Below, piece after piece: positions 1 through 64,000 of a DNA stretch of 64,000 nt. This stretch comes from Octopus sinensis. Lineage: Eukaryota. Within the stretch, counting starts at the first letter, position 1; the number at the start of each line of letters is the position of its first letter. Made by a program: the position numbers and the translations under genes. The stretch is taken from assembly GCF_006345805.1 (NCBI RefSeq), contig NC_042997.1:106020001-106084000 (forward strand). Reading direction: 5' to 3'. The notes under the pieces are model-generated. The model had not been told where the DNA came from and did no database searches. It saw nothing but the letters and a program-made list of their open reading frames with translations.

Positions 1-102
<102 letters not shown>

Positions 103-1494
103 TGCCAGATTTAAAAGAAAAATCTAGACGTAACGTGGGAAACTAAATACAGATTTGAAATAAGCATTCAAAGTACATTCTGAAAAGTCAAATTTTATCA
201 CTGGTGAAAATATTATTATAACACTACAAATATTACTTTCTTTTCCGACTTAGGATAAGGAAATATTTGTATGGGAGATGGAAATATAAATATACCTATT
301 CTTTATATATTTGAATTAAATTAATGCTGTGTATATTATTGATGAACGCCAAATCGACATCAGGTGAGTTGAATTCAGAGCCAGAAATTAAATGCTGTAA
401 AGAAGCTCAATCGTCTCTATCTTTTATATTACACACTGACCTTTACTGTTTCTGTATTTTAACCAAAAGAAATTTCCAAAGGAACGACAAATGAGAAATT
501 GTGACATAAGGAAGAGAAAATGGAATCAATAAGCAATCGAAAGTGAGTCACGAACTCAACTCACCAGAATCTTATTTCCTGCTCTACAACACTTACCTCG
601 ATACGCTAAATATTTGCACAAATGTGCCGTTGTTTCTTGAATAAAGGGTAAATTTCCACAGAGACATTAAAAGAAAAATATTAGAAATGATATTTTAAAC
701 GAAACAAATATTACAGAACCTCTAAAGTTAACGAAAGTAAATGAAAATCGACACTGATTTTCCGTGTTTCGTCTTTTTACATTCTTTCTTCTTTTAACTT
801 TTATATTTATCAAGAACGAATGTTAAAAGGCTCAGCTGTCAATAGTCAAAATGAACTTACAATTTTAATATATCTGCAAATCTATATGTATAAAGTGCAA
901 GGGGTACATAATAAAACTAATCGAAAGACAGAAAAAAATATAACAGAACACATTAAAACAATTCGTTACATTGCTAAACTAGCACACAAGTGTGATTTTC
1001 TTCTTTTGAGAAATAAAATAGGCATGTCGAAGATTCATAAAAAATGTTTAAATATATGATCAGTTATTTCCCAGCGTAACAAGCCAAGATAAAAAGACGT
1101 TATATCGATGGAGGCGAAGCAGACGACACAAATGAGAAAATGAAATACTTTTAGATTGACGTCAAATACGTAAGTAAATAATAAACAAATAAATACAACA
1201 CCACCACTGCCACCAGCGATGTAGAAAATAACAGACAACAATAACAACAGCGACAACGAACACTAAAGCAACAATAACTACAGAAACATAACTGTAACTA
1301 AATCTATACAAATTGTTTTTCAAACACTTTCATAATGATTAAACATGGGAATTGCAAACTAAGAACTGAAAAGCAAACTGAAATCCTTGTAATTAAATTT
1401 GATATCTGTCGAATACTTTACGTGCAAGCAACAATCTTTAACATTAACAGTAAGGCTGCCATTTTTACCTTAGAGGATTCAAGATTGAAGTTAG

Positions 1495-1538
1495 GATGGT
1501 TGTTATTATTGTTATTGATGTTACTGTTGTAGTCGTTG

Positions 1539-1570
<32 letters not shown>

Positions 1571-1612
1571 GGTGGTGGTGGTGGTGGTGGTTGTGTCGTT
1601 GTTGTTGTTTTA
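1495..1612. repeat. (GTT)n/(GGT)n trinucleotide array
   Basis: Direct reading; explains the poly-V/poly-G ORF 1496..1723. Confidence 0.95.
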
Positions 1613-2098
1613 TTATTAATAGGTTCGTTTTCGTTTTTTATTTTTAAACTGAATATTTTGTTTGTAAAAATATATATTTTTAAACAATTTCAGAAATTAT
1701 TTTTCAATATAACCCCCCAGTGAATACTTTCTGAATAATTATTGAATTATTAAACTCCAGAAAATAACATCTAACCAATATTTACAAGCAATAAAAGTGT
1801 TGAAGGTTCTCCTTGTTGTTCATAGTCATCTTAGAGAAAGAGAGGAATGGTTATTAAAAGATAACAAACACTTCGCTCTTACTCCCACCCACAAATCCAT
1901 TTATCTCTCTCCCTCTCTTGGTCCAACATTTTCTTTCTGTCCCTGGCTTAGCATTTATATATTTTTTTATTTACAACCTTTTCTCCAATTGTGCTTTCAA
2001 TTTATATTATCGTTCTTCCATTCAATTTTTCACCCTTGCTATCTTCTGTTGATATTATGTTTCCTTATAGTAATTATTTTTCATATTCACATTCCCGC

Positions 2099-2109
2099 TT
2101 CTCTCTCTT

Positions 2110-2162
<53 letters not shown>

Positions 2163-2168
2163 TTATCC

Positions 2169-2228
<60 letters not shown>

Positions 2229-2233
2229 CTGTA

Positions 2234-2269
<36 letters not shown>

Positions 2270-2335
2270 TGTATGTATGTATGCATGAATGTATGTATGT
2301 ATGTAAGTATGTATGTATGTATGCATGCATGCATG

Positions 2336-2396
<61 letters not shown>
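2099..2396. repeat. Compound microsatellite (TC)n-(TCTA)n-(TATG)n-(TA)n
   Basis: Direct reading. Confidence 0.98.
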
Positions 2397-2398
<2 letters not shown>

Positions 2399-2520
2399 CA
2401 TTTTTCCTCATTTGTGTCTTTCTCTCAGTTCACTCATGCTCTTTCTCAATTTCATCTTCGTCTCTGTCTCATCCGCACATGCATAGAGAGAGGGGGAGAT
2501 GGGAGAGATAGGGGAGAGAG

Positions 2521-2557
<37 letters not shown>

Positions 2558-2736
2558 ATTATTTAAGAAACTATTTTTTGTTGTAGCTTTCAAAAATTTT
2601 AACTTAAATATTTTGCCTTCACTGCTGTAATTTTTCCAATACCTGTGCCTAATTTATTAGTTATGTAGGCGTTTAACACTTTGTAAATGTGTGTATACTA
2701 TCTGTGTGTTGGAGAGAGAGAAAGAGAGAGAGAGAG

Positions 2737-2798
<62 letters not shown>

Positions 2799-2802
2799 CT
2801 AG

Positions 2803-3136
2803 GTGAAGGTGCATGGCTCAGTGGTTAGAGCGTCGACTTTACGATCGTGAGCTTGTGAGTTCGAATCCCAGACCGGGCTGCGTGTTGTGTTCTTGAGCAA
2901 GACACTTTATTTCACGTTGCTCCGGTTCACTCAGCTGTAGAAATGAGTTGCGAGGTCACATGTGCCAAGCCGTATCGGCCCCTTTGCCTTTCCCTTGGAT
3001 AACGTTTGGTGACGTGGAGAGGCCGGTATACATGGGCGACTGTTGGTGTTCCATAAAAACCATTTCCCGGACTTGTGCCTGGGAGGGTGACTTTCTAGGT
3101 GCAATCCCATGGTCAGTCATGACCGAAGGGGTCTCA
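2803..3136 (+). mobile_element. tRNA-derived SINE, family C (near full length)
   Basis: A-box TGGCTCAGTGG, B-box GTTCGAATCC, then TTGAGCAAGACACTT...CAGCTGTAGAAATGAG core; colinear with the copy at 46275-46618. Confidence 0.9.
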
Positions 3137-3223
3137 ACAGCGTATAACTAGATAGATGCACATATAGCCGTATTTATGCACATATACTTATATATAGATA
3201 CTAACGCGTATACATACAATATA

Positions 3224-4090
3224 TATTCATATGATGACCGCCCCCTCGTTATCGAGTATGGCCATTGCACGAAGCTTAACTGTTACTGGTGCTGTGATCG
3301 AGAGTGACTTTTTAGCCCAGCTAAAGATCTACAATGTCTTGTACAGAATTGGCAACTAAAACCTTTACCGGTAATAGCCAGCTGTAGTTGCAACTGGGCT
3401 TCATATACCTTTGCATGTCGTTTAAGTCCTCCTGCCGAATTACACTCTCTTCCACATGTCCGACAGATATAATTCGTATGGTGTCTAACACCACCACCAA
3501 TGGCCATGTTGTCACTCATCTGTCTCGCTTTATGACTACGAAGATGACTCCTGAGTCCAGCTTTACTGAGGTAGGGTCTTGCACAGACACTGCATGTCAG
3601 CATCATAGGAAGACCCTTCCCATCTAGCAGTGTAACAGCGATGCCCTTCCTGACATCCCTCCTTACTTTCTCATGTGCAACTCGAGATTTCTCAAAAGTG
3701 GATGTCCCCTCGTGCACAATCCTTCTCCACCTGCTACGATCAATAGCTATGCCTTTCCATGTGTCAGGAAAGATGCAAGTATATCTTAAGGAAGCCTTCA
3801 GCAAGTCCTTATACCTCTTTTTTAGTTTGTGGAGGTCGTTCTCCTTTAGCTAACTCTCCATAAAAGAGTTGTTTTGGCATCCTTGAATCCTTCACCCTGA
3901 CCAGATGACCACTCCATTTGAACCTTTGCTTTAACACAAGAGCTTCTATACTTTCACACTGAGAGCCTTCCAATATTTCAAGATCACTGATGCGGTCCTT
4001 CCACTTAATGCCATAGATCCGTCTGAGACACATCTGATGGAAATGTTCCAGTTCTTTAACATACATAATGCATATATCATTTAGCTTTCT
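3224..4090 (-). mobile_element. 5'-truncated RTE-clade LINE: post-RT region, three C2H2 zinc fingers and short 3' UTR (frameshifted)
   Basis: ORF 3809..4180 gives LEHFHQMCLRRIYGIKWKDRIS...WSGHLVRVKDSRMPKQLFYGEL (RTE signature). After a frameshift, ORF 3283..3804 gives DRSRWR and fingers CSVC..H..H, CRTC..H..Y, CQFC..H..H. 3' hairpin CTCG-ATAA-CGAG. Confidence 0.92.
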
Positions 4091-4374
4091 GATCCAATGA
4101 TTTGTGTGTCTCGAGTTTAAGGACGGTATGAGATGTCCTTGAGCAAGATACTTCATTTCACGTTGCTTCAGTCTACTCACTGTAATTCAGATGCAGCCTG
4201 TTTCCTTCCCTTCTATATGTCTATGTGTGCGTGTTATGATGTCGTACCATCAGCTGGAGATTTTGATGGTATCAGGGATTTCTTCAAATCCCGTTTTAAT
4301 GCATATGATTCTACTTTTGCGTTTATATCTCTTGTATCTGTACGAAGTAAGGTGTAAAAAAGTACGGTCTAAGT

Positions 4375-5076
4375 CAGTGGTTTTCAACCAGTATCCTGGA
4401 GTTCCATGTAAGAATTTGGGGGGGGGGTCCACCCAAAGAAAATAGTAAAGTGGGGATCCGCAGTGATATTTTTAGAGTCCATTAAAAATTTTTGATTTAA
4501 ATGTGTTTATTGCAAAGAAACAGCTAAATTTCTTTCTCTAGCGTCTTACATAATTCAGCCTACACAAGTTAATGTGTGACTAACAAAATAGGAATTTTAA
4601 AAGAAGTGTCTATATGCCCCTTATGTTATAGAGCAGTTACTGTTTATATCTCGTTTAGAGATTTATTATTGCTTTCGAACGGTTTTTCTACACCAGTAAA
4701 TGTGTTTACTGTGAAAACCCTTAAATATAGCCTGTACGGAGAGTTATTCGTCGGAGAAAGGGGTGCTTACCATGCGTTGATAATAGGCAAATACCTTGAA
4801 ACCTGGTCCGTATGTAGCATCCGCTTCTTCGGGGAATGACCTCCGAGAACACCGAGATGGTGTCAGCCCTCTTGGTGACGTTGTTGATCGCCTGGGGCTA
4901 AATGCATCAGTAACACCCCCACCGCCCTGCCCTGTCCCTAGCCACATTCAGATGGCTAATGCCCCTTATGTTAGGTCTATAAAATTAGTTTTTACACAAT
5001 GAATGACTATGGGAGCCCACCAGAACAGAATTGTAATCAAAGGAATCTGTAGATAAAAAATGGTTGAGAACTTCTG
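4375..5076. mobile_element. hAT/Charlie-type non-autonomous DNA transposon carrying an internal ~330-bp insert
   Basis: Imperfect TIRs CAGTGGTTTTCAACC (4375) / GGTTGAGAACTTCTG (5062-5076); flanking 8-mers GTCTAAGT / GTTTAGGT resemble a degenerate hAT TSD. Confidence 0.65.
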
Positions 5077-5554
5077 GTTTAGGTAGATGCTGAATATTTT
5101 GCAATTTGTGCGTCTGTTTTCTTTGTGCAGAATTTGATGGTTGATTTTCATAAATTAGTTAATGAGGACTCGTTTGCTGTCTTTATGTGTGTGTCATGTG
5201 AAGTCGTTATTGAAACTTGCGACGTGGCGTGACTTGGTTAGAATTACCGATGCTGTTGTATATTTTCTATAGTGTTATATTTCTTGTATTTTCGTTTCTG
5301 TTACGTATAAATGTTGTCTGTTTTGTTTTTCTATGGTTTATTTTATTTGTTATTGTTTTGTTTTGTCTTTTCATGCTGTGTGTTATTTCTGTTGTGTGTG
5401 GTATTGCGTTTGAAGTTGCCACTGGTTTTTATCGGATTGGCTATTGCATTTGTTGAATTCGTCTTGTATTTCTATGATGTATACTGCATGCTGCCTTGCG
5501 CGGTACGTCTTGGGGAAGCGCATATAAATATTTGTTTTATTCATAAATATGAAA

Positions 5555-5947
5555 CTAGCAGTATCGCCCGGCGTTGCTCGGGTTTGTTTCGACCCTTTAG
5601 AATTGGAATTTTTGAAAAGTAAAAATTTTGCATTATGTGGCTTGTTATTCGCTTTAAGTGAACATTTATCTGGTTGAAATACACCGAAAAGTGGCGACAC
5701 AGCAGTCAAAAAATCGTTAAAAAATAGGGATTTTCATAGAAAAAAAGCACCTTTTTGATGTAAATAATTTTTGGTGTTAACATGGTTCGATTTGAATTTT
5801 TTCTTCTACGGAAAGAAGAGCAAGCCTTCTTCTATCATACTCTCAATTTTGATCAACTTGTGCCGCAGGGTCTCGGAGAAGATAGTGTTAGTTGAAGGCT
5901 ACCAAACCTGCCATACACAGACAACTTCAGCTTTCTATATATAGAGA
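5555..5947 (-). mobile_element. Non-autonomous Helitron (~390 bp)
   Basis: Minus strand begins TCTCTATATATA and ends with hairpin CCCGAGCAACGCCGGG plus CTAG; inserted between A and T with no TSD. Confidence 0.88.
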
Positions 5948-6257
5948 TTAACAGCTTACCAAGGGAACAGAAATTACGTAATCAACTTCATCATTTTACA
6001 CTTGTTTCTGCTATAAGAAGCAGTGCAAAGGCTCTGAACAAGCTATAAGGTTATACACAAGTACTCAGCTCTAAGTGCAGTGTTTCATACAGTAGAAACA
6101 GCAGTAAGCTAATAAATCTGATAACATCAGTCATGTTTTTTTTTATCATTCTACGAATTTCATATTACTCTCTGTGCTCGCCTAAAGCATTATTCTGAAA
6201 TATATGACCATTGCGTTTTAACGCTATACCTAAGCCAAATCATGAAATACAGGCAAA

Positions 6258-6765
6258 CACACACACACACACGTATATATACGTATATGCATATGTTTAC
6301 CTATGTATGTATGTATGTATGTATGTATTATATATGTATGTATGTATATATGTATGTATGTATGTATGTATGAATGAATGTGTCTTTGTACGTGTGTATG
6401 CATAATGCATGTACGTGTGTATGTATGTATGCATGCATGTATGTATATATGTATGTATGTATATATGTATATATGTATGTATATATGTATGTATGTATGC
6501 ATGCATGTATGTATATATGGATGTATGTATATATCTAAGTATGTATGTATGTATGCATGTATGTATGTATGTATGAATGCATGTATGTATATATGTATAT
6601 ATGTATGTATATATGTACGTATGTATGTGTGTATGTATGTATGCATGCATGTATGTATGTATGTATGTATGTATGTATGTATGTATGTATGTATGTATGT
6701 ATGTATGTATGTATATGTGTGTGTGTGTGTGTGTGTGTATGAATACCTACATATATGTGTGTGTT
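6258..6765. repeat. Degenerate (TATG)n/(TG)n compound microsatellite
   Basis: Direct reading. Confidence 0.97.
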
Positions 6766-7238
6766 GTGAGTCCTCTGCAAAATTTAATCGTGATGTTATT
6801 AACCCTAGTTTTATATCTTGGCGGAAGTGGTTACACTTGGCTTTCAGGCAGTTTGTGAAAATGTTTTCTTATTTTATAAGATCATTTTATTCATTCAAAA
6901 GTGAGAGTACTGCAATAAAAGGTATGTGCTCAGAGACAGGTCTGGATTGCAGTAGCCAAATGCTTAGAGCCGAATTTGATGCATAGAAAATATTATATTT
7001 TAGCTTTGTGAGGCATTTGGTTATGCTGTTGTGGTTCCTTTAGCATGTAGAAAGGGTTTAGTAGCGATGCTATTGTGTTACCTCGTATGTTATCAGTGTT
7101 GTTGCTGTACCTATCACAATATGCAGAGGTCAGTGAAGTATCTTCCTATGATGGTATTTTGGAGTAGATTGTTGAGATGTTCCAGCTGTATATAACAAAG
7201 GAAAGCGTTTGATGGAGCTGGGCACGATATTTTTCACG

Positions 7239-7612
7239 TTTTACTTGTTTCAGTCATTAGACTACGGTCATGCTGGGTCACTGCCTTGAGAAATTTTCTA
7301 CTCGAATGAATCGACCCCAGTACTTATTTTTTAAAGCCTAGTCTGTTTTTTTCCGAACCACCAAGTTACTGGGACATAAACACACGGTGGTAGTGGGGAG
7401 GGGTGACAAACACAGACTCAAGCGCACGCACACACACATGTATGACGGACTTCTTTCAGTTTCCGTCTTCCAAATCAAATCACAAGGCTCTAGTTGCTCT
7501 GGGGCTATAGTGTCACACAGTGACACTATATAGTGCTCAAAGTGTCACACAGTGGGACTGAACCCAGAGCCATGTGGTTAGGAAGCAAGCTTATTATCAC
7601 AGCCACTATGCG
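7239..7612 (-). mobile_element. SINE family A (tRNA-derived, octopus OR-like) copy
   Basis: Reverse complement of the 63517-63930 copy: GTTTCAGTCATT...GGCTATAG...GGGACTGAACCC...AAGCAAGC. Confidence 0.88.
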
Positions 7613-8544
7613 TATTATATTCATAAATATCATCCATATATTTTTAATGCCTATATCTCTAGTGGGTCACTGAGTGATTACGAGTTCCAGTGTTACTGGT
7701 AGTATATGAGCACTATATCTATGCTTTATGTACAGATAATGATGTCTCACCTGTGGCTTCACCTATCCTCCTTAATGGAAGTATACTTTAGGATTTGAAG
7801 AGTCTTTGATTGCATTTGTTGGTTTCTGTCTTGTAAAATAGCGACGTGAATGTAATGTGGTAGTGATGAAGCTTTTAAGTTGTATAAAGGTGTTTTACGC
7901 CGTTAAGTTACCTTATAACAGTTTAGGATTTTTATTCTTTATTTACGTGATGTACTTTGACTGAGAAAGCACGTGACAAAGTGGCTAGGCAATGTAGGTT
8001 CGTTACTCGGCCCTGAAACAATGATGAGCCATTGAACAAAGCAGTTTACTACCATTTGGTCGAGTCCAATCAGCAGGCAAACAAAAAAATGAGCGTAAAA
8101 TTTGCAAGGGTACTTAATCAATGTTAAGTTAGCGTGGCAGTACCAACAAATTGTTAATACTACCAAAGACCATCAAGCACAAAGAGGGATACGCTCAGCC
8201 ATGGACTAATATATCCAGTCTTTAACCTTTACATCGACTACTATACTCGTTGCTGTGTATTTATATATCAGGTCCTTGTGTTTAAGTTAGGTGTTTAAGT
8301 TGACTGCATGTCAGAAATGAGATAATGGTAGCACTTCCGGATTTCCTTGGTCATACGTCAATGTGGATTAGAATATATTTATGTTTTTGACAAATTAAGT
8401 TGTTGTCTGCTTATGTGTGTAAATATGATGTTGATTGTTCTTACATATCAAAGCAATACTTTGTCGATTCACGCTGAGCTGTAACCTTCATATTGCGTCC
8501 ATATTTTATGTTACTCTAGCAATGATGGCGAACACCTAAACTTT

Positions 8545-8745
8545 TATAGGCACGCGACCTGAATGTTTTGTGGAAGGAGATAATCGATTACATCGACTCC
8601 AGTGCTCAACTTCTACTTATGTTATCGACCCCCAAAAAGATGAAAGACAAAGTCGAACTTGGTAGAATTTGGACTCAGAGCCTAAGGATGGACAAAACGC
8701 CGCTAAGCATTATTTCCGGCGCGCTAAGAGATTCTGGCCGTTACC
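8545..8745 (-). mobile_element. SINE family B (octopus OK-like) copy, diverged
   Basis: ATCGACCCC..AAAGATGAAAGACAAAGTCGA...ACTCAGA...CGCTAAGCAT, the reverse of the 11971 and 55449 copies. Confidence 0.82.
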
Positions 8746-9945
8746 TTAACATCTACGTCTGCATAATATTGTTCAATGCGTCATTTTAAAGCAATAGATT
8801 GTGGTTTGAACGAGACTTAGGTATTATTTCTAGCAGACTTTGATCGCATAGACCCTGCTTCGTGAACAGTAAGGTAAATCAACCATATTTTCGAGTAATT
8901 TAATGATAAATTACTTGATTATCATTTTATCGTATACTTTGTTTTGGCGCCTATTTAAAATGATGTGTGTTGTACCGTCGAGTGATACATATCTTGAGCA
9001 TGGATGCACAACACTGCTGTTGACAGGAGAAACACGTGAACACTTCTGGCACTGGACTTTCATTCTAGCGACTCAGTAAACTACGACTTTCGTGGAATAA
9101 ATTAACAACTTGAAGCAGTGAAATATATCTCAAAATTTAATGAGAATAGAACCTATGAATCATATTATCCCTAACCATTCTTATATGTTTGGTCTCGTTG
9201 ATACGTATCAATATTTAAAATAGCAGTGCACAGGTAACAAATTCAGCAAACAACGAAATTACAAAACGTGAAAGACAAAGAACGTGTGTGATAAATAGAA
9301 ATAGCCGCCAAACATACCACCAGAGTGGAGGGAACATTTATACAATATTCCAGCTCATAAATATTGATATATCCGCTAAATTATATGCTTGTTTAATTTG
9401 TTTTTCAATGATGCACCCTGATACATAGATATGTTTTGCATATACTTGTATATGAATATTATATTTCCACAATATGCATATAAAAAACAAAACATATGAA
9501 AATAGATGCGCCAAAATTAGCATAGATCTAAAATTCAAGTCCCAAGACGTACGATAACGATCAGAGAAAGGAAGTAGAAAGAAAGAAAAGAAATTACTAC
9601 TGTTTGATTAAATTAAAATATTTGTTTCATTCTGTTACCAGGTGAAAGAGTAGCTTCTGCTAATAGGTTTGGTTCTTAATATTTATCAATGATTTCTTAT
9701 CACTCTTATGTACAGACACCCCTAAAAAAACTTTTTAAAACATAAATATTCTTGACAAGTCATACAATGACGAAAACCGGTTGAATAAATATATATTTAT
9801 ATATTTTATCAATTTCTCATTTTATTAAAATTTTCTTTCATTTGAGCATTCTGCATTTTTTAAAAAAAATTTTCCTTACTTATCATTTCTCCACGTGCGG
9901 TCAACACAACCCCACCATTTATTGATCTATATATATATATATATA

Positions 9946-10460
9946 CAAATTGAGATAGGGGTTGTAAATGGGATAACATATATCCAATATACTGCTAGTG
10001 AGGTACCCAACAAAGTTAATACATAAATGTTAAGAATTGCGATACAATTAATTCATTTATTGTATTATATGGGCAAAGGTGAAATGTTTTACCTCAAATT
10101 CATAATATAAAATAAGAAAATGGAGAAATACATCGAAATCAAATATCAATTACCAGATAATACTCAATCACATACTTTATTAAACCACCACATAAGAAAC
10201 TATAAGGTTAAACATAATAATGTAGGGTAAAACAGTGTACATGAAGGAGTGTACATAAAATAGTAATGTTATACAATAAGTAGAATACGTATAATAGAAA
10301 ATAAATATAAGTACACATAAATATAAATATAGACTATATCTTACAGCTGTTTCGGCCATGTAGATAAGCATGTCTCATTTAACTTATATTAACCCTTTAT
10401 GGTAGGTTAATAAGTAGTTATAAATGAGACATTTACAAAAACATTCGGAGATTACAAATT
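9946..10460 (-). mobile_element. Probable Penelope-like element 3' end / pseudo-LTR remnant
   Basis: Abuts (TA)n; minus strand has GGCC-GAAA-CAGCTG-TA (3' half of a PLE-type hammerhead) and a long hairpin at 10370-10432. Confidence 0.5.
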
Positions 10461-10819
10461 AGATTACATACATACTTATATAGGTGTGGGTACATGCCCA
10501 TAATAAAACATATACATATACATATGAGTGCATATACTCATGGAAGATATGCGGACTCGTTAAATAAGTATGCAAGTTAAAAGTATATACGTATGTAGTC
10601 ATATGCATGTCCATGTAAATATGTATATGTATATACACATGCATACCTGTACACGCACGAGCACACAAACATACGCACGCACACGTGCTGGCACCCACAC
10701 ACTAACACACACACGCACATATATATATATTATATATATATGTGTGGGGTGGGGAAGACGCATACACACGCATACATACATACATATATATACATACAGT
10801 CACAATTTTACACGCGTGC

Positions 10820-11015
10820 CACAGTTAGAGGACAATGAAAAAGAGGAAGCAGGCAAAGAAAATCTTGGTTTGATAACATCAAGGTCTGGACAGTCACAAT
10901 ATCTTGACCCTTCTTGTGATAAAGTTTTGCGACGAATGCAAACTGTCAGCGTACCAAGAATGGTACTCGTACGATTGGCTCAGCCAACTCTCGGGAAGAC
11001 AATGATGAGGGAGGA
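10820..11015 (+). mobile_element. RTE-like LINE 3' fragment
   Basis: Translates as RGSRQRKSWFDNIKVWT (RTE C-terminal RGR..K.W.DNI..WT motif); ends in a GATGA tail before (TA)n. Confidence 0.6.
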
Positions 11016-11304
11016 TATATATATATATATATATATATTCTTAAGATCAAAGGTGTTCTAACCCTTAAAATAGCGTTTTTGCTATGTATTTTGTAAGACG
11101 ATGGGATGCTGCTTGTGAGAAATTTGGTTGTTATTTTTAGCAAGTCGAGTTACTGTGCAGGGGTTTTCACGATGTGTGGAGAAACATCGACATCTCGCCC
11201 TGTTGGGATCAGTTTCACCTGTGTAGCAGTCATTGTAAGGATTTGACTGCCTTTGTTTTTATGTAGCTTTTAAATATTGATAAATATTTAGTGCTCTTTT
11301 ACGC

Positions 11305-11680
11305 TTTTACTCTTTTACACGTTTCAGTCATTTGACTGCGGCCATGCTGGAGCACCGCCTTTAGTCTAAAAAATCGATCATAGGACTTATTCTATCGATC
11401 TCTTTTGCCGAACCGTCAAGTTTCCGGGACATAAACACACCAACATCGGTTGCCAAGTGATGGTGAGCGGACAAACACAGACACAAAGACATACGCATAA
11501 ATATATACAGATATATACATACGACGGGTTTCTTTCAGTTTTCATCTACAAAATACACTCACAAGGCTTTGGTCGGCCCGAGGCTATGGTAGAAGACACT
11601 TGCCTAAGGTGCCACGCAGTGGGACTGAACCCGGAACCATGTGGTTTGGAAGCAAGCTTCTTACCACACAGTCACACCTA
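11305..11680 (-). mobile_element. SINE family A, near full length
   Basis: Colinear reverse complement of 63517-63930. Confidence 0.92.
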
Positions 11681-11970
11681 ATGTTGTAATCCTGTTTTTT
11701 TATCTTTCGTTAGGAAGGAACGCAGTGCCCATGATACTTTGCAATTCTTCAGAACATGCTAGAAGAGAGAAACATCTCCACAAACTGGAGACCTGATCCT
11801 TTCTCTTGCAACAGAGTAGACTTCATGGACGTTATACAAGACGCCAGGTTAATGACTTAAACCGAGAGATGGATTAAGTCTGTTCTATAAAAATCTTTTC
11901 TGGTTTTCTCTTCGCTTCTGATGTTGTCTATTACTCATCTCATCTTCCTTCAATATATGTATAAGTAAAA

Positions 11971-12372
11971 GGGTGGCGAGTCGGCAGAATCGTTAGCACG
12001 CCGGGCGATATGCTCAGCAGTATTTCGTCTGCGGCTACTTTCTGAGTTCAAATTCCGCCGAGGTTGACTTTGCCTTTCATACTTTCGCGGTCGATTAAAT
12101 AAGTACCAGTTACGCACTAGGGTCGATATAATCGACTTAATCCGTTTGTCTGTCCTTGATTGTCCTCTCTGTGTTTAGCCCCTTGTGGGTAGTAAAGAAA
12201 TAGGTATTTATGAGTTCAAATTCCGCCGAGGTTGACTGTGCCTTTCATCTTTTCGGGGTCGATTAAATAATTACCAGTTACGCACTGGAGTTGATGTAAT
12301 CAGGTTTATCCCTTCGTCTGTCCTTGTTTGTCCCCTTTCTGTTTAGCCCCTTGTGGGCAATAAAGAAATAAA
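11971..12372 (+). mobile_element. SINE family B with a tandemly duplicated body
   Basis: GGCGAGTCGGCAGAATCGTTAGCAC head, GAGTTCAAATTCC B-box, GCCTTTCAT..TTTCG.GGTCGATTAAATAA.TACCAG central domain present twice. Confidence 0.92.
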
Positions 12373-12545
12373 AATATGTATAAGTAAATCTGATCTGATT
12401 CGCTTGATTTTTGTATTATACAAATTTCGGCATATTTCTTAAATTCCACGGCGCCTTCTATATATTGGCTGAAATTTGTAACAATTTTAGCCGCTTTTTA
12501 GCAATGGGTATTGTTCCTTCTAAACATGTAAAATTGATGCATATA

Positions 12546-13035
<490 letters not shown>

Positions 13036-13759
13036 TATGGAGAAGATGGCTGATAGTTAGCATGTTGAATTTATATTTTATTCTGCAGATTTAATTGAAG
13101 GAGGGCTAGTCAAAAGAGGCGAGAGAATAATGACTCAACCCGGAAGATTCCTCCGTTTGTAAGTATAAATCTGCATTTAATTATTTTCACTCTGTATTGT
13201 ACTGACGCGTTTGTTTTCATTTAGGAATGGCATGATTGATTTCCTATATTTAGTACTGAGCCTGCTTTAAATAAGGCGAGCGTTTCCTGAATACAGTAGT
13301 GTGGTATACTATCAACTATCAAATGTTTTTCTTATTAAAGTTATCGTTTTTGCTCGCTATTTTTAGATCAACAAAGACAAAAAAGAAAACAAACCCATGA
13401 TAACTTAGATTTGTCTGAGGTCATGCTAAAGTTTTACCCCCAGCTTTTTATTGCCTTCTAAAATAGCCCTGTCCAACTGTGTTGTTCTATATAACGGTAC
13501 ATCATTTCTGATATAAATCTACACCCTACTTAATATACCGCTGCTTCCCAAGTGGGTAAGCAACATTTTGTAGATTATTGATGTTTGGGGTATTATATAT
13601 TGTTGGCAAACAGGTTTTAGTCCTGAAGACTTCGAGGTGTTTGTTTTGCCTACCAACGGTTATTCAGAGGAATAGATTCAAGCTTGCGCACAAGTTCATT
13701 GCTTGCTTCCCATCAGACACACAAGGGTGACAGCCAGGTACTGAAGTAAATTAGTGGCT

Positions 13760-13864
13760 TATACATACATACATACATACATACATACATACATACATAC
13801 ATACATACATGCATGCATGCATATGTGTATATATATATGTGTGTGTGTGTGTGCATATATATGC

Positions 13865-13946
<82 letters not shown>

Positions 13947-14007
13947 CAGTCAGTTAGATAGACAGATAGATAGATAGATAGATAGATAGATACATACATA
14001 CATACAT

Positions 14008-14040
<33 letters not shown>

Positions 14041-14048
14041 TACACACA

Positions 14049-14101
<53 letters not shown>

Positions 14102-14130
14102 ACACACATATATATATATATATATTATAT
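13760..14130. repeat. Compound microsatellite (TACA)n,(TA)n,(GATA)n,(CA)n
   Basis: Direct reading. Confidence 0.97.
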
Positions 14131-14575
14131 AAAAGGGCTTAGTAAAATAAATTACTTTGCCACATACTGAACTCATGCAAGCAATGTGACAGATTAGTTT
14201 CTTACGATTAGGCCAAAAGTTGAAAATAACCTAAGAAAAACTGGAAACTTGGACATGAGTATTAAACACAGCCGGCATATGACCAGTTCAACAATGCCGC
14301 ATCAAGAGTATTTTTTTAAACCAAACGGTTAAGCCTATCACTAAATTCTCTTCAACATGTGGTATTACTTGTCCATAGAGACCTATTCCACCAATTTATG
14401 TGTTTTAAGTGAACTTTAATACAAATATTTATTCAGGAATTATTATGTAGGTTGGTAAGCATAAATGAAATATGGATACTTTTGAAGAAGAATTTAGACG
14501 CAGTTAGAAGTCTTAAAGTGCCAGCTTTTCGGTACATATGAGGAAATTAAATACAATTATAACACCCACTGACAT

Positions 14576-14613
<38 letters not shown>

Positions 14614-15179
14614 ACTCATACACCCGCTATGGGTGTATACATATATATGTATATCATATATATATGTATGTAAGTATGTATATATAAATTTATACGTATA
14701 CATGCACATGCAAAGATATATACATATCTACAAGTATGTAAGTATGTATGCAAGCTTGTATATGTGTGTGTGTGTACATATGTATGTTTATATATATATA
14801 TATGCATATATATATATGCATGTATATATTATATATATGTGTGTGTGGTGGCGGCGAGAGAGAAAGGGAGAGAGAGAAGGTTTTGTACCCTGGTGTGCTA
14901 ACTGTGTATTAAAGTTGTATATATGGCTGTGAGTGAATGTGTAATGGTTGTGCTCGTGTGGGAAGTTCTAGAAGGACTGGTATTTATGTGTGATACAGCG
15001 TGTAAATATGCAAGGATGTATGTAATTATTTTACGACTGTACTTATTCGATCAGCGTTTACGTTTAGTTAATGTATGAAATAATAAATATACTTACACAA
15101 ACACTTTCCATGCATACACACGCGCATACGCACGTAATATAATTACCGCATGTTTGTGTATTCATTACACAAATATACA

Positions 15180-15286
15180 CGTATATGCATATACACATAT
15201 ACGCATATGTATATATATATATACGTATATAGATAGATAGATAGATAGATAGATTGACAGGCAGACAGACAGACAGGCAGACAGAC

Positions 15287-15352
<66 letters not shown>

Positions 15353-15386
15353 GCAGACAGATAGACAGACAGACAGACAGGCAGAC

Positions 15387-15433
<47 letters not shown>

Positions 15434-15710
15434 AGATAGATATAGATAGATAGACAGAGAGACAGAAAGACAGATAGATAGATTTACTGATATTTATTTG
15501 TTTATATATATATACATATATATATGCAAACACACACACATATCTATATATATACACACATGCCTATGTATGTATATATGTATGTATATATGTATTCCGT
15601 ATGTATGTATGTATGTATGTATGTATGTATGTATGTATGTATGCATGCATGTATGTATGTATGTACGTATGTATGTATGTATGTATATATGTATGCAGGT
15701 ATGTATGAGG
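15180..15710. repeat. Compound microsatellite (GATA/GACA)n and (TATG)n
   Basis: Direct reading. Confidence 0.97.
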
Positions 15711-16319
15711 AGAAATGTGAGTGACATTAATACCCTCTCTCATATATGTTTGGCTTGTTCTCTGTATGTACGTATGTATATTCATACATATTCATACATA
15801 TTCATGTATGTTGGTAATTAATGGTTTCATCAAGTGATTTGATCTAAATGTTTGTACACGGTTTAATGTTAATACGAACGTGTCAGAGATTATGGGGATG
15901 CACGTGGTTTAGGAGTGCCGCTGGGAAGTACTGACAGAAACTTCTTCAAGTGTCAATTGGTTACAGATGAGCCAGTCTTTCAGTACTTATTTACCAATTA
16001 AAACCGTCAATAGCTTAGTGAGACATCTTGTACGACGTTTTCACCACCAGTTCTGCATTTGAAACATATGTAAGGACAAACCGTTTGGTTATTTTTAGTT
16101 TCATAGATATATGCATGTGTGTGTGCGTGCGTGTGTGTGTGTGTCGTTTCTTTAGTGTAACAGTGACCCTTGTTTGGTAGTGGGATGTGATTTAACTGCT
16201 TTATTTATTGACCGGCTGCTAAGTAAATAAACTCTGGGACCCGCTGTTGAAACCTTCGAGGAACTGTTAGCATTTAGGGAGAGAGAGTGGGGTGTTGAAG
16301 GTAGTCCATTTCATATGTA

Positions 16320-16437
<118 letters not shown>

Positions 16438-16599
16438 ATATATTTAGGTATGTATGTATATGTATATTCGTTTCTTTGGTGTAATAGTGACCCTTGTTTG
16501 GTAGTAGGATATGATCTCACCATCTCCTTTTCTCTGTCTATCTCTCTATCTATCTCTCTCTCTCTCTCTCTCTCTCTCCTTCTCCCTCTTTATATATAT

Positions 16600-17005
16600 T
16601 CCTTTATTCTTTTACTTATTTCAGTAATTTGACTGCGGCCATACTGAGCACCGCCTTTAAATCGATCCCGAGGACTTATTCTTTGTAAGCCTAGTACTTA
16701 TTCTATCGATGTCTTTTGCCGAACCGCTATGTTACGGGGACGTAAACACACCAACGTTGGTTGTCAAGCGATAGTGGGGTGGGACAAACACAGACACACA
16801 AATACATACATACATATGTATATATTTACATTTATATATACACGATGGGCTTCTTTCAGTTTCCGTCTACCAAATCCACTCACAAAGTTTTGGTCGATCC
16901 GAGGCTACAGTAGAAGACACTTCCCCAGGTGCCACGCAGTGGGACTGAATCTGGAACCATGTCGTTGGGAAGCAAGCTTTTTTACCACGCAGTCACACCT
17001 GCGCC
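16600..17005 (-). mobile_element. SINE family A, full length
   Basis: Colinear reverse complement of 63517-63930. Confidence 0.93.
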
Positions 17006-17009
17006 TAAA

Positions 17010-17109
<100 letters not shown>

Positions 17110-17516
17110 TTCAGATGAGTTAATGAAGGTTTTTAAACGTAGTTGCTGCAGATATTAGAAATAGCAAACAAATTTACCTCAGATTATACCCCCATAGTCT
17201 TCAGTGAGGAAGATACATTTTGGATGATACTTGGAACAACCTTAAATATGAGGGATGGTCACGACCGGAATGATTTTAACCAGGGCTCTTTCCGTTCACC
17301 GCTTACGCCTACACACATACATAATGCATACATACACATGTATGCATATATTCATGCATGCACACACGCACACACACACACACACAACTGAATACATTGA
17401 AGAGCATATATACGTGTGTAGTCATATTTCTAAAGGGTTCCGTGGAGTGAAGTCCCTAGAAACCGTGAAACCTACTTGAAATGTCGTCTTATTCGCATGA
17501 CCAAAACGTTAGATTT

Positions 17517-18345
17517 AATAGGTGGCGGACGTAAGATATTTGAGGACAGATTTATGTTTATAAAAATAAAATAGATATAATAAAAGATAACTTTATTCAT
17601 CAAAAATGCTACGAGGATAAAAATAAACCTTCTATTCTATAATCTTATTCAATAAAGCCACTTTCATATTCAACAACTGCTTCTATATGCGATCTAAATC
17701 TTCTACATGCTGGAATCAAGTGTTCCTGGTTCATTTTGGACATTACTCTGACTATGGCAGCTTTCAAAGAATAGTTGGTGTTATGGGCGTGTTCATTGAC
17801 CTCTCTCTCTCAATATCGCCCCACATGTATTAGTCCAAAGGATTGAGACCTGGGGAATTAGGAGGTCAAATGTTAGGGATTGCGTGATCATGAAATTTTT
17901 CAGCCATCAATTTCTGTGTTACTAGAACCATGTGTGATAGTGCAGCGTCTTTCTGAAACACATATGGCCTTCCATTGCATACACTGAGTATCCAGGGCTT
18001 AACAATTATTTCCAGGACCTCAATGTAGGGGACAGAGTTAACTTCAACTCTAAGGCCTTGTGGAAAGAAATAAGGAAGCATCACATGTCCTTCATTGCTG
18101 ACAATCCTTACAATCATGACAGCTGCAGGAAATTTTGTATGCATAACACTTGGAACTTCTGAGGGGTCTGCACATAACCATCATTCATTTCTTCTGTTAA
18201 CTTTCTGATTTTGGTCGAAATTTTTCTCGTTTGAGAAAAACCAAATCAAATCTTCTGCTGGATTTTTCAGTTTGTTTAAGAGCCTTTTAGATCTGATGTA
18301 ATGATTTTCTTTTGCTTTTAGTGAGGAATTGACCTTTCCTCATCA
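17517..18345 (-). mobile_element. Tc1/mariner DD37D (maT-type) transposase remnant
   Basis: Minus translation WFFSNEKNF...MHTKFPAAVM...YVFQKD-(37 aa)-D including *PPNSPGLNPLD, then C-terminal IPACRRFRSHIEAVV..SGFIE; in-frame stops. Confidence 0.88.
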
Positions 18346-19879
18346 GATCGACCAAAACTTATGAAACAAGAGACAGATGGATTATACTGTAATTCAAAGG
18401 TCCAGTCTTGTCCCAGTTAATGGGTAAATTCCGACGCTTTAACGTTTTTACCAAATCTTTTTAACTTTAATTTTCAAAGTGGTCTCTTAGTTCATACGAC
18501 ACATTACAATATGGTTGTAAAACTTTTCATGGTTGTACATACATATTTGTATAAAATCGATGGTGATGTAAAAGTGTTGTACAATATATTAAGATGGATA
18601 AATAAATATATAATAAATATTGCTAGTTAAATGCATAGTACAAATACAAAGGTTCTTACTATTACATGAAATCGCTACATATTTAAAGTCTTGGTACATG
18701 CGACCCTAAGAACGTTTCAAGTGTTGCACTGGAAAATGAATATTTTCGGTGTAGGTCATGGCGAGACTCCTTTCGCCTCTACTTGATAGTTACAGTTTAG
18801 ATATACATAGACATTAGTTTGGTTTTCATCAACTGTCTATCATCCAAATGTTCTCCAGAATTGCGTAGTAGGACGTCTGTCATCCTCTTTTCCTCTTTAT
18901 ATCTCCTCCCCCTCCATCTCTCTCACCCTCTCTCTCTCTCTCACACTCACTCTCAGTCAGGACCTGTATCTCGTTACTATCGTTACAGAATATGCACGGC
19001 TGCATGTAGTTAATTATCTTTTAGGGGCTCTCTAATTGTTCTGTACAAAAGATATAACAACGGACACCGTTCGTACCTATGTCTCATACTTTGACTATTG
19101 TCCTGCGTGCAAGCCAAGCGCATTTAGAACCACAAATACTGTAAAACAGTCAGTGAGCAAGCGAGTAGACAACTAGCTTTGCCTGCCACGTCCACAGACA
19201 AATAGATAGACAAACATTACAGAAACTGATCTACTTCTCTCTGAAAGAAAATTACTACGAAATGGTGGTTTTTCAGACGATGTATCACATCTGTGATGTG
19301 CGTGAAGATGTGGTGATACTGGAATTACTTGGTGGTGTTTCTTGTTAGTTTATACGTCTGTCATCCTCTTTTTCTCTTTATATCTCCTCTCTCTCTCCCT
19401 CCCTCCCTCTCTCTCACACACTCACTCTCAGTCAGTCCGTCAATCATTCTTCTATTCCCCCGGTCTTTCTTTCCTCACGCTTTACTAGATGGACATATCA
19501 ATCTATCAGCCTGATTTACGCCTTCAGCACTTTTTGTATATTTCTTTTCACCTGTACTTTAAGACGCTTAATTACATCCGCTAAAGGACGTGATTCTACA
19601 GCCAATAACAAGCAGAGAAGAGTTAAACATAAGAAGAATACGCTGCTAAAGCGATTTGTGCTTAAACCGTGTTTTACTTTTTACACATCTGTCAACATAC
19701 CACAGAGTTTGGGTAGCTGTTAGAGAGTTCTACGTCAAATGAATTCCATTAAGCTGCGTAACACATGTGATTGTGTGTTTTGTTGTGATTGTGGTGGTTG
19801 TAGTGGTTGTTAGGGGGACTTAACTAACTTATCTATGTTTCTGATAATCTATCTCTATATTCAACTATCTGTATCTTTT

Positions 19880-20140
<261 letters not shown>

Positions 20141-20424
20141 GTGTTGGAATGTAAATAGACTTGCTTGTAGATATATATATAAATTCTGTGAGAAGTATAT
20201 AAATATGAAGGGGATCAAGAAGTGGTATTCGTCAACTTTTAGGCATTATATGATGTCTATTTATTTATTTTTTAAAAGAACAATTATAACAATATACATA
20301 CATGTATAACATATTATGCTTTACATATATAAAAATACCCGTAATTATTAAAATATATAACATAGAACATAGAAAGTAATATATATCTATATATATATGT
20401 ATGTATATATAAACTTAGATAAAA

Positions 20425-20930
20425 TTTAGATATGTTTCGACCAGAGATTGGTTCAGGCCATGTCTAACTTAATAGTACCACCTGATAGGATTATCTAATT
20501 CCTTTTTAAGTCAAGTTTTGTTTATGGTCCATTCAAGTAGTGAGTTCTTGCTGAGTGCGTTGTAACCAGGTATGGGTAGCTTGTCTGGTATTCCTTGAAG
20601 AAATCTGTCCAGACTCCGTTTAAAGGTGATGGGATCCTTTTCCTCCCAGCCGTGGATGAACCTTGAAACTAATGTTCAGGTCGTTTGGGCAATGCTGGCG
20701 TTATATTCTCCACATTGTACAAATGATGTACCGCTCGCGGTGGCGCTGGAGGGAGTAGAGTTTCAAAGCTTTAAGGCAGTCCCAGTAATCGAGATCAGTC
20801 ATGCCTTAAATTCGTTTAGTGAGTGCCCTCTGGGGTGAGTCAATTTTCAAGATGTTTTGCTTTGTATGGGAAGACCACAAGGGGAGGCAGTATTCGAGGT
20901 GTGGCTGTACAAAGGTGTGGACTGAGCTGA
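20425..20930 (-). mobile_element. CR1-like LINE 3' remnant (internally deleted)
   Basis: Minus translation FVQPHLEYCLPLWS..KID.PQR.LTKRI, DYWDCLKALKLYSLQRHRERYII, FKRSLDRFLQGIPD..PGY...KNSLLEW; 3' tail GGTGGT..CATGGCC..GAAACA. Confidence 0.85.
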
Positions 20931-20934
20931 ACGG

Positions 20935-21388
20935 TAACTAATCTGCACATCCTCTGATAACTCACGGATGGTGATTCGACGATTTCCCTTCACAGCACAT
21001 CTGCGGTGTTTTTCTCAGCTTCGCTGGTTACGAGTCTCCCACAGTGTTCGTCACTAGTGACAATTTTCGGCCATCTAGGAAACGGTTAAAGCACTTGTAC
21101 ACTTGTGTGCGGCTCATACACTTCTCTCCATACACTTTCTGAAACTTTGCTTTGGCCTCTGAGCTGGTATCGCTATCACGACTTTCTCTGTAATGGTCAA
21201 TGCGACGATCCCAGGCTACACTCCTTCATTCCAATTATTACTGTAAACAACGGAAGTAAGCTAGAACGTTAAAACTTAGTGCGCATGCACAGCAGAGATT
21301 AAAGTCAATATTTTCCAAGCAGCCTTACTTTGCATGCTTTAGCTTCGTTACTATGGCAATAGTCCGGATACTTATCGATCAAATTTCG
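20935..21388 (-). mobile_element. Mariner element 5' part (TIR plus N-terminal HTH coding remnant)
   Basis: Minus translation KFQKVYGEKCMSRTQVYKCFNRF (mariner HTH-like); end sequence GATCGATAAGTATCCGGACTATTGCCATAGTAACGAAGC is shared with 46621+. Confidence 0.8.
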
Positions 21389-21397
21389 TTTATATAT

Positions 21398-21800
21398 GTG
21401 GCTGTGTGGTAAGTTACTTGCTTACCAAACACAAAGTTCCAGGTTCATTCCCGCTGCGTAGCACCTTGAGCAAGTGTCTTCTACTATAGACTCGGGTCGA
21501 CCAAAGCCTTATGAGTGGATTTGGTACACGGAAACCGAAAGAAGCCCGTCGTATATATGTATATATGTATATGTGTGTGTGTTTATGTTTGTGTGTCTGT
21601 GTTTGTCCCTCCCCCAACATCCCTTGACAACCGATGCTGGTGTGTTTACGTCCCCGTGAATTAGCGTTTCGGCAAAATAGACCGATAGAATAAGTACTAG
21701 GCTTACAAAGAATAAGTCATGGGGTCGATTTGCTCGACTAAAGGCGGTGCTCCAGCATGACCACAGTCAAATGACTGAAACAAGTACAAGAGTAAAAGAG
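21398..21800 (+). mobile_element. SINE family A, full length
   Basis: Colinear with 63517-63930. Confidence 0.93.
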
Positions 21801-21907
21801 TATATATATATAAGTGTGTGTGTGTGTGTGTATACACTCACATTTATGTTTACATATACATACAAATGTCTATATGTATTACGCTGCGTATGGTATTCTT
21901 TTTCAGA

Positions 21908-21946
<39 letters not shown>

Positions 21947-22218
21947 CGCGCGCGCGTGTGTATGCATGCATGCATGTGCGTATGGAAGTATATATGTATG
22001 TATGTATGTGAAATCTAAAAATGCGTTTGTTTGTATATGCGATACGTTTTCGTTGTTTATACGACTGTTAAATTCGTATATTCGATTTGCTTATGTGTTT
22101 CCTTTCAGCTCACTTTGTATTTTACACGCGTGTGTGAATCTCATTTTGGATATATGTGTGTGTTTTTGTCACTTAAATACATACATACATGTCATACATA
22201 TTTATATGTATATATGTA

Positions 22219-22252
<34 letters not shown>

Positions 22253-22324
22253 GGTTTATAAATGTACCTAGGAATATACATATATATACATACATATATA
22301 TTTACATATATATATATATATATA

Positions 22325-22367
<43 letters not shown>

Positions 22368-22639
22368 TGTAAATATGTGTATGTAAATTTGGATGTTATA
22401 TCAGTTGTGTTTGTGAGAATGGTTTTTTTTTTGTATTTGTATTTGTCTTGTGTGTGTGTGTATGTGTATGTATTTGTTGTACTGTATTCTGTCGGTATTG
22501 TTTGTACATATGTGCCTGTGTATGTTTATCAATCATTTTGTGTTTTTTCAAAGATGGCTAACTTCTACTTAGTGAAAGATTATTTTATAAACAAACAATC
22601 ATATCAGCACATTCAAACCGCATTAACTGCCTTATCTGA

Positions 22640-23030
<391 letters not shown>

Positions 23031-23451
23031 TCATGGATAGACATTTACGAATATGACGAATATATATTTGTGGATGTATATATGTAAACACACACACTTA
23101 TTTATACACATCAATACATATCACGTTTCGCAAGAGAGCAAGTGATAGAGAGAGAAAAAAAAGTGATGGCGGTGGGCTCCATTAAAGAAACCATTTGTTC
23201 TATATGAATGCGTACAAAAGGGGAAAAAAAATTGAGAAACAAAGAAAAAAAGCAAGGAGAAAAGGAGAAAAAAAAGAAAGAAATGCGTATCTTCTCGTTT
23301 ATTTTTCCACGTGTTTTAATATTTGCGCTAGCCGTGCTATAATGCTCGTTTAAACTGCTCTCGTCGATTGAGTCATTGACTTAAGAAATAAACTTAACAG
23401 TAGGTCTCTATCAGAACAGTTTTATCATTATGCCAAACATCAGCTTTACAA

Positions 23452-23580
23452 GAACAACAACAGCAACAACAACAACAACGACGACGACGACGACCACGGC
23501 AACAGTAATAACAGCAATGATGATGATGATAATGATGATGATGATGATGATGGTGATGATGGTGATGATGATGGCGACGA
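23452..23580. repeat. (CAA)/(CGA)/(GAT) trinucleotide array
   Basis: Direct reading; source of the poly-H/poly-C/poly-I ORFs. Confidence 0.95.
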
Positions 23581-23674
23581 TACGTTGTGTGTAATTCATT
23601 TGGATTTTTCTTTGGTATGGTATGCTTTTTGTTCAAACATTTTACTTCTGATTATTTGTTTCACCTTTTCCTCT

Positions 23675-23682
23675 GCGTGTGT

Positions 23683-23726
<44 letters not shown>

Positions 23727-23818
23727 ACGTATGCATATAGATATACGTATGTACACATATATGCAAAAATACATATATACATACACACACACAGATATAT
23801 CCATATATATATACAGTG

Positions 23819-23859
<41 letters not shown>

Positions 23860-23926
23860 GCATATATATATATATGTATATATATGTATATATATATATA
23901 CATATATATATCTATATATATATATA

Positions 23927-23973
<47 letters not shown>

Positions 23974-24130
23974 ATATGCATATATGCATATATATATATG
24001 TGTGTGTGTATTATGTATGTATGTATGTTTCTTTGTATGTATGCATGCATGCATGTATGTATGTATGTATGTATGTATGTATGTATTTATGTATGTATGT
24101 ATGTATGTATGTATGTATGTATGTATGCAT
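23675..24130. repeat. Compound microsatellite (TG),(TA),(TATG)
   Basis: Direct reading. Confidence 0.97.
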
Positions 24131-24509
24131 ATCGGGCTCGTGTGTACAGTGCTTCTTGTGACATATTTGAAATAAACAAACGAACAAAGAAACAAATAAA
24201 AAAAAAACAAAGCTTGCCTCTCGTTTACAGTTAACAAGAAGGCTGAGATAAAGATCTCTTGTTTATGTTATGAACGCACTGCTGATGTGGATTGCTCTAT
24301 GTCTTTGCCAGTAAACACATCCCAAACAACTGGTTTATAGATAGGAATCCAGAATAGAATTGTCATTGATCGGGTGAGTTATTTCATTCAGTCATTTTCT
24401 CTTCATAGACAAAGTGAATTCCGTGACTCTTTATGTCGCGGTGACACCATTTTTTTCATATTCAATACGTAAAACCCGTCAGGGTATACGTATAGTGTTA
24501 TATATTCTT

Positions 24510-24861
24510 TTATTACCTCCGCCTTATCAAATACGGAGGTATTGTTTCAGTCGTGTTTACTTGTTTGTCCGTGGACCAGATATCTCAAGAACCGCTGGAT
24601 GGATTCGGATGAAACTTTCAGGAATGTTTGGCCTTGTGACTGACACGAACTGATTAGATTTTGGGATCGATCCTGTACCGGACAAGGATTCTAGATTGTT
24701 TTTCCTGTTTTTTACTTAATCTTTGAGAGCAGTCGTGTTCATTTTTAGTATTCTCGCTTACGAGAGGAGTCGAGTTTGTTTCAGATATTCTCGCTGGCAA
24801 ATCGTTGAGAGGATGTTGGTGTTGCTTTGGCGGAGGTTTGCGCTCTCTGAGTGCTCTTGTT
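24510..24861 (+). mobile_element. Helentron-associated non-autonomous element (HINE/DINE-1-like)
   Basis: SubTIRs ACCTCCGCC (24515) / GGCGGAGGT (24829), 5' stem-loop with CGGAGGT (24534), 3' hairpin GCGCTC-TCT-GAGTGC, T-rich insertion site. Confidence 0.82.
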
Positions 24862-25160
24862 CTTTTACTTGTTTCAGTCAATTGACTGCGGCCATGCTGG
24901 ATCACCGCTTTGAAGGGTTTTAGTCGAACAAATTGATCCCAGAACTTATTTTTGAAGCAAGCCTAGTACTTATTCTACTGGTCTCTTTTTTTTTCTTTTC
25001 TTTTTTCTTTTTATTTTTGCCGGACTGCTAAATTACGGGGAGGTAAACACACCAACTCTGGTTGTCAAGTGGTGATGGGGGAAACAAACATAGACACAAA
25101 CACACACAACACACACACACACACACACACCACACACACACACACCACACACACACATGT
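24862..25160 (-). mobile_element. SINE family A, 3' half
   Basis: GTTTCAGTCAATTGACTGCGGCCATGCTGG... reverse tail. Confidence 0.85.
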
Positions 25161-25167
25161 ATATATG

Positions 25168-25333
25168 GGCGCAAGAGTGGCTATGCAGTAAGAAGCTTGC
25201 TTTCCAACCACACGGATCCGGATTTAGTTCCACTGCGTGGCAACATGGGCAATCGTCTCCTACTATAGCCTCGGGTTGAACCAAAGCCTTATGAGGGAAT
25301 TTAATCGACAGAAACTGAAAGAAGCCAGTCGTG

Positions 25334-25386
<53 letters not shown>

Positions 25387-25590
25387 TTCTCTGGGTGTCA
25401 GTGTTTGTCTTCCTACTACAGCTAGGCAACCCATGTTGGTGCGTTTACGTCCCCGTAACTTAACGGTTCGGTAAGTACCAAGCTTAAAAATTCAAAAGTA
25501 CTGGGTTCATTACATCCGAGTAGAATTCTTCAAGGCGGTGCACCAGTATGGATACTGCCTAATGTCTGAAAAACTAAAAGAATGAAATAA
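25168..25590 (+). mobile_element. SINE family A, full length, diverged
   Basis: Head GGCGCAAGAGTGGCTATGCAGTAAG to tail GGCGGTGCACCAGTATGG. Confidence 0.85.
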
Positions 25591-25631
25591 TGTGTGTGTG
25601 TGTGTATGTATGTGCATATATATATATATAT

Positions 25632-25677
<46 letters not shown>

Positions 25678-25795
25678 GACGATTTTCTTTGAGTTTCAGT
25701 CTATGAAATCAACTCGCAAGGCTTTGGTCAGCCCGCGGTTATAATAGAAGACACTAGCTCAAGTGATTTGGAAGCAAGCTTCTTGCAACACTGGC

Positions 25796-26476
25796 CAGCC
25801 TGCGAAATTTTTTTCTCACGTGAGTTCCAGACCCCAGTAATGAACTCATTTGCATGTACTCAATCATAGCCCACCTTGAAAATCCACATACTACTACAGT
25901 ACATGCAGTCAGACATAGAATAGTGTATGCCACTCTGTGAGTCCAGCACAGCAGGTCTCTCATAAGCACTACATACCCCACCCCCACCATTCTCATAGAT
26001 CAAATAGCACCATCTCTATATGGAGCTAACGTTAGGTACCTATGCTCAGACAGAGATTAGTGATACTGCATGTACCCATTGATATATTCAAGGAGGGCGC
26101 AATACGACACAGCGCCATATTGATTACGGTGTTCCCAGATCAACACCATCATTTTAAATTAGAAATGTTCAAAATCAGTCAAAAAATTAGGAAACTAGAC
26201 TCATTTACATTTTCTAGTAGATTACACTAATTAGCAACACATTGTATAATTGGTGAGCAGTTCTCCATTCACTTTATACACTAAATTTCACATTTGTCAG
26301 CCTTATTAACCCGTTTAAAACAGTTAGATTTTGTTATAACGCACATTTTCCACTGAACTCAACCAGAGTATTTTCACTAGGTGGACACTTGATAGTTGAG
26401 CTCTGATTGGCTGTATACGAGTTCATAACTGGGGGGGGGGACCGGATTCTCGTGGGAAAAAAACTTTCGCGGCTAG
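25796..26476. mobile_element. Unclassified ~680-bp element with ~75-bp imperfect terminal inverted repeats
   Basis: Left CGAAATTTTTTTCTCACG..CCCCAGTAATGAACTC; right GAGTTCATAACTGGGG..CGTGGGAAAAAAACTTTCG. Confidence 0.7.
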
Positions 26477-26734
26477 ACCGAGTTTATAGTAGAAGACACT
26501 AGCTAAGTGATTTCGAAGCAAGCTTCCTACCACACTGCCGCGCCTGCGCCAAAACAAAGCCTGCTGTGATCAGGATATATATTCATATATCTTTTATTTC
26601 TTATGTTTTGCTTGTTTTTCACATTAGGCTGCAGTTGTGCTGGGGCCGCACATTGAAGGGTTTAGTCAGACAAATCGACACTACTATTTATGTATTTATG
26701 TTTGTTTTTCTTTAAGTTTCGCCGCCATTCTATG

Positions 26735-26904
26735 CAAGCCCGTCGCCAGACTTTGGTGCCCGAGTATACTTCAGGATATACTGGGTGGGCACTAATTTGT
26801 AATAATGCTAAAGTGGAGTCACCGAAGTAGAGTAAATCTGTGGGTGCACCACTGAATGGTGAGGGGGAAGTACCGTCTTGTGTATCCCCTTAGCGACGGG
26901 TGTG
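26735..26904. mobile_element. hAT-type MITE (170 bp) inserted in a minus-strand SINE-A
   Basis: TIR core CCCGTCGC / GCGACGGG; flanks ATTCTATG / ATTTTATT look like an 8-bp TSD with 2 mismatches. Confidence 0.65.
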
Positions 26905-27088
26905 ATTTTATTTGTGTCTTCTGCCGAACCGCTAATTTACATAAACAAAACAACATCGATTGTCAAGCGAATGTGGTGGAGACAAACACAAGCAGAAATA
27001 CACACACACATACATACGCACATACATACATACGCACATACATACCTACATACATACATACATATGACTATGTATATATATATATATA

Positions 27089-27475
27089 TGGAGCAGGAGT
27101 GGCTGTGTGATAAGAAGCTTGCTTCCCACCCAACCACATGATTCCGGGTTCACACCCACAGCGTGACACCTAGGGCAAGTGTCTTGTGCTATAGCCACGA
27201 GCCGACCAAAGCCTTGTGAGTGGATTTGGTAGACGGAAACTGAAAGAAACCCGTCATGTTTGTGTGTCTGAGCTTGTTCCACCCACCATCGCTTGACAAC
27301 CGATGTTGGTGTGTTTACCTCCCCGTGACCTAGTAGTTCGGCAAAAGAGACCGATAGAATAAGTACTATGCTTACAAAGAATAAGTCCTGGGGTCGATTT
27401 CTCTGACTTAAGGCAGTGCTCCAGCATGGCCGTAATCAAATGACTGAAACAAGTAGAAGAATAAAAGATTAAAAG
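27089..27475 (+). mobile_element. SINE family A, full length
   Basis: Colinear with 63517-63930. Confidence 0.93.
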
Positions 27476-27519
27476 TATATATATATATGCATACATATAT
27501 ATGTGGGGGGGTGTATGAC

Positions 27520-27790
27520 TTAGATTTATTTTGTCCATTTTTGGTTCAGACCATGACTAACCTGATGATTCCACCTGGAGATGTCTTTTAATCCATGTTT
27601 CAGAAAAACATGGCCCACTCAAGCAAAGAAATGCTGTTGGTTGAGACTTATCCAGGTGTTGGTGGTTTGTCTGGTACTTCTTGGCGGAATTTGTCTGAAC
27701 ACAGTTTCAAAGTTATGGCGTCTTTTGCTACTTAAATTTCTTTCGAGATAACGTTGAGTAAAGCAAGACCAATTCAGGTAAAAATCTTCC
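27520..27790 (-). mobile_element. CR1-like LINE 3' remnant, related to 20425-20930
   Basis: Frameshifted minus translation DKFRQEVPDKPPTPG..STNSISLLEW; tail CAGGTGGA..GTTAGTCATGGTCTGAACCA. Confidence 0.7.
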
Positions 27791-27799
27791 TGCCCCTTT

Positions 27800-28035
27800 T
27801 CTACCTTTTCTTTCGTTACTTTACTGGCGTCTTCTCTCCGGAAGAACCTGATCTCGTGCCATCTCCACTCCAGCATTTCTGTCACAATCATCAGTTCTCA
27901 CCCATATTATGTGAAGCACCACCACTACTTCAGAATCTACGTAAGACACTACTCTATCTCACTAAAACACTGACCGTCTGAAATTCTAGTTCTACAATTT
28001 TTTCCCTACCGGCGTCAACATTCAAATCTTTTATC
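27800..28035 (+). mobile_element. Jockey/CR1-group LINE 3' coding remnant
   Basis: Translates roughly FRYFTGVFSPEEPDLVPSP..SHPYYV..V*NSSSTIFFP, resembling the FYRY..G.CS.EL..LVP..SHPY..WNSLP..FP tail. Confidence 0.5.
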
Positions 28036-28252
28036 TTTAGTTTTTTCTCCTTTAATTGTATCAGTCAATACACTACGGCCATGCTTGAGTATCATCTGGA
28101 AGGGTTCAGTCGAACAAATCGACCCCAGCACTTAGAATTTTTAAGTTTGTTATTTTTTTTATCAGTCATTTTTGCCGAACGTCTAAAATATGGGAACATA
28201 AAAGAAACCAATACAAGGACGCATACATAGATATACATACAAACATACTTAC

Positions 28253-28302
<50 letters not shown>

Positions 28303-28307
<5 letters not shown>

Positions 28308-28424
28308 CGTGATCACCGTGACCGACCAGGCTATCAGATGTTGCTACACATCGCTGGTCACAATGCGCTTCGAACTGTTTTAGCCTTCAAGTGATGCCAC
28401 CCCGCTGGCTAAGCGAGCAGGCCA

Positions 28425-28426
<2 letters not shown>
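28303..28426 (-). mobile_element. Short retroposon 3' end in (TA)n, nested in a minus-strand SINE-A (28045-28700)
   Basis: GC-rich 124 bp flanked by (TA)n on both sides; minus strand ends in tandem CACGGTGAT x2. Confidence 0.55.
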
Positions 28427-28470
<44 letters not shown>

Positions 28471-28508
28471 ATGTGTGTGTATGTGTTTGTGTGTGTATGT
28501 GTGTGTGT

Positions 28509-28540
<32 letters not shown>

Positions 28541-30396
28541 ATACGACGGGCTTCTTTCAGTTTCCGTCTACCATATCCACTCACAAAGCTTTGGTCGGTC
28601 CCGGCTGTAGTAGATTACACTTGCCCAAGGTGACAAGTAATGAGACTGAACATGGAACTATGTAGTTAGGAAACAAACTTCTTACCACACTGCCACACCT
28701 GTTCAAAAATAATATCAACGACATCAGTTGTGCAGGTCTCGGAGTGGCTGCGAAGACCACAGAATTTCTTCTTCAAAACCGAACGACCGTGTGTATGTAG
28801 AGGAGTATTCAGAAGACTTCAACACAATATATGTGTCAATGACTACGAACACACTTCTTCTATGGTTACTGTCGTTGTAATGGGAAATGTGTGACTCCAT
28901 ATACATATATTATTTTTCTCTTGTGTAGCGAAGATGGAAATGAACAAATCTAAGTGAATTAGATAAAATAGACAAAACGAATAAATAAACAGATAAACAT
29001 TAATATCCTATTTAGAGATCCCAGTAAAACCTATTTGGTTTCTCATATTTTTTCATTCTCAATCTTACTAGAAAAATGAAAGAAAATAATATTTTCGCCG
29101 CCATTACAATGAAAACAAATCACATTGATTCACCTCTACCGTAATATTCTTGACTGCTGACCTAAGTGTTTCCATGAGGGGGCAAGAAATAAATTTGTTT
29201 TCATAATCATTGTGCTTTATTTCTTTTAAAATTTATTGATATAAGTTCCCAGTTTTTCTTCGCCTCTCCTACATTATTTCCAAATAGTTTCCGGTCGAAT
29301 TTACACGAAATTTCAACTGCAATAATCTATTTAGCAATAGAAACCACATAGGATTTTGAAAGAGAGTAAATGCATGTGTGTAATAAAAGTGTGTATGTGC
29401 GTGCGTGCGTGTGTGTGTGTGAGAGAGCGAGAGAGAGAGAGAGGGGGGGATAGAGAAGGAGGGAGCGAAAGAGAATGCTGAAGGCGTGAGGAGCGAGAAT
29501 ATGGATATGAGTATTTATGTGAATATGTATATAGGCGTATGTTGGTGGGTAGGCGTGTGTACGCGTATTTTCAAATGATGAACGGGGAGAGTAAGAGTAA
29601 AGCAAAGGAATAAAGAGACGAGCAATAGACAGTGGGAGTGATATGGTTGACGATGCAGTAACGGAGTAGGGAGCGAAAAGAATGTTATAAAAAGGCAGCA
29701 ACATTGATGATGATACGTGACAATGGGAGTTTCACCGAGAGAACTGCTAATGTTTCAATATCCTGGAACACAGTTGGACAAGAAGTAATCACGAGATTTT
29801 AGCGTCAGAGAAATACAATGCAACAGAGTTAGCGGTAGAAGAAATCTAGTAATTATGAAAGGTTGGTAAGCTGAGAAAAACAGAATGATAGAAGTAAACG
29901 TAAAATAAAGCCAATGAGCAATATCATTGGTTTTCATTAGCCACCTATCTGTCTTGTGTCACTTCTAAACCCAGGTCAATAAGCAGCTTCTATCTCCTTA
30001 GAGTTACGAAAGGACTTCATTTTCTGTGATGTTTGGCAAGCTCATAATCTCACCCTTTATCACTGTCTGGTCATTAACAATGAAGTCGACCAGCTCTCAT
30101 AAATCAAACGGCTTGATCTGCGGACAGACAAATCACGGCAGTATTTTCTCGTTTTAATCTCCCAAGTGGTCGCTACATCTCCACTATTTAATCACAGTTC
30201 ACTTGTTTATGTTCGTCGGCTCTTCCTCTTTCGCTCACCCACGCTCTCTCCCTCTCTCGCACTATCGCTCTCTAGTTATGTCTATACATATATGTGTATG
30301 TGTGTGCGTATGTATGTATGTATGTATGTAGTATGTATGTATGTATGTATATATATATATATATATAAGCACACACATACACACATACACTTAGAA

Positions 30397-30427
<31 letters not shown>

Positions 30428-31198
30428 CACACATACGCACACACATATACACACACATATTCACATGTACAGATCGTCTCTTCATTTTCACTTTCTTTTC
30501 CCTACTCCCCAATTTTCTCTTCTATTGCTCTCTCTCTCTCTCTCTTTCTCCATCTCTCCCTCTCCCTTTCTCTCTCGCGCGCGCAAGCGGTCTGCCTGCT
30601 TCACTGCCATACATACACTTTTCTATATATTAATACAAATGCATTGACACATTCAGCTGGCTACCGACGAACCCGCCGGCATTTTGCGGTTTAGATGAGT
30701 CGCTAGAATATTACGAAAATGATAGAGCTGGTGATATAGCTCTGATATAGTTAAGTGGTGATGATGGCCGTCGGGGGTAATAGTTATGGTGGTGGTGCTG
30801 CTACTGCTGCTGGTGCTGGTGGTAATGGTGGTGGGCGCTGGTGCTGGTGCTGGTGCTGGTGGCGATGGTGGTACAGATTGTGATTGGGTTGATTAAATTA
30901 CTGTGCTGGTAGGAGTGTTTTGATCAGTTGTTGTTATGTTGCAGTGGTGTAGTCAATGATTTCAAACATACCTAACGTAGATTGATTGTCAGCTGGCCAC
31001 ACAAGCCAGCATTTCATTTGCAACTATCAATTTTACAATTATGGCCAGTAAGCATATATATCTCTCTATATTAGCGAGAAGAATAAACGAAAGCGATATA
31101 ATAATTTTATCATATATGTATTTGAGCGTGTGTGTGTGTATGAATGCACACACACAACCGCACACACACACAAACACACACACACACACACGCACACG

Positions 31199-31240
<42 letters not shown>

Positions 31241-31499
31241 GCGATGAGTGGACAAAGGAAAGAAAGGAGTTACATATATTACTTAATAACAGTTTGACGC
31301 AACTCCATGCAGTTTCAACTTTCGGCGACTCGTAGAAGGAATCTATCTCGTCAAGCATATGTGACAGAGTTGCGTGTAAATGAGTGTGCGCATGTTATAG
31401 ACATGTTATATGCTCATATATTTTGTATAAAACTATGCATTATACATATAGCAATTTATAAAAGTGCTATACTAACACACCCACACAAATGCACACACA

Positions 31500-31991
31500 C
31501 AGGATTCACCACCACCCCCACCCCCTGCCGGAGCCTCGTGGAGCTTTGGTGTTTACGCTCAATAAATACTCACGCTCTGTCTGGGAATCGAAATCGCGAT
31601 CGTGAGACCGCGTGCCTGCTGCCCTAACCACTGGGCCTTTGCGCCTCTACGAATGTATGTGTATGTATCCAAATATTTTTATGTGCATGTTTGGCTACGC
31701 TTGTAATTGTGCACAGACAAATGCGCATACACATACATACACACACACGCACACACACGAACATACACACATGAACATAAGTACAATTACAAGCGTAGCC
31801 ATACATGCGCATAAAAATATATGGATACATACACATACATTCGTGGAGGCGTAATTGCCCAGTGGTTAGGGCAGCAGACTCGCGGTCTTAGGATCGCCGT
31901 TTCGATTCCCAAACCGGGTGTTGTGAGTGTTTATTGAGCGAAAACACCTAAAGTTCCACGAGGCTCCGGCAGGGGGTGGTGGTGAACCCTG
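31500..31991. repeat. Inverted (fold-back) duplication, ~210-bp arms, ~70-bp CA-rich spacer
   Basis: 31500-31712 is the reverse complement of 31781-31991, including non-SINE flank (GGCTACGCTTGTAATTGT / ACAATTACAAGCGTAGCC). Confidence 0.92.
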
Positions 31992-32230
31992 CTGTACTCT
32001 TTCATAACAACTTTCTCTCACTCTTTCTTCCTGTTTCTGCTGTACCTGTATTTCAAAGGGCCAGCCTTGTCACACTCAGTGTCACGCTGAATCTCCCCGA
32101 GAACTACGTTAAGGGTACACGTGTCTGTGGCGTGCTCAGCCACTTGCACGTTAATTTCACGAGCAGGCTGTTCCGTTGATCGGATCAACTGGAGCACTCG
32201 TCGTCGTAACCGACGGAGTGGCAGCAAAAC
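31844..32230 (+). mobile_element. tRNA-derived SINE, family D
   Basis: A-box TGCCCAGTGG, B-box TTTCGATTCCC, 3' end CTCGTCGTCGTAACCGACGGAG; a related 3' fragment lies at 59840-59950. Confidence 0.82.
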
Positions 32231-32569
32231 ACATACATTCTCTTTCTCTTTCTCACACAGCCATATTTCTTTGTCTTCTTTTCTAAGTGCACCTATAATC
32301 TCTCGATGTGTACGTATATCTGTGTTTGTGTGTCTATATATATATATATGCGTGGGTGCTTGAATGTGTGTATGTGCGAAACACACACACACACAGTAAT
32401 GAATGACGCACATAGAAGTGAGCTTGTAAATCAAGTCATTAAATAATGATATGTGTAATAACGTAGTCTTTTGTAGTCCAAGAAAGACGTTTCCACAATT
32501 TCATGCTGAACAACCTGCACAAATGATTTGTCTATTGTAATCAAATGTTAGCACCGAACATTAGCTCAC

Positions 32570-32752
32570 TTCTTTCATGAAATTGACATTGCCAGAACAG
32601 GTGTACGGTGTACCATGCATCAAATGTCGAGGTGATCTCAGAGCAACGTGAGACGAAGGGTTTTGCTCAAGAACACATGTCCTTCGGTCTAGATTTTAAA
32701 TCTACGATCTTCCGATCCAAGTGCAACACCGTAACCACTAGGCCTTGCACCA
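32570..32752 (-). mobile_element. SINE family C, diverged 5' part
   Basis: AGCAACGTGA..TTGCTCAAGAACAC..AACCACTAGGCC.TGCACC is the reverse of the 2803 head. Confidence 0.7.
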
Positions 32753-32911
32753 TCCCCGTAAAACAATACTGAAGCATTATATTCCTAGTAAAATATATGC
32801 AGTTGTAAGTCAAGTATATTACATGGTCCAAATGGACACTATGCAACAGATAAAAATGCTATCATACATTGCTTCTAGTTATAATCAGTGATAATAGATT
32901 TTAAAATAATA

Positions 32912-33845
32912 TTGGTTTCAAATTTTGGCATCATGCTAGCAAATTCGAGGAAAGGAATACGTCGATTACAACATCGACCCCAGGGTTCAATTGGTACTTA
33001 TTTTATCGACTCAGAAAAGGACGGTGAAATTCGAACTCAGTAAGCAAAGACAGACAAAACGACGCCAAGCATTTTCTTCGGTATGCTAACGATTTCGCCA
33101 GCTCACCACCTTGATAACACCAATAAAAAGGCGGCGAGCTGGCAGAAACATTAGCACGCCGGGCGAAATGCTCAGTGGTATTTCGACTGCCGTTACGTTC
33201 TGAGTTCAAATTCCACCAAGAACGACTTTGCCTTTTATCCTTTCGGGGTCGATTAAATAAGTACCAGTTACGCACTGGGGTCGATGTAATCGGCTTAATC
33301 CGTTTGTCTGTCCTTATTCGTCCCGTCTGTGTTTAGCCCCTTGTGGATTGTAATTCGTCTGTCTTTACGTTCTGAATTCAAATTCCGCCGAGGTCAACTT
33401 TGCCTTTCATCCTTTCGGGGTCGATAAATTAAGTAGCAGTTGCGTACTGGGGTCGATCTAATCGACAGGCACCCTCCGCCAAAATTTCGGGCCTGGTGCC
33501 TAGAGTAGAAAATAATAATAATACTTGTTTTTAAAAAATTGATATATTGATTACAAATTTTGGCACAAGGCCAGCAATGTAAGTGGAGGAGGCTTGTAAA
33601 TTACTTAGACTCAAGTACTAGTTCTTATTTTATCGATCTCGAGAGGAAGAAAGGCAAAGTCGACCTCGGTGGAATTTGAACTCAGAACTCAAGGAATCTT
33701 GTGGATTACGTAGACCCCAGTACTAGTTCTTATTTTATCGATCCCGAGAGGATGAAAAGCAAAGTCGATCTTATTGGAATTTGAACTTAAAGAAGGACGA
33801 AATGAATTTTGCCCGGTGAGCTAACGATTTTGCCAGGTCACCGCT
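32912..33845. mobile_element. Cluster of SINE family B copies: 32912-33115 (-), 33130-33510 (+, duplicated body), 33555-33845 (-, partial duplicates)
   Basis: Repeated GGCGGCGAGCTGGCAGAA head and GGGGTCGAT central domain on both strands. Confidence 0.9.
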
Positions 33846-34094
33846 TTACTAAAAAATAAAAAGCCACGTTTTGCACATTTCAGTGCAGCTTTCAGTTTGG
33901 TACTGATTGGTACATTGATCTTTGCTAATGGTTCATTTCGCATTTAGAGAAAGAAATAATGCAAACAATACATTTCACAGAATATATAACAGATTTCGAT
34001 AGTAAACGATTGCTTACCGAGATGATTATTGCTAATTTCCCATAAAACTAGAAAATTAATTTGGAAGCACAACATAATAAAAACATAAACAAAT

Positions 34095-34271
34095 GTAGGC
34101 AGAAACGCAGCTGTGTAATAAAAAATGTGTTTCCCAAAGACATAGTTCTGAGTTCAGTCTCAATGCATGGTACCTTGGGCAAGTGTATTTTGCTATAGTC
34201 TCGGGCCTATCAAAAGTCTTGTGAGTGGATTTGGTAGACGGAAACTGGAAGAAGTGTGTGTGTTTGTGGGT

Positions 34272-34303
<32 letters not shown>

Positions 34304-34304
34304 T

Positions 34305-34337
<33 letters not shown>

Positions 34338-34558
34338 GCGTGTGAGTGTGTGCGTGCGTTTGTGTGTGTGTGTTGCAAAAAGCTTGCTTCCAAACCACAT
34401 AGTTCTTGGTTTAGTCGCACTGCGAGTGTTCTTTTGGAAACTGTCTTTTGGCGGGCCTCGGGCCTACCAAATTTGGTAGACGGAAACTGGATGGAGTCTG
34501 TCATTCATACGTGTGTCTGTCAGTCTGTCTGTCTATCTGTGTGTGTGTGAGAGAGGGG

Positions 34559-34594
<36 letters not shown>

Positions 34595-34790
34595 TTTGGT
34601 CTTTGTGTCTGTGTTTGTCTTTTGCCATGGTTTAACAACCAGTGCTGGTTTGTTTATGCTCCTTTAACATATCGGTTCGGCAAAGAGACCAATAGAATAA
34701 GTACCAGACTTAAAATGAGTAAGTGCTGGATTCGATTCATTTGACTAAATATTCAAGGCAACATGGTCACAGTATAATGCTTGAAATGAA
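34095..34790 (+). mobile_element. SINE family A with duplicated head and (TG)n expansions
   Basis: ATTTGGTAGACGGAAACTG occurs twice; diverged tail. Confidence 0.8.
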
Positions 34791-34799
34791 AAAAAAAAC

Positions 34800-35198
34800 G
34801 GTACCTGGTGGGGGCCATGATTACCCTGTACGCAGATAAATTGTTTCACAAATTATAGCATGGTTTACAATGTGTTGTTAACTTTTTATAGGTATTTATA
34901 CTCCGGTGAAACTAGGAAATCAACTCGTAAATAAACGAAACCCTCAAATCCATCACTGTACACACACACACACACGAACGCATGCACATACACGCGCGCA
35001 TATCTGTGTATGCATTTATGTATGTTTGGAGATAATCAAACCAAATTTTCAGCATTTCGAGCCACTCACTCAATGAGTATTTCCGCCAAATTTGGTGAAA
35101 ATCCGTTCAGCCGTTTTCCAGTAATTTTGCAAACACACAGACAAACATACAAAGACGAGTGATTATAATATTCTGCTTTCGCTTACGTGCGGAGGGTA
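34800..35198 (-). mobile_element. Possible second Helentron-associated element
   Basis: AAATTTGGTGAAAATCCGTTCAGCCGTTT core, (CAAA/CAGA) microrepeat and GCGGAGGGTA end, resembling the reverse of 24510-24861. Confidence 0.5.
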
Positions 35199-36562
35199 CC
35201 AAGGAAGTAAAAGAGATAAAAAGCAACACATAATAAGAGTACGCTAGTAACACAATAAGCAATCACTAATTCTGTTGTGTCTGGGGAGAGTCATTTTCTT
35301 TTTGTGCCTCATAATGTAACAAACTCACCGTCAAAACTATTGAAAAGGTTGCAAGACGCAACGAAAATTTTCGAAAAATAAATATAAAAATAAGTGGAAA
35401 TTTTACTGGTGAGCGTGTTATATTATAAGACACAACAAGAAAATGACTCTCCCCAGATACAACAGAATATGCTTCAACACACGAACTCGTATAAAGAATC
35501 TTGCAAACCAAATCCAAAAGTGAAATACTATCACTAATTGCTTAAAGAAAATTCGAATCAATGCTCAAAAGTTTAAATCCTGCAGTGATGATAACCACTA
35601 ATAAAGCACGAATCTCCACTACTCTTCTTCACGCACCTATCTACTTTAAACTGGCAATAAACACTTAAACAATTTATATATGTTGAATATTAATCCCCAC
35701 AGGCTTATAAACGACGACAGGCGCGTGGAATTTATTATTCTAAATAAAATGTAAAAGACGAAGAAAAATAGGGAAGATCCTAGATTTGGCAATAGTTGCA
35801 GGACTTTTCCACATGGCTTGGGAGTCAGTCTCACCGTGCGGCACCATCGGAATGTGTCTTCTTCTATGGCTCTGGACCAACCAATGCATTGTGAGTAAAT
35901 ATAGTCGACACAAACTGTGGAAGAGCTCACACCAATTGTTGGTTTGCTTACATCCCCATATCTTATCGATTCGGTAAATGAGGCCGATAGAATAAATAAC
36001 AAACTTTAAAAATGACCACAGGAAAGATTTGTTCGACTAAAACCATTCAAGGCCTTTCCCCCAGTATGGCTGCCGTCCGGCGACTGAAACAAACAAATAT
36101 AATATATAAAATAATTGTAAAATAATAATGAAGATAATAATAAAAATAAAGAGCAGGAGCACACGCGAGGACGGAAAGTATCATTGGAAAGGTCAGATAT
36201 GTGATGGAAGATTTCCGGACAATGGACATTAGTTAAAATAAGAACAGTAATAAATGAGTGAAGCAAACACAATACATGAGCATTCTGAAACGCGGCAATG
36301 AAGATATAGCTTCATTTAAATTGAACCCATCGCGCGACAGATAAACCACGTTAACAGTTGTGAATCGGTCGTTTCTCAAAGGTTTTAATATCATTTGAGG
36401 GGTATTTGAATGTTATTGCAAACAAGGATCCTCATGTTGACGCAGAAAATTGAAAAATTTTTCAACTGTATAGTCATAATATAAAAATGTGTGTGTAAAT
36501 GCCTTTATGCTTTTGGGTATGGGTATATAGGCTTAGAAATATAAACGTGAATGATACAGGCC

Positions 36563-36564
<2 letters not shown>

Positions 36565-36600
<36 letters not shown>

Positions 36601-36807
36601 CGCGCGCGTGTGCATGTTTATGTATGTTTGTATGTTTATGTGCAAAATCATAAATATGTATACATATATATATATACACACATTTATGTACTCATATATA
36701 CACTCGCACAGTTTAGTGTGTATAAACATACAGACACACATATACATACACACACACACATACATATACATACAGATACATATATATATATGTATACAAA
36801 GATACAG

Positions 36808-36872
<65 letters not shown>

Positions 36873-36935
36873 TGTACGTATGTATGTATACATGTATGCA
36901 TGTAAATTTGCATATTTGTATGTATGTGTGTAACA
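36565..36935. repeat. Compound microsatellite including a (TG)n-(CG)n alternating purine-pyrimidine tract
   Basis: Direct reading. Confidence 0.95.
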
Positions 36936-37838
36936 TTTGTATACATTCCTGTAAATATATTATGCGTGTATATAAATATACATATGTATATGTATACGTG
37001 TGTGGTGACGACTGCATGCGCGTGTGGGGTCGTTTTCAACTCAGTGCAGGTTAACTTGGTGCAGACAGAACAATTAACCAATGAAAGTGGAGACGTCTAT
37101 ACGGGAATTAGAGCGTTAGGCCTACAAGCAGCGAAGAATATTGACAGTAAACGTTCTACAACAACAACATCGACGACGACGAACTTGATGATGATAATAA
37201 TGATGATGATGATGATGTCCAGGATCATAGTCGTGACAACAACGACAAGAAAGACGACAAGAAGGAGAACCAGATCGTGCTTAGGGAAAAGAAAGACGTT
37301 ATTGGCGACGACAGACGTTTTTCGCCGCCATTTTTGCATTTTGTTTCAAATTATGTTCATACGCACGCAGACATATATTCACTCACGCACACACTCACAT
37401 ACACACACACACGCACACACACACAATACATGCATACACACATGCGCGCACAAATACGAACACATACATACATCTCCACACAGACCCAGCAATTTTCTCC
37501 AACCAAATCTCAGTATGCCAATGATTAACCTCGTTAGGTATCCAACAGAGAAGTATTCGTCCGTGTTATTTTATTTATACACCCTTTCTTGCACCCTTTC
37601 TTGCTAAGCAGTCCTACCCGCCATATTTTTGTTTGAATATTAATTGTTTTTATATGATGTCTTTTTTTCCATAGCCATTTCTCCTTTCTTATATTTCAGT
37701 CACTCTTTCCTTCTCTCTCTCTTTGTCACCCTCTCTCACTCGGTATGCAAACATACATACGTTACACACACACATACGCACACACACATACATACACATA
37801 TACACAGATATATATATATATATACTTCAACATACATA

Positions 37839-38230
37839 CTATCTGAAATACCCGGCGTTGCCCAATTTGAACACTCAAGAAATCAACGGTAACATCGCAA
37901 AGCAAAATATTTACCATATAGTAAAATTTTTGGATAAACAAAAGGAAAACTACTCAGCGAGATTCCGTGCTAAATACACTACTTGGATTTTTTCTTCTTT
38001 TCCGTTTTTTTTATTTTTTCGTTTAGTTTTCTGTTTGAAAGAGCACATTACGATTATGAATCCAAAACTGATAGAAAATATTTTCAAATGGAATGTTTTG
38101 AACTACTTTTCTCTGTCAAAGTCTAAAACCCCAAATCCAACTATAACCCTAAATTGTAAACCATAAATTCTGAACCCTAAACTTTAACTCTGCCCTAAAA
38201 TACTAATCCGTAATCCCTGTCCTGAGACCT
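37839..38230 (-). mobile_element. Possible diverged Helitron 3' end with degenerate AACCCTAA repeats
   Basis: TACCCGGCGTTGCCC matches the Helitron hairpin at 5566; CTAT instead of CTAG; far boundary unclear. Confidence 0.35.
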
Positions 38231-39053
38231 TTTTTTTTTTAGAATTAATATCTCCCGTGTTTAAAAAAGAATTCTGAACGGAAGATACGAGAAAATAATT
38301 CAGGAATAGAAATAATTTGCCCAGCTGCATCTGCCCCCACGGAAAGTGAGGGTGAAAAACATAAATGGAATTTTGTAAAATGCTTTTATTTGCAAAGTAT
38401 TCTTAGCTCTGATGCTTAAAACCCCTTAAAATATATGCATATCTTCACACACACACATATACTTACCTACATACTTATATGCATGCATACGACCCACATG
38501 CACACAGAAGTATACCCGCGTCACGTAATTTTATGCCCCTGAATATATCGCTGTAATGTGGTATTTGTTTCCCATTGATCTCTGTTTCATCAGCTCAGCA
38601 ATGTTCCTGGGGTTATTTTTCTTTACAAAGATAAAAGCAATGCCACCACTTTTATGCACGTAAACATCAAATTTTAAACATGCATGTTGCAAATATGTAT
38701 ACTGGAAAACGTTTGTAGAGAAATATATTAAGGAATAAATAAATAAAAAATGCAGTAATAACAGAGCACAGCACGTTCTCACCGCAAACGATGTTGACTG
38801 CTTTGTAAAAGGTGGTGTTTACGACAGTAGATACTGGGATACACAGGCTACTAGCTTCTAGTTTGAAGATCAGCAGCAGCGGCAGCAACGGCAGTATCTG
38901 CTTCAGGAGTGAAGAATTTTTTCCTAATTGTTTGTCATGTGCGACGAACCACATTTTTCAGAGTTCAGTTTAATTGAACTTTTATGATCTACTCTTATGA
39001 TTTTTATGTTAGTTTCTCGATTAGAAACGTTATAAGCAAAGGAATGCTGATAA

Positions 39054-39439
39054 TCTCTCTATATATAAACGGCAGTTTGTCTGTGCGTGTTTCTGTGTGT
39101 CTGTTTTCTCGTACCCTCACCCTGACCACGGCTTTCAACCGATTCTGATGAAACTTGACACACACATAGCCCAATGTCATAATTCAAAACTAACGCAGCG
39201 AAAATTTTGAAAAGTTCCCCCAGTTCTGAAAAAAATCGATAAATTCGACATAGGGGTCGAGAATCAGAAACCCAAACCACAGACCGTCTAGGGGACGCAA
39301 CTCCACCTTTTTTAACTATCAAAAAAAAATTTACCATCATTTTTTTCCATTTTTTTGCTATTCTTTGGCTATAACTCTCTAAAAATGCTTTATAGTTATT
39401 TCCCTTACAAACCTGAGCAACGCCGGGCGATACTGCTAG
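39054..39439 (+). mobile_element. Non-autonomous Helitron (~385 bp)
   Basis: A|TCTCTCTATATATA...CCTGAGCAACGCCGGGCGATACTGCTAG|T. Confidence 0.9.
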
Positions 39440-40969
39440 TGTTTTATAAATGACAATCCGTTAGCCATATTCTTTACACTCAACTAATATGGAGAGAATG
39501 AAACAGCTCTATCCTACACTTGCTCCACAGCTTGCTCCGTCTTCTATTAATATCTCATTTAGCAATCTCTTTCAACGTGGCCCTAATTCTTCAGTTGCAG
39601 CATCTACGACTTCTTCAGTCCAGTATCATTCATCTGTGTCACAATATCTTGTTGAAGTAAACTTTCTGCTGATGGAAAACCTGTAATATGACCTCCTGGT
39701 CATATGTTTCGCTAAACACCATTCGTAGCTGAAGATTTCACTTCACCCAATCATTCGGCTTCGTTATCCATATCATCCAATGTCAAATGTTTTCCAAAAG
39801 CTCCCACTGTAGAGTTTTTCTCCAAAGCATTTGCTTTTATGTCTTATTTTAAAGTTCTTTTCAGATAATATTCCTTAAAATAGGCTACGACAACTTGATC
39901 TAAGAAGTTGTGTTCTTGGAGGTATGGTCAATTTTCATATTATCATAAAAGATCATTTTAAGTTCACTGAGTGGATTACTCTATTGTCCTAAGTGGAGGA
40001 ATGCTTCGTGAGAATATCATGCTTAGCATGGTACCTTTTTTGTAGCAGGACGGAAAGTATTTGTAAACAATCTTACAAAAGACATATGGTGGTCCAAGCC
40101 TTTTTGTTTGATAATCAAATCACGCATAGGTTGAAATTGCCATAGATATAGAAAATCTTTGAGTTTAGGGAGTGATACACGAGTAGTTGCTTTAATTTCA
40201 GATCAACAGTAGCATTCCCACTTTCAAAAAACATCGGACAACTTTTTGAAAGCATTAGAACTTGGCGCTAAATTTTCTTTACCAAAAGTAAAACTCTTAG
40301 AAAGCATACTCTTTCAGCAAAGCCCTTTTTCTAAAAAACATAGTGCAATTGTACAGATGTTTTGTCCCCTTTAGCAAATATTTTTTGTCAGATTTTTAAT
40401 ATAATCATTTGTAGCTTGTATATCAGGATTAGTAAATTTTTAAAGTCAGTTCAAGTGAAAGGATTTTTAAATTGTCCAAACTGGCCTTGGCTAACTAGAA
40501 AAGATTTTACATCAGAAATTGCACCTTCAAATTTTGGCCTTTACTTCAATGGCCACCGTGTTAACCAGAGTATTACGTTCATGAAATTCCTTCCATCTCA
40601 AAGAACATATCAGATCTTAAAAAGAAAAATATGTCTAAGCATTTCGCAAAGTAACAGCAAGTGTATCTGACTTAATTTTATTTTTCTCGTCACGCAGTTT
40701 TCTCACTCAAGTTGTTATAACTTTTAATATTTAATCTGTACCAAGCTTTTGCAAAGTTCAACGTCCTCGTAATCTCTTTGCATTTAATTTCCATTTTTTT
40801 TTTATTGACCTCACTTCCACTTGATGGTCGATTTCTAATAATCTTGAATAAGGGCAATGTTTAACGACTTATACGCTTGTAAGTAAATACAAGAAATGAG
40901 GAACACTAACCAAATTGTAAACTAGTAGAAACCAGTCAACTAGTGACTTTCTACAACGGCAAAAGTTCT

Positions 40970-41016
<47 letters not shown>

Positions 41017-41059
41017 AAACAAGTAAAAATAGAAAATGCTAAAATAATTTTATAGTGAA

Positions 41060-41107
41060 CATTTCAGTACCGGTTTCGGTCATTTTGAGACCTTTTCAAC
41101 TGTAACG
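41060..41107 (-). ncRNA. Minimal type I hammerhead ribozyme (U3-A8 core variant)
   Basis: Minus: CGUU-A-CAG UUGAAAA GGUC-UCAAAAU-GACC GAAA CCGG UA CUG-A-AAUG; helix I and helix II pair, with a palindromic helix III region. Confidence 0.72.
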
Positions 41108-41451
41108 ATTAAATAATTAAATTTAGAAAAATTAGAAGAAAAGTTTTTTTAAAAGAATATTTCTATAGTAGTGTTCAATTTAAGTGGCATTCTGCTGCCT
41201 TTCTCTGACTCCCTTGTTGCACTTGTGTGTTCGAGGTAGTTGTGAGCTCTTGGTAGGGTAGTAGAGAGAAGGCTGGTGAGGAAGGGGGTGGGAGAATCTG
41301 GGAGTGCCCTGATGGTCGTATTTTGAATGGTCAGTGGCGGCTGGCAGTCTCAGTTCAATTCAGGAGAATATTTATATTGAACAGCTTCTTTATAGAATTA
41401 GCGTAGGTGTTATACTAAAAAACATTAGTGACGAACTAAGGGGTAGGGGGT

Positions 41452-41700
41452 GGAGAAGAAGAAGAAGAAGAAGAAGAAGAAGGAGAAGGAGAAGGAGAAG
41501 ATGACGATGATGGTGATGGTGGTGATGATTATGACGACGATGATGATGATAACGATGATGATGAAGAAGAAGAAGAAGAAGAAGGAGGAGAAGGAGAAGA
41601 TGTGTGTGATGATGGTGGCGATGATGATGATGCCGATGATGATGATAACGATGATGATGAGAAGAAGAGGAGAAAAGAAGAAGAAAAAACAGAGAAGGGA
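41452..41700. repeat. (GAA)/(GAT) trinucleotide array inside the PLE 3' region
   Basis: Direct reading; source of the K/M-rich ORF 41450..41830. Confidence 0.93.
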
Positions 41701-42111
41701 GAATATGAATGTAAATATAGCTATGAAGGGGCTGATTAGTATATGGATTCTATTGAGTGTAGTATTTGTGTGTGTATATATATTTTTTTCTTTTATTCTA
41801 AGGTTGAGGTATATTAATTGTTTGTCGTAGACCCGTTAAGAAGTGGCTTGTATTTTGTAATAAAGAGATTTTCTTTACTTATTCGTGTCTCGAGGTTGTA
41901 TCGTCCCTAAATAAATGGTAGGGGAAAAATTCTGAAGTTTGGTGTTTTTTGTTGGCGCAAGTATCTATGTGTTGGCTAAAAGCTATTTTTCTGTTTTGGG
42001 AATTTTTATCTGGGATCTGTGCAGGGCCATTCGTTTACGCAAACCATTTTTTGTTTGGCCTATGTACTGCTCTTGACACCCGGAGCAGTTAGTGAGTATA
42101 TTACTTTTCAC

Positions 42112-42146
<35 letters not shown>

Positions 42147-42148
<2 letters not shown>

Positions 42149-45054
42149 AATAAAAGAGAACATATGCATTATATAAAACATATATGTACGTACCTACCTC
42201 TACATGTACATATACACGCATATATGTGTACAGGACACCAAAAAGACGTCGAACACATAGAGAGACGAAACACATAGACACACCAAGGAACAAGACAAGC
42301 AAAAAAAAGAGAGAGATACAGGACAATAAGCACAACGAAAAATCCCCTTCTTCAGTCGCTAAGGTTCATCTACTAACCGTTTCGAAGGATAAAAGCGAGA
42401 CGTATACTTCGAAGAAAACTTCCTTCCCGCGAAAAGCAAATCAATTAAAATTCTGAGATCTTTTCGCAGAGGGGTAAAAAAAAAGCAAGACGGTAACGAC
42501 AGTACAAACATATAAACAGTAAAAATATATATATAAACAGTGGAAAAATAAATATATAACAGTGAGAGACAGGACAAGGAGAACAAGATAAGAAGGGCTG
42601 TTAACGCCAGACGAAAAAGTATTGCAAACGCTGGTTTATCGTGGACGACGAGAGAGAGAAAATGTGTCGACCAGTGACCTTACAAGGGGGGCGAGAAAGA
42701 CAGGATAGCAGTTACGACGGAAGTATCGTCGCAGATGGACGACGGGAATGGGGGAGGAGAGCAAGAGGAAGAGAGAGAAGAAGGGGAATGGTGCGAGGAG
42801 ACCATGAATAATGGTGAAAGGGAGAGAGAGAATGAAGAATGAGAGAGAGAGGAGAGACAAGTTAAGTGAGGGGAAAAAAACGAAAAAGGGAATGGGAGAG
42901 AAAGAAAGAAATGCAGAGTCGCGTGAGAGTTAATATCAAGGCTAACTTGATAAACAGAACAATCTTACTTAATAAGGTGCGTGGCGTTTAGTCGTATAAT
43001 ATGTTAATAAATAGAACATATGCATATATATAAACATATATGTACGTACCTACCTCTACATGTACATATACACGCATATATGTGTACAGGACACCAAAAA
43101 GACGTCGAACACATAGAGAGACGAACACATAGACACAAACCAAGGACAAGACAAGCAAAAAAAAGAGAGAGATACAGGACAATAAGCACAACGACAAATC
43201 CCCTTCTTCAGTCGCTAAGGTTTCATCTACTAAACGTTTCGAAGGATAAAAGCGAGACGTATACTTCGAAGAAAACTTCCTTCCCGCGAAAAGCAAATCA
43301 ATTAAAATTCTGAGATCTTTTCGCAGAGGGTTAAAAAAAGCAAGACGGTAACGACAGTACAAACATATAAACAGTAAAAATATATATATAAACAGTGGAA
43401 AAATAAATATATAACAGAGAGAGACAGGACAAGGAGAACAAGATAAGAGGGCTGTTAACGCCAGACGAAAAAGTATTGCAAACGCTGGATTATCGTGGAC
43501 GACGAGAGAGAGAAAATGTGTCGACCATTGGCCTTACAAGGCGGGCGAGAAAGACAGGATAGCAGTTACGACGGAAGTATCGTCGCAGATGGACGACGGG
43601 AATGGGGAGAGGAGCAGAGGAAAAGAGAGAAGAAGGGGAATGGTGCGAGGAGACCATGAAGAATGGTGAAAGGGAGAGAGAGAATGAAGAATGAGAGAGA
43701 GAGGAAGAGACAAGTTAAGTGAGGGGAAAAAAAGACGAGAAAGGGAATGGGAGAGAAAGAAAGAAAGATGCAGAGTCGCGTGAGAGTTAATATCAAGGCT
43801 AACTTGATAAACAGAACAATCTTACTTAATAGGGTGCGTGCGTTTAGTCGTATAATATGTTATAAAATAGAACATATGCATATATATAAACATATATGTA
43901 CGTACCTACCTCTACATGTACATATACACGCATATATGTGTACAGGACACCAAAAATACGTCGAACACATAGAGAGACGAAACACATAGACACAAACCAG
44001 GAACAAGACAACAAAAAAAAGAGAGAGATACAGGACAATAAGCACAACGAAAAATCCCCTTCTTCAGTCGCTAAGGGTTCATCTACTAAACGTTTCGAGG
44101 ATAAAAGCGAGACGTATACTTCGAAGAAAACTTCCTTCCCGCGAAAAGCAAATCAATTAAAATCTGAGATCTTTTCGCAGAGGGGTAAAAAAAAGAACGG
44201 TAACGACAGTACAAACATATAACAGTAAAAATATATATAGAAACAGTGGAAAAATAAATATATAACAGTGAGAGACAGGACAAGGAGAACAAGATAAGAA
44301 GGGCTTTAACGCCAGACGAAAAAGTATTGCAAACGCTGATTATCGTGGACGACGAGAGAGAGAAAATGTGTCGACCAGTGGCCTTACAAGGCGGGCGAGA
44401 AAGACAGGATAGCAGTTACGACGGAAGTATCGTCGCAGATGGACGACGGGAATGGGGGAGGAGGAGCAAGAGGAAGAGAGAGAAGAAGGGGAATGGTGCG
44501 AGGAGACCATGAAGAATGGTGAAGGGAGAGAGAGAATGAAGAATGAGAGAGAGAGGAAGAGACAAGTTAAGTGAGGGGAAAAAAAAGACGAAAAAGGGAA
44601 TGGGAGAGAAAGAAAGAAGATGCAGAGTCGCGTGAGAGTTAATATCAGGCTAACTTGATAAACAGAACAATCTTACTTAATAAGGTGCGTGCGTTAGTCG
44701 TATAATATGTTAATAAAATAGAAAATATGCATATATATAAACATATATGTACGTACCTACCTCTACATGTACATATACACGCATATATGTGTACAGGACA
44801 CCAAAAATACGTCGAACACATAGAGAGACGAAACACATAGACACAAACAAGGAACAAGACAAGCAAAAAAAAGAGAGAGATACAGGACAATAAGCACAAC
44901 GAAAAATCCCCTTCTTCAGTCCGCTAAGTTTCATCTACTAAACGTTTCGAAGGATAAAAGCGAGACGTATACTTCGAAAAAACTTCCTTCCTGCGAAAAG
45001 CAAATCAATTAAAATTCTGAGATCTTTTCGCAGAGGGGTTAAAAAAAAAAGCAA
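42147..45054. repeat. Tandem array, ~855-bp unit x ~3.4 copies (probably PLE pseudo-LTR-derived)
   Basis: Landmark TTCTTCAGTC recurs with its CAG at 42353, 43209, 44065 and 44917 (spacing 856/856/852); copies differ mainly by 1-bp indels. Confidence 0.96.
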
Positions 45055-45596
45055 ATATATATATATGTATGTATGTATGTATGTACAGATGTGTGTGTGT
45101 GTGTGTGTGAATGCATGCATGTGCACACATAATATCATATTTGTATATCTCTGCAACATGAATGGGCCATATTTTGAGTGCCGCATAATTACAAGTATGA
45201 AAGCAATATGAGAATGAAGATGAGTGAAAATGAGAACACATGTAAGTGAAGGGGATCGTGCGTGAAAAATACTTGTTTCTGAATCTGTGCGTAAATGAAT
45301 TCATGTAATTGCAAGTATAGTATTTTCATATGCACCAGTTTCAGTCAGTCTCTCTTTCTCTCTTCTTTTCTCTCTCTCTCTCTCACCCTTCTTCCTCCTT
45401 TCTCTCTCTCTCCCTCTCTCTCTCTTCTGACTGTTTGTCACTCTCTCACAGTCTCTTTCTCTTTCTCTTACTTTGTATCTTTGCATCACACCGTCCTCTT
45501 ACGAGTGTATGCCTACTCTAGTATATTACTCACACACACACATATATATATGTATGTCTACCTGTCTGCCTGTCTGTCTGTCTGCATATATGTATG

Positions 45597-45649
<53 letters not shown>

Positions 45650-45654
<5 letters not shown>

Positions 45655-45815
45655 TGTGTGTCTGTATTTGCCCCTCCCCTTCTTCCCACCCACCTTCGCT
45701 TTGAAAAACCGATGTTGGTGTATTTACGTCCCCGATACAATATGTACTAGGCTTACAAAGAATAAATCCCGGGGTCGATTTCTTCGACTAAAGACGAAGC
45801 TCCAGCATGGCATGA
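45650..45815 (+). mobile_element. SINE family A, 3' half
   Basis: CCGATGTTGGTG..TACTAGGCTTACAAAGAATAA..CTCCAGCATGG. Confidence 0.82.
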
Positions 45816-46156
45816 TCGAAATTCTGTGTCATAGGAATATATGCGGCGATGCAAACTTTTAACAGTCTATTAATATAATAAAGCAGACATACACTCGTAA
45901 GAGGACGCTGAGATGCAAAGAGGCAAAGTAAGAAAACGAGTGAAAAAGTTGCTAGATAGAAAATACAACACTACGAAATTAGAAAAAAGTAAAATACGAC
46001 AATATGTGCGCGTCTATGTGTGTATGTGAGTGTGTGTATGTGTGCGCGCGCATATGTGTGTGTATGTGTGAGTGTATATGTGTGCGTGTATGTGGATATA
46101 TGTATAAATACACACATATACACCACGCACAGACACACACATAATACATATACACA

Positions 46157-46200
<44 letters not shown>

Positions 46201-46274
46201 TATATATGGTCATACATATACACATGCATATATATATATAACATATATATATATATTATATATATATATGGTCT

Positions 46275-46618
46275 GTGAAGGCGCATGGCTCAGTGGTTAG
46301 AGCGTCGAGCTTACGATCGTGAGGTTGTGAGCTCGAATCCCGGACCGGGCTGCGTGTTGTGTTCTTGAGCAAGACACTTTATTTCACGTTGCTCCAGTTC
46401 ACTCAGCTGTAGAAATGAGTTGCGACGTCACAGGTGCCAAGCTGTATCGACCTTTGTCTTTCCCTTGGATAACACCGGTGGCGTGGAGAGGGGAGGCCGG
46501 TATGCATGGGCGACTACTGGTCTTCCATAAAAAAACCTTGCCCAGACTTGTGCCTCAGAGGGTAACTCTCTAGGTGCAAACCCATGGTCACTCATGACCG
46601 AAGGGGGTCTTTACCCTT
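46275..46618 (+). mobile_element. SINE family C, full length with 12-bp TSD
   Basis: A and B boxes; TATATATGGTCT at 46263-46274 and 46619-46630; inserted at the end of a mariner TIR. Confidence 0.93.
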
Positions 46619-46620
46619 TA

Positions 46621-46935
46621 TATATGGTCTGATCAATAAGTATACAAACTGTTGCCATAGTAACGAAGCTAAAGAACGCTGAGTGAAGCCGCTTGACACA
46701 GCTTGACCTTGAACTCTGCTGTGCATGCACACAAAGTTTTAACATCCTATCTCAGTGGTTAGAAGGAAGGTGTGTAGAGTGTGCTAGTCGCATTGGTCAT
46801 GAATCTGTATCAAAGCTTGCCAAAAGCTTGGTGATTCCTGCTCACAGGCCAGAAAATGTATAGAAAGGACAACGTACCTGCTGACAACACACCTGTCCAT
46901 TTAGCGCAACTTGTACAGCAAGTTTTGACTAGACA
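46621..46935 (+). mobile_element. Mariner remnant, same family as 20935-21388
   Basis: GGTCTGATCAATAAGTAT..TTGCCATAGTAACGAAGCTAAAG. Confidence 0.75.
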
Positions 46936-47280
46936 GCATGTATATATATAAATACTAAATAAGATCCAGGGATTCCAGAGTATGAACCTTCAAGCAGTCT
47001 GTGGGAGAAACAGAACAAAAATATACAATGTATGATAAGGAATAATAATCAATTTTTATTAGCATCAAATGTTGCGATGAAATTCAATAAGCTGATTGTT
47101 CCTATAGAGTTCACGGTTAGCGACTAGAGCTAATTTGAACTCAGAAGGTAAAGGCTGACCAAATGCCGTTAAGCATTTTGCCTGGCGTGCTAACAACGGT
47201 GATTGTTTTTTTTTTGTTTTTTGTTTTTTTGTACAATAGACACAAAACCTAACATTTGTGGGGAGATGTCTAGTCTATTC

Positions 47281-47459
47281 GAGTGCTCCGCAACCATTTT
47301 CCAATTGCGCTACACATGTTCTGTTCAAAATTCGGCGGCACACTTGAGCTAAAGATATAAAAGTACAGGGGGGGGGATTATATTTAAATTACACTACGGC
47401 ACACCTAGCATCGTCTCGTGGCACACCAGTTGCCGCGGCATACCGGTTGCGGAGCACTG
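47281..47459. mobile_element. hAT/Charlie-type MITE (179 bp) inserted in a minus-strand SINE-B
   Basis: TIRs AGTGCTCCGCAACC / GGTTGCGGAGCACT; perfect 8-bp TSD GTCTATTC at 47273-47280 and 47460-47467. Confidence 0.92.
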
Positions 47460-48192
47460 GTCTATTCTATTGCACCGACTAGTACATCTTTTATCAAACC
47501 CGAAGGGATGAAGCACGGCTTGATCTCGAAGGAGTTTGAACTCGAAGCGTAAAGACGGGCGGAATACAACTAAATATTTTGTCCAGTATGCTAACGATTC
47601 AGCCAGTTCGCCGCTTTAACGATTACAATAAAAATACCAAAGACGATGATTTCGATCACGACAACCACGGCGATAACCACGACTACAACCACGACAACTA
47701 CCACGACCACGATGGTGGTGGTGGTGGTGTAAAGATACTGTTTTTTTCTTCTTTCTTTTTTGTTTTCTTTATTCCTTAACTGAAATCTGACATGAAGCAA
47801 AACAATCATGGCGAATGTTGGAGCAGGCATAGTGACAAGTTGAGTAATCAGGAAATCACACCTCGAGTGCTTTGCCTCGTGATCTTGTCGTAATTATCCG
47901 GAAATCCTTTCTCCGAGTTGACAGAAAGAGAGCAACGTATAGGGTATTGCGAGTGCGGCCGGGGAGTGGCGATTGTCTGTTTCTGCGTGCAGGTACACAC
48001 AGAAGCAGACGCGCGCGCACACACACACACACTCACGCACACTCATATACACACACAATGATACTCACATACTCATACAGACACATACAAACACAAATAC
48101 ATACATATTTACACATACAAGCTTACGCACACGCGCACAGGAAAAATACATAAATCCACGCATATAAGCATACAGACACAAAATTATATATT

Positions 48193-48255
<63 letters not shown>

Positions 48256-48697
48256 ACACACACACACACAAACACATACACAAATATACACATACAAGCA
48301 TGGACACACACACATACAACCACAAAAGTACACACACAAACTTACACGCACACTCATATATATATATACACAGGTACAAACATATATATACACACATACA
48401 CACATGTACACACACACGCACGCACACACACATTTTATATATACACGAACGCATACACGCACACAAACCTACAAGTAGAGGTATCCAGACACACACACAC
48501 GTACATGTATATATATATATACACACACAGACCCTTACACGCACATGCATGCTGGAACAGATAGTCATAATATAATGGTCATATAATTTATCGCACCACG
48601 AAATACCGCAAAAAGAACAACAGGTTATTTTCTTAACGTGTAATTTAGGGATTGTATTCAAAGAAAATTATTGAAGCTTGTGTCTACATGCAGTAAA

Positions 48698-48866
48698 CTA
48701 GTAGTAGTAGTAGTAGTAGTAGTAGTAGGGGATGTTGCTGCCGCTGATAGTGATGATGATGCTGATGAAGCTGGTGGTTTTGGTGGCGGTAGTAGTAATA
48801 GTAGTAGGAGCAATGATGGTGGTCGTGGTGGTAGTAGTAGTGGTGATGGCGTTGCTCTTGTTGGTT

Positions 48867-48917
<51 letters not shown>
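48698..48917. repeat. (AGT)n/(GGT)n trinucleotide array
   Basis: Direct reading. Confidence 0.95.
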
Positions 48918-48918
<1 letters not shown>

Positions 48919-49240
48919 ACTTAATTCGTTTGTCTGTCCTTGTTTGTCCTCTCTGTGTTTAGCCCCTTGTGGGTAGTAAAGAAATAGGTATTTCGTCTGC
49001 TGCTACGTTCTGAGTTCAAATTCCACCGAGGTCGACTTTGCCGTTCATCCTTTCGGGGTCGATTAAATAAGTACCAGTTACGCACTGGGGTCGATATAAT
49101 CGACTTAATCCGTTTATCTGTCCTTGTTTGTCCTCTCTGTGTTGAGCCCCTTGTGGGTAGTAAAGAAATAGGTATTTCGTCTATTTTCGACTATTGCCCT
49201 CCCCATAAATTCCTGATCTTGTGCTTATAGTAGAAAGGAT
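48918..49240 (+). mobile_element. Headless SINE-B concatemer (partial + full + partial 184-bp units)
   Basis: Junction AAAGAAAT|AGGTATTTCGTC at 48986 and 49170. Confidence 0.9.
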
Positions 49241-49510
49241 TATTAATGCGGATTCTTTGAGACAGCCTCATAGAAGTTCTGCAGCTCTTCTATAGGAGCT
49301 TGTCTTCCACGTTTCTATGTTCTTTCAAATCCTACATTATTCGCTCTCACTTTCAGTTTCCTGGAGCGTGACAGAATGAGTATCAATTAACGCAATAAGG
49401 TCGTTAAACCAATTGCATACCTCAAAAATTGCTGTTGTGGTATTGCTCTAGAGAAATCTCTATTTAGAAGTTATATGGTCAAAGCCTGAAACAACATGAG
49501 TAGACCGGTT

Positions 49511-49541
<31 letters not shown>

Positions 49542-49877
49542 TTTTCTACATCAAAGAATTATATTATCCAATGTGTTCTGTCTTTCTAGAGATTTTGTAG
49601 CCATTTCTATCAGAAAGGATATCCTTCGATTGCGCAACAAACGGTGTTTTACTTCGGAACGGAATTGTTATTTATGACATATATAGATATATAACAGGCC
49701 AGTACACTTATCTTGAAAATAAGTAGTGTGGTTTCGTTTCCAGCGCGTTCTAATGCCATTTTTTCCATCGGGGTTTCTATGCCCTAATATTAGACTATTC
49801 TCTGTAGTCAATATACGATGAAAACTTATAATTATATCAACACACACTCTCACACACACACATATATGTATATATAT

Positions 49878-50037
49878 ATTTCGTCTGTCTTTAGGTTCTG
49901 AGTTCAAATTCCACCGAGGTCGACTTTGCTTTTATCCTTTCGGGGTCGGTAAATTAAGTACCAATTGCGTACTTGGAGTGATCAAATCGACTTCCTCACC
50001 TCTCCCAAAATTTCGGGCCTTGTGCCTAGAGTAGAAC
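49878..50037 (+). mobile_element. SINE family B fragment
   Basis: TTCTGAGTTCAAATTCCACCGAGGTCGACTTTGC...CTTGTGCCTAGAGTAGAA. Confidence 0.85.
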
Positions 50038-50384
50038 AGTATATTTGTACTTCAAATCCTACCTAGACGTCTCGTCATTCTTGGGTCGATAAAAATATAT
50101 ATATATAATAGTCTAATAAAGGATGACCAGGCATGATCATCCTTTATTAGGAGCGGGCCTCATGGGACATGGCTCATCATCAGACGAACTGCACTGTTTA
50201 GAATAGTGAAGGTAATATTACAAAATTAATACAAGAATGTAAGAAAAAAATTCTAGTGAATTAATGCATGTATCAATTTTGTGATTCTTCTGTGGCTTAG
50301 AAATATTTTGACTTCTATTTTTAACGAAGCAGGTGGTTATGTAGTACCCTAATATATATATATATATATACACATATTGTAGTT

Positions 50385-50875
50385 AGCATCTTTTTTGTCT
50401 CGGGAGACAGTGGAGTTGCGCATAAAATAATCTACTCTGGCTTTTACATTTCATGTCCTAATACATCTCCTGCAGTGTAGTCCTATCCTGGATAAGCACT
50501 CCCTCTGGAGGGGCCCCAAATGTAGCGAAGACTTCGCCTGGCTGGTTGTAATGTCATAGTTTCTTGTTGACGTCTTTTCTTGTCTTTCCTATTCTCCTCT
50601 CTCCCCCAGTCACTCTTTTATGTTCTCTCTTTTACAGTATGTCGACAATCTCCACGGTTGCTTGCAGCTGCTTCCTAGTTGCTAATATTGATGTTACAGA
50701 CCTTCATGTCTCCTTTGCAAACATCCTTGTATTGTTAGAACGGTCTTCCCACAGACCTAGTGCCCCTAGCAAGCTCTCCGTATAGTATGTCCTTGGGGAT
50801 TCTGCCATCTTCCATACGGCTAACATGTCCAAGCCATCTCATACGTCTTTGTGTGAGGAGTGCAAACATGCTTGG
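50385..50875 (-). mobile_element. RTE LINE 3' end
   Basis: Minus translation SMFALLTQRRMRWLGHVSRMEDGRIPKDILYGELARGTRSVGRPF*QYKDVCKGDMK; 3' hairpin TGTCTC-CC-GAGACA. Confidence 0.9.
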
Positions 50876-51040
50876 TATTTAGAAGAAGCAGATCAACTAT
50901 TGACATGATATTCTCCATACGCCAACTTCAGAAGTCCAGAGAGCAGAAAATGCCATTATATATGGCCTTCATTGATCTGACAAAGGCCTTTGATTTGGTA
51001 AGTAGAAAAGGCCTCTTCATCCTGCTCCCAAAAATCGGAT
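50876..51040 (+). mobile_element. RTE reverse-transcriptase fragment, inverted relative to the adjoining 3' end
   Basis: FRRSRSTIDMIFSIRQLQKSREQKMPLYMAFIDLTKAFDLVSR (RT motifs including the first catalytic D). Confidence 0.9.
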
Positions 51041-51057
51041 ATATACATATATATATA

Positions 51058-51068
51058 TATTATTATTA

Positions 51069-51129
<61 letters not shown>

Positions 51130-51139
51130 TATTATCATT

Positions 51140-51215
<76 letters not shown>

Positions 51216-51216
51216 T

Positions 51217-51248
<32 letters not shown>

Positions 51249-51278
51249 CATTATTATTATTATTATTATTATTATTAA
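51058..51278. repeat. (TAT)n/(CAT) microsatellite
   Basis: Direct reading. Confidence 0.98.
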
Positions 51279-51349
51279 TTTTCGTATACAGCTGTACGCT
51301 CGCGGCCACCAACGATAGTACTTTTAGAAATATTACCGTTTTTATATTT

Positions 51350-51412
<63 letters not shown>

Positions 51413-51949
51413 TTAATCAGTGTACATATATATATATACACCTGTATGTGTAAGTTTCTAAAACTCAGATATTTATGTATGTGTACGTAGTACATGCTGA
51501 TTAAATGCAGATTGGAAGTAAAATTCAATGGAAAGAAAAAGAAAAAGAATATAAAGCATTTGCAAACGCAAGAGGAGAGCAAGGACTGCATTCCTAATCG
51601 TGTTTTGTTATTGGTATTTATGTCCTTATTACCAGTGACGTTGTTGTTGTTGAGGTGATTGTTTTTTGTGGTTGTAGTTATTATTGTTGTCGTCCTTTAA
51701 GCTGTTTTCTCACACTTTTTTAAAGCTATATCCGGAAAGAAATTAGTCTTCGTTGAGTAATTTTCGGATTATTGGTTAATCTCTTTTCTATCACCATTCA
51801 TTATTAAAAGAAAACGAAAATAAATAAACTATATTGTTTTAGAACATTGATCGATTATATTAACTTCCTGGCTAGAATGAATAGCTTGCTAATCACCCGG
51901 TAATTATTAACTACTGCTATTACTATCGTTGTTGTTATTAGAACAATGG

Positions 51950-52287
51950 ATGGGCAGAAGCGTTAGAGCGTCAAAAAAATGCTTTGCAGTATTTGTTCCG
52001 GCTCTTTATGTTCTCAGTTCGAATCTCACCTAAGGCAACTTTGCTCTTCATTCTTCTGAGATCAATAAAATAAAGTACCAGTCTATTATGGAGATGATGG
52101 TATCAACGGAACCCTTCCCCTCAAAAGTTGCCGGCCTTGTGTGTGGTAAGTAGCTTGCTTACCAGCCACATGGTTCCGAGTTCAGTCCCACTGCGTGGCA
52201 CCTTGGGCAAGTGTCTTCTACTATCGCCTCGGGCCGACCAAAGCTTTGTGAGTGGATATGATAGAAGGAAACTGAAAGAAGCCCGTC

Positions 52288-52322
<35 letters not shown>

Positions 52323-52615
52323 TGTGTGTGTGTGCTCGAGCATGGCCGCAGTCAAATGACTGAAACAAGTAAAAGATTATTATTATTATTATTATTATTG
52401 AAGGCGGCAATCTGACAGAATTGTTAGCACGCCGGGAGAAATGCTTATTGGTATTTCGTCCGTCGCTCTGAGTTCAAAATTCCGCCGAAGTCGACTTTGC
52501 TTTTTATCCTTTCGGGGTTGATGAATTGAGTACCATAGTGATACTTTGGGGTCAATGTAATCGCCTTGTCCCCTCCCACCAAATTCGAGGTCTTGTGCCT
52601 CGGGTAGAAAGGATT
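51950..52615 (+). mobile_element. SINE cluster: B (51950-52140), internally deleted A (52138-52378), B (52402-52615)
   Basis: Recognisable heads and cores of both families. Confidence 0.85.
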
Positions 52616-53049
52616 GTTGTTTATTGTTGTTATTTGTTTACAAGAGAAAGACAACCTTTTGGAGATCATAATTGTTATTGAATAATGTTTTGAGGAAAGT
52701 AATTTTCGGATTTCGTTATACTAATTTGTTATCAAGCCAACCCTGCTTTCTCAGGGGCTAGTTCATTTTGTGAAGTACCAACCATATAGCTTCACGAATC
52801 CAAGGGATAAATAGCCTTTCCACCAGCCACTTTATTATCAATTTCTCAGTACTACTTGTTAATAAAGAAATTATGAAAAAATATAGCAGTATCAACGACA
52901 ACCAATAGCGTAAAAAAAAAAACGGAAAGAAAAAAATACAATCAACCTAAAAATTCCAACTTTACCACCACCATTATTAACAGCAATACAAATAAAAAAT
53001 CAGGACATCACAATTAAAAAATCCAAAGTTACCCGGTTCGCAACTGACC

Positions 53050-53940
53050 ATCAACATGAGGAGGAAATATAATTATCTTTCAAAAAATTAAAGAAAAATG
53101 TTTAAAACATGCTTACGAGGTCAGGCCAAAACATAGAATTAAACATTCCAAAATCCATCCGACAAGATACCAATCTGAAAAACCGTAAGTTATAAAAGGT
53201 TAGGAATAAAAAGAAGGAAAATAGAACAAGCAACACAGCAGCAAATAGGAAATACTGCGCAAATTGATTTCGCGTATCAAAACATATGTTGCTAACTGGG
53301 GAAGTATACAGTACAAAACAGACGAAACGCACGACAATAGACGAAGCCAGGAAACACTCCTCAACAGCACTAATGAAATACCAACTGGCCATCATACCAA
53401 TGTACCTTGGCGGCAGAGTAGTAAGGATAGAGATTGTCGATGTGCTCCAATGAGTAAATATCTGCTAACTGGTGGCGGCGGTTCTCTGCGATATTGATGA
53501 CAAAACTAACATTTTCGGGTTTAAAAGATGCAAAACCAAAATTTGCCTGCGAAGTGATGGAGATATTGATTCAAACGTATTATAAAAGTATGGAATTCAT
53601 CCTGGAATTGATTAATCTGCCAGGCTGCGCAGAATTGTACGTGACCTTTGAGGACAGAAAGTCAAGGTGTCACTCGTGTAGTAAGAGAAACCATCTTAAA
53701 CTTTCCGTTCACAGCAAAGAGCTAAGACATCCACCCCCATTTCTGCCGATACCATCACCACAACAGTAACAACACCTACAACACAAACGACAGGAGAACC
53801 AACGCCAGAGAGCAGTCACAATGGCAAAAATGCCAGTGACGGAGATCTAAAACGAGCAGCTGCAAAGGGAGTAGTAAAAGCAGCAGCAGCTACAACACTG
53901 CAAACAACTGTAACAAAAACAACAAAGAAAAACACCACCT
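53050..53940 (+). mobile_element. Degenerate L1/Tx1-like ORF1 remnant
   Basis: INLPGCAELYVTFEDRKSRCHSCSKRNHLK resembles an ORF1 zinc knuckle; A/C-rich sense strand; many stops. Confidence 0.5.
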
Positions 53941-54218
53941 TCATCATCATCATCATTGTTCGACCGTGGTCGAGACTTTCATAGTCTTTTCAAATGGCTA
54001 ATAATGTGTGCGCGCGCCACTACTACACACATTGGAAGGCATTGTACAACCAAGTACTAAAGAAGATCTTTCCTCCTCCATGAAACAAAGCTGTTCCCGC
54101 TGGACGCCAACCCAGTATTTCTAAGCTACGGACCGAGTGATTTATTGTAATGTTATCTCCCTAGATAGATTGCCTCCACTACGGCTAAGGAGCCCTTTCT
54201 ACCCCACCTTCAAGACCC
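53941..54218 (-). mobile_element. Short non-autonomous RTE-derived retroposon
   Basis: Minus strand ends TCGACC-AC-GGTCGA ACAA(TGA)n; its 5' part GGGCTCCTTAGCC..GGCAAT..TCTAGG resembles RTE 5' UTRs. Confidence 0.55.
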
Positions 54219-55038
54219 AGCATATCACCAGCATCGTTGTAATTGAAAGCCCACAAATAACAACAAAAACAAAAATTCTATGACACCGCCAATATATGGC
54301 CCTCCATATCTTGGACCACTCGGGCATGGCCTGTGGCGAAGGTGAGGAAAAAGAAACCTATAGGCAACAGGTAACAAAATGAAAAGAGAAATGGGAATAA
54401 ACACGCTAGCAAAAGACAAAACTGACTGAAAGACGCAAACGGGTGGGGGAAACACGTCGGTGTCGACGAAAATAGTTCAATTGTTTGATCAACTGAATTA
54501 CCTGCCCATTGAATAAGCCTGTAAGTGACTGGGCATTCTATAGACAAGTGCACGTTTCATATAAGTCGCAGGACGAATCTATGTGATAAACTGTGTGTGA
54601 CAAAACTGCACTTTCGAATTACATGTACAATCATCCGATGGGATTTAATACAGTTTCCATCAACACAATTTCACATACGGGGCAATAGAAAATACCTCCT
54701 GTCCAACATGTCACAATGTAGCATCAACCCTGGTGGATCTCATGGTTGTGAAGTGAACTTCATGTATGCAAGTATGTTCTCTGTTTGTGCGTGAGTGTGA
54801 GTATGTGTGTTTGCGTGTGTGTATGAGTGTGTGTGTGTGTATGTGTTTTGTTTGAATTTGTCTTATGCGACTTGATTACCGTTGTTTGTTTCTATATATA
54901 CCCGTAATTTTGCGGGTCAGCAAAGAGTTTAGGGATAGACTAATAACCTTAAAGTACTGGGATGGATTTGCTTAGCTAGACTTCAAGCCAGTCTCACAGT
55001 GTAACCGCAATCAAATGATGGAAACTACGAAAAGAGTA

Positions 55039-55094
<56 letters not shown>

Positions 55095-55448
55095 GTGTGT
55101 GTGCGCACGAGAGCTCACACACACGCATATATATATACATATATGTGTGTGCGTATATATACATACACACAAACACAAACAAACACAATCACACACATAA
55201 ACATATAAATATTTATTTACATATACCTATATGATTATGTATGTATTATATATGCACACAAATAAACACAGACACGCGTGTAGATGTATGAATGTATGCC
55301 TTTACTATGTATGTAAATCTGTATAATTGTACATATATGTAAGCATATATGTGCGTACAAAGAAAAAGAAAAGGCTCGATAAATAGAACGTAGATTTCAG
55401 TAATGAGAAAGAACAAAGGTAAGAGAGACAGAGAGAGAGAGAGGACAG

Positions 55449-55853
55449 ACTGGCAGAAACTTTAGCACGCCGGGCGAAATGCTTAGCAGTATTTCGTCGG
55501 CCGTTACGTTCTGAGTTTAAATTCCGCCGAGGTCAACTTTCATCCTTTCGGGGTCGATTAAATAAGTACCAGTTACGCACTGGGGTCGATATAATCGACT
55601 TAATCCGTTTGTCTGTCCTTGTTTGTCCTCACTGTGTTTAGCCCCTTGTGGGTAGTAAAGAAATAGAAATAGGTATTTCGTCTGCCGCTACGTTCTGAGT
55701 TCAAATTCCGCCGAGGTCGACTTTGCCTTTCCTCCTTTCGGGGTCGATTAAATAAGTACCAGTTACGCACTGGGGTCGATATAATCGACTTAATCCGTTT
55801 GTCTGTCCTTGTTTGTCCCCTCTGTGTTTAGCCCCTTGTGGGCAATAAAGAAA
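55449..55853 (+). mobile_element. SINE family B with a tandemly duplicated body, low divergence
   Basis: Head plus two near-identical ~184-bp units. Confidence 0.93.
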
Positions 55854-56511
55854 TGAGAAGGCATGTTTGCATGCAGATAGACATGTATGTGTGCATGTAT
55901 AGAAATGAAATTACGTGCCTCTGTATGTTTGTGTGTATGTATGTATGTATGTATGTATGTATGTATGTATGTATGTATGTATGTATGTATGTATGTGTAT
56001 ATGTATATATATGAGAGAGAGAGTGTGCGTGTGTGTGTATGTGTGTGTGCACGCACGTAGCGTATGCATCGTACAGCAGAAGGGGATACTGAAGGAGTGG
56101 ATTATCATCGATATGTCCAAAGACTTGAATGAACCCATTCTTTTATTTCGATTTGACTGACGTTGATGCCAGCTAAATTGAAAGCTTTACTATCACCTCA
56201 CACACTTTCCTTTTCTTCGCGTTCCAATATAAGCAACACCACTACCACCACCACCACCACCACTACAAATAACAATAACAGCAGCAACACCTATTTGGTC
56301 ATTTTTCCCCCCATTCGTTTACTTCCCTTTCACACTTAGTTTGCCATTAACACGACTTACAATCAATACGTCTCATAAAACACTTTAAATACGACACGTT
56401 CAATTACCAACAATTATCATTGAGCTACTAATCTCATAATTACTATTATTATGACCAGGGGAAAACTGTTCCTACAGCTGCTGCTGCTGTTGCTGTTGTC
56501 TTTGTCTTTGT

Positions 56512-56513
56512 TT

Positions 56514-56554
<41 letters not shown>

Positions 56555-56755
56555 TTGGTGGTACTAGTTGTGGTGGGGCGTATGATAGTTATGCTGGTGG
56601 TGGTAGTGGCGGTGGTAGTGCTGGTGGTTGTGATGTTAGTAGTAGTAGTAGTAGTGTTGGTGGTGGGGGTAGTTGTAGAAGTAGTGGTGGTAGTACTAGT
56701 TGTGGTGGGGCGCATGATAGTTATACTGGTGATGGTGATGGTGATGTTAGTAGTG

Positions 56756-56789
<34 letters not shown>

Positions 56790-56792
56790 ACC

Positions 56793-56830
<38 letters not shown>
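56512..56830. repeat. (GTA)n/(GTG)n array with a duplicated ~40-bp interruption
   Basis: GTACTAGTTGTGGTGGGGCG(T/C)ATGATAGTTAT occurs at ~56561 and ~56692. Confidence 0.93.
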
Positions 56831-56831
<1 letters not shown>

Positions 56832-57224
56832 TGATGCGGTTAGGTTATTGCTGTCGATGTTTTAGTATTTGTAGTGACTGCTGTTGAGTTTGATGTTTCT
56901 TGTTTTTAGCTATATTTACATAGCTTATTTCCCCGCCCCCTCACCTCTTACCTTTAAGGCTGTAGTTCTAACTGTTGTTGTTATTGTTGCAGTTGATTGT
57001 GGTGGTAGCAGGTGGTGTAGATGGTGGTGGTGGTACTGGTGCTGCTACTGCTGGTAATTATGATGCTCTTTTGATACTTTATATTATGTTTTTTTAAAGG
57101 CTTGCTATTGAGATGATTGGTCTTGTTTCTAGTACTGAAGTTGTGATGGCGGTTGATATTTTAGGTAAACACCAACACACACATAAACACAAGCACATAA
57201 ATAGAAGTGAATAATAACTATATT

Positions 57225-57625
57225 TATATTTCTTTACTGCCCACAAGGGGTTAAACGTAGAGGGGACAAACAATGACAGACAAACGGATTAAGTCGATTA
57301 TATCGACCCCTGTGCGAAACTGGTACTTTATTTATTGACCCCGAAAGGATGAAAGGTAAAGTCGAACACGGCGGAATTTGAACTCAGAACGTAGCCACAG
57401 ACGAAATACCTATTTCTTTATTACCCACAAGGGGCTAAACTTAGAGGGGACAAACAAGGACAGACATAGGTATTAAGTCGATTACATCGACCCCAGTGCG
57501 AAACTGGTACTTTATTTATCGACCCCGAAAGGATGAAAGGTAAAGTCGACCTCGGCGGAATTTGAACTCAGAACGTAACCACAGACGTAATACCGCTAAG
57601 CATTTCGCCAGGCGCGCTAGCAGAA
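57225..57625 (-). mobile_element. SINE family B with a tandemly duplicated body
   Basis: Reverse complement of the 55449-55853 architecture. Confidence 0.93.
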
Positions 57626-57704
57626 CCGCGAAAATCCAGACAATAACATAGCTATTCTCAATACGTTCTGGTAGATTCGAACTGGAGTATCTAATCGCTT
57701 TTTT

Positions 57705-58080
57705 TAATCCTTAAATCCTTAGAAATGTTTCAGTCCGAAAGCTACGGCCATGCTGGGGCACCACCGTTGATTGTGTTATATTAGTATGTGAAACCACCTC
57801 TGATACGTGGCACTTGGTCAACAAGGGAGTTCGACGCCACTGCCGCATTTGTGTTTCCTCTCGAGTAGTAGATTCATTTGGAACCCCTGACAAGAATAGA
57901 TCCAGTTTAGTTTTAAAGAAAACCACATCCACATCATGCAGGTCTCTCAGGCATTTAGGAAGAAATTTGAAGAGCTGTGGTCCCCTGAAACCCAAGCTGT
58001 TGCAGTATCTGGTCCTGTGTTTTGATGGTGATGTTGGGACCTTTTTGTACGATGCAGTGACGCCCCGTTCTGCTGGTGTT
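57705..58080 (-). mobile_element. CR1-like LINE 3' end with 3' UTR
   Basis: ORF 57711..58148: RTRYCNSLGFRGPQLFKFLPKCLRDL..FFKTKLDLFLSGVPNE; tail GGTGGTGCCCCAGCATGGCCGTAG..GACTGAAACA(TTTAAGGA-like)n. Confidence 0.82.
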
Positions 58081-58773
58081 TTTATATGGTTTTTCTGCTG
58101 TTTTTTTTTTTTTGGTTTTGCTTTTTTCGTTACCAGAAAACAAGGCACTTAAGGCAATGTTTCTGACACCTTGGTTTTTCAATCTTAATATGTTTCTTCA
58201 GTAAAACACAAATGTTGCAGAAGGGTATATTTGTGTCTGCGTGTAAGTATGTATGTATGTATGTATGGATGGATGGATGGATGGATGGATGGATGGATGG
58301 ATGGATGGACGGATGGATGGATGCATGTATGTATGCATGCATGTATGGATGTATGTGTGTAAGTAAATTTACATTATTTAAATTTAATACATTTATAAAA
58401 ACAACCATACACATGTTTAATAGATATATATAATGCTAATCATATATGTGTGCCTGTGTGTATGTGTGTGTGCATGTGTGTGTGTGCGCGTGTGTGTGTG
58501 TGTGTGTGTGTGTGTGCATTGGTTTTGTATGCAGCTAACAATTTTGTCGGATGAACTAAGTCGATGAGATTGATCCTGGTGCTCAACCGAAAATATGAAA
58601 AACAATGTTGACACCGGCGGCTTTTGAACTCAGAACGTAACGGCGGACGAAATGCCGCTACGCATTTTATTCAGCGTTCTAACGATTTGCCAGTGCGCCG
58701 CCTTATTTGTGTGTACATCTGTATGTATGTATGCATGTATGCATGTATGTATGTATATATGTATGAATGTATG

Positions 58774-58849
<76 letters not shown>

Positions 58850-58999
58850 CATATACAAATTTAAATAATAAGGGTAAAAATTGATATTAATTTGATGGAT
58901 ATCAAGTTAAACCAATGGCCTAGCATATTGAAAAAATCTGAAGATTCAGAAATATAATATTATATATATGGGGGTGGGGAGTGTGTGTGTGTGTGTGTA

Positions 59000-59160
59000 G
59001 TTGAGATTTATAGAAAAACAAAATCCGAAAACGGTTGTATAAACAACAAGCAAGTGTATTAGTTTGACGCTCGGGAAAAATGCAAAAGTTTCGAGCCTAC
59101 GCTCTTCAACAGAAAGGAATAAGAGAAAATAAACAGAGAGATAATGAAGAAAACCTTGTA
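59000..59160 (-). mobile_element. Penelope-like pseudo-LTR fragment with a relic hammerhead-like motif
   Basis: Minus: CUGUUGA-A-GAGC-GUAG-GCUC-GAAAC. Confidence 0.5.
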
Positions 59161-60489
59161 CCTTTCAATGGTTCAGCATAATTTAACTGTTTACTATTTC
59201 TGCGGTCGCTGTTGTAGCTGTAGCTGTTTTCATAATTGTGGTTATCTCATGGTCGGTGACAGTATATTTAGCGTTTTAGACTATTCTGACAATATGCTCT
59301 CTTTCTCGAATCTTTACAATGTGCGCACCCAGCTCCCACTTCAAATTGTGCGCCACCTCCCAGTCCTTTATTGTGCTCCGTCATGTCTTAGCTCTACGTT
59401 TTGTGGTCCCTTCTACCAGTTCTACAAAGTGCATTTCTTTCGCCCAAAATTTTCCTTTTCTGAGCTCTACATTATAAAATACCGTTAACAACTTTTTCTG
59501 CGGATTCCTACTGCCATCACCTGCATTACACCAGCTTAAAAGTTTAACAGAAAAATTATAATTAACTTGTGCACAAGAAATCTATAGTTTTATGGACTAT
59601 ATATCACCGACATATTTTTTAAAATCTCAGGCATATTTGGCAAGTAGTCATAAGGCCACAACTGCTTCTTCTTTCAAGCATTCACTTATCTTGTCATCTT
59701 TTGTTTTTCTGTTCCGAAAACAACACCTCTTGTTACCTTTGATTTCTTTTTCTTTTCTTTTGTTTTTGTCTTGTTTTGTTGTTTTTTTTTTTTCTATTTT
59801 AGTTGAATTAAGAAATTGTACCTGTAATTAGATGCTCTAGCCTTTTCACACTGAATCTATCTGAAAATTACGTTGAAGGTACGCGAGTCTGTGGAATATT
59901 CAACCAGTTATAGACTAATTTAATGAATAGGCTAAGTTAATGACTAGGTCGTTCAGTTGGTCAATTTATCATACATCTCCTGTGGAGACTTTAACATTGT
60001 GCTTACGAATATAATTAGTGTGTGTTGGTGTGGGTGGTGGGTGGGCATAAATTTAAAAGCAAACTGATTTCTAAAAGTCGTGAAGATATTTAGTTTAATT
60101 TTATTGTATATCTTCTTTGTTTGATGCAAATGACTGTTCGAAACTGATTTGTGTTTCTCCGAGATTCGCACAGTTATTTTTTTTTTATTATGTTATATTT
60201 ATTTATTACTTAGCTTTAATGAAACCAACTATTCTAATGCTAAAACCTAAGCCACCCCAATGAAAATGAGGGAATGATATATGTTGAGGTCACGTCGCTA
60301 TTGATGATGGTGATGATGATGACGACGACGAGGACGACGACGACGACGACAATGACGATGATGATGATGATGATTGAGAGGAAGATGGAGTTTACTTAGC
60401 AACAAAACCGCTGTCCGGACATGACAAAACTAATTAGAAAAGATATACATAGATACGCAAATATACACATAGTCACACAAACACGAACT

Positions 60490-61842
<1,353 letters not shown>

Positions 61843-63099
61843 GAGTGTCAATCTTGTTAAAAAGTATCACAATATATTTATTACTTTTTCTACCGTCTGC
61901 CACAGAATCTCAAGTGCTTACTAGTTTTTGAAAGATGAAGCTTGGTTTTGTTTTTCTTAACATCACTCATTCCCGGAGATTATTTTTCTTGTTTGTATTC
62001 TCGAAGTTTATCTTGCATATATATAGTGTTTCTGTAATTAGTTGATTTATTTCAGAGATGATGTACTTATATTAATTCTTATCACTTAAGTGTTTTAAGA
62101 AAATGATTAGTTTGTTTTCTGTTTTGTTTTAGGTTGTCGATGTTTTTGATTTGGGGAGGGGGCTTTATTATTATTATTTTTTTTTTTTTTGTTGCTAGAA
62201 TTATTTTATTGTCCGTAAGTTTGTTTCAATTCCAAGGAATAACTATGTTTATTTAAAACATAGATGTCGTTACAGAATGGAAGGTTACAGACAGATTCCC
62301 AGAGACAGAATGATAACGTCTTAGATTCCTACAGAAAAGACTAGAAGTTTTTGTTTTTACACAATATCTAGGGTCAGAAGACATGGTGAACTATTATGAC
62401 CTCTTCGAATTTAAGACATGAAATTTGATATATAAATTAACAATTCAAATTATTGATCAACAATTACTCCATCCTATGTCACCGAGGTTCGTACTTGACA
62501 CAGAGGTTTGACTGAAAACGTAAAATATCACTATAGTAGATCAACTGTTGTTGTGTAAAGTACTGTTTTGCAGGCTACTTTATAAATTACAAGAGAAATT
62601 TGGCAGGATAGAACAATACTACTTTCGGACCCAGGGAAGTAGGATCCTATTAAATGTCGCTATTCCTTCTGCCTAGCAGATGCCTAGCAGATATGCACTT
62701 CCTTGAAACTCTGAGTCCTAGATCGGGAGCAGCCTCCTATAAGTCCTGCCAATCTAACATGGGTTATGAATGAATATGTATACAAATACATGTTCATCTA
62801 TTGAATAATATATATTTGTTCTCGCTGTGAATTTAAGCAATGGAATGAATTAACAGAGTCGTAGAACATTGAATTAAATGCTTTGTGGGTGTCCAGCTCT
62901 CACTGATCTGAGTTCAAAACCCATTGGAAACCAGCTTGCCATTACTTCATTATGGGATCAATGCAGAACTTCAAGGAGATGGATTAGCAGAATTGTAAGA
63001 ACGTAGGAGGAATCATTTTGCAGTCTGTGTTCGAGTTCTGTACGTTTTAAGTTCAAAATCCCGCTTAAATTACCATTATTATGAAGTAACCTCCTCCCA

Positions 63100-63370
63100 A
63101 TCACAGATACAAAGAAGCACGCACACACACACACGCACATACACACACATACATACACACACACATACATACATATATGGGTTTCTTTCAGTTTCCGTCT
63201 ACCTAATCCACTCACAAAGCTTTGGTCGGCCCGAGGCTACAGAAGAAGCTACCTGCCCAAAGTACCATGCAGTGTGACTGAACCCAAAACCATGTGGATC
63301 CTCTTTAAGGCAGTGCTCCAACATGACCGTAGTCTAATGACTGAAACAAGTAAAAGAATAAAAGAGTAAC
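63100..63370. mobile_element. SINE-A 5' half (-, 63100-63298) joined to a SINE-A tail (+, 63300-63370)
   Basis: TTCAGTTTCCGTCTACC..GACTGAACCC, then AAGGCAGTGCTCCAACATG..GACTGAAACAAGTAAAAG. Confidence 0.8.
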
Positions 63371-63516
63371 TGTGGTTTCGGGAATTCAGTACTATGACAA
63401 AACTTTGGTCAGAACAGAAAAGTAATAACACATTTACTAAGTATTCGGTCCTATCCATTGTATATTTCTGTTACGCTTAAGGGGACAGGATATGCGGGAA
63501 AATTTACATTAAACTA

Positions 63517-63930
63517 GGCGCAGGAATGGCTGTGTGGTAAGTAGCTTGCTTATCAACCATATGGTTCCGGGTTCATTCCCACTGCGTGGCACCTTGAGCA
63601 AGTGTCTTCTACTATAGCCTCGGGCCGACCAAAGCCTTGTGAGTGGATTTGGTAGACGGAGACTGAAAGAAGCCCGTCGTATATATGTATATATATATGT
63701 ATGTGTGTATATGTTTGTGTGTCTGTGTTTGTCCCCACAACATCGCTTGACAACCGATGGTGGTGTGTTTACGTCCCCGTAACTTAGCGGTTCGGCAAAA
63801 GAGACCGATAGAATAAGTACTAGGCTTCCAAAGAATAAGTTCTGGGGTCGATTTGGTCGACTAAAGGCGGTGTTCCAGCATGGCCGCAGTCAAATGACTG
63901 AAACAAGTAAAAGAGTAAAGAGTAAAGAGA
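63517..63930 (+). mobile_element. SINE family A, full length (reference copy)
   Basis: GGCGCAGGAATGGCTGTGTGG A-box region, GGTTCATTCCC B-box, internal (TA/TG)n, tail (GTAAAAGA)n. Confidence 0.95.
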
Positions 63931-64000
63931 GAGTGCAACTACCATTGCTACTTAATTGGCCCCACCCAATCTTCATCAACGATCCATAATAGCAGTCGTC

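What the first reader, a model, noticed from the sequence alone, without database searches (positions are those of the whole stretch)
41060..41107. Penelope-associated hammerhead ribozyme with a compensatory U3-A8 core
Seen (minus strand): helix I CGUU-a-CAG / CUG-a-AAUG, core UUGAAAA, helix II GGUC / GACC with a 7-nt loop, GAAA, palindromic ACCGGU, and a predicted GUA cleavage between 41068 and 41067. It lies ~720 nt downstream of a CCHH-type GIY-YIG remnant on the same strand. Known: PLE pseudo-LTRs carry minimal hammerheads thought to act as dimers via a palindromic helix III, and C3-G8 is a Watson-Crick tertiary pair that tolerates U3-A8. Inference: the double change preserves the pair, suggesting selection for function. 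CUGANGA-based searches would miss this variant, so a whole family may be uncatalogued.
Basis: partly seen in the sequence, partly recalled or inferred. Interest (0 to 1): 0.75.

Follow-up and report, generated by a model that had tools for sequence, protein, structure and literature searches.

The report
Penelope hammerhead with U-A core pair
A small hammerhead-shaped RNA motif, predicted to cut its own RNA, ends a young Penelope-type jumping gene with over 1,600 identical copies; its swapped U-A core pair is real and the commonest form in this genome but was described in 2014, and truncated copies that break at the predicted cut site suggest it likely cuts in living cells.

Summary
The motif is present as described (41107-41060, minus strand) and is not a decayed copy: 1,617 exact U3-A8 copies, none with C3-G8, in a young Neptune/Nematis-like Penelope family (4.4-kb unit). 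With one pattern, U3-A8 cores (8,713) outnumber C3-G8 (1,309), U3·G8 (690) and C3·A8 (267) genome-wide. Among relatives found through their reverse transcriptase, 24 of 24 loci with a motif keep a Watson-Crick 3-8 pair, in all four forms, so selection on the pair is supported. The variant is not new: Cervera and De la Peña (2014) reported U3-A8 Penelope hammerheads in Schistosoma and built a descriptor for them, and this scan noted such cores earlier on other DNA, including this genome. One copy joins another family's hammerhead 5' half to this family's 3' half at the cut. Cleavage and dimer use are untested. New member of a known kind.

The parts
41060..41107 (-). Type I minimal hammerhead: bulged helix I, core U3-U4-G5-A6-A7-A8-A9, 4-bp helix II with 7-nt loop, GAAA, palindromic helix III, A17
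   Evidence: 1,617 exact copies of its central 41 nt
41094..41099 (-). U3 (41099) and A8 (41094): the swapped tertiary core pair
   Evidence: covariation
41067..41068 (-). Predicted cleavage site after A17 (GUA triplet)
   Evidence: hammerhead convention; six genomic junctions exactly here
41005..41067 (-). Tail from the cut to the +64 end point, running into (TA)n; one of two fixed 3' end points (+64, +98)
   Evidence: (28 ends at +64, 17 at +98, 2 running on, 1 other, of 48)
41005..42103 (-). 5'-truncated copy of the Penelope-like family (unit positions 3348-4404 plus 64), 96% identical to the tandem unit in L032
41817..42104 (-). Frameshifted C-terminal GIY-YIG endonuclease remnant with the CCHH motif
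   Evidence: intact relative L032 has RVT_1 (E 1e-7) and GIY-YIG (E 3e-4, just below cut-off)
42104..42118 (+). 15-nt inverted stub ending at the +98 end point: the second arm of the insertion
   Evidence: read by eye from the sequence printed against the tail
40972..41012 (.). (TA)n target microsatellite, 3' side
42115..42145 (.). (TA)n target microsatellite, 5' side

Best explanation
The motif is the hammerhead of the 3' pseudo-LTR of a young, (TA)n-targeting Penelope-like retrotransposon, carries a U3-A8 core pair shared by its whole lineage in this genome, and likely cuts a minority of the element's transcripts after A17, probably as a dimer through its palindromic helix III. Shown: location, copy number, family state, covariation, fixed end points. 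Inferred: reverse transcription starts inside the RNA at +64 or +98 downstream of the cut and usually reads through an uncut hammerhead (so most copies keep it intact); on a cut RNA it runs off at +1 and leaves the short arms that start at or just after the cut. The U-A pair likely arose once in the ancestor of families F1, F2 and F6 by two transitions and is kept because it preserves the tertiary pair.
For: 1,617 exact copies, 0 canonical in-family. Same-pattern counts U-A 8,713, C-G 1,309, U·G 690, C·A 267, controls 199, 144, 196, 136; background-subtracted odds ratio about 153 (copies are not independent events). Of 80 loci found by protein alone, 24 had a motif under a scanner free at positions 3, 7, 8: 19 C-G, 3 U-A, 1 A-U, 1 G-C, no mismatch. 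The U3 families of G000 form one clade (SH-aLRT 100) whose nearest relatives with a motif are C-G. Helix I, not constrained by the pattern, pairs in 104 of 120 cells across 24 representatives against 55.5 +/- 7.0 after shuffling partners; helix III is palindromic in 19 of 24 and in 92 of the first 100 listed U-A matches (my count). Six of 7 independent loci with a base other than A before +1 are junctions exactly at the cut. Junction events: 11 at +2..+11, 0 at -4..-9, 4 at -10..-30; P 0.002, worst case 0.02. Internal initiation at two sites and protein-assisted cleavage are shown for the anole element (PMC11167929).
Against: No cleavage was observed; no raw RNA reads were on offer. U·G subfamilies and a small C·A subfamily have multiplied. 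Junction numbers are small, 16 of the 46 rows and all 12 were classed from the matched string only, and the filter efficiencies (0.7, 0.45) are my estimates. The anole study found cleavage dispensable for insertion in vitro and no RNA ends at the site. Cervera and De la Peña found only low activity even for dimers. Most copies run through the hammerhead uncut.
Confidence: 0.7

Rival explanations
1. The fold is kept as a structural or protein-binding signal next to the reverse-transcription start, with little or no cutting; the breakpoints come from the polymerase stalling at the 3' strand of helix I (+1 to +8).
For: Most downstream junctions lie at +2..+11 and not at +1. Mismatched cores spread. 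Related families keep only 1-2 bp of helix II. Catalytic mutants do not affect insertion in vitro (PMC11167929).
Against: The peak is exactly at +1 (6 events against about 1.6 per position, P 0.006); the 3-8 pair, which matters for the active fold, is Watson-Crick in 24 of 24 protein-anchored loci; one chimera joins two families at their cut sites.
Confidence: 0.22
2. U3-A8 is a by-product of AT-biased mutation in one successful lineage; its dominance reflects amplification of that lineage and no selection on the pair.
For: Both changes are C-to-T / G-to-A transitions in a genome of about 36% GC; the protein-coding U-A families of G000 form a single clade, so thousands of copies may stand for one event.
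Against: U-A appears on three further, separate branches and A-U and G-C on two more, always paired; within the 360-bp repeats the pair changes again between sister subfamilies.
Confidence: 0.07
3. The family state is canonical and this copy decayed.
For: None found.
Against: 1,617 exact U3-A8 copies and 0 C3-G8 in the family.
Confidence: 0.01

Closest known systems
Minimal hammerheads of metazoan Penelope-like elements, including the U3-A8 variant of Schistosoma mansoni Cercyon elements (Cervera and De la Peña 2014, PMC4209133; read parts 1-2 of 4: results, discussion, start of methods)
   Same: Type I topology in the pseudo-LTR, G10.1-C11.1, small palindromic helix III, U3-A8 in place of C3-G8, mostly single truncated copies, head-to-head pairs.
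   Different: 4-bp helix II (7-8 bp in the Schistosoma families), no unpaired base between 9 and 10.1, 2-nt palindromic insert in helix III, near-identical copies; U-A is the majority core here, a minority there (about 1,300 against 2,000).
Poseidon element of Anolis carolinensis, PAc (Frangieh et al. 2024, PMC11167929; read parts 1-2 of 4: main text)
   Same: Two fixed end points downstream of the hammerhead, 34 nt apart here (30-40-bp tail there); AT-rich targets; copies run through the uncut motif.
   Different: PAc has C3-G8 and no zinc-finger linker clade; that study found no RNA ends at the cut, whereas this family shows DNA junctions there.
Neptune/Nematis-type C-terminal-endonuclease Penelope-like elements (Craig et al. 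2021, PMC8557442; 12 passages read)
   Same: RT followed by CX4CXXC linker and GIY-YIG with CCHH; pseudo-LTRs, tandem and inverted insertions; microsatellite targets.
   Different: An upstream frame of about 400 codons overlaps the RT frame instead of a single ORF; clade not placed against reference elements.
Metazoan non-LTR retrozymes (PMC7229834, 6 passages; bioRxiv 10.64898/2026.07.22.740005, abstract and results part 1 of 2)
   Same: The ~360-bp non-coding tandem families in G000 that share the U3-A8 core resemble them.
   Different: The motif in the window belongs to a protein-coding element, not to a retrozyme.

Membership tests
Penelope-associated minimal type I hammerhead | Core boxes N3-UGA-N-N8-A, GAAA, UH with Watson-Crick 3-8 pair | tested here: met
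   (U3-A8)
Penelope-associated minimal type I hammerhead | Helices I and II with G10.1-C11.1 and compensatory change across families | tested here: met
   (104 of 120 helix I cells paired; shuffled 55.5 +/- 7.0)
Penelope-associated minimal type I hammerhead | Palindromic 15.2-16.2 / loop 3 | tested here: met
   19 of 24 representatives; 92 of first 100 listed
Penelope-associated minimal type I hammerhead | Unpaired base between positions 9 and 10.1 (usual in the 2014 consensus) | tested here: not met
   A9 is followed directly by G10.1; a common but not core feature
Penelope-associated minimal type I hammerhead | Location in the pseudo-LTR of a Penelope-like element | tested here: met
   one per 4,404-bp unit, between endonuclease stop and next unit
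Penelope-associated minimal type I hammerhead | Self-cleavage, mainly as dimer or protein-assisted | not testable with these tools
   indirect junction footprint only
Canonical EN+ Penelope-like element (Neptune/Nematis type) | RT followed by C-terminal GIY-YIG with CCHH | tested here: met
Canonical EN+ Penelope-like element (Neptune/Nematis type) | CX2-5CxxC linker before the GIY-YIG | tested here: met
   (CX4CXXC read in the L032 translation); feature from PMC8557442
Canonical EN+ Penelope-like element (Neptune/Nematis type) | Tandem and inverted insertions, 30-40-bp tail, microsatellite bias | tested here: met
Canonical EN+ Penelope-like element (Neptune/Nematis type) | Single ORF | tested here: not met
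   an upstream frame overlaps the RT frame in three families; RT and endonuclease do share one frame
Canonical EN+ Penelope-like element (Neptune/Nematis type) | Phylogenetic placement with reference Neptune or Nematis elements | not tested
   no named reference elements were in the tree

The most novel reading that the evidence does not exclude
Truncation points of this family are a genomic record of hammerhead cleavage in the germ line, with a U3-A8 core that has become the majority form in this animal lineage, and hammerheads of different families can exchange halves (5' product of a retrozyme-type RNA joined to the 3' product of the autonomous element) before reverse transcription. This would make the open question of what Penelope hammerheads do in vivo testable from genomes alone.
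Probability: 0.4. Interest if true: 0.62.

Novelty: new member of a known kind. Interest (0 to 1): 0.38.

Why it matters
The core variant itself is in print, so the finding does not change what is known of hammerhead chemistry. It matters modestly in two ways. A CUGANGA-only pattern sees under a seventh as many motifs of this architecture here as the U3-A8 pattern, so censuses with the canonical core can miss the majority in some animals. And the role of Penelope hammerheads is stated to be unclear (PMC8557442), with no RNA ends found in the one element studied biochemically (PMC11167929); a young family with 1,600 identical copies, intact reading frames and breakpoints at the cut offers a direct test.

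Tried and rejected
Rfam scan: only a sub-threshold HH9 match. Folding z-score: no support by itself. Decay of a canonical family: rejected. Sequencing runs: no RNA holder listed on record, all 24 rows are contigs; laying them cannot show ends or expression and showed no pile-up of loose ends at the cut among the rows displayed, which is no evidence either way. The minimum-energy dimer is not the double-hammerhead fold; only the 6-bp palindrome duplex energy (-8.3 kcal/mol) was taken from it. The protein tree is the quick one; the careful search did not finish. One search used 12 downstream junction events; a recount gave 11 and one search replaces those figures. Lünse et al. 2017 (PMC5785218), Przybilski and Hammann 2007 (PMC1986816) and Nelson and Uhlenbeck 2008 (PMC2151028) are not held, so measured rates of U3-A8 hammerheads are recalled only as tolerated and not cited; these papers and unseen supplements of PMC4209133 and PMC8557442 may already list such motifs from this animal group. 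Paper searches for U3-A8 (4 papers, one relevant), octopus with hammerhead or Penelope (20 of 79 listed; PMC13282606 has no mention of ribozymes), truncation at the cleavage site (2 papers, listing only) and frameshifting in Penelope elements (12 of 1,069 listed, none with both) found no report of the junction footprint; this is weak evidence of absence.

Full report
Observation. U3 is at 41099, A8 at 41094, A17 at 41068, so the conventional cut is between 41068 and 41067; helix II pairs with probability 0.97 and helix I with 0.65-0.84. A descriptor accepting any Watson-Crick 3-8 pair found only this hit in the window. Stability alone is ordinary (z -0.75) and Rfam gives a sub-threshold HH9 match (E 0.42).

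The element. The motif lies in a 5'-truncated copy at 42103-41005, between two (TA)n tracts, 96% identical to a 4,404-bp tandem unit elsewhere in G000. [quoted passage not shown] The few named homologues of the protein are from bivalves or their symbiont assemblies, 42-47% identical. Copies end at +64 or +98 from the cut (28 and 17 of 48 distinct ends), and in the 7 head-to-head pairs mapped with both ends (L006, L008, L010, L024, L034-L036) one arm ends at each. The window copy fits: a +64 arm and a 15-nt inverted stub ending at +98 (42104-42118, read by eye). This is the tail signature explained by two internal initiation sites in the anole element (PMC11167929). It also means that most templates were uncut at this hammerhead.

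Is U3-A8 the family state? Yes: 1,617 exact copies of the central 41 nt, control 0, and none with the canonical core in the same context. With one pattern differing only at positions 3 and 8, G000 holds 8,713 U-A, 1,309 C-G, 690 U·G and 267 C·A matches, with reversed-pattern controls of 199, 144, 196 and 136. These are copies, not events. They fall into several families: protein-coding F1 (this one), F2 (66% protein identity) and F6 (52-58%, helix II of only 2 bp), and ~360-bp non-coding tandem repeats resembling retrozymes.

Is the pair selected? The non-circular test is. Of 80 metagenome loci found by protein alone, 24 had a motif under a scanner free at positions 3, 7 and 8; 19 are C-G, 3 U-A, 1 A-U, 1 G-C, none mismatched (two of the C-G loci are one family; 56 loci gave no hit, many being short contigs). 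Of 30 loci of G000 found with an outside protein, 15 gave a hit, all U-A; of the other 15, eleven belong to a family whose core reads C3-C4...G8 by eye, one has lost the region, and three are U-A by eye with damage elsewhere. In a quick tree of 37 segments the U3 families of G000 form one clade (SH-aLRT 100), their nearest relatives with a motif are C-G, and three other U-A cores sit on separate branches. Helix I, which the pattern did not constrain, pairs in 104 of 120 cells over 24 representatives against 55.5 +/- 7.0 for shuffled partners. Against strict need: U·G subfamilies and a small C·A subfamily have multiplied, and U·G groups are nested within U-A groups in both trees.

Does it cut? 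Following a lead from note e1-8643110, I searched for copies with a base other than A before +1: 9 matches, 7 independent loci, of which 6 are junctions exactly at the cut and one is a 1-nt insertion. Two position-blind searches gave the background. One search (46 matches; 26 indel or substitution variants dropped; 30 inspected as loci) gave 11 junction events at +2..+11, 2 at +1, 5 at -1..-3 (which chance matches to T, TA can shift from +1) and none at -4..-9. One search (12 matches; 8 indel variants dropped) gave 4 at -10..-30. With estimated filter efficiencies this is 1.6 per position downstream against 0.3 upstream (P 0.002; 0.02 if the five ambiguous events are counted upstream), and 6 at +1 against 1.6 expected (P 0.006). 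This is what run-off at the 5' end of a cleaved RNA would leave, but stalling at the 3' strand of helix I could give the downstream part, and the numbers are small. One locus (L223 = L251) has both arms starting at +1 behind a stretch that is 82-86% identical to the 5' half of a hammerhead from the 360-bp families and ends in that family's cleavage triplet: a single case, explicable by ligation of two cleavage products or by template switching between similar motifs. No raw RNA reads were available.

Mechanism. Shown: anatomy, family state, covariation, end points, junction pattern. Inferred: transcription of tandem units, binding by the element's protein, nicking of (TA)n, internal initiation at +64 and +98, read-through of mostly uncut RNA, and cleavage of a minority, probably as a dimer through the palindrome (duplex -8.3 kcal/mol; a 2-nt loop cannot close in a monomer) or helped by protein as in the anole element. 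Confidence 0.7.

What is known. Cervera and De la Peña reported U3-A8 in Schistosoma Cercyon hammerheads, built a descriptor for it and found about 1,300 hits; minimal motifs cleaved weakly and only as dimers or with a mimicked helix III (PMC4209133). A review gives the same dimer model (PMC6765202 passages). Three primary papers on core exchanges and small variants were not held. This scan has noted U3-A8 and other 3-8 swaps before: 85 findings in at least 21 genomes, one in this genome; these are unchecked notes and were used as leads only.

Verdict. Real, well supported, and a new member of a known kind. The added value is the majority status of the variant here and a modest genomic footprint of cleavage. 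Interest 0.38.

Noticed in passing
L195-L208, L212-L216, L189/L190/L193 (G000 Penelope families, 46-58% protein identity): An upstream frame (open for up to about 400 codons in the best copies) overlaps the RT-endonuclease frame at a conserved run of six or seven T followed by A; in F1 it is in phase for a -1 ribosomal frameshift, gag-pol style. Seen in 12 of 19 loci tested; not found by my test in F2 or two metagenome relatives. A splice acceptor is an alternative in F1 and F6. Canonical Penelope elements are described as single-ORF.
   Followed up: partly
L223 / L251 (G000:C15:10706264-10706401): Chimeric palindrome: 5' half of a retrozyme-type hammerhead joined to this family's 3' half at the cut site, in both arms.
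   Followed up: partly
L187-L194, L197, L202, L210 (G000): Young Penelope family with intact frames whose hammerhead-like core reads C3-C4-G5-A6-A7-G8-A9 (U4 replaced by C), by eye.
   Followed up: no
L071-L073, L099, L101 (G000): Very abundant U3-A8 motifs with helix II of only 1-2 bp (most of the 2,196 matches, judged from the first 100 listed).
   Followed up: partly
L069, L070, L074-L076, L078-L081, L084-L086, L090-L096 (G000): ~360-bp non-coding tandem or head-to-head repeats, retrozyme-like, whose sister subfamilies carry C-G, C·A, U-A and U·G cores.
   Followed up: partly
L140 and L141 (metagenome contigs): Penelope-associated hammerheads with A3-U8 and G3-C8 cores.
   Followed up: no
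window 42151-45054: About 3.4 tandem copies of an ~856-bp unit, 96% alike, directly beside the insertion.
   Followed up: no
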